Of a stretch of DNA of 64,000 bases, positions 1-64,000 are shown piece after piece. The DNA is taken from IMG/VR virus record IMGVR_UViG_3300024252_000004, positions 310,001-374,000 of that record; one strand, 5' to 3'. The notes beneath the pieces are model-generated. The model made no database searches, was not told where the DNA came from, and saw only the letters and a list, made by a program, of their open reading frames with translations. Each line of letters opens with the position of its first letter. Position 1 is the stretch's first letter. The position numbers were made by a program, and so were the translations under genes.

Positions 1-10
1 AAGGAATTTA

Positions 11-277
11 ATGTTTGTTGTTCACTTCAAATCAGAATCTGGTGACAATTACTACTCAGCTTTCGAAAGAAAGCCTGACGATTACGAATTGAAAGTTTGG
101 ATCATTTATCATTGGCCTGAATCAATTGAAGATGGCGTCTGCTATATTCATGTTAATAGCGTTACAGAGTGTGAGTTTTATGACGTAGACGAAGGTGATT
201 TGGATCTCAGAGAGTTGCCGTATCCCGACAAAGTGGAGTGGATGTTGCCGTATCCCGACAAAGTGGAGTGGATGTAA
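11..277 (+). CDS. hypothetical protein ending in a duplicated decapeptide
   Basis: AAGGA RBS before ATG; C-terminus LPYPDKVEWM x2. Confidence 0.7.
   Translation: MFVVHFKSESGDNYYSAFERKPDDYELKVWIIYHWPESIEDGVCYIHVNSVTECEFYDVDEGDLDLRELPYPDKVEWMLPYPDKVEWM
214..275 (+). repeat. 30-bp perfect tandem duplication
   Basis: GTTGCCGTATCCCGACAAAGTGGAGTGGAT at 214-243 and 244-273. Confidence 0.95.
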
Positions 278-699
278 TGTACAAAGTTAACCATGATCAT
301 TTTCGATTGAACGCAGAAGAATCTGCTTGTCTTGACAAACAGTTTGAATCACTCATAATTAAGCACGCTCATTTTATTATGAAGAACGGTTTAAGTCATT
401 TTTTTGTGGTTGCTATTGAGGATAAAGAATTTCGGATAAAGTTTAAGTGGCCAAAGGGTTCCTGGGTTGATGCCGACGATGGACGCGGGAAGAGAATAGC
501 TGATGATGCAGTTCCTATTGGGGCGACAATGCAATACAGGGATTATAGAAAAAACGCTTATGATCATGGTGCTGTTGAAAAATATACCTGCTCTGAGTTT
601 TACAATAAAACAATGATTGATCTGAATGATATCTTTGGTAGGACGTTGAGAGCACAAATGAGGTATCACGATCATAAATGCAATTTTTGTGAGTCTTGA
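277..699 (+). CDS. hypothetical protein
   Basis: ATG overlapping the upstream stop (TAATG); ORF track extends it to 238. Confidence 0.65.
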   Translation: MYKVNHDHFRLNAEESACLDKQFESLIIKHAHFIMKNGLSHFFVVAIEDKEFRIKFKWPKGSWVDADDGRGKRIADDAVPIGATMQYRDYRKNAYDHGAVEKYTCSEFYNKTMIDLNDIFGRTLRAQMRYHDHKCNFCES

Positions 700-718
700 A
701 TAGTTAGGTTTGAAATAA

Positions 719-795
719 GGGTGGCGTGGTGTAATTGGCTAACACGCTGGACTGTCTATCCGGAATTTGGGGTTCAAATCCCCCGTTGCCCGCCA
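719..795 (+). tRNA. tRNA-Asp(GTC), best folded with an 8-bp acceptor and 4-bp T-stem
   Basis: Acceptor GGGTGGCG/CGTTGCCC, D-stem GTGT/ACAC, anticodon stem CTGGA/TCCGG, loop CT-GTC-TA, T-loop TTCAAAT, discriminator G, encoded CCA. Confidence 0.9.
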
Positions 796-805
796 AGGAA
801 ATGTT

Positions 806-1171
806 ATGAATGTAACGGAAGTTATATCAAAGATATCAGAGTCTAAGTTTTTCGACATCGAAACAACTCAATATCTGATGATTGTAAACATAAAACGCAC
901 ACACTTTTATTTTGTTATTGATTATGAATCGTCTCTGTTTTCTCTTTATAACTATGAGCATAATCTTCAAATTAAAAAACCTGATGGTTCATGGGTTAAT
1001 TTAAAAGGGGAGCCTATCATCACTCATTGGAGTGTTTTCGACATAACCGAGAAGATGGTAGGAAAATTCTCTCAAAAATACATCGAGGAATTTGAAGAGT
1101 TTGTGATGATAGATCTGCTCTTCATGAGTTCTGAATATAAATTAGAGGAAGCTGAATGGCCAAAGAATTAA
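806..1171 (+). CDS. hypothetical protein
   Basis: ATG after the tRNA with AAGGA RBS; the track start at 767 lies inside the tRNA. Confidence 0.65.
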   Translation: MNVTEVISKISESKFFDIETTQYLMIVNIKRTHFYFVIDYESSLFSLYNYEHNLQIKKPDGSWVNLKGEPIITHWSVFDITEKMVGKFSQKYIEEFEEFVMIDLLFMSSEYKLEEAEWPKN

Positions 1172-1551
1172 ATTCCGAATACAAATACCTAATCCCTTAC
1201 TTATCTCCCCTTCTTCAGGGTTTTGCAGCCCATTTCCCCCTTGATGAACTTGGCGGTGCAAGACAACTTGAATCCTTTAAAAAGGTTGAAGATTCGGACG
1301 GAGAGTTCGCAATCGCAGTTTCATATTGGATTGAAGGCGGAGATAGCCCGAATATAGAAACGGATTTGTTTTTGGTCTGTGACGAATCTTATGAGAAGCT
1401 TGCCAACTCAATGCTTCAAGATTTTGCCGCCAATAATGAAGAATACTACAAAGTTAAAATAATACACAGCTACGGGAAAGTTGTTCAATTTGTCCCAAAA
1501 GCGGAAAAGATTATACTTGAGAAGGTTAGTTATAACTTTCTTGAAGTGTAA
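1156..1551 (+). CDS. hypothetical protein
   Basis: GAGG RBS, operon-like packing. Confidence 0.65.
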   Translation: MAKELNSEYKYLIPYLSPLLQGFAAHFPLDELGGARQLESFKKVEDSDGEFAIAVSYWIEGGDSPNIETDLFLVCDESYEKLANSMLQDFAANNEEYYKVKIIHSYGKVVQFVPKAEKIILEKVSYNFLEV

Positions 1552-1654
1552 CGTATATCATAGCGCGAGCCGTAAGCTCATTGATCTTTATAAAAATGCG
1601 ACCAAGTTAGTATGAGCTATGACGGAAACCTTGGTTTGAGGAACGGTGAATTAG

Positions 1655-2350
1655 TTGAGTGATTTCAAAATTTTGATTGGGGATGACTTTTCGGGCATGT
1701 CTGCGGAAGAGATCCGTGCATACTATGACGGCATGACCATTGAGCAAAAAGCAGAGCACAAGGCAGAACAGGATCGTCGCTGGAAAGAGGAAGCGCGTAT
1801 TCGAAAGAAAAAGTATGCTGCAAAGCGAGTTGTAATCAACGAATACTACGATTCTTTCAACAAAGTTCTTACCTTGACTGAGGAAGATAAGCGTCACCTT
1901 TTTGAAGGTACCCATCCAAGGTTCAGGTTCAAGTCTGGATATAACAGATATGGTGCAGGTCATAAGTTATCCGCAAAACACTTGGATTGGAAATTTCATC
2001 CTGACGAAACGTACACAGCGAACGTTACGTTCACGGATGGTCACTCAACGTTCACCGTTACTCTTAGAGCAGAGGACAATCCTCACAAAGATGCGATTAA
2101 GCCGTGGCTAAACATGCCAGACGAAATCAAACCGAAATGGGGTGATGATATCATCCCGAAAGAATATAAGAGATTCTCGGTCAGCGAACCGGAACACACG
2201 ACGTATGCACTTTATACGGTGTATGCGAGAGACGAGGATCACCTTCAGGTGCTTCTTGACAATGGAATTCTTGACGATATGGATTCAGAAGATAGAGAGA
2301 GTGGCTATTCTAACGACAAGGTCACATTTAATGAAGATACTAGTTGGTAA
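1655..2350 (+). CDS. hypothetical protein
   Basis: 231-aa ORF after an intergenic gap, GAGGA upstream. Confidence 0.7.
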   Translation: MSDFKILIGDDFSGMSAEEIRAYYDGMTIEQKAEHKAEQDRRWKEEARIRKKKYAAKRVVINEYYDSFNKVLTLTEEDKRHLFEGTHPRFRFKSGYNRYGAGHKLSAKHLDWKFHPDETYTANVTFTDGHSTFTVTLRAEDNPHKDAIKPWLNMPDEIKPKWGDDIIPKEYKRFSVSEPEHTTYALYTVYARDEDHLQVLLDNGILDDMDSEDRESGYSNDKVTFNEDTSW

Positions 2351-2373
2351 CACACAACAAGGAGTTGTTTTAG

Positions 2374-3168
2374 ATGAATTTTAGAAATTTTGTTTTGTTC
2401 GCGGCGCTTACCAGCGTCATTGGTTGCGCCACTGTAGAGCCAGGTAATGCCGGCGTTGTAGTTGATTGGGATGGTGTGCAGGAAATTCCACTTCCAGAAG
2501 GCTTTCATCAGATCAATGTATTCACTGATACGGTAGTCAATTATCCTGTGAAGATTCAGGTTTATAATGCGCCAGCAAGTGCTATGTCGAAGGATATGCA
2601 GCTTGCAAACACACAAGTTACTGTTAATTATAAAGTAGCAATCGCAGATGCTCCCGGACTCTATCAGTCCGTTGGTATGATTGATGACGTTGAGGCTGTC
2701 CTTATCCGACCCAAGGTTCAGGATACTGTCAAGAAGTACACTGCACAGTACGCTGCGGAACAGCTTATTGGTGACAGAGAAGCAGTGACTGTTGCTATCA
2801 AAGAGGAACTTGTTGCGGAGCTTGCGGAACTCGATATCACAGTAACGGAAGTGTCTCTGACTAACTTCAATTTCGCGGAAGAATTCCAGAAAGCGGTTGA
2901 GGATAAACAGATTGCTGAGCAGCAGGCAAAGACTGCGATGAATCAGGTAGCAATCGAAGAGGCAGAGGCAGCGAAGACTGTGGTTAGAGCAGTTGCTGAA
3001 GCTGAGTCAACCCTTGCATTGGCACGGGCACAGGCAGAGGCTAACAAGCTGCTTGATCGTTCGCTTACCGAGAAGGTGATTCGGTACGAGATGGTTAAGA
3101 AGTGGGACGGTGTCAACTCCAAGGTTGTATCCGGTAACGGTAGCGGCCTCCTTATCTCAGTAGAGTAA
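2374..3168 (+). CDS. SPFH/band-7 (prohibitin-like) membrane protein, possible lipoprotein
   Basis: Signal peptide ending VIGC; VEPGNAGVVV, PEGFH, SKDMQ, EFQKAVEDKQIAEQQA coiled coil. Confidence 0.9.
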   Translation: MNFRNFVLFAALTSVIGCATVEPGNAGVVVDWDGVQEIPLPEGFHQINVFTDTVVNYPVKIQVYNAPASAMSKDMQLANTQVTVNYKVAIADAPGLYQSVGMIDDVEAVLIRPKVQDTVKKYTAQYAAEQLIGDREAVTVAIKEELVAELAELDITVTEVSLTNFNFAEEFQKAVEDKQIAEQQAKTAMNQVAIEEAEAAKTVVRAVAEAESTLALARAQAEANKLLDRSLTEKVIRYEMVKKWDGVNSKVVSGNGSGLLISVE

Positions 3169-3169
3169 A

Positions 3170-3232
3170 ATGGAAGCATTTATAATCTTGGCAACTATAG
3201 CTATTTGCCTACTGCTTTTCTTTGACGATTAA
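3170..3232 (+). CDS. 20-aa hydrophobic peptide (MEAFIILATIAICLLLFFDD)
   Basis: Translated by hand; starts 1 nt after the SPFH stop. Confidence 0.45.
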   Translation: MEAFIILATIAICLLLFFDD

Positions 3233-3248
3233 AAAATGGAGGCCGTTT

Positions 3249-3323
3249 ATGGCTTGGTATATATGGTTAATCATAGCGATATGTTGCCTCATACTAATCT
3301 GCAAACGGCCTCCGCACATTTGA
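3249..3323 (+). CDS. 24-aa hydrophobic peptide (MAWYIWLIIAICCLILICKRPPHI)
   Basis: GGAGG RBS 6 nt upstream; translated by hand. Confidence 0.5.
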   Translation: MAWYIWLIIAICCLILICKRPPHI

Positions 3324-3330
3324 GGACCCT

Positions 3331-3567
3331 ATGTCTATTTACGCTGTAATTTTAATTTTGGTTATGATTGGGCTTATCGCCGCAGGGATTAAATTCCTTC
3401 CAGGCTATATTCATAAGATCCAGATGAATGCAAGAAAAGTTGAGCTATTGGATCTTGAGATTGAAAAGAAAAGAAGCCAGCAGGCGGACGAGGAATTGAA
3501 TAGTTATCTCAGTGATGACGAGAGAGCCGAAATGCGCCGAAAAGCGGAGCAGGCACAAAGGAGTTAA
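3331..3567 (+). CDS. small single-pass membrane protein with coiled coil
   Basis: N-terminal hydrophobic helix; GAGGA RBS; TACTAAT 39 nt upstream. Confidence 0.7.
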   Translation: MSIYAVILILVMIGLIAAGIKFLPGYIHKIQMNARKVELLDLEIEKKRSQQADEELNSYLSDDERAEMRRKAEQAQRS

Positions 3568-3569
3568 AG

Positions 3570-4220
3570 ATGAAAGTAGTATGCATATCAGATACGCACA
3601 ACAAACATGAACAAATTGAGATACCAGAGTGCGATCTGCTTTTGCATACCGGAGACTTTTCGTCCAGAGGCTATAAGCACGAGTTTCAAAACTTTGTCAA
3701 GTGGCTGGACAAACAGCCTGCAAAGCACAAAGTATTTATATCTGGCAATCACGATTACATTTGCCAAAAAGAACGAGAGTTTGTTGCGGAATTCGTAGCA
3801 GACTACGATGTTCATTACTTGCTTGATAGCTCCGTTGAAATAGAAGGTCTCAAAATCTATGGCAGCCCTTGGCAGCCTTGGTTTCACAATTGGGCCTTCA
3901 ACTTCAATAAGAATGATCATGCTCAGGCTATATCAACTTGGGCTAAAATCCCTGATGATACTGATGTATTACTTACACATGGGCCACCATACAAGGTCCT
4001 TGATAGAGTGGCGAGAGTCATGCATGCTGGAGAAGATCCGAATGTTGGGTGCAAGTTCCTTTTAGGAAGAGTCATGGAAGTTAAGCCAAAGCTTCATGTT
4101 TTCGGACATATCCACGAGGCTTATGGGCAGCTTGAGCACAACGGAACACTTTTCATTAATGCTGCGAGTTGCACCTTACAATATCAGCCAACTAACTTAG
4201 CGACAGTAACGGAGCTATGA
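3570..4220 (+). CDS. calcineurin-like metallophosphoesterase
   Basis: SDTH, HTGD, GNHD, THGPP, GHIHE motifs. Confidence 0.92.
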   Translation: MKVVCISDTHNKHEQIEIPECDLLLHTGDFSSRGYKHEFQNFVKWLDKQPAKHKVFISGNHDYICQKEREFVAEFVADYDVHYLLDSSVEIEGLKIYGSPWQPWFHNWAFNFNKNDHAQAISTWAKIPDDTDVLLTHGPPYKVLDRVARVMHAGEDPNVGCKFLLGRVMEVKPKLHVFGHIHEAYGQLEHNGTLFINAASCTLQYQPTNLATVTEL

Positions 4221-4272
4221 TGTTCTTGATCACAATGGTGAAGACGGTTGATGCCTTATGCAGGGGGAGATA

Positions 4273-4773
4273 ATGAAGACAAGAACATTTCAAGAGTACC
4301 ATAAAGAGATTATGTCTCAGAAAAGGTACGGTGAAGATACATTTAAGGATTTCATTGAAACATGTTTTAAGCATTGTCCTGACCTTTTGGCCATCAGGCT
4401 GAGAGGTTGGACTCCAAGCTTCAATGATGGTGATCCTTGCTATCACTCAGAAGATCTAAAAGTTCTTTTTCGTGACGATGTTTACGGTTTCGATTGGGCA
4501 GTTCATTTTCATGAAAAGTACGAAAGTATTTGCGAAGAAATCTTTTTAATAAAAGCGACCCCGTCTCGTTGGAACGAAAAAGAAATGCACTACGGCGGCA
4601 TGAGTCGTGAGGATATCGCTGCTCTTGGAGATTGTCCGAAAAAAAGAGTCCTTTACGCTATTCGAAATCAATTCTATGCGGAACATGCTTATGGCACAGA
4701 TTATGAGTTGATCATCGATAGGACAGAGGAAGGTACGGATATCGAGTACAGACAGTACGAATGTGGTTACTGA
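4273..4773 (+). CDS. hypothetical phage protein (WTPSFNDGDPC motif)
   Basis: GGGAG RBS; 166-aa ORF. Confidence 0.7.
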   Translation: MKTRTFQEYHKEIMSQKRYGEDTFKDFIETCFKHCPDLLAIRLRGWTPSFNDGDPCYHSEDLKVLFRDDVYGFDWAVHFHEKYESICEEIFLIKATPSRWNEKEMHYGGMSREDIAALGDCPKKRVLYAIRNQFYAEHAYGTDYELIIDRTEEGTDIEYRQYECGY

Positions 4774-4775
4774 TT

Positions 4776-5063
4776 TTACGAGAGAAGGTCTTCTTCGACA
4801 ATTGATTCTACCATGCATCTAACGTCCCAAAAGAGTGGGGACTTAAACCATTCCCCTCTTTTGACGTACGATGAAACAAGTCTCTGATGGCACTCTTTCT
4901 CTAATTTGTAAACCTTCTCAGAAGGTAATGAATAGATTTCTATCAGTTCCAATGATTCAGAAGAACCAGTTTGTAACTGTTTCAGTCGCTTGGCAGGGTT
5001 TTTGCTAACACCGATTTTAAGGTCAGTGCCATTACTTATGATGTAAAGGTATGAAGTTTCCAT
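4776..5063 (-). CDS. GIY-YIG/T5orf172 (MUG113-like) nuclease-domain protein
   Basis: YLYII..LKIGVSKNPAKRLKQLQTG..LEKECH..GEWF. Confidence 0.85.
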   Translation of the reverse strand: METSYLYIISNGTDLKIGVSKNPAKRLKQLQTGSSESLELIEIYSLPSEKVYKLEKECHQRLVSSYVKRGEWFKSPLFWDVRCMVESIVEEDLLS

Positions 5064-5110
5064 GAGAACACCTAATATTTCGGGTAGGATTGTGAGTGAG
5101 GGTATCATTT

Positions 5111-5524
5111 ATGCAAGAATACGATTCGTTATATGATGAAGCACACGATCTCCTTTGGGGAAATCATTTTACAAGAGTTCTCCGGAACGGAGCCATGATT
5201 GAAGCTGAGCTTCGATGGGGACTACCCGGACCAGAAATAGGAGAAGTCTGCATTGACAAATACGGATGCGACTCTGAAGATATCTTCTATTGGGCGTCGC
5301 AAACTCTTAATGAATCTTACGCTTTGCCTACGCATGTTGAGAAAGCAATTATGGAATCGGATGAATATGTTTCATTTGCATTGCGTATAGATAAGGTTAA
5401 TAAAGAAGTCAAAAGCATTCAGAAAGAGAAGGGTGACAAGAAGTTCTATCAGCAATTTCTTAACGATTTAGAAGACGACCCTGACAATAACAAAGTTATG
5501 TTTCATAAAAGCTTAACTAAATAA
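5111..5524 (+). CDS. hypothetical protein
   Basis: GAGGG RBS, 137-aa ORF. Confidence 0.65.
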   Translation: MQEYDSLYDEAHDLLWGNHFTRVLRNGAMIEAELRWGLPGPEIGEVCIDKYGCDSEDIFYWASQTLNESYALPTHVEKAIMESDEYVSFALRIDKVNKEVKSIQKEKGDKKFYQQFLNDLEDDPDNNKVMFHKSLTK

Positions 5525-5528
5525 TCTC

Positions 5529-5614
5529 GGCCCCTTGGTGGAATTGGTTTACACAGCAGGTTCAAATTCTGTGCGCTTATGCGTTTCTCGGTTCGAGTCC
5601 GAGAGGGGCTACCA
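5529..5614 (+). tRNA. tRNA-Leu(CAA), class II (long variable arm)
   Basis: Acceptor GGCCCCT/AGGGGCT, anticodon loop TT-CAA-AT, variable arm GCGC-TTAT-GCGT, T-arm CTCGG-TTCGAGT-CCGAG, A-CCA end. Confidence 0.95.
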
Positions 5615-5627
5615 AAAGGAAATTAAA

Positions 5628-5990
5628 ATGGGATATTACACTGACTTCTCTCTTGAAATGATTGGTTCTGAAAATGATATTCGCAAAGTTCATATCGGAT
5701 TGGAAATGCAAAACTGCAATTGTCCAGATAGTCATGCCGATATCTTTAGCACAATAGCTTCCCTTGAATCAGGTGACGCTGTCGGGTGGAAATGGTACAA
5801 TAGTAAAGATGATATGGTAACATTTTCAAAGCATTTCCCCAATGTTCTATTCGTTTTAGAAGGCGAGGGAGCAGATAGCGAAGATATGTGGAGACTCTAT
5901 GTGAGGGGTGGAAGGTTCTTTGTGGTTGAGCCAGAAATTATCTGGCCAGAATTTGACGAATTAGATATATCGAAACACCTCGGAGAATAA
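5628..5990 (+). CDS. conserved-looking phage hypothetical protein (MGYYTDF..KWY..LEGEG)
   Basis: AAGGA RBS right after the tRNA; the track start at 5535 is inside the tRNA. Confidence 0.75.
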   Translation: MGYYTDFSLEMIGSENDIRKVHIGLEMQNCNCPDSHADIFSTIASLESGDAVGWKWYNSKDDMVTFSKHFPNVLFVLEGEGADSEDMWRLYVRGGRFFVVEPEIIWPEFDELDISKHLGE

Positions 5991-5992
5991 AG

Positions 5993-6907
5993 ATGCACCT
6001 AACGTCAATAGAACAAATTGACCGAGAGACATTAGAGAAGTTATTCCAAAGAGCGGATTACTGGAAAAGAATAAGAACACAAAAGCTTACAACAATTAAG
6101 CCGCTTCAGGGCCGCTTATTGACAAACCTATTTTATGAGCCATCGACAAGGACTGCATCATCGTTCTTTGCGGCGGCTTCTTTTCTTGGTGCCTCTGTTA
6201 ATCAAATTACCAATGTAGCTTTCTCTTCTGTATCAAAAGGCGAAACGTTTGAAGACACCATTCTGACTCTCGCACAATACTCTGACGGAATTATCTTAAG
6301 GCACCCTGAGAAAGGGTACGCAGACTTAGCCGCCAGTGTGTCTCCTGTCCCCATCATTAATGCTGGGGATGGCACAGGTGAACACCCTACTCAGACGCTA
6401 CTTGATTTATATACAATATACTCAGAGCTTGGCAGGATAGATGACTTAGCTGTGGCAATGGTTGGTGATCTTAAAAATGGGCGAACAGTTCATAGTTTAA
6501 CTAAAGCGTTTGCAAAGTACGAAACAGAAACCGATCTTATTTTCATCTCTCCAGAAGAGCTTAAGATGCCCGAAGAGTATTGCGAAGTCTCTAAGGTTCT
6601 TGGGATACAAGAAACAGAAGATATGACTTCCGCAATGGAAAATAATCATATCGATGTACTGTATATGACTCGCATACAAAAAGAGCGCTTCAATAATCAA
6701 GAAGATTATAAAAGGTATCATGGCTGCTATGAGCTTACGCCAAAAGAAATGAAGCTCATGCCGGACGAATCATGTGTCCTTCATCCCTTGCCAAGGGTTG
6801 GGGAGATATCGTCAGAGGTTGATCACGACCCAAGGGCTGCATACTTTCGTCAAGTAAAGAATGGTATGTTCATGAGAATGGCGATATTAGAGGCATTAAT
6901 TTCTTAA
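5993..6907 (+). CDS. pyrB: aspartate carbamoyltransferase catalytic subunit
   Basis: FYEPSTRT, SKGE, INAGDG, HPTQTLLD, YMTRIQKER, HPLPR. Confidence 0.97.
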   Translation: MHLTSIEQIDRETLEKLFQRADYWKRIRTQKLTTIKPLQGRLLTNLFYEPSTRTASSFFAAASFLGASVNQITNVAFSSVSKGETFEDTILTLAQYSDGIILRHPEKGYADLAASVSPVPIINAGDGTGEHPTQTLLDLYTIYSELGRIDDLAVAMVGDLKNGRTVHSLTKAFAKYETETDLIFISPEELKMPEEYCEVSKVLGIQETEDMTSAMENNHIDVLYMTRIQKERFNNQEDYKRYHGCYELTPKEMKLMPDESCVLHPLPRVGEISSEVDHDPRAAYFRQVKNGMFMRMAILEALIS

Positions 6908-6927
6908 TTTCCCACAAGATGGTATGT
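6902..6927 (+). promoter_or_regulatory. promoter-like motif B (TCTAA-N14-GKTATA), degenerate copy
   Basis: TCTTA-ATTTCCCACAAGAT-GGTATGT. Confidence 0.6.
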
Positions 6928-6992
6928 GGAGAAGAACGGTCCCCAAATGGATACCGGATTAAAATCTGGTGTTTCACAGAATAGGAAGCTAA

Positions 6993-7610
6993 ATGAGTTG
7001 TTACGAATGGGAAGAGGGCTCTATCAAAATACCTGTAAGCCATTGGCCTATGATTAAAAAGGCAGTTAGGGATGCCTATAACAAGCATCAAGAGGCGGAA
7101 TACATGGCGGCTCTTTCGGTGTATAATCGGGTATGCGCCGCCGGTAAGGGGCGACGCAATTTTGATTTTCGAGCAGCAGAGCGCAAGCTGAGCTATGAGA
7201 ATACGGATCGTTACCTTCTTCCCTGGCTAAAATTCAACGCATCTGAGAAACCGTTAAAACCGAAAAAGAAAGATTTTTCAAAAGCCACAAGCACCTCCAC
7301 TCTGTACTCATATGACGAAATCGTTATCGGCTTCGATAACAAGACCCGCTGTATTGAGTGGCGCGTCAGCGAAAACAACCGAGCAGTAGAGCGTGCTCAT
7401 GGGCACCCTGTCAGCAAAGCGTTCTTTTCGGAATTGAACAGGGTAAACTGGACCTCCAAAACTGGAGGCGTTTTCGTTGGCAATGATGAGTATAACAGAG
7501 AAGACTATAGTGCCGGTGGTGGTGGAAACTATATAACCAAATACTATGGTGGAATCGGAAAACGAGAAGCTGGTTTTAGTTCAAAACGTTCTTTGTTTAG
7601 CGGTTACTAA
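6993..7610 (+). CDS. hypothetical protein
   Basis: AGGA RBS; 205-aa ORF after motif B. Confidence 0.75.
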   Translation: MSCYEWEEGSIKIPVSHWPMIKKAVRDAYNKHQEAEYMAALSVYNRVCAAGKGRRNFDFRAAERKLSYENTDRYLLPWLKFNASEKPLKPKKKDFSKATSTSTLYSYDEIVIGFDNKTRCIEWRVSENNRAVERAHGHPVSKAFFSELNRVNWTSKTGGVFVGNDEYNREDYSAGGGGNYITKYYGGIGKREAGFSSKRSLFSGY

Positions 7611-7620
7611 AAGGATATTT

Positions 7621-8262
7621 ATGCCAGTTTATTACGGAATTCAAACAATCTTTATACACATTCCTAAATGTGCAGGAAGCGGAATGGCTCAAAAGCTATT
7701 CGCCCTTAACGAAAGTGGCGATGGGCTGAGTCAAGAGGTCGATAAGCATGAGAGTGCTTATGCTGTTGCAAATTATCTCAAGTACGATCTGTTCCTTCAG
7801 TTTTTCAAATTTGGATTTGTCAGGAACCCTTACGACAGAATGGTGTCGTGGTTCCATTACTACCAGAAACTATGGAAAAATCCAGACGAAGAACCATGCA
7901 GTCAAGATTGCATTGATCGGTTTCTTGAAATGGATTTTGATACATGGATCAAATCCCTTAAGAGGCATGAGGAAGGCGGGTGTCGTTCAGAAACTGCATG
8001 TCCGTTTCACTTTATCGCCAACCAGTATCAATATTTGATCTGGAGGGATGGAAGAATCTTTGTGGATTTTGTTGGTAAGGTTGAGAATATCGATGAAGAC
8101 TGGAGTTATGTTTGCGAAAAGGTTGGCCTTCCTCAAGAGAAGCTGGATGTATCCAATAGATCTGATAGGGAAGACTATCGAACTTATTACACGGAAGAAA
8201 CTAAGGCTATTGTCACAGCGCAATATGAAAAAGACTTAGAATATTTTGATTACTCATTCTGA
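7621..8262 (+). CDS. sulfotransferase family 2 protein
   Basis: 5'PSB FIHIPKCAGS, 3'PB FVRNPYDRMVS, C-terminal YEKDLEYFDYSF. Confidence 0.9.
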   Translation: MPVYYGIQTIFIHIPKCAGSGMAQKLFALNESGDGLSQEVDKHESAYAVANYLKYDLFLQFFKFGFVRNPYDRMVSWFHYYQKLWKNPDEEPCSQDCIDRFLEMDFDTWIKSLKRHEEGGCRSETACPFHFIANQYQYLIWRDGRIFVDFVGKVENIDEDWSYVCEKVGLPQEKLDVSNRSDREDYRTYYTEETKAIVTAQYEKDLEYFDYSF

Positions 8263-8273
8263 GAGGTAACATC

Positions 8274-8585
8274 ATGGAAGATACTGTAGGGCATATTCGC
8301 CACATCAACTACATGGTCCGCAATTTAGAGCGTGAGTTTGTGTTCTCGGATGGGTCTGGGCCAAAAATTATGATCGAAGACTATTGTTCTAAAAATTGGT
8401 CTTATGATCCTGATTCGAAAAAAGTGACCATTTCATTTGTGGGGGGATACTGGAATTCTTTTGAAGTGTTAGATGTGGCAAAAGGATCAGAGGTCACTCT
8501 TTTTTCTGTCAAATATGACACTGACACGCACAATTCTTATTTGGCCGTATCTAACCATAAGGAAAGCCATGAACAGGTTGACTAA
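8274..8585 (+). CDS. hypothetical protein
   Basis: GAGGT RBS. Confidence 0.65.
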   Translation: MEDTVGHIRHINYMVRNLEREFVFSDGSGPKIMIEDYCSKNWSYDPDSKKVTISFVGGYWNSFEVLDVAKGSEVTLFSVKYDTDTHNSYLAVSNHKESHEQVD

Positions 8586-9270
8586 AACTGTAAAGATTGG
8601 CAGAATAGACTTAGAGAAATTGGGTTTAATTCTGTCTCATTTTAGAAATGTAAATTGTAACTCACGAAACTCTGCCCTTCCAATGCTTGAAGAGATATTT
8701 GATAAGGAATCTGCTGAGGCATTAGCGTACTACATTGAGCCGCCAACTCAGATTAAGAAAGAAGATGTGCAAAAAACCATTGAGCGAGCATATAATGATG
8801 GTGTGTTTTCGCCATACCTTGCCGCCTGTAACATTATTCATATAGATCATATTGGAAATCCGGAACTGTTTATCGGGATTGCTAAGATAATTATGTGTGC
8901 TGTAACTGAAGGTAAAATTACTGAGTTGTTGATATCATTATATGAACTTAGCTTTATTTCGGCCCTATCATTAGACACAAGATCATCGATGATTGCTTGG
9001 ATATTTTCCAACAGAGAACACTTGACTGACGAAGTGTTGAAGATATGCAGATCGCCTTTCTTTTTTCCATCCGATGCAAGTGCGATGGTGATCCAGTTAA
9101 TTAAAATGGAAATGTACGACGAAGCGGTTGAGTTTTCAATCGAGAACGAAGGGGAGCATCTTCGGTACCTGCTTGCGTCGGAGCTTCCTATTGAATATAT
9201 GGCTCACTTGATGGACTCACCCGCCAGTGTTATGGAAGTTATTGATGAAAGATTGCAGAACGAAAGCTGA
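8569..9270 (+). CDS. hypothetical alpha-helical protein
   Basis: AAGGA RBS before ATG 8569. Confidence 0.7.
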   Translation: MNRLTKTVKIGRIDLEKLGLILSHFRNVNCNSRNSALPMLEEIFDKESAEALAYYIEPPTQIKKEDVQKTIERAYNDGVFSPYLAACNIIHIDHIGNPELFIGIAKIIMCAVTEGKITELLISLYELSFISALSLDTRSSMIAWIFSNREHLTDEVLKICRSPFFFPSDASAMVIQLIKMEMYDEAVEFSIENEGEHLRYLLASELPIEYMAHLMDSPASVMEVIDERLQNES

Positions 9271-9284
9271 ATGCTTCGAAATTT

Positions 9285-9310
9285 TCTAAAATTCCTGTAG
9301 GACGTTATAG
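9285..9310 (+). promoter_or_regulatory. promoter-like motif B
   Basis: TCTAA-AATTCCTGTAGGAC-GTTATAG, intergenic. Confidence 0.7.
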
Positions 9311-9353
9311 GTTTTCGAAGCGATACTTCAACCCTTAACCAAGGAAATTTAAC

Positions 9354-9596
9354 ATGGGTTTCAATAGAGTTTCGACCAACAAGCCGTGCGACAAGCACTT
9401 CTGTTTTTTCATTCAGGACTTTCGGGAAGGTGATTCCGTTTACGTCATGGTTAATAGGCAGCGCGTCCGAGGGCGAGTTGTGGCAGTTAACAAGCGTGAG
9501 AACGTAGTTCTGTGGGAGGATGGCGATGGTGTTATCAGCCGCTCAGTTCTTGACGAGTTCTCATTCCTCGGACCTTTCGACAGTGAGTGGGTCTGA
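9354..9596 (+). CDS. small protein, possibly SH3/KOW-like beta barrel
   Basis: FREGDSVYV..VRGRVVAV pattern; AAGGA RBS. Confidence 0.6.
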   Translation: MGFNRVSTNKPCDKHFCFFIQDFREGDSVYVMVNRQRVRGRVVAVNKRENVVLWEDGDGVISRSVLDEFSFLGPFDSEWV

Positions 9597-9613
9597 GAAC
9601 ACCAAGGAGATAG

Positions 9614-9859
9614 ATGATAGTTGTCTATGAGAATAGGAAATACTTTTTTCGCGATAAATGGCTTAGCGAAAGTGGTGCGGAGGTTAGCGATATCCTCTCT
9701 AATTTCCTTAGCGAAAAGGCCATGCAGGATGGAGTCGATCCTGGCCTATTTGCGAGCATTGTGACCCCGGTGCAAACTAGGGTTATCAAGGCAAAACCTA
9801 AGCCAAAGAAGGAAAAAAAGAAATCAACTCTTGAAGTCTTGTTTGACCTTAATTGCTGA
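9614..9859 (+). CDS. hypothetical protein
   Basis: AAGGAG RBS. Confidence 0.65.
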   Translation: MIVVYENRKYFFRDKWLSESGAEVSDILSNFLSEKAMQDGVDPGLFASIVTPVQTRVIKAKPKPKKEKKKSTLEVLFDLNC

Positions 9860-9913
9860 TTTCTTATCCTTATTTTGGATTAGTAAAACAAGTTGAGTAT
9901 CATTAATTAACGA

Positions 9914-9920
9914 TACTAAT
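9914..9920 (+). promoter_or_regulatory. promoter-like motif A (TACTAAT), putative late promoter
   Basis: TACTAAT in an AT-rich gap, 39 nt before ATG 9953. Confidence 0.65.
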
Positions 9921-9952
9921 ATAAAATTGATAAAACTGAAAAAGGAGTTTAA

Positions 9953-10165
9953 ATGAATTCTAACGAGAATCGGAGCGAGGTTATCGAGTCTACTCGTAAT
10001 CTCAAGAACCTTAGTGTGACTGTACGCTCTGGCAGTCTTAGGAAGCAGAGGCTTTCTAACAATGTCTCCCTTACACGTACCCTCGATGGCGGAGAGTTTA
10101 GTACAAGACTTACCATTAGAGAGGCCCGAGCCCTTCGTGATTTCCTGAACGAAACCCTGGACTGA
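9953..10165 (+). CDS. small basic hypothetical protein
   Basis: AAGGAG RBS. Confidence 0.75.
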   Translation: MNSNENRSEVIESTRNLKNLSVTVRSGSLRKQRLSNNVSLTRTLDGGEFSTRLTIREARALRDFLNETLD

Positions 10166-10294
10166 ACGAAAAAACGAAAATCGTGTTACAGGGGCGTAAC
10201 ACACCGAACCTAACAACGCAAAAAATTAAAGTCAAATAGACTTGGCGCAGCATCGGGGGATCCTTCTACAAGGTGAACCCGATCTCGCCATACG

Positions 10295-10609
10295 TTGGAG
10301 CGTATATTGCCAAGCATTACTATTAGCAAAGAGGCCATTGAAGACATCATGTGGTCATCTGTTGGTCCATCCGATAGCGGAGCATTCATCATTGTGCATG
10401 AAGGCGAGTGGACGCAGGACGGAAAATGTCAGTATCAGGAGATTATCTTCAAAAACACTGGCGATACTAAATGCTATTCATTTAACATTTCACGTTCTGG
10501 CTCTCCATTTACGTATTGGCATTACGACACAGAGTACATGGAAGAGATGACGTGTACCGAAGTTGAAGAAGTAGAGATCATTACCAAAATGTGGAGAGCC
10601 GTAAAGTAG
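10295..10609 (+). CDS. phage hypothetical protein (SRSGSPFTYWHY motif); start may be TTG at 10307
   Basis: ORF track; GGAG precedes the TTG at 10307. Confidence 0.7.
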   Translation: MERILPSITISKEAIEDIMWSSVGPSDSGAFIIVHEGEWTQDGKCQYQEIIFKNTGDTKCYSFNISRSGSPFTYWHYDTEYMEEMTCTEVEEVEIITKMWRAVK

Positions 10610-10627
10610 CCTCCCAAAGAGGATACC

Positions 10628-11323
10628 ATGGATTCCGCGAAATATCCCAGGTCGCTGCATTGGCCGAGTTCCCCAGGAACTACCTCAGATGACCGTTTCA
10701 TTACACAGGCACAAGCGCTCGCATTTCTAAATGTCGAGACTGTGCTTACCGAAAAGCTTGACGGTGGAAATACTACCATAACGAGAGATGCCTTTTTTGC
10801 AAGGTCTCATGGTGGAGAACCAGCTCACCCGTCATTCAATCTTCTACGCACCCTTCATAAGAATTATCTATGTAGGGCCATTGATAAAAATATATCAGTA
10901 TTTGCTGAGTGGTGCTTCGCAGTACACTCAATTAGGTACTCGATGCTTCAAGATTATCTCAACATTATCGCCGTCAGGAATGATGAAACCGGCGAATGGT
11001 GGGATTGGGACGAAGTATGTTTGATGGCTGATCACCTCGGCTTCCCCACTGTACCAGTTCTACTCCGTGGAACGTTTACAGACATAGGCGCCTTGGAAAA
11101 AACTATGACCACGTTCTCTGGCTTGTCGTCTTTGTACGGCCCAACAAGAGAAGGTGTAGTTCTAAGAAAAGTCAAGGGTGTTGCTGAGATCAAAGACGAG
11201 CGTGGTCTTTGCTTAGATGGTCTTGCTAAGTGGGTAAGAGAAGATCATGTTCAAACGGACGAACATTGGAGCAAGAAGAAAGTTGAAATTCAGCCAACCA
11301 TATCGGCACTGAGTTTTATGTAA
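10628..11323 (+). CDS. RNA ligase family nucleotidyltransferase (Rnl2-like)
   Basis: KYPR..H.P.SPG, motif I TEKLDGGN, EGVVLR, AKWVR. Confidence 0.88.
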   Translation: MDSAKYPRSLHWPSSPGTTSDDRFITQAQALAFLNVETVLTEKLDGGNTTITRDAFFARSHGGEPAHPSFNLLRTLHKNYLCRAIDKNISVFAEWCFAVHSIRYSMLQDYLNIIAVRNDETGEWWDWDEVCLMADHLGFPTVPVLLRGTFTDIGALEKTMTTFSGLSSLYGPTREGVVLRKVKGVAEIKDERGLCLDGLAKWVREDHVQTDEHWSKKKVEIQPTISALSFM

Positions 11324-11409
11324 TCAGCCTTTTGCTTCGTTCTAAAAATTGCGTATATATCCTAGACAAGAAAGCTAAATCCTGTAAACCTCCATCAAGG
11401 AAGAAATTA

Positions 11410-12330
11410 ATGCTCCGTAGACTATTCAGTATGTTCAGTGGATCCGCTCCTACCATCAAGGCAAGGAACGTGACACATAAGTACCTGTCCAACGCTCAGG
11501 TGTTGGCCAAGGCAATGGGGGATAAGCTTAGGATTAATCCTTCTGCCACCGCCCCCAAGGGAAAGAATCTTTTCATCATCGACTTCTATGGCGATAAGAT
11601 GGCTTCCCGCGCAGAATTTCTTGGAGAGGAGATTTCTTCCTTGATGACCGTTGCAAATCCGGAGACTGATGCGGTCCTTATCCGCCTCAATTCTCCTGGT
11701 GGAGCCGCACACGCATACGGATATGCGGCTTCTCAGATTGAAAGACTCAGAAAGCGTGGCCTTCATGTCACTGTGTCTGTAGATCGCGTAGCCGCTTCCG
11801 GTGGTTACTGGATGGCTTGTGTTGCGGATAAGGTTATCGCAGCGCCTTACTCTATCATCGGTTCCATTGGAGTCGTTGCAGAGTTTCCGAACTTCGCAAA
11901 GGTCCTTGAGAATCTCGGAGTTGAGTACAAGCAGTACACTGCTGGTAAGTTTAAGAGAACCGTATCTCCTTTCACCGAGGCAGATGAAGAGGGTGAGGCA
12001 GAGTTTGTTCGATCTCTCAATGAGATTTACGATGACTTCAGAGAGCACGTTATCTCCTTCCGTCCCGACGTTGATGCTGACGAGGTAGCTAACGGTAGAA
12101 CTTGGAATGGAACCAGGGCTCTTGAGATTGGCCTTGTTGATGAGGTTCTTACTTCGGAAGAGTTCATCGGGCGTGCTTGCACAGAGTTCTCGGCAATTAA
12201 GATTGAGTTCATCGGCGAAAGAGATAGTTTGGGCCGCATGATCGGAACTGGCATCGCAACGACTCTGTCTGACATCATCAGCCTTTCGATTGAGAAGCTG
12301 TTTGTCAACATGGGAATGTCGTGGAAGTAG
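11410..12330 (+). CDS. sohB: S49 peptidase SohB/SppA
   Basis: LNSPGG, VDRVAASGGYWMAC, GSIGV, TAGKFKRT. Confidence 0.9.
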   Translation: MLRRLFSMFSGSAPTIKARNVTHKYLSNAQVLAKAMGDKLRINPSATAPKGKNLFIIDFYGDKMASRAEFLGEEISSLMTVANPETDAVLIRLNSPGGAAHAYGYAASQIERLRKRGLHVTVSVDRVAASGGYWMACVADKVIAAPYSIIGSIGVVAEFPNFAKVLENLGVEYKQYTAGKFKRTVSPFTEADEEGEAEFVRSLNEIYDDFREHVISFRPDVDADEVANGRTWNGTRALEIGLVDEVLTSEEFIGRACTEFSAIKIEFIGERDSLGRMIGTGIATTLSDIISLSIEKLFVNMGMSWK

Positions 12331-12758
12331 ATAGAATATACAAATACGCCGAACTTCCTCCAGAAAAAGGAGTAGTTAAGTTCGGCTGGGGAGCTACAGA
12401 GGAAATGCCAGAGACAGATTACGTCTTAGGCTATCATTCCCGTTCTAAGTTCGCCACAGAGGAAGAGGTCAGTCTTTCTCGCAAAGAAGGGACTAATGCA
12501 GCCTCCGTGGCTGATTACACAAAGTTTCTGCAAAGCCTTACAGGAAGTACTCCAGAAGCATTCTATGAGAAATGGGATGGAAAAGAGGATGAGCTTAAGG
12601 CTTTTTGGTCAGCAAATTTCAGCAATGCCGATCCCAAACAATATCTATTTGTTTGGAAGCTATCAAGACTGTTAGTCACTGGCAAGAAATTCGTAATGTA
12701 TAGTAGGGGATTTAGGCTGGTGAAAAATGAGACAGGAGACACGCCGACAGAGGTATAA
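12321..12758 (+). CDS. hypothetical protein
   Basis: 145-aa ORF overlapping both neighbours. Confidence 0.65.
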   Translation: MEVDRIYKYAELPPEKGVVKFGWGATEEMPETDYVLGYHSRSKFATEEEVSLSRKEGTNAASVADYTKFLQSLTGSTPEAFYEKWDGKEDELKAFWSANFSNADPKQYLFVWKLSRLLVTGKKFVMYSRGFRLVKNETGDTPTEV

Positions 12759-13245
12759 TGGGAAAAAGAATGATGCAATTTCTTTACCGCTTAGCATTGT
12801 CACGGTCAACTTTGATTTTGATGACAATCTTGCTTTCACAATCAGAACCGCTGCTTGCTATGGTGTGGGCACTATTTATGTAATAGGCTCCGTACCGGAC
12901 AGAAGTTTTTTGAACTCTCGCTCCGGCAGTCTGTATGACTACGTTGACATCTACTCTTTCTCTCAGCCGAGAGACTTTACAGAGTTTGCAAAGAAGAACG
13001 GGTATAATATAGTGTCGGCCGAGCTTTCGGATGATTCTGTAAGCCTGTTCGATTACAAATTCGACATGGACACGCATACGTGTCTGGTGTTAGGCCATGA
13101 AACAACTGGCGTACCCATCGAATGTACCTTGAATGGAGATAATGTTTTCATACCAATGCTCGGAGTAGGGTTTTGTTTGAATACGTCCCAGACAGGAACA
13201 GCAATCATGACAGAGTATGTTCGTCAGTATTTGGAGAGAAAATGA
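12727..13245 (+). CDS. SpoU/TrmH SPOUT RNA 2'-O-methyltransferase
   Basis: NLAFTIRTAACYG, LVLGHETTGV, FIPMLG..CLN. Confidence 0.9.
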   Translation: MRQETRRQRYNGKKNDAISLPLSIVTVNFDFDDNLAFTIRTAACYGVGTIYVIGSVPDRSFLNSRSGSLYDYVDIYSFSQPRDFTEFAKKNGYNIVSAELSDDSVSLFDYKFDMDTHTCLVLGHETTGVPIECTLNGDNVFIPMLGVGFCLNTSQTGTAIMTEYVRQYLERK

Positions 13246-13435
13246 GGAAGCTTGTTAAGAAGGCGGTGAAGGTTGTTGTTACACCAGTTGCAACAGCCGC
13301 TGTTATGTCACAGTGGGCAATTGTAATTCTTGCCCTTTATGCACAGACAATTCGTCGCAACTATGGATCTAATAAGGAAGACTAATCTAATAATGAAGTG
13401 AGTTATAGTGAACGCTCACTTCACAGGGATTAGTC

Positions 13436-14623
13436 ATGGGAACAGTAGATAGATATACAGATGATTTAAAAGTAAAGCTCTCGTCAGGAAAGACGTTAAC
13501 GCTTGATGCGGATACGGTTGCCTTCACAGGTGATGTGTCAATATCAGGTGCGTTAGGCAACACGACAATCACTGGTAGTTTGTCAGTATCAAGTACGGCA
13601 ACATTCAGTGGCTCCATAGTGGCCAATGGCGATATCACAAGAGCCGCTACTTTATCGATCACAGCAACCGGTGTTTCTTCGGATCTAACGTTAACATCAG
13701 GAAGGGACATTAACTTAGTCGGAAACGACGATATTAATGTGACTCCAACAAATGATTACGATTTGACTGCTGGAGACGAGGTTAATATAACCTCTGGCAC
13801 CACCTGTGCGGTGATTGCATATTCATCGCTGTCATTGACTGGAGCCTTTGGCCTAACTCAATGTGCGGTAAATATAAGTTCTTCTGGGCTCTTCCTTTCT
13901 GGAACACAAGACTCCACTTATGTGGTGGACCTTTTGAACAGGTCAACGACTGTTGGCTCTGATGTCTTAATGGTTAGAACCTTGACAGAGTCTCCATCTT
14001 CCTCGACAAGATACGCGACATTTGCTTCCGGTGCTGCTCAGACCACAAGAGGTTTGATCAGGGGAGCAGCTACCGCAACATCGAGTGCCTTCTATTCGGA
14101 AGGAACATCTGGAGACTCCGCAGCGTATGGTATTTCACCAGACAATGTAGAAGTCAATAGTACGGGAGACTGCGTATTCGTTTCCGGTTCTGCTGATTAT
14201 GGTGAGTTCATTGAGTGTGGCGATTTAAGTGAGTGGCCCGTAGAGGTTCCAGAGGGTGACAAATACCTCGGACTACCAGAGGGCTACATAGTGTATGTAA
14301 GGGATAAGGCATTCTACAAAGAAGGCCCAGGGACACCGATGGTGGTATCTCATAGATCAATCATTGTTGGTAACGAAAGAGTTGACGAAGAATCAGTTGG
14401 ACAGGTAATGTCCTTCATTGGTCAGGTTCCTGTATTGGTTACAGGAGTTGTCAACTCTGGAGACTTGCTCATCCCTACAGGAGATTTCTATGCAGAAGCA
14501 TTCTCTCCTGATAACATTACCTTAGCTCAGTATATGAGAGCAATAGGTACAGCGTGGGAGTCTTCTGATAAAGAAGACATGAAGAGGGTCATGTGTTCTG
14601 TGGGTGTAAAAAACACTTATTGA
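13436..14623 (+). CDS. probable virion tail fibre/spike with C-terminal peptidase-G2-like autocleaved chaperone
   Basis: Gly/Ser/Thr-rich beta repeats, then GSADYGEF..GQVPVLV.G.V.SGDLLIP. Confidence 0.7.
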   Translation: MGTVDRYTDDLKVKLSSGKTLTLDADTVAFTGDVSISGALGNTTITGSLSVSSTATFSGSIVANGDITRAATLSITATGVSSDLTLTSGRDINLVGNDDINVTPTNDYDLTAGDEVNITSGTTCAVIAYSSLSLTGAFGLTQCAVNISSSGLFLSGTQDSTYVVDLLNRSTTVGSDVLMVRTLTESPSSSTRYATFASGAAQTTRGLIRGAATATSSAFYSEGTSGDSAAYGISPDNVEVNSTGDCVFVSGSADYGEFIECGDLSEWPVEVPEGDKYLGLPEGYIVYVRDKAFYKEGPGTPMVVSHRSIIVGNERVDEESVGQVMSFIGQVPVLVTGVVNSGDLLIPTGDFYAEAFSPDNITLAQYMRAIGTAWESSDKEDMKRVMCSVGVKNTY

Positions 14624-14658
14624 TAACAAACATATAATTGAAACTTGTTGAGGTAAAT

Positions 14659-14904
14659 ATGACCACAGAAGATAATGTATATACGTGGATTTGTCTGCGT
14701 TACGATTCCGTTGGCTTGGTGACTGCTGAGCTTAGATGGGACAATGAAACAGTTGAAACTCTTGGAGGCTCACACTCAAAGTGGACTCCGGTGAAATTTC
14801 ATGCACAGAGCAAATGGGGCAATAGCCTGCCGATTCATTGGCATGGTTACGAGATCCCTGAGGCTGTCAAAATCGATGGAGTCATCGAAGTATCGGAAGA
14901 CTGA
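14659..14904 (+). CDS. hypothetical protein
   Basis: GAGGT RBS before ATG 14659. Confidence 0.6.
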   Translation: MTTEDNVYTWICLRYDSVGLVTAELRWDNETVETLGGSHSKWTPVKFHAQSKWGNSLPIHWHGYEIPEAVKIDGVIEVSED

Positions 14905-15203
14905 TGACTGACGTAGTAATGTATGATTTACTTGATCAGCCACTGCGTATCGGTGACGAAGTCATTTATGCAAATAGTGGCCGCTTATGGAAAGGCAAGC
15001 TCCTTTATGTAAGCGGCCTCACTTGCGGATCTTGTCAGATAACAGTTCCAGAACTTGGTGGCAGGGTTGTAACGTTGCAACTTAGGAAGAGTAGAACTCC
15101 TTCTTATATCAGGACCTCTCAGCGTAAGCAGATTGAAACTGGTGAGTTTAAGATTAAGAGTTCAAGGTTAATTAAGATAGAGAAAGGTTCTGTGAAAGAG
15201 TAA
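14904..15203 (+). CDS. hypothetical protein (D.LDQPLRIGDEV motif)
   Basis: TGATG coupling. Confidence 0.65.
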   Translation: MTDVVMYDLLDQPLRIGDEVIYANSGRLWKGKLLYVSGLTCGSCQITVPELGGRVVTLQLRKSRTPSYIRTSQRKQIETGEFKIKSSRLIKIEKGSVKE

Positions 15204-15212
15204 TAAAAACTC

Positions 15213-15615
15213 GGGGGCGTTTTGGATTCGACCGGGTAACAGATAGGAATAGTGCAAGCCGATCAAGGTAACTCAGATCGTTATAAGCGTTACAAAAAAC
15301 AAACTAGTTGACGACTATTCATTCGTGTACGCAAACGCAGGCAGAGGCTTCGGCGCTCCTGTAGTAGCATACGCCTAATTCCGATTTAGGCATGTGGACT
15401 CTGTGTTCCATATATCCAAACACAGATAAGTGGTTGAACGCACTGACATAAACATTGTTCAAAAATGGAGTAGCCCGAAAGGGAGGAGGCGTCTATCATT
15501 TGGCGTCAGGGGATAAAATGAATACTTTGCCTATTTAGAGAAATGGGATAAGCTTGTGAACGACTTGAAATTGACGTTATGCGACACGAGGGTTCGACTC
15601 CCTCCGCCTCCACCA
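15213..15615 (+). ncRNA. ssrA: tmRNA
   Basis: 5' GGGGGCG..GGATTCGAC; 3' GAGGG-TTCGACT-CCCTC-CGCCTCC-A-CCA with G3.U alanine identity pair; internal tag ORF 15310-15378 (DDYSFVYANAGRGFGAPVVAYA*). Confidence 0.93.
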
Positions 15616-15622
15616 TCAAAAC

Positions 15623-15666
15623 TTGCCTGCTCCACCTTAATTGCGTATAATTAAGGTGGAGGGCAA
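15623..15666 (+). promoter_or_regulatory. RBS-sequestering hairpin containing a sigma70-type promoter
   Basis: CTCCACCTTAATT/AATTAAGGTGGAG perfect 13-bp stem; TTGCCT-N17-TATAAT; SD in the 3' arm, ATG at 15669. Confidence 0.8.
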
Positions 15667-15668
15667 AT

Positions 15669-16262
15669 ATGTCACAAATAGAGTTAACTTGCGAAATATG
15701 CGGAACTACCTTTAGTAGGGCTAAGAAAGAGTACAATAGATCTCTTAAGCTTGACAGGAGAATGTTCTGTTCAAGAAGCTGCACAGGAAAAGGTGTTAAG
15801 AATAATCTTGGAGACCAATTAGGTATAGGCAGACCTTCTAATTTGAATTCTGGAAATAGACAAGATGAATATTCCCCATTTAGATACTTTGTAAAAAAAG
15901 CGCGTGAAAGAAAGCACAAGTATGATATAGATGTAGAATATCTTAAAGTCTTATGGGAAATACAAGATGGTAGGTGTGCATTGAGCGGGCTAAAGATGGT
16001 ATTGCCAAAGAATGCATCTGTTTGGGAAAAAGATAAAGGCAATCCTTGGAAGCCAAGTCTCGACAGAACGGATCCCTCTGTTGGCTATATGAAGGGCAAT
16101 GTTAGATTTGTTTGCAATATTGGAAACCTTTGCAAAAACATTTGGCCAGACGATACCGTGTACCATTTCTGCAAAGAGGTAGCGAAGAATATGGCAAAGC
16201 CTGTGCGTTGCGGCGGATTAGATTATAAGGAGGCAGAGGATGGGCAAGAAAGAAGCTCTTGA
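15669..16262 (+). CDS. His-Me finger (HNH-like) endonuclease with N-terminal zinc ribbon
   Basis: CEICG..FCSRSC; CALSG..PSLDRTDPSVGYMKGNVRFVC..NLCK. Confidence 0.8.
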   Translation: MSQIELTCEICGTTFSRAKKEYNRSLKLDRRMFCSRSCTGKGVKNNLGDQLGIGRPSNLNSGNRQDEYSPFRYFVKKARERKHKYDIDVEYLKVLWEIQDGRCALSGLKMVLPKNASVWEKDKGNPWKPSLDRTDPSVGYMKGNVRFVCNIGNLCKNIWPDDTVYHFCKEVAKNMAKPVRCGGLDYKEAEDGQERSS

Positions 16263-16524
16263 AGAGGAAATCAAAAGGTTAGAATTAAAACTTGAGAAAC
16301 TTAAATCTGTTGAAAAGTGGATTAGGCCGCTCTCAGATTATTCTGACGAATAGAAGATAATGGAATTTGATTTGCTTTATGGGCAAGCTTTAGAGCATTT
16401 AAACGAAATAGAGTCTTCAGGATATGCCGATGATGATGCTGCGCATTATATGTTTAAATCCATGATGGATCTGTTATCTCCATTTGATTCTTCAATTTGG
16501 GACTATTACAATTCATTAACGTAA
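16240..16524 (+). pseudogene. 94-codon ORF interrupted by one in-frame TAG (16351-16353)
   Basis: AAGGAGG RBS; MGKKEALEEE..SDYSDE*KIMEFD..YNSLT; fills the gap to the next gene. Confidence 0.7.
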
Positions 16525-16536
16525 TAAGGAGAGAAA

Positions 16537-16800
16537 GTGCTAAGTAGAGCTGAGAAACTTGCTAAGCTATCTGAATGGATAGAGGCTCGTAAGCAATACT
16601 CTAAGGTATGTAACGATGCAATCTCTCTGTTGAAAAAGGACCTTTCGGTAAATTGCGATCATCCAGAGGATTTTGTTTCACCATACAGGTGGGAATGGGA
16701 TGATGGATATGGGAAACAGAAGATGATGGACGGTAAGCGCTGTACCATATGTCTCAAAGTCAAGCGATGGGATAGTAGCAGTATTTGGAGTGATGAGTGA
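16537..16800 (+). CDS. hypothetical protein (CDH..CTIC zinc-binding)
   Basis: AAGGAG RBS, GTG start. Confidence 0.65.
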   Translation: MLSRAEKLAKLSEWIEARKQYSKVCNDAISLLKKDLSVNCDHPEDFVSPYRWEWDDGYGKQKMMDGKRCTICLKVKRWDSSSIWSDE

Positions 16801-17015
16801 TACACGTTTTAACTTTTGATATGACATCTGTGTCTGGAGACGAGCATTCGGCTCATATTGTTCTTAACTCAAAAGAGGATGCCGAAAAGGTCCAGAGATA
16901 TCTTATTGAGAACAACGTAGTTAATGGCTCATGTCCTTTTCACAATTTTGATATTTCACCTTATGTTCCGGAAAAGTCAATGTCATTTGAAGAATGGAAG
17001 GAAAGGTGGGGATGA
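16797..17015 (+). CDS. hypothetical protein
   Basis: GTGA coupling. Confidence 0.55.
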   Translation: MIHVLTFDMTSVSGDEHSAHIVLNSKEDAEKVQRYLIENNVVNGSCPFHNFDISPYVPEKSMSFEEWKERWG

Positions 17016-17190
17016 TCAAACGGTTCATTCTGAAAAAGCTTCTTCCTTTCAGGGAGAGATATTGGGTTATTGTGACTTTTGAGGATCACACAACTGATGA
17101 GTGGCCTGAGGATGTACGGAAATATCATTACGACAGATGTGCTAAGCTGAGAGAGCAGGAAAGACGAAACGAAGGAAGAAAAAAATAAAA

Positions 17191-17418
17191 ATGCTGGATA
17201 GGAGCTTCATTGCAGACGTGGAAAAAGCTGCTTACGAATCTCTTACGAATAATGAGTCGTTCGAGATTATGGATGTGAGGATTTTCGAAAAATTCGATAG
17301 GATTTATCTATCAAATGACGGAAAGCTTGAATTTGTAATGAATAGTAATGCTCGTTCAAAAAGGCTTGCGGCGCAAAGGCTATCGATAATTGTGCAGGTT
17401 AAATTATATTTAGAATGA
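17191..17418 (+). CDS. hypothetical protein
   Basis: ORF track, operon packing. Confidence 0.55.
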   Translation: MLDRSFIADVEKAAYESLTNNESFEIMDVRIFEKFDRIYLSNDGKLEFVMNSNARSKRLAAQRLSIIVQVKLYLE

Positions 17419-17433
17419 TAACATGGAGAAAGG

Positions 17434-17613
17434 ATGATTTGGATATTAGAAGTAGATCTTCCATACGAATTCTATTTTGAGAATTACGAAGAGTTGCCAT
17501 ATATTCAGCGAATTCTGCATTTGATTTCTGATGAACTATGTGTGCAGTACATTGGTAAAGACGGAGAAGAACACGTCGCCGTAATTTATATCGAAGAGGA
17601 ACTTAAAAGATGA
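17434..17613 (+). CDS. 59-aa hypothetical protein, paralog of 17956-18177
   Basis: Translated by hand: MIWILEVDLPYEFYFENYEEL..IGKDGEEHVAVIYIEEELKR; GGAG RBS. Confidence 0.65.
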   Translation: MIWILEVDLPYEFYFENYEELPYIQRILHLISDELCVQYIGKDGEEHVAVIYIEEELKR

Positions 17614-17969
17614 AATATGATTTTGTACCAGTAAAGACCAGAGCCCCTAAGTTGATGTGGGAGATTGTAGCAGAGTTTATGCACGGAGATGCAGATCACT
17701 ATTCAAAAGAGAAAGTGAAGTTCGCAGAAGAGGACGACTTTCTTGAGAAGGTAAAGATCTTAAAAGACAGGTTGGCTTATCGTCAGAAGTTCTGGAACGC
17801 AGCGATTGATTCAAACAATGCCTGGGCGGACGAACAAGAGGGTTGGCTGGAAGTGCCATTTGAGTATGGATCAGATAGTAGCTGGAGAGCTGACATTGAT
17901 GGCTTTGAATGTTTCTACTATGATGAAAACGGTGTTAAGTTCAAGGTGGTTTTCAATGAAGAAGGTTGA
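17610..17969 (+). CDS. phage hypothetical protein (MHGDADHY motif)
   Basis: GAGGA RBS, ATGA coupling. Confidence 0.7.
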   Translation: MKYDFVPVKTRAPKLMWEIVAEFMHGDADHYSKEKVKFAEEDDFLEKVKILKDRLAYRQKFWNAAIDSNNAWADEQEGWLEVPFEYGSDSSWRADIDGFECFYYDENGVKFKVVFNEEG

Positions 17970-18177
17970 GCTAAATATTCCTTATGCCCTTAAGGTAAAG
18001 GACTATCACGATCTATATGATTACGCTAAGATGTTTAAGAACCTTAGTGTGCTTATAGAAATGGAAGAGATCGGATTTGATGGCACTGATTATATCGGCA
18101 TCGTCTACATAGATAAAGGTTCAGAGTATGAGGCTTTGAGGCGAGAACTCATTGAGGATACGTGGCAAGTCGTATAG
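17956..18177 (+). CDS. hypothetical protein, paralog of 17434-17613
   Basis: AAGGTGG RBS; MKKVELNIPY..IGFDGTDYIGIVYID. Confidence 0.65.
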   Translation: MKKVELNIPYALKVKDYHDLYDYAKMFKNLSVLIEMEEIGFDGTDYIGIVYIDKGSEYEALRRELIEDTWQVV

Positions 18178-18187
18178 AGAGGTAACA

Positions 18188-18757
18188 ATGAATGAGATAA
18201 CCATAGCTGGAGCAAGATTCCTCGTCGGAAAATTGCCGGAGCATCTAACCCTTGACAAGGATGAGTTCGAAAAGCTATGGGAGATTCGTCCGTCACATTT
18301 CAATGCGATCAGGATGTTTGACAAAGAAGTCTTTATCCCAAGATGGCAACAAGCCTATGGGAAAAATTATTTCTTTTCAAACCAGACAAGCGAAGCGCTG
18401 CCGATCACAAAAGAACTTGAGCCGTTTCTGCTATGGGCACAGACATTCAATCCTGCATATAACGGGTTGCTTCTTAACTGGTACGACTCCGATCTAAAGC
18501 ACTACATAGGTAGGCATACGGATAGCACCACAGGACTCGTAAAGGGCTCGCATATAATTACCGCATCACTTGGTGCAGACAGAGCCTTCCGAATTAGGGA
18601 GCGCGGTAAGGGTAAAGGTTTTGAGGACTATATTGTCTCTAACGGTTCTGTAGTTGTCATACCTTGGGAGACCAACCGCACGCACACGCACGAGGTTCCT
18701 TATCATGGGAAGTACTCAGGCAAAAGAATTTCTGTAACAGCAAGGGCATTTGTATGA
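18188..18757 (+). CDS. AlkB-family 2OG-Fe(II) dioxygenase
   Basis: PRWQQAYG, NGLLLNWY, HTD, SLG..RAF, THEVP, RISVTAR. Confidence 0.92.
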   Translation: MNEITIAGARFLVGKLPEHLTLDKDEFEKLWEIRPSHFNAIRMFDKEVFIPRWQQAYGKNYFFSNQTSEALPITKELEPFLLWAQTFNPAYNGLLLNWYDSDLKHYIGRHTDSTTGLVKGSHIITASLGADRAFRIRERGKGKGFEDYIVSNGSVVVIPWETNRTHTHEVPYHGKYSGKRISVTARAFV

Positions 18758-19131
18758 GAGATGAACTTCAGCAAAAAATATATGACAAGTATCCTGAAAT
18801 GTTTAATAATCGTTATCATACAGAAATTCTATGTGGTGATTGCTGGCTTCCAATTGTAGATGCAGCTTGCCAAAAAATAAAGAGACGACTTAAGGGTACA
18901 GGACACTTTGTAAGGTTTATTTCAATTAGTAGCTTATCGTATCCCCCTTCTCTTGGATTTTTGGGACCAGCGAGACTAAGATTTACTTGGACTTTGGTAA
19001 GAAGAGAATTTTATACACATAATGAACCGAGCAATCAGGGCAAGATTTTGATCGGGGAAGTTAAAGAGATTTTATGCATGGCTACACGTTTGTCTTTGCT
19101 GATACCAGAGGAGATCATAAATGATCGGTAA
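18754..19131 (+). CDS. hypothetical protein
   Basis: ATGA coupling. Confidence 0.6.
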   Translation: MRDELQQKIYDKYPEMFNNRYHTEILCGDCWLPIVDAACQKIKRRLKGTGHFVRFISISSLSYPPSLGFLGPARLRFTWTLVRREFYTHNEPSNQGKILIGEVKEILCMATRLSLLIPEEIINDR

Positions 19132-19369
19132 ATTATTCGAGTCTATTAACAAGGTGAGAGAGATTAACTCGGAGCATTGTTATCACAAGGTTCTCGTGTT
19201 TGATGAGGATGGGCATTACGAAACTCTCATGATGACGGAACACGAGTTATCTGTAATTAGACAGCGCTCAGAGAGGAACCGTGACGAGGAGCTTGTTCCT
19301 AAGTGGCATGACAAGGCTTATGTTTCTGCTGTTTTTTCGGTAAAGAGTCTATTCGCCAAAGTTTTCTAA
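19121..19369 (+). CDS. hypothetical protein
   Basis: GGAG RBS. Confidence 0.65.
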   Translation: MIGKLFESINKVREINSEHCYHKVLVFDEDGHYETLMMTEHELSVIRQRSERNRDEELVPKWHDKAYVSAVFSVKSLFAKVF

Positions 19370-19390
19370 ATTTCCCATAAGATGTTATAG
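19365..19390 (+). promoter_or_regulatory. promoter-like motif B, facing an antisense gene
   Basis: TCTAA-ATTTCCCATAAGAT-GTTATAG. Confidence 0.7.
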
Positions 19391-19408
19391 GATGACGTAG
19401 CCTTTGTT

Positions 19409-20335
19409 TTACGCGATTGAAGCCCACCAAGCTTCGGCGTCAAAGTTCTCATCTTCATCGGCTAATGGCAATTCTTCCGAATCATCAGGCGTAGGCGCCT
19501 GCTGCTCAATAAGGGAAGCAATTGCCATTTGTGCTGTACCGGTAATGAATTCAAGGTTTGGCAGATAAAGAGTCTTCATGAACTTCTCGGCAGGAGCTTC
19601 AACAGCGAGCCATAGAAGCATAGAGATACCAAAGTCTATTGCGGAGACTGTCAAGCCTCCAATTCCAAGACCTGCGAAATATCCCAATACTGTCGGCATC
19701 AATAGGAGGATATCTTTAAACCCGTCAAGAAGATTGACGACAAAAGAAATTCCTTCGTCCCACAGTAAGCTGCCAGATTTTGTAAGTTCTACAACGGTTT
19801 TGAGTTCGACTGGAGACTCGGAATACTCTTTAGCTTTGCTCATCATTTTTGCAGGCTGTAGTGTGTCCATCCAGTTAAGGCCAACGTCACCAGATTTACC
19901 CTGTACTTTTTTGAATTCCTGAAAGCCATAATACACATTCTTAATGGCTATTAAGAAACTGAATAGTGGAGCAGCTTTGCCGAGCAGAGCCATAGCTCCT
20001 GCTTCTTTAACAAAGAAATCCTCTGATGTCATATTCATATTTGACATTACAACCCTAAGCTTCTCAGCAGAATCTTTAATATCTTCAGGGTCAGCTTCTT
20101 TTAGCGCCGCTGCATCTTTAAGGTTTTTTGCAGCTTCAACGAGGTATACTATAGCTTTAGTTTGCACCTGAGTTTCGTGAGGACGTTCGATCTCATTGAG
20201 AACTGCTTTCCACGCCTCAAGGTCTCCGCCAACGATATTTGCAGACTTGATTAGCAAGTGCGTAAGCTCGTCGGCTTCGCGGTTAAGGTTGGCTTCTTTT
20301 AGGATATCAATAAGGTATTTAAGTTCTTTGTCCAC
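19409..20335 (-). CDS. putative late/virion protein with hydrophobic helices and an N-terminal 'L..L...L.......AD' helix
   Basis: AGGAG RBS; TACTAATAAAA on the minus strand at 20358-20368. Confidence 0.8.
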   Translation of the reverse strand: MDKELKYLIDILKEANLNREADELTHLLIKSANIVGGDLEAWKAVLNEIERPHETQVQTKAIVYLVEAAKNLKDAAALKEADPEDIKDSAEKLRVVMSNMNMTSEDFFVKEAGAMALLGKAAPLFSFLIAIKNVYYGFQEFKKVQGKSGDVGLNWMDTLQPAKMMSKAKEYSESPVELKTVVELTKSGSLLWDEGISFVVNLLDGFKDILLLMPTVLGYFAGLGIGGLTVSAIDFGISMLLWLAVEAPAEKFMKTLYLPNLEFITGTAQMAIASLIEQQAPTPDDSEELPLADEDENFDAEAWWASIA

Positions 20336-20369
20336 TGACTGCTCCTAAGCATAAAGGTTTTATTAGTAA

Positions 20370-21494
20370 ATGAATATAATTCAAGCCAGTAATGCTAACG
20401 TAGTAAGGGTTGCGGAGTATTTCCTACCAAAGGAAATTACAAATCAAAACTTAATAATAGCAGGTGGGTTTGCTACGTGGCTGCTATATTTGCATAAGAC
20501 CGTAGAAGATTGGGATAAGTTTTTTGCAGACTTAGATGTGAGTCTCATAAATCTTGAGGATAAACGGTTAAAGGATGAAGCGACAAAAGGTATTGCGAAA
20601 TTTGGAGATATAGATATCTGGATTCCGGAGAACCATTCTTTAAGAAAGATGAAAATAATCACAAGTCAGGAGCTTTATCCCTTTGGCCTTAAAGAAAACG
20701 CAGGACTTGTGGAGAAAAGTCTTGCTTCCGAGAAATCATTTGAGAAAAGCTTCGGCATTTCCTCTGACCTTCTGAAGGTTAGCAGATTCGCACACACATA
20801 TAGGCTTGAGCATACAGTTAAACTTTTAGGAAAAATAGCGGTTCCGTCAGTGTTCGGCTTGTTTGAGCCAATTGTAATTCCGTATAGAAAGCGAATTAAA
20901 ATGAGGAATGCTTTTCAGATTATAAGAAGAACCTGTGATTCGTTAGAGGAAGTTTTTTCTACATTTGATTTTCACCATACAAGAGCAGCCTACTACAATG
21001 GCTTACTACACTTTACAAAAAAAGCTGAGAGGACTTTCGAAGAGAAGACAATCTTTCCGACAAAGAGTTTCCTTGAGCGACACGATAGCATATCTATTAA
21101 CTCTGCCTGTAGAGCATTTAAGTATATGGAGAGGTACGGATTTGGCTTCTCAGAAGACTTGGCAGATAAGATTGCGGACCTGTATCTTCAAGTTGGAATA
21201 GCAGAGGATACTGCGGATTATGTTGGCCCTCCAAAATATGCCATCATCAATTTATTCAATGCAACGAATCTCACCCCAGAGTATGATCCAGATTATTTAA
21301 TCTTTTTTTCAGAGATCACTCCAGAAACCTTGAGTAAGGTTAAAGGTATTTATCTTAAAAGATTTCTAACATCATTTAAGACATTTTCGAGAATGTCATG
21401 CTTTAAAGATGAGTATATAGGTTTGTTGCTATGTTGCGACATGGAAGAAATAAGTAAAGTAATCGAGAGGCGACTATATGAACAATCCGACTGA
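20370..21494 (+). CDS. Pol-beta superfamily (poly(A)/CCA-adding-like) nucleotidyltransferase
   Basis: IIAGGF, GDIDIW, FSTFDF, RAFKY..YGF motif set. Confidence 0.7.
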   Translation: MNIIQASNANVVRVAEYFLPKEITNQNLIIAGGFATWLLYLHKTVEDWDKFFADLDVSLINLEDKRLKDEATKGIAKFGDIDIWIPENHSLRKMKIITSQELYPFGLKENAGLVEKSLASEKSFEKSFGISSDLLKVSRFAHTYRLEHTVKLLGKIAVPSVFGLFEPIVIPYRKRIKMRNAFQIIRRTCDSLEEVFSTFDFHHTRAAYYNGLLHFTKKAERTFEEKTIFPTKSFLERHDSISINSACRAFKYMERYGFGFSEDLADKIADLYLQVGIAEDTADYVGPPKYAIINLFNATNLTPEYDPDYLIFFSEITPETLSKVKGIYLKRFLTSFKTFSRMSCFKDEYIGLLLCCDMEEISKVIERRLYEQSD

Positions 21495-21813
21495 ACTAAG
21501 AAATTACATTTACTCTGTTGATGACGAAGAAACATTGGTCACTCTCAATGGAATGTTTCGTGACGCTTTGACTATCATTGATGTAGAGAGGAAGCTTCAG
21601 GAGCTAAAAGACAGCCTGTTCGACGGAGCCAGGATGGAGCACATGATGACATTAGCTCCATTTGAAGACGAAGAAGAGGTCATTCATATGGCGGTTACAG
21701 TCTTGAAGGGTAAGCTCAATGTGATTGAGGAAAGAAAGAAGGAAGAAGTAGCCGCCGAGCCTGAGGAACAAAAGCCCGAAGCTGTTCAGGAGGACTCAAA
21801 AACCGAGGATTGA
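21478..21813 (+). CDS. acidic hypothetical protein
   Basis: GAGG RBS. Confidence 0.7.
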   Translation: MNNPTELRNYIYSVDDEETLVTLNGMFRDALTIIDVERKLQELKDSLFDGARMEHMMTLAPFEDEEEVIHMAVTVLKGKLNVIEERKKEEVAAEPEEQKPEAVQEDSKTED

Positions 21814-21862
21814 TACTAATATCATGAAGCTCATGTGAATACCCAAATCTGGAGACTATCAC

Positions 21863-22813
21863 ATGGATAGAAAGATTAGAAAATCCCTTTTAGAGGACTT
21901 GATCAAAGCTGCTCAAGAGACTGATGATGATGAAGATGTAAGCTCTTTCATGGGCGATTTCCTCCCTTATGATGAGGGTCAGTTCGGAAACCATGAAGTC
22001 TTTATGGAAGACTTCACCACAAGGTTTAGGCCGAAAGATATCAATCAGGCAATCGCTATGTCTAATAATTCCAATTGGATCACGATTCCAGAGGTAGCAA
22101 GAAGAAAAGGTTTTCCTCACCTATATGTCCTTGACCCAGGAAAGGCAACTCCTTATGAAAGATACTTTGGAGTTAAGACTGAGTACGGGTATTTGGACAC
22201 ACCAGCTACAGCGGCGCTCAGAGCAGCAGTGTTCAACCCTGGTAAGGTGCATCGTTTTGAGGCTAACCAACCAATGCTTGAGATTCCACCAGATTACTCA
22301 TCTTTACCATCTGGAACAAAGTTTATGATATTGGATCCGCAGGCTGAGCAGTCTGTGATTGCGAATGCTTCAAGAATTATGGAAGGTGCGCAAGGGCGAC
22401 CAGAACATATCAGAAGGGTTAAGATTGACGAAACTGGCGCAGGAGAGTTTACCTCTACTCATGGCGGAGACAGACCTAAGTTAACGCCAGGAATGGCAGA
22501 GAATGATCCCGAACTTGATTCTAAGCTAAAGCATCTTGACACCGCAATCGATCGTTTCTATAAGGAAGATAAGGACGGTGGGATGCAACTTCGAAGGCTG
22601 CACTCTACAGTTGCAAGATTGAGACAAATCCTCGATTCGAAAATTGATGGTTTGGTGTCAGAACAAAGGGATAAGAATAGGGCTTTGAGATTCGAATTCA
22701 AGAAAGAAGAGTATGATGATCTAATTAAGCAAGCGCTTCTAAGAATCATTATCGCAGAGCTTACAGGCGAAGGTTCGCCATTCGAGGGGACAGACCTCGG
22801 ATTGCTTCAATGA
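21863..22813 (+). CDS. putative late protein
   Basis: TACTAAT at 21814-21820; GGAG RBS. Confidence 0.8.
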   Translation: MDRKIRKSLLEDLIKAAQETDDDEDVSSFMGDFLPYDEGQFGNHEVFMEDFTTRFRPKDINQAIAMSNNSNWITIPEVARRKGFPHLYVLDPGKATPYERYFGVKTEYGYLDTPATAALRAAVFNPGKVHRFEANQPMLEIPPDYSSLPSGTKFMILDPQAEQSVIANASRIMEGAQGRPEHIRRVKIDETGAGEFTSTHGGDRPKLTPGMAENDPELDSKLKHLDTAIDRFYKEDKDGGMQLRRLHSTVARLRQILDSKIDGLVSEQRDKNRALRFEFKKEEYDDLIKQALLRIIIAELTGEGSPFEGTDLGLLQ

Positions 22814-23154
22814 ACATAGAGTTTGAAAAAGATGAAATGATGATAGTGGATGGTCACAGTAAAACCGTTGATGGTTATGTTGTAAAGGACTTTCCAGTAT
22901 TCGGAATAGCTAAATACAAGTTAAAAGACTCGGGAGCCCAGCCTAATTGGCAATGGAGCATTATCCATATCCCGTCAGAAGATATCTTTTCGGATATCTT
23001 CAGAACCAAGAAGAGTGCGGAGGAATGGCTGGACATTTTCTTGGAGGAAACTCAAGGACCAAAACAAATTCTGCTTACGGTCCCTGGTGTAAGATTGATT
23101 AGAATTGATTTTGCAGAAGAGATTAGGACAACATTCGCAGAATGGAATAGATAG
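22810..23154 (+). CDS. hypothetical protein
   Basis: ATGA coupling. Confidence 0.65.
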   Translation: MNIEFEKDEMMIVDGHSKTVDGYVVKDFPVFGIAKYKLKDSGAQPNWQWSIIHIPSEDIFSDIFRTKKSAEEWLDIFLEETQGPKQILLTVPGVRLIRIDFAEEIRTTFAEWNR

Positions 23155-23164
23155 GGACAAATAA

Positions 23165-23869
23165 ATGAAGAGAGTCGTCATATCCGACATTCACATTGGC
23201 AGCCAATATTTTAAGGCGGTTGAGCTTTTGCGTTTTTTAAGTGAAGTCGAATATGATGAGTTAATTTTAGCAGGGGACATTATTGATTTCATCAAGGTCC
23301 CTGAGTTTACTGACCGTGCTTTAGCAATCGCACGCACAGTTGATTACTCAAAGACTATCATTTATGTTGTTGGAAATCACGATACCCCGCTCAGAGGGTT
23401 TATTGGCAAAGAATTCTTCGGCATCAAATTTGTTGACAAATATGAATTTGAAGAAGGCGGAAGAAAGTTTAGGGTTGAGCATGGGGATGCCTACGATCAT
23501 CCTATTCTTCAGAACAAAATATTTATGACGCTACTGTCTATCGTTCACGATGCGATTGAAAAGATCACAGAGTTCGATATAACTACTTGGTGGTCAGATT
23601 ACAAGATTAAAAAGAGAAAGCTACGACGTATCTGGGATATTTTGAAAAAGAATAAAGACGTTGACGTATTTATAATGGGGCATTCGCACCATCCAGAGTT
23701 TGTAATTTGGGGACTTCCTGATAAGGATGATATTTCTATCAAGACTTATGTAAACACTGGAGATTGGGTCTCGCATCAGACCTATGTTGAAATCATTGAC
23801 GGAATTGTGAGGTTGAAAGATTATGGAGCAGGAAACACTGATATTGGATCGGACGAATTTACCGATTAA
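23165..23869 (+). CDS. LpxH-like metallophosphoesterase
   Basis: SDIHIG, GDIID, GNHD, EHGD, GHSH, NTGDW. Confidence 0.88.
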   Translation: MKRVVISDIHIGSQYFKAVELLRFLSEVEYDELILAGDIIDFIKVPEFTDRALAIARTVDYSKTIIYVVGNHDTPLRGFIGKEFFGIKFVDKYEFEEGGRKFRVEHGDAYDHPILQNKIFMTLLSIVHDAIEKITEFDITTWWSDYKIKKRKLRRIWDILKKNKDVDVFIMGHSHHPEFVIWGLPDKDDISIKTYVNTGDWVSHQTYVEIIDGIVRLKDYGAGNTDIGSDEFTD

Positions 23870-24512
23870 CGAGTGGCTTAATTACATAGACAGTGAGGGC
23901 TGCGGATTAGATTTAGTCATTACCGACCCTCCATATCCATTCGATAACAAAAATGGCTCAGGGAGACACTCCTATCATGAAGGTGCCGACCTCATGTATC
24001 ATAGGATGGACTGGAAGGAACTTCAGAGTGTTTTTGTCAAGATTAAAGATTTAATGAATGATGGTGGAAGAATCTATGTTTTCTCCAATCGTGATGGATA
24101 TGAAAAGACGAAACAGCTCATGCTCGATGCAGGCTATCGTTACCTTAATACTATCGTTTGGGATAAAGAAAGGTTTGGTGGCGGGTATCACTGGAGGAAT
24201 TCAGTCGAGTACATCCATTATTTCTGCAAGCCAAAGAAGCCAGCAGTCCTTGTCAAAGGTGCTCGCAATGTGTTTGAGTATAAGAAGCCTACAAAGAAGT
24301 GTGCTATTCCTGAGATTGGTTATGACCCAGCGTCCAATGACTCTCCGAAGCCTCACGAAATATGGAGAGACATCATATTGCATGGCGGAGCAGAGGGTGA
24401 TGTAGTAGCAGACCCATTTGCCGGCTCTGACCCATTGTCAGCAGCACTACTTTTGAACGACGAACTTGCAGAGAAGGTAAGTAGAGCATATACAAATTCT
24501 TTTGATGTTTAA
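23823..24512 (+). CDS. beta-class N4/N6 DNA methyltransferase
   Basis: ITDPPY, IVWDK, SPKP, DPFAGS. Confidence 0.85.
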   Translation: MEQETLILDRTNLPINEWLNYIDSEGCGLDLVITDPPYPFDNKNGSGRHSYHEGADLMYHRMDWKELQSVFVKIKDLMNDGGRIYVFSNRDGYEKTKQLMLDAGYRYLNTIVWDKERFGGGYHWRNSVEYIHYFCKPKKPAVLVKGARNVFEYKKPTKKCAIPEIGYDPASNDSPKPHEIWRDIILHGGAEGDVVADPFAGSDPLSAALLLNDELAEKVSRAYTNSFDV

Positions 24513-24578
24513 ATAGTTTTTAATCTACCCGAAACGTAAAAATGGTTGGAACCTTTTATGTTCTATGGAGATTAAAAC

Positions 24579-26180
24579 ATGGGAAAAGTTGTAAAGATTG
24601 GACCTGAAGCAAGAAAAGAAATGCTTCAAGGTGTAGATATTTTAGCAAACGCCGTTAAGGCCACTCTTGGTCCGCGAGGAAGAAACGTTGCTATCGAAAG
24701 GGAATGGGGTCACCCGCTTATTACAAAAGATGGTGTGACTGTAGCTCGACAGATCAGATTGGATGATAGAATTCAGAACATGGGAGCACAGTTGGTGCGT
24801 TCGGTTGCAGCCGCAGCAAATAGCGCGGCAGGAGACGGGACAACAACTGCAACTGTTCTCGCTCAGGCAATCTACTCCAAAGGCTTAGTTCTTGTAGACG
24901 AAGAGGGACTCAACCCTGTTCTTCTTAGACGCGGCATTGACCTTGCTGTGACAAAACTTTCAAGTAGACTGAAGGGCTTATCTGCATCTGTAAGCGATGA
25001 AGCAAGCATGAGAAGTGTTGCTGTAATCTCTGCAAATAATGATAAGGTTCTCGGTGCCAAAATCGCAGAAGCTATCGCGGCAGTTGGTCAGCACGGAGTC
25101 ATTTCCGTTGAGGAAGCGACTGGAAGATCAACTGAGGTGTTCTACTCGGAAGGTATCAAGCTCGATAAGGGATGGACCTCTGAGCATTTCGTGACAAATT
25201 CTGCAAGATTTACGGCAGAATTTGATGATTGTCTTATATTTCCTTATGATGGGGCGATTTCCAGCATCACTGATGTAAGGGAAATTTTTGAGGAATTAGC
25301 CGAGCAATCCAAACCCGTTCTTTTGGTTGTAAAGCAGATCACAGATGAAGCTATTGCTCATCTTGTCTACAACAAGATTCAGGGAAATATTAGAATCGCG
25401 GTAGTTCGTTCTCCTGGGTTTGGTGATTCGAGACGTGCATTCCTCGAAGACCTTGCCATTGTTTCTGGCGGAAAGATGTTCTGTGATAATGACGGAATCG
25501 GTCTTGACGGAGCAACAGTTGCTGATCTTGGGACCGCACGCAGGGTCATCGTAAGCCAGAACAGCACAACTATAATTGAAGGTGGGGCAGATCCCAAAGA
25601 TGTTGAGGCGAGAGCCATTCAGATTAAAGAGCAGCTTACTGCTGGTGGTCAACATGATTATCAGCTTGAGATTCTAAAAAGCAGACTTGCAAGAATCACT
25701 GGCTCGGCAGCGATTTTTAAGGTCGGCGGAAAATCTGAAGCTGAAATGAGAGAGAGAAAGGACAGAGTGGAAGATGCTATCAACGCTGTACGTTCAGCGC
25801 TTGAAGAAGGTGTAGTTCCCGGTGGTGGCTCCGCACTAATTCATGCCCTTCCAGTCCTTGACGAGATTGAGACAGATGGCCTTCTTCCTGAAGAGGTGGC
25901 CGGCATTGGAATTATCAGAGAGGCAGTTAAGGCCCCATTTTATCAGATTCTTGATAACGCCGGAGTCACTGGTGCTGATGATTTTGTTGAGCAGATTTTG
26001 AATTCTGATGAGCCAAGCGGTTATGATGCTCTTAATCTTGAGTTTGTAACTAACATGTTAGACAATGGGATTATGGATCCTTGTAAAGTTGTAAGAAGCT
26101 CTTTGGAGCATGCTGCATCAGCCAGTGGAACACTGCTGACGACAGAGGTTGCAATTTACGAAACTGAAACGGAGAGATAA
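24579..26180 (+). CDS. groEL: chaperonin GroEL
   Basis: TLGPRGRNV, ITKDGVTVA, GDGTTTATVLA, EGVVPGGG. Confidence 0.98.
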   Translation: MGKVVKIGPEARKEMLQGVDILANAVKATLGPRGRNVAIEREWGHPLITKDGVTVARQIRLDDRIQNMGAQLVRSVAAAANSAAGDGTTTATVLAQAIYSKGLVLVDEEGLNPVLLRRGIDLAVTKLSSRLKGLSASVSDEASMRSVAVISANNDKVLGAKIAEAIAAVGQHGVISVEEATGRSTEVFYSEGIKLDKGWTSEHFVTNSARFTAEFDDCLIFPYDGAISSITDVREIFEELAEQSKPVLLVVKQITDEAIAHLVYNKIQGNIRIAVVRSPGFGDSRRAFLEDLAIVSGGKMFCDNDGIGLDGATVADLGTARRVIVSQNSTTIIEGGADPKDVEARAIQIKEQLTAGGQHDYQLEILKSRLARITGSAAIFKVGGKSEAEMRERKDRVEDAINAVRSALEEGVVPGGGSALIHALPVLDEIETDGLLPEEVAGIGIIREAVKAPFYQILDNAGVTGADDFVEQILNSDEPSGYDALNLEFVTNMLDNGIMDPCKVVRSSLEHAASASGTLLTTEVAIYETETER

Positions 26181-26464
26181 TGGATGATTTTTTGCTGGTC
26201 AATGCAGGACTCAATCTTCAGAAGTTCGAGAACAATAAGCATTTCTCATTGGAAGAGCACCCTGAGATTATGGAAGCACTTAATGTATTTCCAAATGGGG
26301 AGATTTGCGGAATTCGACTTGAAGCAATCGAAGAGGTCTTAAACGACACAGAAGTTGACAACATTCGCAATGAACTCAAGGCAGCCCCAAAGCATGTAGA
26401 GATTAGATCAGCAAGAGATTTCTTAAAGGTCATAGCATACTACATTGATATTGAAGAATATTGA
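26180..26464 (+). CDS. hypothetical protein
   Basis: TAATG coupling to groEL; no GroES motif seen. Confidence 0.65.
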   Translation: MDDFLLVNAGLNLQKFENNKHFSLEEHPEIMEALNVFPNGEICGIRLEAIEEVLNDTEVDNIRNELKAAPKHVEIRSARDFLKVIAYYIDIEEY

Positions 26465-26479
26465 CCTTAGCAAATAGTT

Positions 26480-26515
26480 CAAAAGCCTGATAGCAATTTA
26501 GCTGTCGGGCTTTTG
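26480..26515. terminator. intrinsic (bidirectional-looking) terminator
   Basis: CAAAAGCCTGATAGC/GCTGTCGGGCTTTTG stem. Confidence 0.8.
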
Positions 26516-26553
26516 TCATTTCTAATAATATAGTTTGTTTGATTGAGGTGAAC

Positions 26554-28113
26554 GTGCGTAAGCTTGCAGACTTAGAAGTTACAGAGAAGACAGATCCTGC
26601 TACCGGAAATAAAATCCGTATTAGCACGACTGCTCGTCTTGCGTTGAGAATTATGTTTCCAAAGTTTACTGAAGAAAGGAATGCGAGACTAAATGATCGA
26701 ATGGCATTCATGTTCAGTAATTCAGCAGGCAACGTTGTTCACCGTTTCAAATTAGGGAACAAAGATACCGGAGCATGGCGCCCAGCGGAACCAGATTCTG
26801 GTGAACAGAATAATAGAGAAGTTGCTGAAATTAGGTCAGGCCCAGGCGGAGACTTTTTCTTCATTTCTGCTATTAGGCAGGGATACATTGATATCTTAAC
26901 ATTACAAGATAATTGGAAGCAGGGAAAGCCTAATCAAGGTGGATCAAAAGGTGCTGGCGCAGGAGCCGGTGATGGAGATGTATCTTTGGCGAGTCTGAAT
27001 ATCGACATGAGTATATTCGGAGCTACTAATAAAACGAATTTGGACAGAAACAGGAGACATAACATGTCAGCATTGCGCATTCTTGCAGATTTAGCAAACA
27101 AGTTGGACAGTTTTGGTGAGACCAAGGCTGCTGATGAAGTAACCAAGATGATAGAGAAGAGAGCTAGGTGGCCTTTTGGAAAGGCGGACGAAGAGGAAGA
27201 ATTTCCTGCTGCCCCTCCAGTCCCTAAGCCTCCTGTGTCTCCACAGTCTTCTCCATTTTTAAGAGGAACAATTCCTCCTGCGCCGCCTATGAACCCTGTT
27301 GTTACGACCAGTCCGGAAGGTTTCAGCGATGCTCCAGTTGCTGAACCAGCAGAGTCAAGAGTAGTTGGAAAGCTTGGTCCGATTAGGCCAGACAAAGATC
27401 CTTACTCTTACGAATTCCTTCCTTCCGAAGGTGTCTTCAGAGTTTCCAGCTACACTTATGGGCCAGGAGCGGCCCCTAACCCAAGGGCAGAGAGAGCCGT
27501 TGGCGCACATATTACAAGAGAAAATGCAAGAGCTTGGGCTGTATTGTCCGAGTATGTTCCAGAAGGGGACAAGTCCCCTTCCGAAGGGAGACATCTTCTC
27601 ACAGAGTCTACAGGTGATCCTGCAAGAGACTGGAAAGAAGCACAGCTTCAGTTTGCTGGCTGGGTTAACTCAGGACACTTTGGTACTGAACTTCAGAAGA
27701 AGTTTAGACTTGCAGACCCGGGTATGCCAATGCGTCAGCTTATGGATGCAGAGCTTTCTCCAGAGAGTGCGGGATTCCTTGTTGAAAGGTTTGAGGCAAT
27801 GATTGCTGGAAATGTTCTTTCGGATCTAAAAGATCCTGAGACTCTCCTCAGATATGCTCTTGAGCTTCAGAACTATGCTCATCTTGCTAACAGGGCAAGG
27901 GCAGTAGGTCAGCAGTCAATGAGAGAATCTGAGACGGTCATGTCTCCGGGTGGATACCCATCATCATACCCATCATCATCAGAGGCTGAAGATTTCACAC
28001 TGGCATCTATGGACTCAATAGAGGATATAAGAAAGAAGGCATCTGCTAACGTAGATAGGCTTGCAGCACTTTTCACAGTCCCAGGTGGAAGCGGTCCTTT
28101 CGGAAGGGACTGA
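26554..28113 (+). CDS. putative late/virion protein; nested in-frame start at 27064
   Basis: GAGGTG RBS then GTG (MRKLA); TTCTAATAATA at 26520; internal TACTAAT 27024 + AGGAG + ATG 27064. Confidence 0.8.
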   Translation: MRKLADLEVTEKTDPATGNKIRISTTARLALRIMFPKFTEERNARLNDRMAFMFSNSAGNVVHRFKLGNKDTGAWRPAEPDSGEQNNREVAEIRSGPGGDFFFISAIRQGYIDILTLQDNWKQGKPNQGGSKGAGAGAGDGDVSLASLNIDMSIFGATNKTNLDRNRRHNMSALRILADLANKLDSFGETKAADEVTKMIEKRARWPFGKADEEEEFPAAPPVPKPPVSPQSSPFLRGTIPPAPPMNPVVTTSPEGFSDAPVAEPAESRVVGKLGPIRPDKDPYSYEFLPSEGVFRVSSYTYGPGAAPNPRAERAVGAHITRENARAWAVLSEYVPEGDKSPSEGRHLLTESTGDPARDWKEAQLQFAGWVNSGHFGTELQKKFRLADPGMPMRQLMDAELSPESAGFLVERFEAMIAGNVLSDLKDPETLLRYALELQNYAHLANRARAVGQQSMRESETVMSPGGYPSSYPSSSEAEDFTLASMDSIEDIRKKASANVDRLAALFTVPGGSGPFGRD

Positions 28114-29690
28114 TGGAGAAAAAGACGCCGGGGTTTTCATTAGATGATTTAGTTCCATCTGAAGAAGCTGCGTCAGGCATGCACGTTCCTGTAGGGGAGA
28201 TGATGTTTGCAATCCCGAATAAAGCAGATGATGAAGAGATTGAGGAGGAAGGTATGGAAAAGGAAGCCTTAGGCTTGACCAGTATGCCTCAATCTTTATA
28301 TGGCGGCGAAGTTCTTGACCTGCCAGGAAGTCCTCAGCCTTCTGGACTCAGCAGAGAACAGGGCGAGGATGAAGAGACTGAATTTTTTGGAGCTAAAGAG
28401 GAGGGCGTAGATCTTCCTCCAGAACATTACAAAACTCAGAAGAAACAGGGAATCTCAGAAGATGATGAAACAGATGAAGAATTCTTTGACTTCTTATTTA
28501 CTAACAAAAGTCACAACTTCCTGAGAGAGGAATCAAACATGAGACACTTAATTGAGAAATTAGCCGAAGGGTTAGATAAGGTTGGAGAAAAGGACGCAGC
28601 ACTTGTTGCATTGGCACTTACCGACGATAGAATAAACTATTCGGAGTCTGTAAAACCTCCTGCACCTGATAATTCTGCCCCTGATTCGAGAAAAGATGAA
28701 ATCTATAAAAAATTAGTATATGATTTTGGGATGATTACAGATTGGCTTTATCGCCCAGACGGTGAATTTACACCCAACAAATTAGAGAAAATGTGGGAAA
28801 TGCTCAAGCAGCGCAAGCCTGCGCTGAGTGATGACAGAAAAGCGGAATTTATGAGTCTTGCAAAAGAGTGGGGGATGCAAGATCGTTATGGGGAAAGTTC
28901 TGCGGAAGAAGTTTCGACCGGCGAAGGAGTGCTTGCAAAGCCAGCAGAGCAGCCGTCTGGCGGAGTAACTCCGGTAGCTAAGCCAAGATCCGGCTGGGAA
29001 GGTTACTTCGCAAATGGTGGACCAAAAGGCATGAAAGCCGCCTGGGAAGCATGGGTGGCAGCCAACCCTAATCAGGGATATGATGCGTCTTTCTTGTCAT
29101 GGGTTAAGTGGTACAGGAAGCAGGTTACAGATAGAACCATTCCGTCTGGAGGTAATGTAGATGCTGTTCTTAGACTATTAGGAGGGGCTGCTCCCGCAGC
29201 GCCAGCCGCAAAAACAGATGAGGCAGCTAAGCCTGCTGAGGATACTGAGCCACCTATTGCAGAAGAGGGTAAGCCTCCAAGAGAGGCAATGGAAGAATAC
29301 TTCAGAGCTATTTCTTCTAAGACAAGAGAAGCGAGAATCGCAGGTCCGTTAAGACTAAGAAACGCAAGAGTCAGAAGAAGAATCAGAAGACTCGGAGATC
29401 CAGCAGCGGCAGTAGAAGCTGTTCTCTCTTTCAGAGGCGGAGGCGATGTTGAGAAGGGTCTTGCGCTTTATGATAGTTATGATCAGACACAGACACCTGA
29501 AGGAACAGAAGAGCGCGGTGGCAAAACCGTATCAACCTACAAGATGTCTGAGTTCCAAAACAAGGCAGTCAGTGATATCCTTACTCTGAAAGTAAGGGAT
29601 TATAGAGCTGGCAGAGGACGTACCAGAAGAAGCGTGGCTTTTGAGGACAGACAAGATCAGCTTCTAAAGATGGCAGCAGAAAATTCCTAA
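28113..29690 (+). CDS. putative late/virion protein; nested in-frame start at 28539
   Basis: TGATG coupling; acidic N-terminus; internal TACTAAC 28499 + GAGGA + ATG 28539. Confidence 0.8.
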   Translation: MEKKTPGFSLDDLVPSEEAASGMHVPVGEMMFAIPNKADDEEIEEEGMEKEALGLTSMPQSLYGGEVLDLPGSPQPSGLSREQGEDEETEFFGAKEEGVDLPPEHYKTQKKQGISEDDETDEEFFDFLFTNKSHNFLREESNMRHLIEKLAEGLDKVGEKDAALVALALTDDRINYSESVKPPAPDNSAPDSRKDEIYKKLVYDFGMITDWLYRPDGEFTPNKLEKMWEMLKQRKPALSDDRKAEFMSLAKEWGMQDRYGESSAEEVSTGEGVLAKPAEQPSGGVTPVAKPRSGWEGYFANGGPKGMKAAWEAWVAANPNQGYDASFLSWVKWYRKQVTDRTIPSGGNVDAVLRLLGGAAPAAPAAKTDEAAKPAEDTEPPIAEEGKPPREAMEEYFRAISSKTREARIAGPLRLRNARVRRRIRRLGDPAAAVEAVLSFRGGGDVEKGLALYDSYDQTQTPEGTEERGGKTVSTYKMSEFQNKAVSDILTLKVRDYRAGRGRTRRSVAFEDRQDQLLKMAAENS

Positions 29691-29710
29691 GCCAATTTAG
29701 AATGGAGCAG

Positions 29711-29739
29711 AAACAAGGAGGGCTTAGCCTTCCTTGTTT
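29711..29739. terminator. intrinsic terminator
   Basis: AAACAAGGAGGGC/GCCTTCCTTGTTT stem. Confidence 0.8.
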
Positions 29740-29756
29740 GCGTTAGAGCATATTTT

Positions 29757-29782
29757 TCCAAATTTCCCACAGGGTGGTATAA
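29757..29782 (+). promoter_or_regulatory. promoter-like motif B
   Basis: TCCAA-ATTTCCCACAGGGT-GGTATAA just after the terminator. Confidence 0.7.
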
Positions 29783-29856
29783 GGGAGCATGTCCGTAGCT
29801 CTTAGTAGTTGCCTTGTATTCGCTTCGGTACTATTATCGCTCATGGAGGAATTTAC

Positions 29857-30867
29857 ATGTTGTTATCCGCAGATGTTGTAGTGGGGCTCGCTTGGGGCGA
29901 TGAAGCAAAAGGAAAGATCACCTCAGCCTTGGCAGCTACAGGGCAGTACGACGCCGTGGCTCGCTGGGCCGGAGGCAATAACGCAGGCCATACGGTCTAC
30001 GTCAATGGCGAAAAATACAAAACACACCTTGTTCCAAGCGGCGTATTCCACGGAATGCTTTCCATCGTTGGTCCCGGCTGTGTATTGCATCCAGAAGAAT
30101 TTGAAAAAGAATTGGCTTACCTCGCAGGACACGGATTCGATACCTCTCTTGTGAAGGTATCTCCGAATTGCCACATTGTTCAAGACGAGCATATTGAGTT
30201 TGACAAGCAGAACCTTGCAAAGAAGCTTGGCACAACCTCAAAAGGTATTGCACCGAGTTACGCAGCTAAGGCGGCAAGAACAGGTCTTCTTGCCAAAGAC
30301 TATTACGAAGGCAGTGACATCCTATGGGACGGTCAGCTTAGCGGTGTATTATTGTGTGAAGGAGCGCAGGGGGCTTGGTTAGATATTGATCACGGGAATT
30401 ATCCCTATGTGACCTCAAGCATTACACTTGCCTATGGAGCTTGCAGTATAGGCTTCGCACCACAGCTCATTAAGAGCATCTGGGGCGCTGCCAAAATTTA
30501 TGACACAAGAAGCGGAGAAGATCCTATTTTTCCTGCGTCACTACTTGATGACCCTATGCTGTCAAAGGTTGGGGAAATTGGGGCCGAATATGGTGTGACC
30601 ACAGGGCGCAGAAGAAAGGTAAATTGGCTTGATGTTGATATGCTGATTAAGTCTATCAATTTGACTGGATGCACACACGTTGTTGTTAGCAAATGTGATG
30701 TATTGGAAGAGGCCGGAGTTTACAGGATGTATTGTAGAGGGATTCAGAACGAGCTTTCTGAGTTCGAAAGCATTACCGATATGACCGGAGTGCTGGAGAC
30801 TCTTCTTAGAAAGAATTGTTCCCTTCTCAAGAGAGTGATCTTTTCCTCTTCACCGGAGAATATATGA
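29857..30867 (+). CDS. purA: adenylosuccinate synthetase (short form)
   Basis: GLAWGDEAKGK, GGNNAGHT, EGAQG, YPYVTSS, GVTTGRRR; GGAGG RBS. Confidence 0.95.
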   Translation: MLLSADVVVGLAWGDEAKGKITSALAATGQYDAVARWAGGNNAGHTVYVNGEKYKTHLVPSGVFHGMLSIVGPGCVLHPEEFEKELAYLAGHGFDTSLVKVSPNCHIVQDEHIEFDKQNLAKKLGTTSKGIAPSYAAKAARTGLLAKDYYEGSDILWDGQLSGVLLCEGAQGAWLDIDHGNYPYVTSSITLAYGACSIGFAPQLIKSIWGAAKIYDTRSGEDPIFPASLLDDPMLSKVGEIGAEYGVTTGRRRKVNWLDVDMLIKSINLTGCTHVVVSKCDVLEEAGVYRMYCRGIQNELSEFESITDMTGVLETLLRKNCSLLKRVIFSSSPENI

Positions 30868-31700
30868 GTAAAAGAAGTATGTTGATATATCATGCCAATT
30901 GCCCTGACGGCTTTGGCGCGGCATATGCATTTTGGAAAAAATACGGATATGGTATTGATTACTGTGCAGTAAAGCATGGTGATCCGATACCGGATGATAT
31001 TGACGACAGAGATATCTGGATAGTAGATTTCTGTTTTAAGTTTCCAGAAATGGATGAAGTGATTGAAAGAGCTAAGAGCGTGGTCGTTATCGATCACCAC
31101 ATTACGGCTATGGAATCGATGGAGGGCGTTACTCGTCCGAATCTTGAAACCATATTTAAAATGGATAACTCAGGCGCGGTGTTGGCATGGAAATACCTTT
31201 TCCCTGACGAAGACGTTCCAAAGATTCTTCAGTACATTGAAGATAGAGATATTCATAAGTGGGAGCTAGAGGGTGCCGAAGCACTTTTGGCTAATCTTGA
31301 TTCTAATGAAAAGAATCTTGAAATCTGGGATGATTTTGCTCAAGACATTGAGACCTCAAGAGGTTTGATGAATCAGATTAAGGGCGGAAGAATTCTTCTT
31401 GATTACAAAAAGGAGATCAGTGATTCCATTAAGAGAGGCATGTATTACATGACTATCCGAGGAATTGAGTTCCCTGTCATTAACACCGCAGTGATATTCC
31501 GTGGAGACATCCTTTCGGAGATTGCTGATAGTACAGATTTTGGCGTAGCGGCTGCTTATAATTTTGACGGAAAGCATTATGTCTTCTCGTTAAGGTCGAG
31601 AGGCGAAGTCGATGTTGCTAAGATTGCGGAATCGTTCCCCGGTGGTGGCGGGCACAAAGGAGCCGCAGGGTTTTCGGTCCTTACTATGGAGGACCTTTAG
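30864..31700 (+). CDS. DHH/DHHA1 phosphoesterase
   Basis: YHANCPDGF, VDF, IDHH, FSLRS, GGGHKGAAGF. Confidence 0.92.
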   Translation: MSKRSMLIYHANCPDGFGAAYAFWKKYGYGIDYCAVKHGDPIPDDIDDRDIWIVDFCFKFPEMDEVIERAKSVVVIDHHITAMESMEGVTRPNLETIFKMDNSGAVLAWKYLFPDEDVPKILQYIEDRDIHKWELEGAEALLANLDSNEKNLEIWDDFAQDIETSRGLMNQIKGGRILLDYKKEISDSIKRGMYYMTIRGIEFPVINTAVIFRGDILSEIADSTDFGVAAAYNFDGKHYVFSLRSRGEVDVAKIAESFPGGGGHKGAAGFSVLTMEDL

Positions 31701-31734
31701 CTCTTCACAATACCCGGAGTGAAAAATTTAATAT

Positions 31735-32481
31735 ATGGAGATAAACAAGAGAACACCTCAAAGTATTCTTGAAGAGTTAGCGAATTACAAAGATGCGACA
31801 ATGTGGAATTTTATCAAATGCTTTTCTAAATTATCCCTTGGCAAAGAGGAGATAAGAAGTTGCTATACAACTTATTACCACATTGGCGGAGAAGAGAATA
31901 ATTCGTTAAGTTTTCGAAAAATCATTGAGAAGATGGGGCCAGGGTCAGGAGGAAGTTTTATTAAACTTTGTTTCACAGTTTACCCTGAGTTATTAGACGA
32001 GGTTTTTAGCGACGATCTTGATGACGGAATTATTGGGGCATACGGAATTAATTGGATCCGACTGCTGCTCGCGCAAAGTGGTTATGTCAGAACGATAAAT
32101 ATATACGATAAGTTGACTGACAGTTCTGACCCATACCTTTATCTGTTCGCGTTGGAGGTATGTTCGATTGATAAATTAAAAGAACATAAAAGTCACGAGT
32201 CAAAGAAGGCACGAAAAATTGTGTTCAGTAGACTTGGTCCTGTGGAATGTTTGAACGATATGCTTCAGGACGGTACGAAAGATATACGGGCGCTCGGGGT
32301 CAGATTCGCCCCGATGCATTGCGAAATGTTTAACGAAATGAGTGAGGAGGCGGCTTTACAAATTTGCAACAATTTGCTAAAAAAAGGTGATGACGAACTA
32401 ATCGTCATGTTAATGGGAAACAAAAACAACAAGAGCAATGCCTTTTCTGGTTTGCTTAATTTTAGAATAGAAGAGATGTAA
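31735..32481 (+). CDS. hypothetical helical-repeat protein
   Basis: 248-aa ORF. Confidence 0.7.
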   Translation: MEINKRTPQSILEELANYKDATMWNFIKCFSKLSLGKEEIRSCYTTYYHIGGEENNSLSFRKIIEKMGPGSGGSFIKLCFTVYPELLDEVFSDDLDDGIIGAYGINWIRLLLAQSGYVRTINIYDKLTDSSDPYLYLFALEVCSIDKLKEHKSHESKKARKIVFSRLGPVECLNDMLQDGTKDIRALGVRFAPMHCEMFNEMSEEAALQICNNLLKKGDDELIVMLMGNKNNKSNAFSGLLNFRIEEM

Positions 32482-32483
32482 TT

Positions 32484-32669
32484 ATGGCATACGACAAATC
32501 ACATTACGGTCCGAAACTCAAAGTCAAAGTCACCAATAGTATTGGTGGCAGAGTAGATTATCACGAAGGTCTTACTAAATTTGATATTGATTGGATTAAA
32601 TCTAATCCCAACCTCCAAGTAGAGGTTCTCGAAGTAAGAAATGGAAGACGTAGGCAGCTTAAGAGATGA
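32484..32669 (+). CDS. small hypothetical protein
   Basis: Operon packing. Confidence 0.6.
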   Translation: MAYDKSHYGPKLKVKVTNSIGGRVDYHEGLTKFDIDWIKSNPNLQVEVLEVRNGRRRQLKR

Positions 32670-33253
32670 ACAAAGGGAGAGTTATATTTGTGCTCTCCCT
32701 TCTTGTTACGTTTCTGGTGGGGTTCAAAACAATGACTCCAGCTTATAACAAACTATCAGATGTGTCGTTTACTGTTCACGATGTGTGGGCCAATACAAGT
32801 GTTCCATTGGGAACGAGGTACATATATCATGGGCAGGATTCGGCGCTTTCTGATAAAGAAGTTGAGAGGGTGATTAAGAAGACGGAAATAGCTATCCAAC
32901 ATTACTCCAAAGAAAAGGGCTATCCAATGGAGCAATGCAGAACAATCGACACCTTAGAGATTTATTATGTGAGGCAGGATGAGTTGAACAAAAGAGGAAG
33001 ATTTCCTATTTTTATGAATGAAAACCTTAGCCCCAATGATGTTGTGTGGGGAGTTTACGATCCTGTAAGCCAAAGCCCTCATTACGCTGTTTTGATGATA
33101 TCGAATCCAGGCGGAACCAAGACTGAAGAGACTCAAGCGCATGAGTTGTATCACTATTGGTATGACAGATTTTGTTGGGAGCGGCATCACCCTGGAGATC
33201 CAGAGTCTGCTGCCCTTGAATTTGAAACCTTTTATGAATTAAACTATATGTGA
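32666..33253 (+). CDS. exported/membrane-anchored zinc metallopeptidase-like protein
   Basis: N-terminal hydrophobic helix; AHELYH (HExxH) with downstream ESAA. Confidence 0.6.
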   Translation: MNKGRVIFVLSLLVTFLVGFKTMTPAYNKLSDVSFTVHDVWANTSVPLGTRYIYHGQDSALSDKEVERVIKKTEIAIQHYSKEKGYPMEQCRTIDTLEIYYVRQDELNKRGRFPIFMNENLSPNDVVWGVYDPVSQSPHYAVLMISNPGGTKTEETQAHELYHYWYDRFCWERHHPGDPESAALEFETFYELNYM

Positions 33254-33259
33254 GTTAAG

Positions 33260-34303
33260 ATGAAATTAAGAAGAGCTTTAGCATTTGATGACGTGCTTCT
33301 TGTTCCAAGAAAATCAGAGATACCTTCCAGGCTTGCCGTTGATCCTTCAGTAGACGTTGGTGGAATCAAATTAGGCATTCCCCTTATTTCCTCTCCAATG
33401 GATACTGTAACAGAAGGACTTATGGCAAAACAACTTGGGCTGCTTGGCGGTCTGGGGATAATTCATAGGTACTGTTCTGTTAGTGAACAAATTGCTCACT
33501 TAAGAATACCAATTGCTGCCGGAGTATATGGAGGCTTTGCAATCGGAGTTGGAGCAGAAGCGGAAGAAAGATTCTCCATGATTCTGGAAGAATATGGCAG
33601 CAGCCTTGATGTTGTATGCATTGACATTGCGAATGGCCATAGCACGCTTATGGAGAGGACCATTAAGAAAGTTAGAGATATGGCTCCAGATATTTCAATC
33701 ATGGCAGGAAATGTTGCTACCAGAGACGGATACAGGTTTCTCGCAGATCTCGGAGTAAATTCTGTCAGGGTAGGTATCGGCGGAGGAAGCATCTGCAAAA
33801 CGCGAATTCAGACAGGGTTCGGCGTTCCTACATTTTCTTCTCTTCTTTGGGCCGCAGACGCTAAAGAGTCTGGTAAATACGAGGCGTCCATCATTGCAGA
33901 TGGAGGCATTAGGCACCCCGGAGATTTAGCTAAAAGCATTGCGGCCGGCGCAGATGCTGTTATCTGTGGTAGCATCTTTGCTGGGAGCAAAGAAGCCCCT
34001 GGTGATGTAATCACATGGACAGATGGCATTGCCTATAAGAAATACAGGGGAATGGCATCGGAAGAGATTCAGGTAGAGAAGAGGGGCGGAATGAAGCCGG
34101 GAACCTGCGCAGAAGGAACGTCTACTCTTGTTAGATATGAAGGCTCCATGAAGAGAGTCACTGAGGAGTTTGAGGGCGGAATTAGGTCCGCCTTAACTTA
34201 CAACGGTTCTTGGGATATTCCACATTTCCAGGTGACCGCAGAATTTATTGAGATTACAGATTCTGGATTAAGAGAGTCTCACTCTCACGGAACAAGGAAA
34301 TAA
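33260..34303 (+). CDS. IMP dehydrogenase/GMP reductase family (no CBS domains)
   Basis: FDDVLLVP, SSPMDTVT, DIANGHS, GIGGGSICKTR, IADGGI, YRGMAS; guaB versus guaC not resolved. Confidence 0.93.
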   Translation: MKLRRALAFDDVLLVPRKSEIPSRLAVDPSVDVGGIKLGIPLISSPMDTVTEGLMAKQLGLLGGLGIIHRYCSVSEQIAHLRIPIAAGVYGGFAIGVGAEAEERFSMILEEYGSSLDVVCIDIANGHSTLMERTIKKVRDMAPDISIMAGNVATRDGYRFLADLGVNSVRVGIGGGSICKTRIQTGFGVPTFSSLLWAADAKESGKYEASIIADGGIRHPGDLAKSIAAGADAVICGSIFAGSKEAPGDVITWTDGIAYKKYRGMASEEIQVEKRGGMKPGTCAEGTSTLVRYEGSMKRVTEEFEGGIRSALTYNGSWDIPHFQVTAEFIEITDSGLRESHSHGTRK

Positions 34304-34304
34304 T

Positions 34305-34634
34305 ATGAGCGAAGATAAAAAGTTACCATCAGTAGAAGAGGTGCTGGAAGAGTTTAGAGTTCTTAAGGGAAGGATTGGAGGTATTCAGAAATATCTGGCA
34401 GGGCTCCATGCTGAGGAAGAAGGCAGGGCTGGCAGTGTCGAGTCAGAGGAGCCTGAGGAGACTTATATTACATATAGTAGAGCCGAAGAGGTGCTCCACA
34501 TAACCCAAATGATTACAGAACAGTTAAAAATTATGCACAACTTCTCTGATCACGAAATACAAATGGATGTTTCAAAAACTTCCGCCCGAGTGATCAAGGT
34601 ACACAGCCGAATCTTAGACCACCTAGAGAAATAA
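34305..34634 (+). CDS. hypothetical protein
   Basis: AAGGA RBS. Confidence 0.65.
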   Translation: MSEDKKLPSVEEVLEEFRVLKGRIGGIQKYLAGLHAEEEGRAGSVESEEPEETYITYSRAEEVLHITQMITEQLKIMHNFSDHEIQMDVSKTSARVIKVHSRILDHLEK

Positions 34635-34638
34635 TTTT

Positions 34639-34664
34639 TCTAAGCTACTCGTAGGAGGTTATAG
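34639..34664 (+). promoter_or_regulatory. promoter-like motif B
   Basis: TCTAA-GCTACTCGTAGGAG-GTTATAG. Confidence 0.65.
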
Positions 34665-34721
34665 GAGGTCGTGCAGGAAATGCGTCTTCATCCCCCTACT
34701 CACAAAGGAGTTATATAGCTT

Positions 34722-35795
34722 ATGGCAACAATTAAAAGTACACTTGATTCATTACTATCTATGCCGAATGACCAGTCGATTCTGATTATCTCGCCGCACG
34801 GAATGGGCAAGTCAAGCTTAGTTAAACAGGCATCTAAAATGTTAGGTGCTGAATTTCATGATGTTAGACTTTCTCAGTGTGAGGTTGGAGACATCAAAGG
34901 TCTGCCATTCCTAAATGAGGAAACACGGACTACGGAGTTCTTCAAACCACGTTGGTGGCCAAGAGATATGAGTAGCTCTGGCTACCTATTTTTCGATGAG
35001 CTTAACCGAGCTAACAATGAGGTGCAGCAGGCTGTTTTCGAGATCGTTCTTGATAGAAGGCTTGATGGAGATTATCTTCCTGACGGATGGAGAGTTGTTG
35101 TTGCAATCAACGGCGACGAAAGATATCAGGTCAGCGAGCTTGATCCAGCCCTTTTTGACAGATTCTATATCGTTGATTTCCATCCGGAAGTAAACGAGTG
35201 GCTTGACTGGGCAGAGGAAGCCGGCATTCACGGCTCTATCCTACAGTTCATTCAGTCTAGCCCAGAGTATCTTGACCCTCCAAAGGATCTGAAGCAGGGT
35301 ATGGTATATCCTTCTCGTAGAAGTTGGGATAAGTTTAATCAGGCTATGACTCATCTTGGTCTTTGGGAGTCAAAGGATCCTGGCAAAATCACAGAGTTGT
35401 GTCTTGGTTGGATTGGCAGAGCGGCAGGAATTAGATTTACCGAATTCTATCTCAAGGATTTCAAGCTTATCAGCGGTGATGACATTCTGAATAAATTTGA
35501 TGAGATCAGAGAGGATCTTGACAGAATGAAGGGTGACCCTTCGGCTATGGCGACAATTGCGAGAGGTCTTGGTAGAGCTATCTCTACTATGGACAAGGAC
35601 ATTCTGCCTGAGCAGTTGGAGAACCTGAAGAAGGCTCTGAGAATACTTCCGAGAGAGATTGCGTCATCCGTATGGATGGAAGCTGGTCGATCAAAGTCAA
35701 TTAGAAAGCATCTTTCTCAGATGAGGAAAACCGATCCTGATTTCGTGAAATTTGTAACAAAGCTTTATGCGACCAACAGAAAAAAGGATGCGTAA
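34722..35795 (+). CDS. MoxR-like AAA+ ATPase
   Basis: PHGMGKS, LFFDELNRA, LDPALFDRF, PSRRSW. Confidence 0.9.
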   Translation: MATIKSTLDSLLSMPNDQSILIISPHGMGKSSLVKQASKMLGAEFHDVRLSQCEVGDIKGLPFLNEETRTTEFFKPRWWPRDMSSSGYLFFDELNRANNEVQQAVFEIVLDRRLDGDYLPDGWRVVVAINGDERYQVSELDPALFDRFYIVDFHPEVNEWLDWAEEAGIHGSILQFIQSSPEYLDPPKDLKQGMVYPSRRSWDKFNQAMTHLGLWESKDPGKITELCLGWIGRAAGIRFTEFYLKDFKLISGDDILNKFDEIREDLDRMKGDPSAMATIARGLGRAISTMDKDILPEQLENLKKALRILPREIASSVWMEAGRSKSIRKHLSQMRKTDPDFVKFVTKLYATNRKKDA

Positions 35796-37070
35796 ATGAG
35801 TGAAATGGAAAAGACAGAGCTGGAAGAAAACGAAGAGAAGGTAAGGCTTCAAAAGGAGTTGCTTGCGGCAAGAAGGGTTATGTCCCGAGAGGGGCTTGAG
35901 AGACTTGAAATTGGAATCTCAAGATTAACTTTATCTTTTCCACTCTTTTACATTCCCCTCATTAACCTTAGAAAGGTTGAGTCATGGAACATTCCAACGA
36001 TGGGTGTTGGTCCGGTCAATAAGATTGAACTCGGACTATACTATAACCCCGAGTTTACGCTTAGTCTAAATCCTATTGAGTTGCGAGCAGTATTACAGCA
36101 TGAAGCCATGCACATTCTGCTTCAGCACCTTACCAGAGGTAGAGACTTCGGTTCCAATTTCAAGATGTATAACATTGCGGCTGATTTGACCATCAATCCC
36201 AAGCTCGAAGGTATTCCGAGTTGGGCTTATTTCCCCGAAAAGGAAGGTCTTCCTTCGAATGAATCGGCAGAACTTTACTACAAGCTCCTAAAAGAGCGAC
36301 GTGAAGAGATGACGAAGAGAATGAAGAAGCAGATGGAGGGTATGACTGACGAACAAATCGCTGATGCATTCTTTAAGTCCCTTGAGGGAGAGGCACTTGA
36401 CGACCACTCTATGTGGGAAGATATGACTCAGACTCAGAAGGATATCATCAAAGAGAAGATTCGTAACTTATCAGAAGAGGCTATGAGGGCGCAGGATGCT
36501 GTCGGTTGGGGAAAGGTTCCGGGGAATTTGCATGAAGAGATTATGGCGGCGAATAAGCCGTTAGTAAATTGGAAAAGAGAGCTTAAGTTCTTTATTGGGC
36601 AGGTTGTCTCATGCGGGAGGAAGAGTACAAGGCTGCGTCCCAACAGGCGCTACAAGTATCTCCAGCCTGGAACGAAAAGGAGTTATACCAGTAAGCTTCT
36701 AATCGCATTGGATTGCTCCGGCTCAGTATCTGATAAAGAGCTTCAGATGTTTATTGATGAAGTGACGGGAATGGTAGGTAAGGTTCAGGTTGATGTAATT
36801 CCATTCGATGCGGTATGTCATGGAGAACCTCAGAAATTCACAAGGAAAAATGCCAGCATCAAAGTGCATGGCAGAGGCGGAACCGATTTCGGTCCCCCTA
36901 TCAGAATGGCTGATGATCTTAAGTATGATGGACTAATCGTAATGACAGATGGAGAGTGCAGTTTCCCTGTCGCTCCACGCTGTAGAATGATGTGGGTTCT
37001 GTCGCGCAATTCGTCATGGGCTGACCCGCCCCCTTACGGAAGGGTTATACAGCTTAATGAATTAGGTTGA
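35796..37070 (+). CDS. DUF2201-type metallopeptidase + VWA domain protein
   Basis: QHEAMH, NIAADL.IN, DCSGS MIDAS, GRGGTDF, MTDG. Confidence 0.88.
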   Translation: MSEMEKTELEENEEKVRLQKELLAARRVMSREGLERLEIGISRLTLSFPLFYIPLINLRKVESWNIPTMGVGPVNKIELGLYYNPEFTLSLNPIELRAVLQHEAMHILLQHLTRGRDFGSNFKMYNIAADLTINPKLEGIPSWAYFPEKEGLPSNESAELYYKLLKERREEMTKRMKKQMEGMTDEQIADAFFKSLEGEALDDHSMWEDMTQTQKDIIKEKIRNLSEEAMRAQDAVGWGKVPGNLHEEIMAANKPLVNWKRELKFFIGQVVSCGRKSTRLRPNRRYKYLQPGTKRSYTSKLLIALDCSGSVSDKELQMFIDEVTGMVGKVQVDVIPFDAVCHGEPQKFTRKNASIKVHGRGGTDFGPPIRMADDLKYDGLIVMTDGECSFPVAPRCRMMWVLSRNSSWADPPPYGRVIQLNELG

Positions 37071-37074
37071 GTAC

Positions 37075-37108
37075 AAAGGGGTAGAGACTTCCGGGTCTCT
37101 ACCCCTTT
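37075..37108. terminator. intrinsic terminator
   Basis: AAAGGGGTAGAGAC/GTCTCTACCCCTTT 14-bp stem. Confidence 0.85.
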
Positions 37109-37155
37109 CCCCGCTTGAGGGCGGGGTGAAAAACAATACATTTACGGAGTGAAAA

Positions 37156-38352
37156 ATGTTGCAAATTTATGAAAAGGTTCCGAGTAAGATGGCTACCATC
37201 ATGGTCACATTTGATGGTGGAGCAAGAGCAGAAGGGGATAAGTTTTCTCCTGGTTTAGCACACATGTTAGAGCACATGATGTTTAAAGGTACGGAGACGA
37301 GGACCAGTATTGAGATACCAAGAGAGATTGCCCTTTTAGGCGGAAGCACTAATGCTTTTACCTCGAATGAGATGGTTAGTTACTTCATCACAGTGCCTTA
37401 TGAGAACCTTGAGCAGGCCATGGCTATCTTGTCCGACATCACCACCAACTCTACTTTCCCAGAGGATGAATTCTTGAAGGAAAGAGAGGTCGTTCTTGAG
37501 GAGGAAGCGGAGGGGCAGGCAAGTATTGACACTTTCCTTTGGGACTCCTTTGCTGGAGACTTCTTCACTGGCAGATTATCCTCTACAGTCATTGGAACTA
37601 AGGAGTCAATCGAAGGATTTACTCTTCCAGAGCTTAAGAAGTTCTACAAGAAATTCTACAGCAGAAGGAATGCTGTTGTTGCGATGAGTTCCTGCCTTGG
37701 CAAGAGAGAGGCCGGAAAGCTGATGAGAAAATACTTCGGAAGAAATTCGAAAAATGTAGCTCATAATGTTCCTGTTTACTCTCCGGAATATGGAGGGGCA
37801 AGGCAGATGAATCTCACAAGGCCATTGATCGAGCACGCATATGTGTGGATGTGTTATCCTGGCAGAACCTATGGTACTGATAACGAGGCAGCAGACTCCG
37901 TTATGCTTTCAATCCTTGGAAGTGGAATGGACAGCAGACTCTTTGAGAATATAAGAGAGAAGCATGGTCTATGCTATGGCATTCATGCAGGAGGTGTTGC
38001 GTTTAGAGATCAGGGATCTATCGTTATCAATTCCTCAACAAGGGCGGAGAATGTCGATAAACTCGTTGGACTTGTGAATGACGAAGTTGAAAAGATGCAG
38101 AATGAATTAATCACCGAAGAGGAGCTTCTTCGTTCTCAAAATCAGTTTAGAGCACAGACATATTCTTTGGCAGAAAATAGCAAGAGTGCAGTTAGTTGGG
38201 CAACCAAGAGGGCCTTCTTTGGGCTCAGCGATATTGATGCAGTCTCAGAGGGCGTAGCTGCCTTAACCAGAGAGGACATCAGAGAGTCTGCTCAGAGATA
38301 TTTTGATAGAGAGAAAGAACTCTTGATGGTAGTTAGACCGGAGGAATCATGA
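37156..38352 (+). CDS. M16 family zinc peptidase
   Basis: GLAHMLEHMMFKGT, NAFTS, SRLFENIREKHGLCY. Confidence 0.93.
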   Translation: MLQIYEKVPSKMATIMVTFDGGARAEGDKFSPGLAHMLEHMMFKGTETRTSIEIPREIALLGGSTNAFTSNEMVSYFITVPYENLEQAMAILSDITTNSTFPEDEFLKEREVVLEEEAEGQASIDTFLWDSFAGDFFTGRLSSTVIGTKESIEGFTLPELKKFYKKFYSRRNAVVAMSSCLGKREAGKLMRKYFGRNSKNVAHNVPVYSPEYGGARQMNLTRPLIEHAYVWMCYPGRTYGTDNEAADSVMLSILGSGMDSRLFENIREKHGLCYGIHAGGVAFRDQGSIVINSSTRAENVDKLVGLVNDEVEKMQNELITEEELLRSQNQFRAQTYSLAENSKSAVSWATKRAFFGLSDIDAVSEGVAALTREDIRESAQRYFDREKELLMVVRPEES

Positions 38353-39335
38353 AGTTAAAGGTAACAGGGGATGTTGATTTCATTGCTCACTCTGCATGGA
38401 TATCAACCGTAAATGAGATGCGCGCAAACGCACGCACGCATGAGGATAAGATTCGAGTTGTGCAGTTCCTTGTGGAACATCATCACACCTCTCCTTTAGA
38501 GGGAATAACTCTTACGTTCACTGACTTTGTAGATGCTGAGAATAGAGAGGTAGAAGATGTTTTTCTTGATTTCGCAGTAAACAAATTTGCGAAATTTACA
38601 TTAGAAGATGATGACGCTATTGCAACAATCGATCTTTTGAATTTCTGCAAGATGACCCTTACACCAAGAGAGGACGATGATGTTGATTTTGGAATACTTT
38701 GGGACGCTTTTGCAGAGCAACGCCCAGAACTTGCTCTGATTCTCACCAGCTTTGGTCCAATTGAGGAACACTTCGCAGAAGAGTTGGAGGCCGATCTTTT
38801 AGGCGAGCATAACATGTCCGTTCAGTTGGTACAGTTTCACGACGGTGGTTCCAGAGAACATAGTCGAGCATCATGGAGAGTGAAGTGTCCGCTGTCGATC
38901 TCAGTGCAGATCCTGCGCCACAGGAGCGGTTCATATAATCAGGTGAGCGGCAGGTACAAGACGATTAGGCAGGAATTGTTCGAGACGCCTGACGATTGTG
39001 CAGAGATCGCTGCACGTATGGGAGAAAACCTCGATAAGTATATGGGTTCTGCTGAGGCATGTATCGCAAGATATCTACAATTTATGAGAAAAGCAAAGAA
39101 ATCTCGTGATGATGAGGTAATATCTAATGATGAGTATAAGAGGATGCGAGAGGTAGCCAGATTCATTCTTCCAGAAGGGCGGATGACGGAACTCTACATC
39201 ACTTATTACTTAGATGACTTTTATGATAATTATCTAAGACTAAGGGATTCTGAACATGCACAAACCGAACATATTTGGATTGCTCAAGAAATGCGTAAGA
39301 CGCTTGAGCAACATAAAACAGAGGATCAAGAATGA
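38349..39335 (+). CDS. thyX: FAD-dependent thymidylate synthase
   Basis: HTSPLE, RHRSGSYNQVSGRY, REVARFILP, LRLR..HAQ.E. Confidence 0.9.
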   Translation: MKLKVTGDVDFIAHSAWISTVNEMRANARTHEDKIRVVQFLVEHHHTSPLEGITLTFTDFVDAENREVEDVFLDFAVNKFAKFTLEDDDAIATIDLLNFCKMTLTPREDDDVDFGILWDAFAEQRPELALILTSFGPIEEHFAEELEADLLGEHNMSVQLVQFHDGGSREHSRASWRVKCPLSISVQILRHRSGSYNQVSGRYKTIRQELFETPDDCAEIAARMGENLDKYMGSAEACIARYLQFMRKAKKSRDDEVISNDEYKRMREVARFILPEGRMTELYITYYLDDFYDNYLRLRDSEHAQTEHIWIAQEMRKTLEQHKTEDQE

Positions 39336-39996
39336 CTTAACGTTTGATCTCAGTTTAGCGGAGGAAGATTTTGCGATTGATGCGATGGATTTCGCTGACG
39401 GCGTAGAGTCTCACGAGCTACCCGTTAATTCGGTTAGCGGAGAGCAGTTAGCCAAATTGTTCTACGATAACTATCAACATTTGCTTCCGCAAACTAAAGA
39501 GCCTGGGCCGCCATGGGGAGAGATTTCTGAGGCTAACAGGCTTCATTTAGTTAGGACCAGCGAAAAAGTGTTGGAGCAGCTCTTTGATGTTAAGATTGAT
39601 ATAGATGAGAAGTATCCAGACGATTTAATGATAGACCTCATTCCTGTTAAGAATTTTTTCGATGAATATGTCGGTGCGATAATTGCTGATTACTCAGCCT
39701 TCGCTGATGATGTTGAGGATCTCGCAGAGGACATTTGCCCTGCCGTGATCGATTCGACTTCTATTAAAGGTAACGCTTTATATATCAAGCTATCCGAAGT
39801 AAACGGAGGCTTTAAGGGTTATCTAAGATTGGAACCTACAAGAGAAGGTGAGTTTGCCCAACGCTACTCAGAAGATGAAGAGATTTGGGCTTCAAGATAT
39901 AGGATTTTATTGTACGGTGGCTCTGCCATTGAATACCTAGATTCGAACCTTGAAGGTACGGCGTTATTTGTTGATAATCAAAAGGAAAACACATGA
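39256..39996 (+). CDS. acidic hypothetical protein (start uncertain)
   Basis: ORF track; probable true start downstream of 39335. Confidence 0.6.
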   Translation: MHKPNIFGLLKKCVRRLSNIKQRIKNDLTFDLSLAEEDFAIDAMDFADGVESHELPVNSVSGEQLAKLFYDNYQHLLPQTKEPGPPWGEISEANRLHLVRTSEKVLEQLFDVKIDIDEKYPDDLMIDLIPVKNFFDEYVGAIIADYSAFADDVEDLAEDICPAVIDSTSIKGNALYIKLSEVNGGFKGYLRLEPTREGEFAQRYSEDEEIWASRYRILLYGGSAIEYLDSNLEGTALFVDNQKENT

Positions 39997-40316
39997 CATT
40001 TGTTAACCTAATATTGTTTATTCTTATTGGCACAGGTATAACTAATGTTGTGGTTAACGCATCAATCCTTGACAGGGTTAGAGATATGTTGACAAGTAAG
40101 TCTGATTTTCTGTCCGGCTTATTGGGATGCATGCTTTGCTCTGGTTTTTGGGTAGGAGCCTTACTATCACTTGGCTACACAGGCATTGGCTTAATTGCTG
40201 GTGGCGCAGTAGTTAGTTTACTGAGTTATACATTTGGGAGTGTTATGGAATATCTCCATGCATCAATCACTGTAAAGGAAGCTCAGGTTGAATACATAGA
40301 TGATGAGGAAGAATAA
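39993..40316 (+). CDS. DUF1360-like membrane protein
   Basis: Hydrophobic helices with LLGCMLCSGFWVG. Confidence 0.65.
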   Translation: MTFVNLILFILIGTGITNVVVNASILDRVRDMLTSKSDFLSGLLGCMLCSGFWVGALLSLGYTGIGLIAGGAVVSLLSYTFGSVMEYLHASITVKEAQVEYIDDEEE

Positions 40317-40807
40317 TGAGATATTCGGTTCCCGAAAAAGTAATGAGATTATTGTGGGAAGATGACAAATTTTTTAATGTGACCTGCAAGTCGGCCAGGG
40401 TTTCTGTAAATTGTTTTCCAAAGAATGACCAGTGGGTTGATGAAAGAGGTTTTAATATGTCTTTTGCGCTTGCCGGATACGGTCCAAAAGACCTTTTGGT
40501 ACAAATCGCATCGAGCACCTTGACTATTTCCAGTAACGGAATTGCTGAGGTATCACCTGAGCAGCCAGTTATTAAAGAGAGCGATGATGCTATGGATGAA
40601 TATACAAAAACTGCTAAGCAGGTTATTCAGAAGGGCGCCATTTCGAGAGGAATTGCTCGCAGAAGCTTCAAAGTTAGTCATGCTATTTCAGATGCATTTG
40701 ATTGTTATAAAGCTATGGCCAGCATTGAGCATGGCTTGCTTCACATAGTAATCCCACCCAAAGAATCCATTGGGGTAAAAGTTGTGGATATCATGGAGAA
40801 CGGATGA
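40316..40807 (+). CDS. small heat shock protein (Hsp20/IbpA-like)
   Basis: FALAGY, RGIARRSF, ASIEHGLLHI.IP. Confidence 0.88.
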   Translation: MRYSVPEKVMRLLWEDDKFFNVTCKSARVSVNCFPKNDQWVDERGFNMSFALAGYGPKDLLVQIASSTLTISSNGIAEVSPEQPVIKESDDAMDEYTKTAKQVIQKGAISRGIARRSFKVSHAISDAFDCYKAMASIEHGLLHIVIPPKESIGVKVVDIMENG

Positions 40808-41058
40808 TGTTATCGATCAGAGAATTAGTCGAAGGTGTGGTGTCCTCAATTGTTGACAACACAGACACGGTAGAGATTGTCGAGGAAGAAACTGACAGTG
40901 GACTTCTGTTCACGATTACTGTAGGCAAAGACGATGTCGGTAAGCTTATAGGTAAGGAAGGTCGCGTGGCAAGCGCCCTCCGCACAGTTGTGAAGGCAGC
41001 GGGTGCAAAGAAGGGTCAGAGAGTCCTCGTTAACGTAAATAATAAACCGTTAGGGTAA
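40804..41058 (+). CDS. khpA: single KH-domain RNA-binding protein (KhpA-like)
   Basis: IVDNTDTV..DDVGKLIGKEGRVASALRTVV. Confidence 0.85.
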   Translation: MMLSIRELVEGVVSSIVDNTDTVEIVEEETDSGLLFTITVGKDDVGKLIGKEGRVASALRTVVKAAGAKKGQRVLVNVNNKPLG

Positions 41059-41063
41059 GGATT

Positions 41064-41267
41064 ATGATGATGTCTGAAAGCAAACTCGATGTCTTGACGA
41101 AGAAGATCATCAAGATGTATAAGAACTACGGTTTAGATGTATCGAATATGTCTGATGAAGAAATTTCTCGAATTCGCGAGAAGTATGAAAAGATGGGATC
41201 GAATATAGATAACGACTTGAAAAAGTCTGAAAAGTATTCAGGTAATTTTTCAGACCATATTCTATAA
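41064..41267 (+). CDS. small hypothetical protein
   Basis: AAGGA RBS. Confidence 0.6.
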   Translation: MMMSESKLDVLTKKIIKMYKNYGLDVSNMSDEEISRIREKYEKMGSNIDNDLKKSEKYSGNFSDHIL

Positions 41268-41302
41268 ATGTTTTATTGCCTGCTGTATTGGTTGTGTAAA
41301 AT

Positions 41303-41779
41303 ATGAAAGTTTGCAAAAAATGTGGCGAACCAAAGCCATTAGAAAATTATTACCGTTCTGGTAAAGGAAAAAGAAGAGGAACCTGTGTTGGTTGCTACAG
41401 AGATCATAGAAAGGTTTCTGACCATAAACCCGAAAGTAGATTTAAAAAATACAAGAGGGACGCACGCCGCAGAAGTTTAGAGTTTAAACTTAGCAGAGAA
41501 CAGTTCTTTTCCTTTCACGGTAAGTCTTGCCGATACTGCGGAGTAAGCGTTACTCCGATTAGTTTAGACAGAATAGACAACAACCAAGGCTACTTGATAG
41601 AAAATGTTGATGCGTGTTGTCATTGGTGCAATAGATTAAAGCACATTTTTGGCGAGACAGATTTTCTAACGCATATTGAAAAGATATGTAATTATCAAAT
41701 AGGAAAAAATGATGATAAACAAGAAAGTCTTAGCCAAAAAGTTAGCGAAAAGCACACTCCTAACACAGAAAGAGGCTGA
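41303..41779 (+). CDS. His-Me finger (HNH-like) endonuclease
   Basis: KVCKKC.E.KPL..C..C; CRYCG..SLDRIDNNQGY..NV..CC.WCN.LK. Confidence 0.82.
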   Translation: MKVCKKCGEPKPLENYYRSGKGKRRGTCVGCYRDHRKVSDHKPESRFKKYKRDARRRSLEFKLSREQFFSFHGKSCRYCGVSVTPISLDRIDNNQGYLIENVDACCHWCNRLKHIFGETDFLTHIEKICNYQIGKNDDKQESLSQKVSEKHTPNTERG

Positions 41780-42014
41780 TCAGGTAGTGGATAAACTCTT
41801 CAGCATTGTGCTTGAAGAACTGAAGAAGGGACAGGACATCTCAATCGTAGGATTTGGAAAGTTTTATTTGTACGAGCATAAGTCACGTCCTGTTCGAAAT
41901 CCAAAAAATCAAGAAGAGATGATGCTTAAGCCTTATAAGTCAATGAGGTTTAAGACGAGCAACGTTGTGAAAAAACTACTAAAAGATCTGTCTTATAGTG
42001 AAGATTCAGAATAA
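41709..42014 (+). CDS. HU/IHF DNA-binding protein
   Basis: NKKVLAKKLA, GFGKF, RPVRNPK, RFK. Confidence 0.92.
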   Translation: MMINKKVLAKKLAKSTLLTQKEADQVVDKLFSIVLEELKKGQDISIVGFGKFYLYEHKSRPVRNPKNQEEMMLKPYKSMRFKTSNVVKKLLKDLSYSEDSE

Positions 42015-42035
42015 GACTGAAGAGGTAGGATTACT

Positions 42036-43337
42036 ATGGCAACAGACAGCTCAACTAAATTGACAAAATTTGTAAGGTCACAGACCATCGTAACCGCAGA
42101 CTTCGCCAACGCAATGTATGGCGGACTGTACGGCACGACGGAAGGTGATGCATTGGACGCAGATGATCCTCGCGTAGCAGGACACGTCCATGATGGGGAG
42201 AATGCCGATGGTCATTCTCAGAAAGTACATCTTGTAAATCACGTTACCGACCAGTTAACGAATTCGAACTTAGCTGATGATGCGGTTACGAAAAGAAATG
42301 TTGCAAGTTTCACAGATGCCTCAGATGCCATTCCGGAATCGGAAGTCATCGATGGGACAACGTATTACTACCTTGACATCGATCAACCCATTGGTTATTC
42401 GACACTACAACTCTCGGCAGATGGAGGCTCGGTTTCAGGCGATGGTGCCGGAGACATTGAAGCAGATTCATCTGAAGATACGGTTAATATCAAAGCTGGT
42501 TCCGGAATTGATATTCTCACAGACTTAACAAATGATTCGCTTACAATTAGCAGCACTGCACAGAGTTTTGGAATTGTGGCCATGGGAGCAACGTCCGGAG
42601 AGACGGGACAGTTTTCAGGAACAGGCCCTCTTGAGTCGGATCTTGCGAGAGATACCGTAACTCTTGAAGCTGGTTATGGTATGGACATCACTGGTGACGC
42701 ATCAGGTGACATAGTTAAGTTTAGAGCACAACACTCTATGACGTATCAGCTTCTTGGTCTTGACGCTTGGGTTAATGGTAATTCGCCGGCCGGATGGGGC
42801 ACAGTACAGACAAGACATTATACAGATGGTGGCGGCAGTGATTTGTCATATACCTATCAGATCGTTGCTGATGATGATTATGTTTATGCGACTGTACCTA
42901 TTCCGGAGAATGCATTTGGAGATAGGCCAGATAAGGTTGTGTTTAAATCATACTTCATTGCAGCAGATCAGGGAACAGCTTATCTCGCAGCACTAAATCC
43001 TGATCCTACTTTTACAATCAGTTTGGAAATAGGTTCTAATGAGACCCAAGCAGACAACGTTGATAAAGGAACGATTGAAGATGACCAAGATATTACCGCT
43101 TCCGGTATGAATCTTTGGACAACAGGTATCGCGGTGGCTTCCACTGCTGTAACAGGGCCTAACAGATATTACATTCTGACTTGGCCGGAGCAGACTTTAG
43201 GCAAAAGTGGTGTCGGACTTTTAAGTATAAGAATGACTGGAACTACAGGTTTCTCATCTGGCATTGGTGACTTTGATAATGGTACTAACAGGGGTCGGGC
43301 TGAATTTATCAAAGCAGAACTAACCTGGTATTACTAA
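42036..43337 (+). CDS. probable virion structural/tail fibre protein
   Basis: GHVHDG..GHS metal-knot-like motif; repeated D-T-V..AG.G.DI units. Confidence 0.65.
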   Translation: MATDSSTKLTKFVRSQTIVTADFANAMYGGLYGTTEGDALDADDPRVAGHVHDGENADGHSQKVHLVNHVTDQLTNSNLADDAVTKRNVASFTDASDAIPESEVIDGTTYYYLDIDQPIGYSTLQLSADGGSVSGDGAGDIEADSSEDTVNIKAGSGIDILTDLTNDSLTISSTAQSFGIVAMGATSGETGQFSGTGPLESDLARDTVTLEAGYGMDITGDASGDIVKFRAQHSMTYQLLGLDAWVNGNSPAGWGTVQTRHYTDGGGSDLSYTYQIVADDDYVYATVPIPENAFGDRPDKVVFKSYFIAADQGTAYLAALNPDPTFTISLEIGSNETQADNVDKGTIEDDQDITASGMNLWTTGIAVASTAVTGPNRYYILTWPEQTLGKSGVGLLSIRMTGTTGFSSGIGDFDNGTNRGRAEFIKAELTWYY

Positions 43338-43367
43338 GATATCTTTGCCTACGAATGAGCGAAGTTT

Positions 43368-43393
43368 TCTAAATTTCCCACAAGGGGTTATAA
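43368..43393 (+). promoter_or_regulatory. promoter-like motif B
   Basis: TCTAA-ATTTCCCACAAGGG-GTTATAA. Confidence 0.7.
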
Positions 43394-43438
43394 GTATGCA
43401 GGTAAGGTTTTTCGCCCCTGCTGGCCAAGGGGAGCAAC

Positions 43439-43783
43439 GTGGAAAAATTAGAAGCATATTTGATCCTCGGATGCAATGGACACTGCGGAAAAGATGGGTT
43501 CATCAACTGTACGGGGATATCAAATGTCGTTATAGACCTTGAAGAGCTTGGCGACGGAACTTATGCTAGGCTATTACAATTCCTCGAAGGCCCATGTGAA
43601 TTATTTGAAAAGGCCATGTATAATAGGAATAAGGTTGCTAATACATTAGCAATGATACATCGGGATTATGGTGCTATACCACAGAAGATGCTTTTCAACA
43701 TACAGGGTTTTATGCAAATGCATAGAAAATGTGGGCACTACATGATTTTAATTATGAAAGAGGATTACACTAAACATGGCTGA
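43439..43783 (+). CDS. hypothetical Cys/His protein
   Basis: GGGGAG RBS, GTG start. Confidence 0.7.
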   Translation: MEKLEAYLILGCNGHCGKDGFINCTGISNVVIDLEELGDGTYARLLQFLEGPCELFEKAMYNRNKVANTLAMIHRDYGAIPQKMLFNIQGFMQMHRKCGHYMILIMKEDYTKHG

Positions 43784-44150
43784 AACACCAAGCTCCAAAT
43801 ATATGGAGTCAAAAAAAATTAGAGACGCCCAAACAGATATGCTGAGGGCGATTGATGAATACAAAGCTGTCCTTAAAGATAGCGTTCATCCAGACAATCA
43901 GAACGTAGCCTACAAGAAAAGAGAGCAACACGCTCTTGATAAGATGATTAGAGGCGCAAGCGATTTGGATTCTCTGATGGATGAGCCGGGAGCAGGAATA
44001 TTCGGGCTCATTAGTTTATTGTTCCGCTCAAATCTTTATCTCAAAAATGAGATCATAAAAGTGAGGAAGGAGCTTAAGCAGAATGAAGTAAAGCTTATGA
44101 AACTTCAGGCCAATGCTAAGGGTGCAAAGAAAAGAACGAAGGCAAAGTAA
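43776..44150 (+). CDS. hypothetical coiled-coil protein
   Basis: GAGGA RBS. Confidence 0.7.
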   Translation: MAETPSSKYMESKKIRDAQTDMLRAIDEYKAVLKDSVHPDNQNVAYKKREQHALDKMIRGASDLDSLMDEPGAGIFGLISLLFRSNLYLKNEIIKVRKELKQNEVKLMKLQANAKGAKKRTKAK

Positions 44151-44380
44151 TGACCCTTAGTGAGTTCTATAGAATAACTGAGGCGCAACATAATCAGCAA
44201 CAAGAGAAGATCAACGAATATGTCGCTCTTGCTAAAAATGCTGGTGTTGCGGAAGAAGAATACAAGAAGGACACTGTTTACATTGCGCTTGTTACCGAAG
44301 CTGAAAAATATAGATTTGCAAAGAATCTTATAATGCAGCACATTAAACCAAAGGATAAGAACACCTTTTTCAAACGTTAA
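44150..44380 (+). CDS. hypothetical protein
   Basis: TAATG coupling. Confidence 0.6.
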   Translation: MTLSEFYRITEAQHNQQQEKINEYVALAKNAGVAEEEYKKDTVYIALVTEAEKYRFAKNLIMQHIKPKDKNTFFKR

Positions 44381-44395
44381 AGGAGATGAAGACTC

Positions 44396-45454
44396 TTGAA
44401 TTCTAAAGCTGTTGAATTTGAAAAATTGCTTGAGTTAGCCAAAATTAAAGTTGATAACATTACATTAGAAGAGACACCCTTCATCGACAAATACGAAGTC
44501 AGATTGATGGATGGAGTGAAGTATTCTAAGTTAGAAAAAGTCCTGCCGGAACTCGGCATGACATTAAAAGCCAAAGCTTGCCCAATCGGTTATCCGGTTA
44601 TGGAACGAGGCATTTATCGCATTGAGGTGCAGAAGGTATCTTTAGCGTCCACTCCATATGCGGAGCTTAGGAGTATCAGAGGGGAAGGCTACGCGCCTGT
44701 CTCCTTGGGTGTAGATAATTGTGGCATGCCTTTTGGTATCGACCTTCAGACTCTGCCGAACCTTTTAATAGGAGGCACTCCAGGCGCAGGCAAGAGCATG
44801 CTTTTGCACTCCATCATCCTGTCTCTAATAGAGAAGAACTCCAAACTATACTTGGTAGATCCCAAGATGGTAGAGTTTAATATGTACGAGGATCTCAGAA
44901 CCGTTTCGGGCATTGAGCATAGTGTTAAGGGTGTTTATGGCATTATTAATTCGGTTACGGAGATAATGAATAATAGGTTCGAGCGCCTCAGAGATAAAGG
45001 TTATCGAGATGTAATGTCATATAACTCGAACGCACGCACGCCTATGCGTCCTGTGGTCATAGTTGTAGATGAGTGGGCCGATATCATCTTACAGGATAAG
45101 AAGATTCAGAAGCCTCTCTGTGTCATCGCTCAGAAAGGTAGGGCTGCTGGGATCTCAGTTATCTTGGCTACTCAGAGGCCATCATCAGAAGTAATCCCAG
45201 GATTGATCAAAGCTAATTTCTCGGGTAGGATAGCCCTAAGGGTGGCGTCGTACAGGGATAGCATGATTATCCTTGACAAGAAAGGTGCAGAGAAGCTACG
45301 TGATGTGGGTACTGGTTTATATATGGATCATCGCCGCGCCACCCCAATGTTATTTAGAAGTCCATATATCGGGAATTTGGCAGAAGCCAAAAAGGTTTCT
45401 TTAGATATCTACAAAGAAATTAATCCTTCGGTATGGAAAAGGTTATTTGGATGA
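44396..45454 (+). CDS. FtsK/SpoIIIE motor-domain ATPase
   Basis: PNLLIGGTPGAGKS, VDPKMVEF, IVVDEWAD, KGRAAGI.VILATQRPS, GAEKL. Confidence 0.93.
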   Translation: MNSKAVEFEKLLELAKIKVDNITLEETPFIDKYEVRLMDGVKYSKLEKVLPELGMTLKAKACPIGYPVMERGIYRIEVQKVSLASTPYAELRSIRGEGYAPVSLGVDNCGMPFGIDLQTLPNLLIGGTPGAGKSMLLHSIILSLIEKNSKLYLVDPKMVEFNMYEDLRTVSGIEHSVKGVYGIINSVTEIMNNRFERLRDKGYRDVMSYNSNARTPMRPVVIVVDEWADIILQDKKIQKPLCVIAQKGRAAGISVILATQRPSSEVIPGLIKANFSGRIALRVASYRDSMIILDKKGAEKLRDVGTGLYMDHRRATPMLFRSPYIGNLAEAKKVSLDIYKEINPSVWKRLFG

Positions 45455-45987
45455 AGAAATTTGCGAGCAAACAAGACATCATAAAGACTGTTAGCATTGT
45501 TAAGCTCGCAGAAGAGGCCGGTCTCTCAATGGAAGACTGTGTATCTGGAAACTTTGACCTGAGATGTAAGTGTCCTGCAAAGGATCACAAGGGTGGCAAC
45601 GAAAGGACAGCCTCTTTATACATCGATAGCAACAATAACAACTTTTATTGCTACGGATGTGGCGCATCATCCAATGTCCTTGATTTTTATATGCTGGTAA
45701 ACAATATAGAATTCGGAGAAGCCTTCAGAACTTTGAGAGAGAGGGCAATCCCCTCTGGTGAAAAAACCACCTTCATTGGGAAAGCTTCGAACTTCGTTGT
45801 ATTGATGGAAATATCTGAATTTTTTAGAGTCCAAATGTTGAAAAACAGTAAGGATTTGAAGTGGATAAGCGGTATAATGAAGAAGACAGATAAGTATTTG
45901 GAAGGCATAGAATCCACTGATGTGGCGAAAACAAGAGCCCTTCTGATTTCACTCAAAAAGACATTTAAGAAGAGGTATTCTATATGA
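45451..45987 (+). CDS. stand-alone CHC2 primase zinc-binding domain protein
   Basis: CPAKDH..ERTASL..FYCYGCG; no TOPRIM domain. Confidence 0.85.
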   Translation: MKKFASKQDIIKTVSIVKLAEEAGLSMEDCVSGNFDLRCKCPAKDHKGGNERTASLYIDSNNNNFYCYGCGASSNVLDFYMLVNNIEFGEAFRTLRERAIPSGEKTTFIGKASNFVVLMEISEFFRVQMLKNSKDLKWISGIMKKTDKYLEGIESTDVAKTRALLISLKKTFKKRYSI

Positions 45988-47171
45988 GAGTAGCAATCCT
46001 GGGGGATACTCACATCGGTGCTATTTTTGGATTAGGTAGCTCTAAGCCCGAAGGTGGAAACACAAGGGTCGATGACTACAAGGCAACACTTAATTATATT
46101 GTAGACTACTGCATTGATAGTGGTATTGATTTGTTCATACAAACTGGTGATGTATTTGAATCAAGAAATCCATCGCCAGAGCATATGTCAATCTTTAATG
46201 ATGCGCTCAGGCGCCTATCCTTAGCTGGCGTAGCGGTTGCTGTAATCATGGGCAATCACGACTATCGTAGAAGTGGTAACACTTTCACAAGTGCGATCTC
46301 TTCTATGGCTGCTGTGTATTATCCGAACGTTAAGATTGCACTTGAGCCGGAGATTCTTGAGTTAAAGAAGGGCGGAGAACACCTACAGGTTGTGCTCATC
46401 CCTTACAGAGATAGAAAAATGTACGAAGGATCCACAACGGAGGAAGACTCATTGCTGTATGAGCAAGAGGTTAAGGAACTGGTTTCAGCTTGTGATCCAG
46501 ATAGTCCAATCATCGCCGTTGGTCATAATTTTTTCAAAGAGAACTCCTACAATGATTATGGCGGTTTAGAAGTTTTGCCAAGCTTTAACGCTTTCGATGG
46601 TTGTGACATGGTGACGATGGGTCACTATCATGGTTTCAAGATTCTGAGGAAAATAAAGCCTATTGCAATCTATGCAGGTTCGATGGAGAAGTCGAACTTC
46701 GGGGATGAAAAGGTTAAGAAGTATTTCGTAGAGTACGACACTGCGAAGAAGAAAGTGAAATTCATAAAAACTCCTGTTCGCGAACTGCTCAATGGCACTA
46801 CTGATCTGTCAATGTATGACACCGAGCACTTCTGGAAAGCACTGAAAGATGAATTTTCGAAAGTAGATTTCAAGGATAAGATTGTAAGATACAATATCGC
46901 CTTACAGGGCAAGATTCTTCCGACGATTAAGAGGACAGACATCAGAGATATGCTCTATGATCTTGGTGCCTACTTCGTTTCGAAGGTGACGCTTGAGCCT
47001 ATTTTTAATAGGATGGTCAGAGACAGTGCTGTCCTTGAGCATAAGGACGATATGTCAAGAACTCAGGCTTTTATTGATAGCCAGCCATACGATGACGAGC
47101 TAAAAGCAAAGCTCCTCAAAGAGGCAAAACTTATTGTAGGAACGAATGACTCCACTATTTCTGAAACTTGA
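45984..47171 (+). CDS. sbcD: SbcD/Mre11-like nuclease
   Basis: GDTHIG, TGDVF, GNHD, MGHYH, YAGS; adjacent to SbcC. Confidence 0.9.
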   Translation: MRVAILGDTHIGAIFGLGSSKPEGGNTRVDDYKATLNYIVDYCIDSGIDLFIQTGDVFESRNPSPEHMSIFNDALRRLSLAGVAVAVIMGNHDYRRSGNTFTSAISSMAAVYYPNVKIALEPEILELKKGGEHLQVVLIPYRDRKMYEGSTTEEDSLLYEQEVKELVSACDPDSPIIAVGHNFFKENSYNDYGGLEVLPSFNAFDGCDMVTMGHYHGFKILRKIKPIAIYAGSMEKSNFGDEKVKKYFVEYDTAKKKVKFIKTPVRELLNGTTDLSMYDTEHFWKALKDEFSKVDFKDKIVRYNIALQGKILPTIKRTDIRDMLYDLGAYFVSKVTLEPIFNRMVRDSAVLEHKDDMSRTQAFIDSQPYDDELKAKLLKEAKLIVGTNDSTISET

Positions 47172-49251
47172 AAACTTCTTCTCCCATAAGGAGAGCGAGA
47201 TTGACTTTACACAGTTCAATTCTGCACTTCTTATTGGTAACGTAGAGGGAGATTACGACGTATCGAATGGTTGCGGTAAAAGCGCCATCTTCGAAGGGTT
47301 GCTGTGGTGCCTTTTTAATAAGTCAAGAGCCGCAGCTATGAATGATATAATCATGTGGGGAGAGAATGAGTGCATGGTCACTATGACATTCTCTCATGAT
47401 CTGGAGACTTACAGGATTCGTAGACTTAGAAGCCGAGTGTCCTCGACATCCACTGTTGCTTTCGACATTCAAGATGAATGTGGCGAATGGATGGATATAT
47501 CTCGTTCTACTTCTAAGCTCACGAATGAAGAGATTATGAAGAGAATTAAATTCGACTATAAAACCTTCATCAACTCGGCCTATTTTAGACAGAATGATAT
47601 CTCGGAATTTGCAGAGTCTGACCCAGGAAGGAGAAAGGAAATCCTTAAGTCGATTATCGACATTTCAAAATGGGACGAATATGAGGTAGAGACTAAGTCA
47701 AAGCTTAGAGTTGCAAAAGGTGAGGCGAAAGTCCTTGAGGCCCTTTGTAAAGATTATGATAAGCTCGTAGAGGACCTTGTTGAGTATGAGGAATTGTATG
47801 AAGAAGCGGCAGTTGCCGCTAAGCAAGATTCTAAGGAACGTTCTGACGTAGAGAAGAAGGTTGATAAATTCGCTAAGGCTTACAGCAAGATGAAAGAGAA
47901 CCTTGATACTGACCAATGGGATAAGGTATCTGGAGATATCGATAGGCTTAAAAGGAAGCTTGCAGATAAAAATATTAAGGCAAAGGATCTCGCAAGAAAG
48001 GTTGCGAAGTTCGAACAGGAAGTTGCAGGTCTTGAAAGAAGAGAGTCTGATATTCAGCGGCAGGCTGACTCCATCATCCTTGTCGATAATGCAGAGAAGC
48101 TTCTTGAGGAGCTTAGAAAAGAAGTAACGACTCATAAAGCTGAGTCGTCATCTGCAAGGGATAGGCTTTCTGATCTTAAAAATACTCATATCCTTGATGG
48201 AGAATGTCACGTTTGTGGCAGCGTCGTGGACGCAGACGTACACGCACGCCTTGTAAGTGAGCATGAAGATGCGGTCACGTTATATAGGCGCAAAAAGGTT
48301 TTTGCAGACAATAAGCTGAGGGAGTTAACAGTCCGTTCAGAAACTTATGAAAAGTCCCTTCGTGACAAAAGAAAGAAGGACTCTCTGCTCAACACTATCA
48401 AGAACGTATTGATGCAGGGAAAGATTGCTAAAGAGCACCTTATTGCAATTTCCGAACAGCACGAAGAGGCTGTCGGCTCCGTTGAAAAAAATCGTGAATC
48501 AATTGTAACCAACGAACGCATCCTGGCATCGTTAAGGAGCGACGACTTCAACAACCTGCGCAAGCAGATTGAGGAGCTAAGGATTCGCAAAACGGCCCTG
48601 GATGCCTCTCTTGCTAAGGTTAACATGAGCGTTGGCATTTATCAGGAAAAGGTAGCTACCTGCAAGGTTAAGATTAAAGAGATGGAAGAGTCAAAGGTTG
48701 AGCTTTCGATCAAAAGAGATAGAATTGATGTTTTGACCAAACTCTATAAAATCTTTGGCAAAAACGGAATCCAGACCATCCTTCTGAATGCCGTTATTCG
48801 AGACCTTGAGAACACCTGTAATAAGATTCTGAACTCGATATGTACAGATCATTTTGAAATCATCATTGAAACTCAGAGAGTTGGTTCTGATGGAGTTACT
48901 ATGGTTGATACTTTAGATCTCAGAGTGAAAAAGGATGGCGTGGTCCAGCACTTCAAGTCGCTGAGCGGGGGTGAAAAATTTCGCGTATCCCTCGCCATCC
49001 GTATCGCATTAAGCGAAATATCGTCGAGACATGGAGGCTCTGCATTAGAATTTCTCCTTCTTGATGAGATTAATTCACCGCTTGACAGGCATGGTATCGA
49101 GACACTATTCATCAATGTCATTAAGTCATTGGAGGATCGTTACAAAATCATGGTAATTACTCATGATGATACACTAAAGGAACGATTTGATAGTATTATC
49201 GATGTGACAAAATCAAGTGGCGAAAGTACAGTTAATTTTATTACGAGGTAA
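47146..49251 (+). CDS. sbcC: SbcC/Rad50-like SMC ATPase
   Basis: NGCGKS, coiled coil with CHVC zinc hook, LSGGE, LLLDE, ITH. Confidence 0.93.
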   Translation: MTPLFLKLENFFSHKESEIDFTQFNSALLIGNVEGDYDVSNGCGKSAIFEGLLWCLFNKSRAAAMNDIIMWGENECMVTMTFSHDLETYRIRRLRSRVSSTSTVAFDIQDECGEWMDISRSTSKLTNEEIMKRIKFDYKTFINSAYFRQNDISEFAESDPGRRKEILKSIIDISKWDEYEVETKSKLRVAKGEAKVLEALCKDYDKLVEDLVEYEELYEEAAVAAKQDSKERSDVEKKVDKFAKAYSKMKENLDTDQWDKVSGDIDRLKRKLADKNIKAKDLARKVAKFEQEVAGLERRESDIQRQADSIILVDNAEKLLEELRKEVTTHKAESSSARDRLSDLKNTHILDGECHVCGSVVDADVHARLVSEHEDAVTLYRRKKVFADNKLRELTVRSETYEKSLRDKRKKDSLLNTIKNVLMQGKIAKEHLIAISEQHEEAVGSVEKNRESIVTNERILASLRSDDFNNLRKQIEELRIRKTALDASLAKVNMSVGIYQEKVATCKVKIKEMEESKVELSIKRDRIDVLTKLYKIFGKNGIQTILLNAVIRDLENTCNKILNSICTDHFEIIIETQRVGSDGVTMVDTLDLRVKKDGVVQHFKSLSGGEKFRVSLAIRIALSEISSRHGGSALEFLLLDEINSPLDRHGIETLFINVIKSLEDRYKIMVITHDDTLKERFDSIIDVTKSSGESTVNFITR

Positions 49252-49253
49252 TT

Positions 49254-49472
49254 ATGACAGTAAAAGAACTAATAGAAGAGTTGAAAGGGTTGGAGCAAGA
49301 TAAGGTGCTTCTTGTTTCTGAAGAGAATCAGACGGGATATGTCAGAATGGATATTGATTCGACACTTATGAACTTCAGAAAAGAAGAAACGTCTTGGGGT
49401 GGCGAATATTTCGCAGAAGATGAAGATGGTGAGTTTGAAGCTTATTTTCTCTATATCAGAGATTTCATCTAA
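49254..49472 (+). CDS. small phage protein (MTVKELIEEL)
   Basis: GAGGT RBS. Confidence 0.7.
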   Translation: MTVKELIEELKGLEQDKVLLVSEENQTGYVRMDIDSTLMNFRKEETSWGGEYFAEDEDGEFEAYFLYIRDFI

Positions 49473-49515
49473 ATCTACTAATAAAAGTCGTTTCCTAGTT
49501 GAGGATCAATAAAAA

Positions 49516-50400
49516 ATGACTTTACTTCTTACAATGACAGAGAGTGATAGCTCAATTATATCTGGTGTACCAGAGTACGTTGAGTTTGAGACCAATGAAC
49601 CGGCCACTGTTTTCTATACAGTGGACGGGACCGGACCAGATGCTGCGGATTTAATCGCGGTTGGCAAGGTATATCTTCCGACTCATGGTCAAGCATTCAC
49701 TTTAAGTGCTGTGGCTATTTCTGGTTCAGAGGAATCTGATATCCTTGAGGAGGATTACTCAACGGATTCTTCGGCTTTGGCGAGGACGAGGAATGTAAGT
49801 GGTGAAGGTATCGTTATTCTTCCGGCAGGAGAGTATGACAATTTTGTTGATCACCTCTCTGAGGACACTAATGGTCAGGAGTCTCAAAGAACCACTATAG
49901 AGTTTTTAGATCTTATGATCATAACAAGCACTACCAATAGTCTTGGAGAGCCATTAGCCAGCGGTAGTTTGAGTACTGAAACGACTCATGATTTCATCAA
50001 CATTCCAGATAGGAGTGGTGGCACGGAGATACCTGATATCTCTTCGGTTCATGACAGCGATTTTTTCCCTAATGCAAAGGTGATAGTTATCGATGGTTCG
50101 ACTGAGGCTCTTTTAGATTCTCAAGCTGTTAGAATCATTAATAGGCCACACGGTACGATTGACCCATCGAGTAGTTTTTACAACGATCACATCATTGAGC
50201 GTCCATTGGTTTCTGGCAATTTTGTTAGAGCGATGTACAATCCGAAAACAGGGAAAGCGGTTTTTTATTATAGAGAGAGTCGAGACAATAGGTGGATTAA
50301 ATCTGTTCAATCGGTTCAGCCAAAATGTATAAAAGCCGAGTCCAAACCGGGATTTGTTTTCAAGTGGATTGAGAGCAGATCGATGTCCAAGATTTATTGA
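49516..50400 (+). CDS. putative late structural protein with a chitobiase/FN3-associated Ig-like domain
   Basis: ATVFYTVDGTGP motif; TACTAATAAAA at 49476, 40 nt upstream. Confidence 0.7.
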   Translation: MTLLLTMTESDSSIISGVPEYVEFETNEPATVFYTVDGTGPDAADLIAVGKVYLPTHGQAFTLSAVAISGSEESDILEEDYSTDSSALARTRNVSGEGIVILPAGEYDNFVDHLSEDTNGQESQRTTIEFLDLMIITSTTNSLGEPLASGSLSTETTHDFINIPDRSGGTEIPDISSVHDSDFFPNAKVIVIDGSTEALLDSQAVRIINRPHGTIDPSSSFYNDHIIERPLVSGNFVRAMYNPKTGKAVFYYRESRDNRWIKSVQSVQPKCIKAESKPGFVFKWIESRSMSKIY

Positions 50401-50408
50401 GGAAAAAC

Positions 50409-51185
50409 ATGTTAAAGTTATCAGCATCATCAATTGGGTGTTTTCAAAAATGCCCAAAGCAGTATCACTATAGATACATCGTTAAGCCAGACATTGAGGC
50501 AAAGGACTGGTCTTTCCTTGAGTTTGGTAAATGCGCTCACGAAGCGTTAGAAAATTTCCATAAGTATTTAATGGACAACGTTGTGGAACCTGAGAAGTAC
50601 AAGTATCTCATGAGAGACTCTTTGAAGGCCGCAGTTAAGAATTACAATGCGCAGATTCTTAAGCCAGATTTTCCCGAACTTAAGCAAGTGCTTCAGAATT
50701 ACCTGGACATGATTAAGAGAGAGGGGCTGCCACCTGTAGTTGATGTGGAGCGAAGTTTCAAATTTAAGCTCGACGGCAACCTATTAAGAGGATTCATCGA
50801 TAGGACCGATGTGATCGAGCCGGGCTACTACCATGTAGTTGACTATAAAACAAACAAAAACCCGAAATACCTAAAGCCTTTTCAGTTACTCTTATATGGC
50901 TTGGCATTGAAGGAACTCTACCCAGATGTAGAACGGATAAGAGGTTCGTATTGCTTACTCAAGCACAACTCAAGATTGAAAACCTGGGAGTTCTCAGAGC
51001 GAGATCTTCAGAAGACTCGGGAGACGATTGCCAAAGTCGGAACCGATATCACTCTTGGGGAGAATTGGGAAAAGAAACCAACCATCCTCTGCAACTGGTG
51101 CGATTACCAATCAATTTGCCAAGGCCCATCCTTAGAGTTAGACACAGCAGGCCAAAATTGGGTAGGGGACAACATTTTCAAGTAG
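50409..51185 (+). CDS. PD-(D/E)XK Cas4/RecB-like exonuclease
   Basis: LSASSI..CPK.Y, GFIDR.D, VDYKT, QLLLY, LCNWCDY..IC. Confidence 0.9.
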   Translation: MLKLSASSIGCFQKCPKQYHYRYIVKPDIEAKDWSFLEFGKCAHEALENFHKYLMDNVVEPEKYKYLMRDSLKAAVKNYNAQILKPDFPELKQVLQNYLDMIKREGLPPVVDVERSFKFKLDGNLLRGFIDRTDVIEPGYYHVVDYKTNKNPKYLKPFQLLLYGLALKELYPDVERIRGSYCLLKHNSRLKTWEFSERDLQKTRETIAKVGTDITLGENWEKKPTILCNWCDYQSICQGPSLELDTAGQNWVGDNIFK

Positions 51186-51193
51186 GAGAATAA

Positions 51194-51961
51194 ATGGACG
51201 AGTTAACAGAAGAATTGAACGAAGAGCTGAATAAGATTGAGAACGAAATAGAGGTTGCTAAAGAAGGGAAGAAAGCTTCTTTCGAGGGCATAGTTAGAGT
51301 ATATGACGAGACGTTCTATGTGAACACCGAAACCGGTGTTGGTTTGGATAGCGTGCTAAAGAAGATTGAGCCGCTCTTGAATAAGATGTCTTCCAAGACA
51401 TATATTGCTGGATATACCTTTGAGGATATCAAACAAGAATTAACCATTATGGCGATCCAGGGGGTCTGTTCTTACAACCCTGCACGAGGAACAAAGCTTA
51501 GTTCATTCCTTCAGACTCATCTTAAGAATAAGCTTATCTCTAAGTTAAGAAGCGTTAATAAAATGTCCAATGATTCTTTTGCGCTATATGAGAAGAAGGG
51601 TTCTAATGTTGGTGGCGGTAAGATCAGAAAGGTAAGGGAAGAGATTCTGTTTAGTGCCTGTACCCCAGATAGTGTTGTAGACCCATCTATGATGTTCGAG
51701 AATACTGTCGCAGAGGAAGAGGGACTGTACGGAAAGACTGGACCATCGTTTGCTGATAAGGATTTTCAGCTTGCGCTTGAAAGTCTTGAGGGTGAAATTG
51801 ATGAAGACACTATCACTATCATGAAGCTCATCTATTACGAAGATTACCCAATTAAAAAGGCAGCAGCAGTTGTAGGATTGACGGGATGGGCCGCAAGTAT
51901 GCGACTCAAGAAGCTTACTGAGAACGAGTGCTTCATGGATGCCTTCGGAGATATGGTATAA
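51194..51961 (+). CDS. phage RNA polymerase sigma factor (sigma70 regions 2 and 4)
   Basis: FEDIKQEL..YNPARGTKLSSFL..LKNKL; C-terminal HTH YYEDYPIKKAAAVVGLT..RLKKL. Confidence 0.8.
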   Translation: MDELTEELNEELNKIENEIEVAKEGKKASFEGIVRVYDETFYVNTETGVGLDSVLKKIEPLLNKMSSKTYIAGYTFEDIKQELTIMAIQGVCSYNPARGTKLSSFLQTHLKNKLISKLRSVNKMSNDSFALYEKKGSNVGGGKIRKVREEILFSACTPDSVVDPSMMFENTVAEEEGLYGKTGPSFADKDFQLALESLEGEIDEDTITIMKLIYYEDYPIKKAAAVVGLTGWAASMRLKKLTENECFMDAFGDMV

Positions 51962-51967
51962 AAGTGA

Positions 51968-53362
51968 ATGGCCGTAGTAACAGACAACGACATCTTGAGG
52001 TACATAGATACTGAAAAAGATCTTTCCAGGTTCAATATAAAGACCCTAGAAAGGCTTAAGGATATCTCAGCCTCCAAGAGACGAATTCTCGAAATAGAAA
52101 GAGAGTTCGTTTCTCTTCCATTGGATCAATGGGAGTTTGAGGATGTCGCGGATGTTGCTGCGGCCATTTCTATTTATAGGTCTTCTCGTAGCCTTTTCTA
52201 TAAAACCTATGGAGTGAAGAAGCCAAAAAGCCTTACCAAGAAAGAATTGGCAGAAAGGTTGAATATTAAAATTGACTTCATTCAAGATGCTGCCAACGAG
52301 TTCACAGGTAGAAAGGTTGAAGAGATTAATCTTGTTCAGGATGAGGAGCTTTTTTATGAACTCGGCAAGCACATGGCGCGACGGGGGAGAAAAAGGTTAC
52401 AAACCGTTGTGAAGGAACTTGAGCCGCTTTCATTAGATGAGCTTAATAAGCTGGAACCAATAATGATCTCTAAAGATAGAGCAAGAAGACAAGCGACCCT
52501 ATACTCCCTTGGTCTATACTTCAGAGAAGAACTGTCCAAAATTAAAATTGAAGCTTCGTTAACGAAGGAAAGTCTTATGTCGTGGATTGATAGATTGGAT
52601 TCTATAATGGATAATGTTCCTGCCAACCTTTTCAAAAACTATAACGTTTCTCTTGAAATGCTTCCGTCAGAATTTGATTCCGGAATGGGTCAGAATAGTT
52701 ATTTTCGAAAGACTCATCGTCTAAGGAACATTTTAGATTTTGATAATATGGTAAGAGACCTGTCGGATGCTCCTTCCTTATTTAACAATGGCGATTTCGA
52801 CTTCGCAGAGCCTATGGTGGGCAGGCTCACTCCGGACGAGAAGAAGGTTATAGGTGCGGGCTTTTCAAAAGAGAAAAGAAGGAAATCAAAAACTAAAACC
52901 TTCGGAGTTATGCTGCCTATTCCGAGATTAGGAAATGAGAAAATGAGCCTCATGCACGCACACATACGCGCGTGTGGACAAAATATAACCCCTCTTTTTG
53001 ATGAATGTATTTCAAACATCAGGGTTTCGTATGAAGATGAGCAAGTCTATTTTAAAGCTTTAATGATGAAACCTTTATGGACAGTCTTGGATTCTTCTTC
53101 TAATAACGTAAGATATGGTATGGTACTGTCCAGACTTATCGGTTATGAGTTTCGGCATGTTGAAGAGTTTGATAAGGTAAAGGTCATCGATTTGGTTAAT
53201 GAATGCAGAAGCGATTTTATGTCTCTTGACTTAGGCAGTGTAGCTTTTGTTCCAAAGACCAGATCCGAAGAAGATGCTTTTCATAAAATCAAACCATGGA
53301 TCAATGAGATAGCCTCCCAGCTCAGGGATGACTATTACACTACTACTAATGATAGTTGTTAG
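51968..53362 (+). CDS. hypothetical protein
   Basis: 464-aa ORF. Confidence 0.8.
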   Translation: MAVVTDNDILRYIDTEKDLSRFNIKTLERLKDISASKRRILEIEREFVSLPLDQWEFEDVADVAAAISIYRSSRSLFYKTYGVKKPKSLTKKELAERLNIKIDFIQDAANEFTGRKVEEINLVQDEELFYELGKHMARRGRKRLQTVVKELEPLSLDELNKLEPIMISKDRARRQATLYSLGLYFREELSKIKIEASLTKESLMSWIDRLDSIMDNVPANLFKNYNVSLEMLPSEFDSGMGQNSYFRKTHRLRNILDFDNMVRDLSDAPSLFNNGDFDFAEPMVGRLTPDEKKVIGAGFSKEKRRKSKTKTFGVMLPIPRLGNEKMSLMHAHIRACGQNITPLFDECISNIRVSYEDEQVYFKALMMKPLWTVLDSSSNNVRYGMVLSRLIGYEFRHVEEFDKVKVIDLVNECRSDFMSLDLGSVAFVPKTRSEEDAFHKIKPWINEIASQLRDDYYTTTNDSC

Positions 53363-53398
53363 ATTGAATATTTTTATTCTGACATAAGGCGAATTAAT

Positions 53399-56300
53399 AT
53401 GCACAAAATTGCTAATGAAGTTACTTTTGCAAATCAGCAAATGGTTGAAAGAATCTTTTCTCGCATGAGAGACGGAGAGTACGCAGATACGGTAGCTACT
53501 CTTTCAGCCATTCATGACCTAATGTCGCAGCAAGCAGACCTTAGCGTCATTGATGCGACCAAGGAAGTTATTGGAGACAATAACTTCGTTCAGGGATTTG
53601 CACGATACATTACACATTATATTGGAGAAGGACAGTTCAGGGGAGTACCTTTTGAAAGTCTGTCAGAATCTCTATATGCATTCAGAGCACCTGCGGCTAT
53701 CCCTGAAGGGGAACAGGTTCCGGAGGCGGCGACTACAGAGCCGGCAGAAGAAGAAGGCTTAAGCAAGCCTGACTTTGCAGAAGACCTTGAGAGAATCAAG
53801 ACGCAAAAATACCCTGAAGCTGAGAGGGAAAGGGTTATGATGTCCTTTAAGAACCTCGGCCTTCATTTAAAGAAGCTTCACGAAGCTACAGAAGAAGGTG
53901 ATGTTGAGCTTTATGCTGAGCAAATCAGGGGAACTATTGAGTTCTTAGATTCTTTAGTTAAGTATGCCCCTCTTGACAAGAAGGATGAATCGGATCCGGA
54001 TAGCAAGAAGAAAGGGCCTAGCAAAAAAAGGGGATCAAAAGTTGTTAAAGCTGGAGAGACGAATCTTTCAGAAGAAGATGTCGCAAACAGAATGGACACA
54101 AGGGTTCGTGTACAAGAGATTCCTGCAACGTTGAGCATGGAGACTTTGGGGTCTCATGCAATTGTAAGGGGAATCGAAATTGTTTCCGAGACAGGTTTGA
54201 CCACGGAAACCATCCGCCAGACAGAGGAGTCTCTTGTTCAGGTTATGAACAATGCAAAGAAAGCTTTTGTTCATTTTGAACAACTTACTTCTGGAATGAT
54301 TGAACGGCATCGACAGACCAGAACAAAAGGTAAGGGCTCAGACAAAGCTGATTCAAAGGTTAGTAATAGCGTACTTATCGATTTTAACAATTTGATTTAC
54401 GCAATCAAGGGTGTTGATCTTTTTGTTAAGAAAGCAATTAGGGCAGCAATTATGGATCCAGAGAATTCAATTTCTGGAGTGGAACTTGCTGGACTTAGAG
54501 ATAAATTGCTTGTGCCACAATTTGTTGCGGATAAGGCGTTCTTCAGTGAGACAATTGTGCTTGGATTATCGTACCTTGCAGTTAGAGATGTAGGTCTGCT
54601 ATACGCCGGTATAAAAACATGGGGAGACTTCGAAGGCGACACATACTCTTCAGTTGTTGAGGACTATGGAAAGGATCTTCATGGCGGACGAAGCTTAGAA
54701 GATGATACTACTGAATACATTTTTAAACTTATGTGGTCAAAGTTCAGAAGGATGCTCTCTGCGACATCAACAGATCAGGCAGTAAACGATTCAGATCCGA
54801 TGAAGAACTTCATTAGTAATGTTTTATTCCAGAAAGGCTTTGTTGCGCAAAACCTTAGAAGAGATCTTCGTTCATCTGAAAGCAGCAAGGTTAACATTGC
54901 TAAATGCCCCACATGTACTCGTCCAATTAAATGGTCCGGCAAACCCCTTAAGGATTTGGATCTAATCCAGTCTAGAGGCGCATACCTTCCTATGTATTCT
55001 TTTGTAGGAAAGCGCTTAAAAGATGATGGCCGAAAAACATCATTTATCATAACTGAGAGACACTTAGAGGAGGGAGGTCCTTATCCTGCTCCGGATTCTT
55101 CAAAAATTGGAAACGCTTCTCAGATGAATGAGACTAAAGCTGATGGCTCTTTGACGAACAAAGCTAAGCTCCTAAAGAGGACTCGTTCTGTCATTGATAG
55201 CTACGAAGGTTCCAAAACATGGTCAGAAATCCTTGAGTTACTTTATTCCAATGAGCCTGCCGAGCATGAAGAAGGACTTCAGAGAAGAGCCGGAGCATTA
55301 GCTCATCTTGGCGCGGTACGGTTACGGCACAAAAGAAAGGGAGGCGCAGGCGTCCCAGTCATGACGGACATTAGTACGATCATGTATGCTTGCCCATTCC
55401 AGAAGGAAGAGGCAGAAACGGGATTTTCGAAAAGCGACATATTCAGTCCAAAAGATGAGATTACAAAAATTAAAACAGAGCTTCAGTATCCTGACGATCC
55501 AGAGACTCAAGCCGCTGTTGGTGCAATTTTTGACAAAATTGATGAACTTAATCTGTCATTTGCAGAAGCTGTGATGAACGATCCGGATATCGAGGCTCTC
55601 ATTCGTGGAGAACTCGAAGAAGCATTCGATCAGGCTTATGATCTTGCAGGCGTAGTTAGGGGCGAAGATGAAGCAGAAGAAGAGGGAGAGGTTGGTCCTG
55701 CATTTTCTCCATCTGGCTGTGGCTTGAAGTTGTCGCCTTACGAAGATGATCCGTCAAAGATGACTTATGGTTCCAATTCTAATCCAAATGTGTTACAGTA
55801 TACATGGAACCCTCGTGAATTTGATGAAACACAAGAAGCTGCGGCACAGAAGAGCCTGTCTGGAGGATACAAGTTCTCTAAGACGATCTTTAGGTGTCCG
55901 GCAAGAATCGTTGATCCATCATCCACAGATCTTATAAAATATAAAAACGTTGCAATTCCGAAGTCTGGACCGTCTGGCATTGGGAGTGGAGCCTATGTTC
56001 CGCCTACAAACGCATCAGGATATGCGGCTTATGATGAGATCGAAAATGGGACTTTCTCTTACCTTGTATGTGGCGCCTCAACTTCCCTCTCCGCTTTTGA
56101 TAAAACTTCTGGAGGAGAAGGCTCTATCTATACCATTTTAAGAAACCTTCTTAATGTAATTAAGGGTTCCAGCGCAACAGGGGAGAGTGTTACTAACTCC
56201 CAGAAGAATGCAGCAAAAAACATAATCGACTTCCTTATTCTTGAAGGAATTGACTACATGGACCTCATCAAAGCATTAGAGGTTGCAGACGCTCCAGAGC

Positions 56301-59300
56301 CAGAACTTGCTACAACCGCCCGTTTGAAGAAATGCAGAATAAAAAAGATAGAAAAAATGCTCGTTACAGCAGCAAGACAGCTTCCGTCTCAGTTCTCTGA
56401 GATTGAAGAGCTTGTTCTTGTGTGTCCTCACGGTCATAGGTTTTCACTTAAGCAGTCTGTAGGGTTCAGCGAGACCCACGTTTCTGTAAGAATGTCGGGC
56501 GCCAATAAAGGATATGCTGCGGCCAAAGAACTTTATGCTTTGACCGGAATTGAAAGCCTTGAGGCTGCAAAAAGGATTGGAGTTATTGTTAGAGCTGTTG
56601 ACGAAGAAGAGTTGAAGACTTTTGAGGATATTGGTAGCGAGAATCACAGTGTTGAAGAGTTAGCATTTGTAATCCCTGATGAGTTGGGGAACCCAGTCAG
56701 ATGGAAGTTTTCACCCCGTATTACTGATCTTATCAAGAAGAATGCATTCTCTGAGTACCCTGGTGCTGGACAGGAAGATATTCCTTCATCAATCGAGTAT
56801 TCAAAAGTGAAATTTGGTGGGCAATTTTTGGCGGACCTTATCAAGGAGGGGGCTGGTTCAGGGAGTGAGGAAGAAATCGCTGCTGGAAAACAAGCTGCTG
56901 CGGATTATCGCAGAGATGAAGATGCCGGAAGCGAAACTCTTTCCAGAGCAATCGAGGGCATTGACTCTAAGGACCTCGCGAGCAACATTGAGGCTTTGGC
57001 AAGATCCCTTAGGGGCGCTCTTAAGATTGTAATCACTTGGAATAATAGAGCTATTGAGCCTGAGTTTTTCAACAAAGTTGTTGCAAACTCGGATTTCTCA
57101 ATCGAAGGAGTACCCGAAGAAATTCTTAGTATCGATGGATTATTCTACACTGAAGATGACGGTTTGGACTCAGCAGCACTGAGCGCCGTATTAACAGCTT
57201 TCGCCCCAAGGCTCAAGACCTATATCGTAGCGACAAATGCTTTCCAAGGAGAGGACTACGTTGGTTCAGCAACAGCTTTAGCTACAGCGGCATTGGTTGA
57301 TGCTGTAGTTCAAGTTGCAAATGATACGGAACACGATATCGAATTCGATCTCGATCTCGACTCTGACAATACAGAATTTGAGTTTGTCTATGCAAAACTT
57401 GCTTCATTCTTTGAAGATTATAGAGCAGATTTTCAGAAGCTAATTCCTTACATCACTCATAGTGATGAAAGATATGTGGCTAAAGCGCAAGAGATTGCCT
57501 CTAAGACACCAGTTCTTTCAATTTTTTACACGATTGCATCTTACCGCACCGAGAAAAAAGGTCAGGAGAGAACAAGACTTCGTGAAGCATACGGAAAGAA
57601 AATATTCTTGGTCGCATACGCAAGATATCTTGCAAATGCAATCGCAGTTGTTTATAATGAATGCATGGCGCCAGGAAGATGTATTCCAGGGGCATACATC
57701 GGATATAACATTGGAGTAGATCTGTCTACAACTGACAAAGTATTAGCTTTGACTAGTGGTGATCTCAGAATAATTGAAGATAACCCGAATCTTCGGGGTG
57801 CAAATCACGGGATTGTTCTCAGAAATGTTGTAGCAGCATATAATGGTATTATCGCAAGAATGTCTATTGCAAGAAATATGGCAATTTCTCCAATTGGTTT
57901 GGCCGAAGCTAAGAAAGAACTTCTTAGGCAGTCCGGAACATCTGGTGACCCGTTGGCTCATGCAGTTTTCTCTTCTGCTTTCCCAATGCAAACTGTTGAT
58001 TTCGGAATGGAGAACCTTACTTATGGTTCAGGGAATATTCCAAATGCATTCGGCATTAGGGCTGGCAAAGGAAGAGCTTTACCTTCTGAGCTTCATGAGT
58101 CAGAAGAAGAAGGTGTTGAACCGGCAGTATTGCCGCCAGCAATGCTACCGGTAACAAGGAGGGACGGCTCCCCTGTTCTTGACAGAGCGGGGCAGCAGAA
58201 AGTCATTCCAGCATATCTTCATCCAGATTCAGGTTTCGATAGTTCGAAATTCCAGATTGGCATGTGTATGGGTAAGACAGGCAAATCCCTTACTTGGCCT
58301 CTCGATCATGCAAGTGATTTCGTAGGGTTCCCGCTTCCATTCAACAGAGATAAAACTGCCACAGTAACAAGAGCGGCAGATGCTGCCGTTTATGATTTCA
58401 GATTCGTAATCGATATCGAAGGGGTACCTCAAGATATTTCTTTCCTCTTTAGAAGAGGAAGAATGACAAAGGAGGAAGATGGGGAAAGAAAAAATAAGTA
58501 TCTCCCAATTTTGCGAGAACTTTATTCTAAACTTGATACTTTTGAAGATCAAAGAGGTGATGCACTTGAGGATGCTAAGAATAGCGAAGAAGAGGATGCA
58601 ATCAATAATCATTTTGATGACGCTATTAGAGAAACTCAGTCTGCTCTAAAGCAGATTCCTCTATTCATAAAAGCAGGAAAGTCTTATGTGAGAAATAAAG
58701 CTTCCCTCGGTTCTTCTGAGCCAAAATGGATTTCCGAAGCTCATCCGACAGCACTTCTTGTAGCTCCGAATGAGGCTCTCAACCTTATCAAAAATGTTGA
58801 GAGATTCGCTGGCATGCTTTCTGTTGCTCCAAACCAAGAACTATTAGAAAGGTTTGTAATTCAGGTGTATGGACTTGGGGTTGTTAGGGATATTGTTCAA
58901 GAAGCACAGAACAAGTACACAGACGAAATTGCCGAAATTAGGGCTGAAGATATTTTCGACACTCACATCGATGGAAACACTTCCTCTGGGAAAAAGATGC
59001 TTTCGCATATCAATAGTAGCCTTTCAAAGGTTTACTCTGAGCATCTTGGGCAGTACTATGATCTCATTCCTTCTGGCGCAGACGGAACCGGTTCTAACTT
59101 GGTATTGCTCGAAGCGTCTGTACCTTCGTTTAAGGAGAATAGAAGATCCGAATCCGGATTTGAAGTCGTCCCTGATGAAGGATTAGGAACACCACCTTCT
59201 ATTGGCAAACTGGCATCAAGAATGAATAAGAATAATTCAATCTCAGATTTCTTTGGACGTGGCGCTGAAGGTGATGTTGGCATGACTTATTTGCAGAAGG

Positions 59301-59482
59301 CTCAAGAGTCTATGATCGAATACGTTAAGGGGCATGCATCCGGGGAGCTTGGCTCCCACACAACGGAGGCGTCATTGAAGACCGAATATTTGAAGAAGAT
59401 CGCTAAGAGGCGCAAGTCTTGGGAGCGTATGATGTTAACGATGGGTGAGGCCGACATAGAGGTCGATGACCTCGTCGGCTGA
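53399..59482 (+). CDS. giant (2027 aa) putative late protein with dispersed Cys knuckles
   Basis: Uninterrupted ORF; TACTAAT at 53344; CPTC, CPF, GCG, CPA, VCG, CPHGH. Confidence 0.85.
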   Translation: MHKIANEVTFANQQMVERIFSRMRDGEYADTVATLSAIHDLMSQQADLSVIDATKEVIGDNNFVQGFARYITHYIGEGQFRGVPFESLSESLYAFRAPAAIPEGEQVPEAATTEPAEEEGLSKPDFAEDLERIKTQKYPEAERERVMMSFKNLGLHLKKLHEATEEGDVELYAEQIRGTIEFLDSLVKYAPLDKKDESDPDSKKKGPSKKRGSKVVKAGETNLSEEDVANRMDTRVRVQEIPATLSMETLGSHAIVRGIEIVSETGLTTETIRQTEESLVQVMNNAKKAFVHFEQLTSGMIERHRQTRTKGKGSDKADSKVSNSVLIDFNNLIYAIKGVDLFVKKAIRAAIMDPENSISGVELAGLRDKLLVPQFVADKAFFSETIVLGLSYLAVRDVGLLYAGIKTWGDFEGDTYSSVVEDYGKDLHGGRSLEDDTTEYIFKLMWSKFRRMLSATSTDQAVNDSDPMKNFISNVLFQKGFVAQNLRRDLRSSESSKVNIAKCPTCTRPIKWSGKPLKDLDLIQSRGAYLPMYSFVGKRLKDDGRKTSFIITERHLEEGGPYPAPDSSKIGNASQMNETKADGSLTNKAKLLKRTRSVIDSYEGSKTWSEILELLYSNEPAEHEEGLQRRAGALAHLGAVRLRHKRKGGAGVPVMTDISTIMYACPFQKEEAETGFSKSDIFSPKDEITKIKTELQYPDDPETQAAVGAIFDKIDELNLSFAEAVMNDPDIEALIRGELEEAFDQAYDLAGVVRGEDEAEEEGEVGPAFSPSGCGLKLSPYEDDPSKMTYGSNSNPNVLQYTWNPREFDETQEAAAQKSLSGGYKFSKTIFRCPARIVDPSSTDLIKYKNVAIPKSGPSGIGSGAYVPPTNASGYAAYDEIENGTFSYLVCGASTSLSAFDKTSGGEGSIYTILRNLLNVIKGSSATGESVTNSQKNAAKNIIDFLILEGIDYMDLIKALEVADAPEPELATTARLKKCRIKKIEKMLVTAARQLPSQFSEIEELVLVCPHGHRFSLKQSVGFSETHVSVRMSGANKGYAAAKELYALTGIESLEAAKRIGVIVRAVDEEELKTFEDIGSENHSVEELAFVIPDELGNPVRWKFSPRITDLIKKNAFSEYPGAGQEDIPSSIEYSKVKFGGQFLADLIKEGAGSGSEEEIAAGKQAAADYRRDEDAGSETLSRAIEGIDSKDLASNIEALARSLRGALKIVITWNNRAIEPEFFNKVVANSDFSIEGVPEEILSIDGLFYTEDDGLDSAALSAVLTAFAPRLKTYIVATNAFQGEDYVGSATALATAALVDAVVQVANDTEHDIEFDLDLDSDNTEFEFVYAKLASFFEDYRADFQKLIPYITHSDERYVAKAQEIASKTPVLSIFYTIASYRTEKKGQERTRLREAYGKKIFLVAYARYLANAIAVVYNECMAPGRCIPGAYIGYNIGVDLSTTDKVLALTSGDLRIIEDNPNLRGANHGIVLRNVVAAYNGIIARMSIARNMAISPIGLAEAKKELLRQSGTSGDPLAHAVFSSAFPMQTVDFGMENLTYGSGNIPNAFGIRAGKGRALPSELHESEEEGVEPAVLPPAMLPVTRRDGSPVLDRAGQQKVIPAYLHPDSGFDSSKFQIGMCMGKTGKSLTWPLDHASDFVGFPLPFNRDKTATVTRAADAAVYDFRFVIDIEGVPQDISFLFRRGRMTKEEDGERKNKYLPILRELYSKLDTFEDQRGDALEDAKNSEEEDAINNHFDDAIRETQSALKQIPLFIKAGKSYVRNKASLGSSEPKWISEAHPTALLVAPNEALNLIKNVERFAGMLSVAPNQELLERFVIQVYGLGVVRDIVQEAQNKYTDEIAEIRAEDIFDTHIDGNTSSGKKMLSHINSSLSKVYSEHLGQYYDLIPSGADGTGSNLVLLEASVPSFKENRRSESGFEVVPDEGLGTPPSIGKLASRMNKNNSISDFFGRGAEGDVGMTYLQKAQESMIEYVKGHASGELGSHTTEASLKTEYLKKIAKRRKSWERMMLTMGEADIEVDDLVG

Positions 59483-59522
59483 TTCTCAGCAAGCTGAAAA
59501 ACAATTGAAATAGGAACTGAAA

Positions 59523-59939
59523 ATGACTGAAGGAACACTTGATGAGGTACTCGTTGATCTGTCTGAGAAGAAGGAGATTACTCCGGAAGCAATTCGCAGA
59601 TTTTACAAAGAACTTGGAGAAGTAACGGAGACGATAAAGGCTGCTCGTGATGCCTTAAAAGAAGCGGTAAGTGACAACGAAGAGATCACCGGGATTGATG
59701 AAGAGATTGCGACCCTTAAGGAGCGCAGAAAAGAGATCATTGAGACAAATCCCGTACTCGTCGGGTACAAGGGCGAGCTTGACGATGCCACTGGTGACCG
59801 CAAGGATTTAGTGGCTGACGCTAAGCGCGACGGAATCCCCAGGAAGGAGATCACCACGGCAGAAAAAATGCTCAAGGGCGACATCGATCCTGAGGTCACC
59901 ACCGAGGTATATCTCAACATTGCCGACTTGGTTGGCTAA
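59523..59939 (+). CDS. GapR/DsbA-like dsDNA-binding protein
   Basis: Coiled coil then RKDLVADAKRDGIPRKEI..KMLK, resembling DUF2312. Confidence 0.55.
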   Translation: MTEGTLDEVLVDLSEKKEITPEAIRRFYKELGEVTETIKAARDALKEAVSDNEEITGIDEEIATLKERRKEIIETNPVLVGYKGELDDATGDRKDLVADAKRDGIPRKEITTAEKMLKGDIDPEVTTEVYLNIADLVG

Positions 59940-59959
59940 ATCAATTTTCGGAGAAACAA

Positions 59960-60334
59960 ATGAATGATTTCTTTTTGACTCGTTACGTGATCTGTGATTT
60001 ATTTACCGAGGAAGATGTCGTATTTTTTTCTGATTCAGATTATCATTGGGATTCAGGAGTTGCTTACGATGAGTTTGATGAATCTGCCCTTTTCAAAACT
60101 GAAGAGGAAGCAGATGAGGCGCTTAGAAAAATTCAAGATGATTTCATTAATAGCGGGACTCCGTCTAGCGAGTTAGATTTCACAATCCTTGAAATCAATC
60201 TTCTGCATGGTATTGCAGCAGAAATTAGAAAAGAAATGGTTTCTATTTACGGTTCATCCTTAACGGAATATTCTGCTGACGTAGATATGGCTATTGCTAT
60301 TGTGAAGTTGTTAAGAAAAAAGAAGATATTATGA
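59960..60334 (+). CDS. hypothetical protein
   Basis: GGAG RBS. Confidence 0.65.
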   Translation: MNDFFLTRYVICDLFTEEDVVFFSDSDYHWDSGVAYDEFDESALFKTEEEADEALRKIQDDFINSGTPSSELDFTILEINLLHGIAAEIRKEMVSIYGSSLTEYSADVDMAIAIVKLLRKKKIL

Positions 60335-60876
60335 GTTGGTGCCAAACATATACCGGCCAAATATCATACCCATTGGAGCCGGAGCGTGAGCAGGTTATAT
60401 CCTTAGAAGATATAGCTCATGCTCTGGCGCACCAATGTAGGTATAATGGACACTGCAAAAGCTTCTATTCTGTTGCTGAGCATTCAGTTTATGTTGCAGA
60501 AGAGATATATCGCAAGACGAGCAGCTACGAAGACGCCATGAAGGGCTTGTTACATGATGCGACGGAAGCATACCTTGGCGATATGCCGAGACCGATCAAG
60601 GCTTTGATCCCTCAGTTTCAGGAAATTGAGGCAGAGTGGCATAAGAAAATCTTTGCTCATTTCAAATTAAGTGAAGAGATGCCGTCGATTGTAAAAGAGG
60701 TTGACATTCAGTTGCTTTACACTGAAGCTCAACAGATCATGGTTTGGCCACCGCCACAATCATGGTATTTTCCAGATAACATACAAGGAATTGACGTACA
60801 AATTGAGTGCGTAAGTCCCGAAAGGGCAGAGAGAATGTTCTTAAATCACTTCTCTCGATACAATAAAAATCTCTAA
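60331..60876 (+). CDS. HD-domain phosphohydrolase (YfbR/YfdR-like 5'-deoxynucleotidase)
   Basis: DIAHALA..CRYNGH, YSVAEHS, LLHDATEAYLGD. Confidence 0.9.
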   Translation: MSWCQTYTGQISYPLEPEREQVISLEDIAHALAHQCRYNGHCKSFYSVAEHSVYVAEEIYRKTSSYEDAMKGLLHDATEAYLGDMPRPIKALIPQFQEIEAEWHKKIFAHFKLSEEMPSIVKEVDIQLLYTEAQQIMVWPPPQSWYFPDNIQGIDVQIECVSPERAERMFLNHFSRYNKNL

Positions 60877-60912
60877 ATTGATAGAGTACACGAAAACTAA
60901 GGAAGTTTAACC

Positions 60913-63900
60913 ATGGGTTCTTCAGGCAAAGCAGCGCCGTTCGTGTCATTACATAACCATACTGAATTGGGTTCCCCATTAGACGGGATGAATGACACCC
61001 ACGATTTATTCGTGAGGGCAAAAGAAATCGATCATGCAGCAGTGGCTGTCACTGATCACGGTACTATGACCGCAATATTCGATGCATGGGAAGCGTCAAA
61101 GAAAACGGGTGTACAGTTAATCCCAGGTATGGAAGCGTATTTCGCTAACGATTTATCAGTAAGGAAGAGTAACCATATGGTCTTCCTTGCCAAGAATGAA
61201 ATAGGATACAAAAACCTCTTGAGGCTTAGCTATGAGTCCTTCAAGAATCAGGTAAACAGCTACATGGGCAAAAAGGTTCCGAGAGTATCTTGGAAACACA
61301 TTGAGAAGTGGAATGAAGGTGTCATTTGCCTTACTGCTTGCTCCAATGGACTTATCGCCAAAACATTGATTACAGAAGAAGATGAGGCCAAAGCTATTTG
61401 CCATATGAATAGGCTTAACAATATCTTCAAAGATAATTTTTATCTTGAAATCCAGCCGCACTCCCTATATCACACGAATAAAAATGGAAGTGTTATTGAT
61501 CAAGGCGCTTTGAATTCTGCAATGGTTCGCCTATCTCACGATATGGGGATTCCATACGTCGTCACTTGCGATGCTCATTACAGAGATGCAGAGCACGCTA
61601 AGTATCATGATTTCATGCTTGCTGTGAAAGATAAAGCGGCTGTAGATGATCCTGACAGATTCCGTTACGGAGTTCAGGACATGTATCTTAAGACTCACGA
61701 AGAGATTGTCTCTCACTTTGGTCCTGCTATCGCACAGAAAGGAATGGATAATTCGATGAAGATCCTTGCCGAGTGTGAGAATCCAACATATCTTGAGCCA
61801 AAAGGACCGATCCTTCCAAAGTTTCCTGTTAGAGATGAGCCTGACTATAAGGCATTCTCTGGTTGGAGAGAAAAGAAGGCTGCTCATGTCGAAGAGGATA
61901 AAGCGTATCTTCGTTACAAGTGCATGGAAGGGTTCAAAAACATATTCCCAATGTTGCCACTTGAGCAAAAAAGAGAATATTGGGACAGAGTTAAAAAGGA
62001 GCTTGTCATCCTTGAAGATAAGGATTTCTCTTCTTACATGCTCATTGTTGCAGACTACACAAATTGGGCAAAAGAGCATATGCCTGTCGGACCAGCGAGA
62101 GGCTGTTTAGTTGGAAAAACTCATGTTATTATGAAAAATGAAGTCAAAAGGCTTGATCATATAGAAGTAGGTGACGAGCTATTTTCTCATAGCGGAAAGA
62201 TTCGAAAAGTTACAGATACTATGAAGTATGAGGTAGACGAAAACCTTTTAGAAATAGAGACATACTACGGAGATTCAGACCCCCTTGTATTAACAAAAGA
62301 TCATAAGGTTTTTGCCCAAAAGGCTTTGCGTCCTGATAATTACAATAATTGGGCTGATTCCACTAAAAAAGCGAGAGCTTCTTGGAAGAAGCCGACTTCG
62401 GATATTGAAGAGATTAGCGCAGAAGACTTAAGGGTTGGGGACTGGATATTTTACCCAAATTTGGATTTTAAAGGTGAAAACAACCTGACTTGGAATATTA
62501 AAAAAAATACAGAACTCATTTCTGTAAATTCAGAGTTTGATTATTCTATAAGAGATCTCAGCAAGAAGGCCGGACTTAGCAGGAGCTTTTTAACAAAAGT
62601 TGCTAATAGGCTTCCTCTAAATTTGAAAAATCAGAAAACTAAAGATTGTTTAATTAAGTTATCTGATTCAATAAGAGGATCTTTTGAAAACATAGAAAGC
62701 TGGATTTCTTACTGGAAGATAAATAGCTTCAGAAAGTACCATATAAATAAAGAAATAAAGTTAGATCAAGATTTAGCTTGGTTATTTGGAAAGTGGATTG
62801 CGGACGGATGGATGTCTAAAAGTGGAAAATGGGGAGTATGTTTTCATTCTGATGAAATCGAACAAATGAAAAGGGTTAAGTTTGTGTTGGAAGGCTTGGG
62901 GGTTAATTATATTAAAACTTATGAGCACAAAACGAAAAAGCTTGTTCAGTTCGAAACCTCAAATAAGCCACTTTTAATATGGTGGAAATCAATTTTTTCA
63001 GAATATGAATTTAGTTCGAAAACTAAATATATCCCTAAAGACTTAATGAGCGTTTCCAGACCTTTGCTGAGATATCTTATTGCCGGCATTATTGATGGTG
63101 ATGGTCATATAATGGAAAGCAGAGTTAATGTAACTACTGTTTCTAGAAAACTTGCAGAACAGTTAAAATATTGCTATTTAAGATTTTCACTGCCTTCTTC
63201 GATTTCTATTAACAAAAGAATTCATACACACCTTGGGCATACAGAGGAAAGCATATCTTATGCTGTAGAGGCTCCAAAAGATTCTAATAAAAATAGATAT
63301 GTTTGGCACAAAACAGACAAAGGTTTCTTTGTAAAAATAAACAAAATATCAGAAAGGAAAGATGTAGATTTTGTTTATGACATAACAGTTGATGAGGATC
63401 ATTCTTATTTGACCACAAATGGTGCAGTCCATAATTCAGCCGCAGGAAGCTTGGTCGCATTCTTAATTGGATGTACGACCATCAATCCTATGGATTATGG
63501 TCTTATCTTTGAGAGATTCCATAATGCACAGAAGACCAGTTTTCCAGATATCGATACAGATTTCGCTGAACCCGGAAAGGTTAAGGAATATCTAAAAGCT
63601 AAATACGGAGAAGATAAGGTTGCATCAATCTCTAACCTATCAACTATGTCTCCGAAGGTCGCGCTTAAAGATGCGGCTCGTTCATTGAGACTTGGCGGGG
63701 ATAAGAGTTCTGCATTCAAAATCGCCAACCATTTAACATCAATTATGCCTGACGCGAATTCTATCGAAGAAGCGATTGCTGCAAGCATGGCGACTGACCA
63801 ACAGGATTTCGCAAGGGAAATGAGGCGTTACCCTGAGCTTTACGAGTACGCTACAAAGCTCCAAGGTTTGACCAGAAACTGGGGTATGCATGCGGCTGGA

Positions 63901-64000
63901 GTTGTAATTTCTGATGTACCTCTTTACGAACTTGTTCCTCTTAGGATTGATCAGGTTGACCCGAAGAATCCAGACACTTGGATTACTGCAACTCAGTGGG
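60913..64000 (+). CDS. dnaE: DNA polymerase III alpha subunit, intein-containing, truncated by the window end
   Basis: Translated by hand: LHNHT, VTDHG, GPARG|intein|SAAGSLVAF, FERF, FPDIDTDF, GMHAAGVVI; no stop before 64000. Confidence 0.96.
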   Translation, partial: MGSSGKAAPFVSLHNHTELGSPLDGMNDTHDLFVRAKEIDHAAVAVTDHGTMTAIFDAWEASKKTGVQLIPGMEAYFANDLSVRKSNHMVFLAKNEIGYKNLLRLSYESFKNQVNSYMGKKVPRVSWKHIEKWNEGVICLTACSNGLIAKTLITEEDEAKAICHMNRLNNIFKDNFYLEIQPHSLYHTNKNGSVIDQGALNSAMVRLSHDMGIPYVVTCDAHYRDAEHAKYHDFMLAVKDKAAVDDPDRFRYGVQDMYLKTHEEIVSHFGPAIAQKGMDNSMKILAECENPTYLEPKGPILPKFPVRDEPDYKAFSGWREKKAAHVEEDKAYLRYKCMEGFKNIFPMLPLEQKREYWDRVKKELVILEDKDFSSYMLIVADYTNWAKEHMPVGPARGCLVGKTHVIMKNEVKRLDHIEVGDELFSHSGKIRKVTDTMKYEVDENLLEIETYYGDSDPLVLTKDHKVFAQKALRPDNYNNWADSTKKARASWKKPTSDIEEISAEDLRVGDWIFYPNLDFKGENNLTWNIKKNTELISVNSEFDYSIRDLSKKAGLSRSFLTKVANRLPLNLKNQKTKDCLIKLSDSIRGSFENIESWISYWKINSFRKYHINKEIKLDQDLAWLFGKWIADGWMSKSGKWGVCFHSDEIEQMKRVKFVLEGLGVNYIKTYEHKTKKLVQFETSNKPLLIWWKSIFSEYEFSSKTKYIPKDLMSVSRPLLRYLIAGIIDGDGHIMESRVNVTTVSRKLAEQLKYCYLRFSLPSSISINKRIHTHLGHTEESISYAVEAPKDSNKNRYVWHKTDKGFFVKINKISERKDVDFVYDITVDEDHSYLTTNGAVHNSAAGSLVAFLIGCTTINPMDYGLIFERFHNAQKTSFPDIDTDFAEPGKVKEYLKAKYGEDKVASISNLSTMSPKVALKDAARSLRLGGDKSSAFKIANHLTSIMPDANSIEEAIAASMATDQQDFAREMRRYPELYEYATKLQGLTRNWGMHAAGVVISDVPLYELVPLRIDQVDPKNPDTWITATQW
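62104..63435 (+). mobile_element. intein (444 aa) with LAGLIDADG homing endonuclease and HTH insertion
   Basis: Starts CLVGKTHV, block B TKDHK, ends VHN followed by Ser; LFGKWIADG and IAGIIDGDG; SIRDLSKKAGLSRSFL; AT-richer than its flanks. Confidence 0.95.

What the first reader, a model, noticed from the sequence alone, without database searches (positions are those of the whole stretch)
26554..29690. Two adjacent genes each hide a complete in-frame nested gene start (promoter motif + RBS + ATG) that exposes a shared N-terminal helix
Seen: inside ORF 26554-28113, TACTAATAAAA (27024) is followed by AGGAG and an in-frame ATG exactly 40 nt later (27064, MSALRILADLANKLDSFGETKAADEV). Inside ORF 28113-29690, TACTAACAAAA (28499) is followed by GAGGA and an in-frame ATG again 40 nt later (28539, MRHLIEKLAEGLDKVGEKDAA). 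The same motif sits 39-40 nt before ordinary gene starts at 3331, 9953 and 49516. These intergenic-like stretches stay open in frame, so each locus could give a long and a short isoform. Inference: programmed isoform pairs of late proteins, where only the short form begins with the putative targeting helix.
Basis: partly seen in the sequence, partly recalled or inferred. Interest (0 to 1): 0.78.

Follow-up and report, generated by a model that had tools for sequence, protein, structure and literature searches.

The report
Two conserved in-frame nested phage genes
Two neighbouring genes of an uncultured 395-kb marine phage each contain a conserved promoter-like motif, ribosome-binding site and in-frame ATG, so each probably makes a long and a short protein, a known kind of gene-within-gene arrangement seen here twice in a row.

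Summary
TACTAATAAAA (27024) and TACTAACAAAA (28499) each lie 40 nt before an in-frame ATG (27064, 28539), and a Shine-Dalgarno core ends 7 nt before each ATG. Both sites sit inside the open ORFs 26554-28113 and 28113-29690.

It is not chance.
- TACTAATA is the most enriched upstream word in this 395-kb seawater phage. 13 of its 15 copies lie 18-62 nt before gene starts.
- In nine related lineages per gene (about 25-60% protein identity), both ORFs stay open and the internal Met is invariant.
- An SD is nearly always present, and the motif is kept in 7 of 9 lineages.
- Synonymous-codon identity peaks exactly at the junction: 0.88 and 0.81, against 0.46 gene-wide.
- About 20 distant homologues are stand-alone genes that begin with the same helix.

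Best reading: each locus gives a long isoform and a short, helix-first isoform, from an embedded promoter and/or internal ribosome entry.

Not shown: transcription or translation (no RNA data were available), "late" timing, and any "targeting" role for the helix. Protein function is unknown. Gene 1's N-domain weakly resembles the RelE/ParE fold.

This is a new member of a known kind (compare T4 gene 49 and the Rpn genes-within-genes).

The parts
26480..26515 (+). Terminator-like hairpin (15 pairs plus a T-rich tail) after the 94-aa gene, just upstream of gene 1
   Evidence: The same hairpin is present in the closest relative, L007.
26520..26530 (+). TTCTAATAATA, a one-mismatch copy of the motif 34 nt before GTG 26554. 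Its promoter status is doubtful.
   Evidence: Seen and identical in L007. However, TTCTAATA is not enriched upstream of genes genome-wide (0 of 20 copies).
26554..28113 (+). Gene 1, long form (519 aa from GTG 26554, preceded by GAGGTG). The mechanical longest ORF starts at TTG 26539.
   Evidence: P0001 is the same 519-aa protein, found on 7 contigs.
26569..26916 (+). Gene 1 N-domain (residues 6-121), present only in the long form. It is conserved and confidently folded, with a weak resemblance to the RelE/ParE fold.
   Evidence: many invariant columns; pLDDT about 80; Z 5.3-6.3 over whole toxin chains.
27024..27034 (+). Embedded promoter-like motif TACTAATAAAA, read as codons Thr-Asn-Lys within a disordered linker
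   Evidence: AGCTACTAATAAA is identical at the nucleotide level in 6 lineages. Synonymous identity here is 0.88 against 0.455 gene-wide. Linker pLDDT is 23-36.
27052..27056 (+). Embedded Shine-Dalgarno AGGAG, encoded by Arg-Arg codons AGG AGA, 7 nt before the ATG
   Evidence: An SD-like sequence is present in 9 of 9 lineages.
27064..28113 (+). Gene 1, predicted short form (349 aa). It starts with the helix (residues 171-204, nt 27064-27165).
   Evidence: M171 is invariant in 7 aligned sequences and in 9 of 9 lineages. The helix is in the model.
28113..29690 (+). Gene 2, long form (525 aa). Its ATG overlaps the TGA of gene 1 by one base, consistent with translational coupling. The acidic N-part (residues 1-135) is the most conserved segment but is predicted to lack regular structure.
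28499..28509 (+). Embedded promoter-like motif TACTAACAAAA, read as Thr-Asn-Lys after the conserved FFDFLF
   Evidence: Synonymous identity here is 0.81 against 0.469 gene-wide, the top window of the gene.
28527..28531 (+). Embedded Shine-Dalgarno GAGGA, 7 nt before the ATG
28539..29690 (+). Gene 2, predicted short form (383 aa). It starts with the helix (residues 143-156, nt 28539-28580), followed by a Trp-rich domain and a C-terminal domain.
   Evidence: P0006 is this 383-aa form, as called on another contig. M143 is invariant and nearly invariant over 31 sequences. Helix pLDDT is 85-92.
3292..3302 (+). Ordinary intergenic copy of the motif, 39 nt before ATG 3331
9914..9924 (+). Ordinary copy of the motif, 39 nt before ATG 9953
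20358..20368 (-). Ordinary copy of the motif, 33 nt before GTG 20335 on the minus strand
21814..21824 (+). Ordinary copy of the motif, 49 nt before ATG 21863. The orthologous intergenic site is conserved in relatives.
   Evidence: The same site occurs at L007:1900, L008:784, L009:1880 and L010:387.
49476..49486 (+). Ordinary copy of the motif, 40 nt before ATG 49516, heading a gene run that includes the sigma-like gene
51194..51961 (+). The only sigma-70-family gene found in the genome (ECF-like, regions 2 and 4). It is a candidate reader of the motif; this is inference only.

Best explanation
Each of the two adjacent genes is a gene-within-a-gene. The full ORF encodes a long protein: N-terminal module, disordered linker, helix, then C-terminal domains. 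Written into the codons of the linker is a complete start cassette. It consists of the phage's own compact, -10-only upstream element (TACTAATA), an SD 7 nt before an invariant in-frame ATG, and that ATG, 40 nt from the motif. A transcript starting just downstream of the motif, and/or ribosomes entering internally on the longer mRNA, would yield a short protein. That short protein begins exactly at the shared amphipathic helix and lacks the N-terminal module. Stand-alone homologues start with this same helix. The cassette therefore looks like the retained promoter, SD and start codon of a helix-first gene that sits fused in frame behind an upstream module, with both products kept by selection.

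Shown: the sequence anatomy, the conservation, the synonymous constraint, and the motif's genome-wide position before gene starts.

Inferred: that the motif is a promoter, that a phage sigma-like factor reads it, that both isoforms are made, and what they do.
For: 1. Anatomy and spacing are identical at both sites.
2. The motif is a genuine upstream element. It gives the top-enriched 6-mers before starts. 13 of 15 TACTAATA copies lie 18-62 nt before starts, 12 of 15 are intergenic although only 10% of the genome is intergenic, and there is no -35 partner. Orthologous intergenic copies are conserved in relatives.
3. The constraint is at nucleic-acid level. AGCTACTAATAAA, the 40-nt spacing, AGGAG and ATGTCAGC are kept at synonymous positions in 6 lineages whose proteins are 40-60% identical. 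Synonymous-codon identity is 0.88 at 27025-27060 and 0.81 at 28497-28523, against 0.455 and 0.469 gene-wide. Each is the top window of its gene.
4. In 9 lineages per family, the frame is open in 9/9 and 9/9 and the internal Met is present in 9/9 and 9/9. An SD-like sequence is present in 9/9 and 8/9 (the ninth has AAGGTG). The motif is present in 7/9 and 7/9, and in L011 it has moved to 85 nt upstream yet stays inside the ORF.
5. In the wider superfamily the Met at the helix start is present in about 28 of 33 fused proteins and is nearly invariant in a 31-sequence alignment. About 20 stand-alone proteins start at that residue.
6. The SDs are as strong as those of true starts.
7. The N-parts are under strong purifying selection, so the long forms are real.
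8. The cassette lies in a predicted disordered linker, where codon choice is free.
9. Independent assemblies agree.
Against: - There is no transcript, 5'-end, ribosome or peptide evidence. No RNA run could be listed.
- Promoter status rests only on positional enrichment. The motif could instead be an RNA processing site.
- The window's second site has C at position 7 (TACTAACA), a variant not seen before any other predicted gene start here.
- Two lineages per family lack the motif (L010 and L030 for gene 1; L007 and L029 for gene 2) while keeping the SD and ATG. The promoter is therefore dispensable, or the SD and ATG are the essential part.
- The conserved Met sits at a hydrophobic helix position. 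The exceptions are Y, I, W and F, so part of its conservation could be structural.
- The only sigma-like gene is ECF-like, with a region 4 that would normally read a -35 element, and none is seen.
Confidence: 0.72

Rival explanations
1. Internal translation start only. The SD and ATG are used on the long mRNA to make the short isoform. TACTAATA is not a promoter here; it is an RNA-level signal (for example an endonuclease processing site that frees the downstream SD) or serves another purpose.
For: The SD and ATG are more widely conserved than the motif: 9/9 against 7/9 in each family. The motif has no -35 partner. No TSS data exist.
Against: The motif is conserved at synonymous sites together with exact spacing. 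It heads gene runs in intergenic regions across the clade. In L011 it relocated but stayed upstream of the internal ATG. A single 8-bp -10-type element without a -35 is how T4 late promoters look (PMC2988020).
Confidence: 0.15
2. Protein-level motif. Thr-Asn-Lys, about 10 residues and then Met is a conserved peptide signal (for example a protease cleavage or docking site). The resemblance to gene starts is incidental, and only the long proteins are made.
For: TNK and Met are invariant as amino acids in family 1. The Met is at a hydrophobic helix position. Relatives of gene 1 carry an HEMGH (zinc-protease-like) module just upstream.
Against: Synonymous positions are frozen (GCT ACT AAT AAA and AGG AGA in all six lineages), which a peptide signal does not require. 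The same DNA word sits before ordinary genes whose proteins share nothing. The peptide between TNK and Met is not conserved, whereas the DNA spacing is. Stand-alone homologues begin at the Met.
Confidence: 0.06
3. Artefact or recent accident: an assembly error or a fresh loss of a stop codon fused two genes, so the 'nested start' is simply the normal start of a separate downstream gene.
For: One gene caller did call the 383-aa short form of gene 2 as the gene (P0006). The junctions look intergenic (AT-rich, motif, SD).
Against: The frame is open in 9 of 9 lineages for both genes, at down to about 25-35% protein identity. Contigs from four other seawater runs are identical at both junctions, and the only indels seen are multiples of 3 elsewhere. 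The 519-aa protein occurs on 7 contigs.
Confidence: 0.02

Closest known systems
Phage T4 gene 49 (endonuclease VII): two nested in-frame proteins (Barth, Powell, Trupin and Mosig 1988, Genetics 120:329). I found it only in the reference list of PMC6854812; the details come from my own knowledge because the paper was not held.
   Same: A phage gene gives a long and a short in-frame product. The short one starts at an internal SD and AUG, served by a compact phage promoter close to the internal start. The promoter class is an 8-bp -10-only element (T4 late promoters, PMC2988020).
   Different: The proteins are unrelated. The motif is TACTAATA, not TATAAATA. Here the arrangement occurs twice in adjacent genes with a homologous helix after each start. 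Nothing here has been shown experimentally.
Rpn genes-within-genes of bacteria (RpnL/RpnS; Zhong et al., bioRxiv 10.1101/2023.05.02.539157)
   Same: An internal promoter plus an internal translation start inside one ORF yields a separately made C-terminal protein that contains an oligomerisation helix. The short product regulates the long one.
   Different: Rpn is a PD-(D/E)XK nuclease toxin-antitoxin defence system of bacteria. Here the host is a phage, the proteins have no detectable family, and no antagonism between the isoforms has been shown.
Classical in-frame overlapping phage genes: phiX174 A/A*, f1 gII/gX (PMC6854812), lambda C/Nu3 and T7 4A/4B (own knowledge)
   Same: One ORF gives two products that share a C-terminus, and the short form lacks the N-terminal (often enzymatic) module.
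   Different: In most of these, internal ribosome entry occurs on the same mRNA without a dedicated internal promoter. The gene contexts (replication, head assembly) also differ from this chaperonin and nucleotide-metabolism neighbourhood.
T4-type late promoters read by gp55 (PMC2988020); ATAAATA late motif of jumbo phage CBB (PMC5259590)
   Same: A single AT-rich 8-bp element with no -35, placed a few tens of nt before start codons and repeated before many phage genes.
   Different: The sequence differs at two positions. No gp55-specific homologue was shown; the only sigma-like protein is ECF-like with regions 2 and 4. The temporal class is unknown.

Membership tests
In-frame nested gene (gene-within-gene) with internal promoter and internal translation start | One continuous ORF with an in-frame internal start codon preceded by a functional-looking SD | tested here: met
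   SD strength is -7.4 and -8.3 kcal/mol, and the frame is open for 170 and 142 codons upstream.
In-frame nested gene (gene-within-gene) with internal promoter and internal translation start | The internal start signals are conserved in homologues beyond what the protein sequence requires | tested here: met
   (synonymous identity 0.88 and 0.81 against about 0.46).
In-frame nested gene (gene-within-gene) with internal promoter and internal translation start | A promoter inside the ORF that drives a shorter transcript | tested here: inconclusive
   The motif is the phage's most enriched upstream element and is conserved in place. No transcript data exist.
In-frame nested gene (gene-within-gene) with internal promoter and internal translation start | Two protein products are actually made | not testable with these tools
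   The phage is uncultured and no RNA or proteome data could be reached.
T4-type late promoter | A single roughly 8-bp AT-rich -10-type element with no -35 element | tested here: met
   information content is confined to TACTAATA(a), and the 40 nt upstream carry none.
T4-type late promoter | Consensus TATAAATA | tested here: not met
   The consensus here is TACTAATA.
T4-type late promoter | A gp55-like sigma (domain 2 only) together with gp33 and a sliding-clamp activator | tested here: inconclusive
   One sigma-70-family gene was found (window 51194-51958). It matches the ECF superfamily model over regions 2 and 4 at E 1e-7, below the cut-off. I did not search for gp33 or gp45.
RelE/ParE toxin fold (gene 1 N-domain) | Fold match to solved RelE/ParE/YoeB/YafQ structures | tested here: inconclusive
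   Residues 17-123 align to whole toxin chains at Z 5.3-6.3. The Foldseek E-value is 0.2-0.7. This is below the level at which the tool's notes advise trust.
RelE/ParE toxin fold (gene 1 N-domain) | Sequence-family membership | tested here: not met
   No Pfam, PHROG, NCBIfam or PADLOC hit.
Protease/scaffold nested pair (lambda C/Nu3 type) | Location in the head-assembly module next to the portal and major capsid genes | tested here: not met
   The neighbours are a Cpn60-like chaperonin, a 94-aa ORF, adenylosuccinate synthase, a DHH-family protein and IMPDH, and this synteny is conserved.
Protease/scaffold nested pair (lambda C/Nu3 type) | A protease domain confined to the long form | tested here: inconclusive
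   Relatives of gene 1 carry an HEMGH-containing module upstream of the nested start, but it matches no Pfam family. The window's own gene 1 and its closest relative lack it.

The most novel reading that the evidence does not exclude
The long/short pairs may be self-regulating, or toxin-antitoxin-like, gene-within-gene systems of a jumbo phage. In this reading the long form of gene 1 carries a RelE/ParE-like effector domain (in relatives also a zinc-protease-like module), and the long form of gene 2 carries a conserved acidic module of short binding motifs. The separately expressed helix-first short forms would titrate, dock or time these modules through the shared helix. The promoter-SD-Met-helix unit would then be a portable expression-and-docking cassette that this superfamily of marine viral proteins has repeatedly fused behind new N-terminal modules.
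Probability: 0.1. Interest if true: 0.75.

Novelty: new member of a known kind. Interest (0 to 1): 0.45.

Why it matters
Gene callers report one protein per ORF. Here they disagree: 519 aa was called for gene 1 but 383 aa for gene 2 on another contig. This locus shows that in uncultured jumbo phages a second, shorter product can be recognised from sequence alone. The signs are a phage-specific upstream motif and SD written into codons, a sharp local peak of synonymous constraint, an invariant internal Met, and stand-alone homologues that begin at that Met.

The analysis also gives a candidate promoter consensus (TACTAATA) for a clade of marine 0.4-Mb phages. It defines a widespread, unnamed N-terminal helix module (about 20 clusters of helix-first proteins). 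If both isoforms are made, the two ORFan families become tractable, because the N-terminal modules can be studied as regulated additions to a common helix-first core.

Tried and rejected
- Similarity to cultured phages: no DNA or protein match in the phage collection.
- Family libraries (Pfam, PHROGs, NCBIfam, PADLOC): no hits for either protein or their parts.
- ESM Atlas look-alikes: only weak, uninformative rows.
- Fold searches. Gene 2 matched nothing. Gene 1 gave only the weak RelE/ParE lead plus generic helical matches.
- Complex prediction of the two short forms returned 'no answer'. It is evidence neither for nor against binding.
- RNA evidence: no RNA run could be listed. Read laying could only be used on DNA contigs.
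- IMG/VR scans found only identical copies of the window's phage.
- The T4 genome review and the T4 gene 49 paper were not held.
- 'The helix is a general targeting signal of this phage': rejected. It occurs only in these two ORFs.
- TTCTAATAATA at 26520 as a promoter for the long form: that variant is not enriched before genes, so I make no claim.
- Recoding or an alternative genetic code: rejected. The ORFs have no internal stops to explain.
- A -1 frameshift into the TAA TAA hidden in the motif (which would give an N-part-only product): considered, but I saw no slippery heptamer just upstream at either site in the sequence, so I did not pursue it.
- Multisubunit phage RNAP as the reader of the motif: no Pfam Rpb1 or Rpb2 hits, although very divergent enzymes could be missed.
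Full report
WHAT IS THERE. The window is bases 310001-374000 of a 395,127-bp virus record with 43.8% GC. Near-identical DNA occurs in about 20 seawater and marine metagenome runs. TACTAATAAAA lies at 27024, AGGAG at 27052-27056 and an ATG at 27064. TACTAACAAAA lies at 28499, GAGGA at 28527-28531 and an ATG at 28539. Each ATG is 40 nt from its motif and 7 nt from the end of its SD core. Both ATGs are in frame inside the ORFs 26554-28113 (519 aa from GTG) and 28113-29690 (525 aa). The second ORF's ATG overlaps the first ORF's TGA by one base.

IS THE MOTIF REAL? In the whole genome, TACTAA, ACTAAT and CTAATA are the three most enriched 6-mers at -60..-20 of predicted starts, about 6-fold. Of 15 TACTAATA copies, 13 lie 18-62 nt before a predicted start, a zone that is 3.1% of sequence space. 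Twelve are intergenic, although only 10% of the genome is intergenic, and a third-order Markov model expects 7.6 copies in all. Information content is confined to TACTAATA(a), with no -35-like partner. Further ordinary copies sit at 20368(-), 21814 and 53344. Genes downstream of the motif include an endolysin, two HNH endonucleases and very large ORFs. One copy heads a gene run that leads to the terminase. At ordinary copies the reading frame of the downstream gene closes 0-12 codons upstream of the start (40 codons at one site). At the two sites in question it stays open for 190 and 160 codons. The two SDs pair with the anti-SD at -7.4 and -8.3 kcal/mol. That places them in the top 3% and 2% of 1,286 internal in-frame ATGs and in the top quartile of true starts.

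RELATIVES. Both proteins are ORFans to Pfam, PHROGs, NCBIfam, PADLOC and cultured phages. Metagenomic homologues exist. I fetched their DNA as loci L007-L014, L029 and L030. Synteny is conserved: Cpn60-like chaperonin, a 94-aa ORF, gene 1, gene 2, adenylosuccinate synthase, then a DHH-family gene. In nine lineages per gene the ORF is continuous across the junction and the internal Met is present (9/9 and 9/9). An SD-like sequence precedes it in 9/9 and 8/9, and the ninth has AAGGTG. TACTAA[TC]A is present in 7/9 and 7/9. In family 1 the spacing is 40 nt in six lineages and 43 nt in L029. In family 2 it is 40-49 nt. In L011 the canonical copy is lost, but another TACTAATAAT lies 85 nt upstream, still inside the ORF.

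In family 1, the block AGCTACTAATAAA, then 40-nt spacing, (A/T)AGGAG and ATGTCAGC is the same at the nucleotide level, including third codon positions. The proteins themselves are 40-60% identical. Measured over all same-amino-acid pairs, synonymous-codon identity is 0.88 at 27025-27060 against 0.455 for the gene. It is 0.81 at 28497-28523 against 0.469. In each case this is the highest window of the gene. That is the signature of a nucleic-acid signal, not a peptide signal.

THE LONG FORMS ARE REAL TOO. The N-part of gene 2 (residues 1-128) holds most of that family's invariant columns. The N-domain of gene 1 is conserved and folds confidently (residues 6-121, pLDDT about 80). The cassette of gene 1 lies in a predicted disordered linker (residues 122-172, pLDDT 23-36). 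Independent contigs from four other runs are identical at both junctions. They differ only by four SNPs and two in-frame indels elsewhere, and the 519-aa protein occurs on 7 contigs. Assembly error and recent fusion are therefore excluded.

THE SHARED HELIX. BLASTP finds the junction and helix as the only similarity between the two proteins, and not significantly on its own (E 0.87). An HMM of the helix built from both families hits only these two ORFs in the genome, at E 5e-13 and 4e-10. A profile search of family 2 against 1.8 billion representatives found 108 proteins. About 20 of them are 200-320-aa proteins that begin with a closely related helix, followed by the Trp-rich domain of gene 2. 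One contig carries two adjacent genes that both start with it. Among about 33 fused homologues at 20-40% identity, the residue at the start of the helix is Met in about 28 and Y, I, W or F in the rest. It is one of only ten columns that are invariant or at least 90% conserved in a 31-sequence alignment. So the nested ATG corresponds to the start codon of stand-alone family members.

MECHANISM (inferred). Each locus gives a long form and a helix-first short form. The short mRNA would start a few nucleotides after the embedded TACTAATA. Ribosomes may also enter at the embedded SD on the long mRNA. By analogy with T4 late promoters, which are a single 8-bp -10-type box with no -35 read by a sigma domain-2-like protein (PMC2988020), a phage factor probably reads the motif. 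The genome encodes one sigma-70-family protein (window 51194-51958), and I found no multisubunit RNAP. That protein is ECF-like with a region 4, so the assignment is tentative. I rate a functional nucleic-acid signal at the junction at about 0.9, internal initiation at about 0.8 and promoter identity at about 0.65. 'Late' timing and a 'targeting' role for the helix remain untested.

FUNCTION. Function is unknown. Gene 1's N-domain aligns over whole RelE/ParE/YoeB/YafQ chains at Z 5.3-6.3 and Foldseek E about 0.2. This is a lead only. Relatives insert an HEMGH-containing module between that domain and the cassette, or start with it. Gene 2's model has no fold match. A complex prediction of the two short forms gave no answer.

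COMPARISON AND NOVELTY. In-frame nested genes are known. Examples are T4 gene 49 (cited in PMC6854812), phiX174 A/A* and f1 gII/gX, and bacterial Rpn genes-within-genes, which have an internal promoter and an internal start. This case is a new member of that kind. Its particular points are that it occurs twice in adjacent genes behind a homologous promoter-SD-Met-helix cassette, that it is conserved across a clade of uncultured marine jumbo phages, and that it is detectable purely by synonymous constraint. I score interest as moderate (0.45). The most novel reading not excluded is a self-regulating or toxin-antitoxin-like isoform system built on a portable cassette, with probability about 0.1.

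Noticed in passing
window 56191-56260: A possible third nested start lies inside the 2027-aa ORF 53399-59482. TACTAACT is followed 67 nt later by GAAGGAA and an in-frame ATG, with 953 codons open upstream. The motif is weaker and the spacing longer than at the two studied sites, so it may be chance.
   Followed up: no
window 51194-51961: This is the only sigma-70-family gene found in the 395-kb genome (Sigma70_r2 26.8 bits; ECF superfamily model E 1e-7, covering regions 2 and 4). It lies in a gene run headed by an exact copy of the motif at 49476.
   Followed up: partly
L008:6001-7956, L009:6001-7905, L011:3381-5015, L014:190-1815, L029:2487-4001, L030:2625-4001: Relatives of gene 1 carry an extra module of about 150 aa with an HEMGH (zinc-metalloprotease-like) motif just upstream of the nested start. 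L029 and L030 begin with this module and lack the RelE-like N-domain. The window's gene and L007 lack the module. It matches no Pfam family.
   Followed up: partly
L029:6004-7389 and L030:5513-6556: In the more distant syntenic relatives, a gene with a Gad2 (PF26128, anti-Gabija) hit is inserted directly after gene 2. This hints that the neighbourhood may hold counter-defence or host-takeover genes.
   Followed up: no
window 24579-26464: A phage-encoded Cpn60/GroEL-like chaperonin (533 aa) is followed by a conserved 94-aa ORF with no family hit. They lie immediately upstream of the two genes and are syntenic in all relatives.
   Followed up: no
L026:2251-3126: An unrelated marine viral contig (37% GC) has two adjacent genes, of 62 aa and 214 aa, that both start with the same conserved helix. 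The 62-aa product is little more than the helix.
   Followed up: partly
window 28595-28634: Population variants in one seawater run (X12) are a 6-nt and a 3-nt in-frame insertion and one SNP just after the helix of gene 2. Three further SNPs in gene 1 (27247, 27292, 27330) fall in its Pro-rich disordered stretch.
   Followed up: no
genome 230844-231506 and 252827-253456 (L020, L022): Two paralogous HNH endonuclease genes are each preceded by the TACTAA motif at 34-36 nt. They are possibly mobile genes that carry the phage's own promoter type.
   Followed up: no
window 29358-29381: A second peak of synonymous-codon identity in gene 2 (0.80) falls over the Arg-rich RVRRRIRRLG segment. It may reflect Arg codon bias or another embedded signal.
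   Followed up: no
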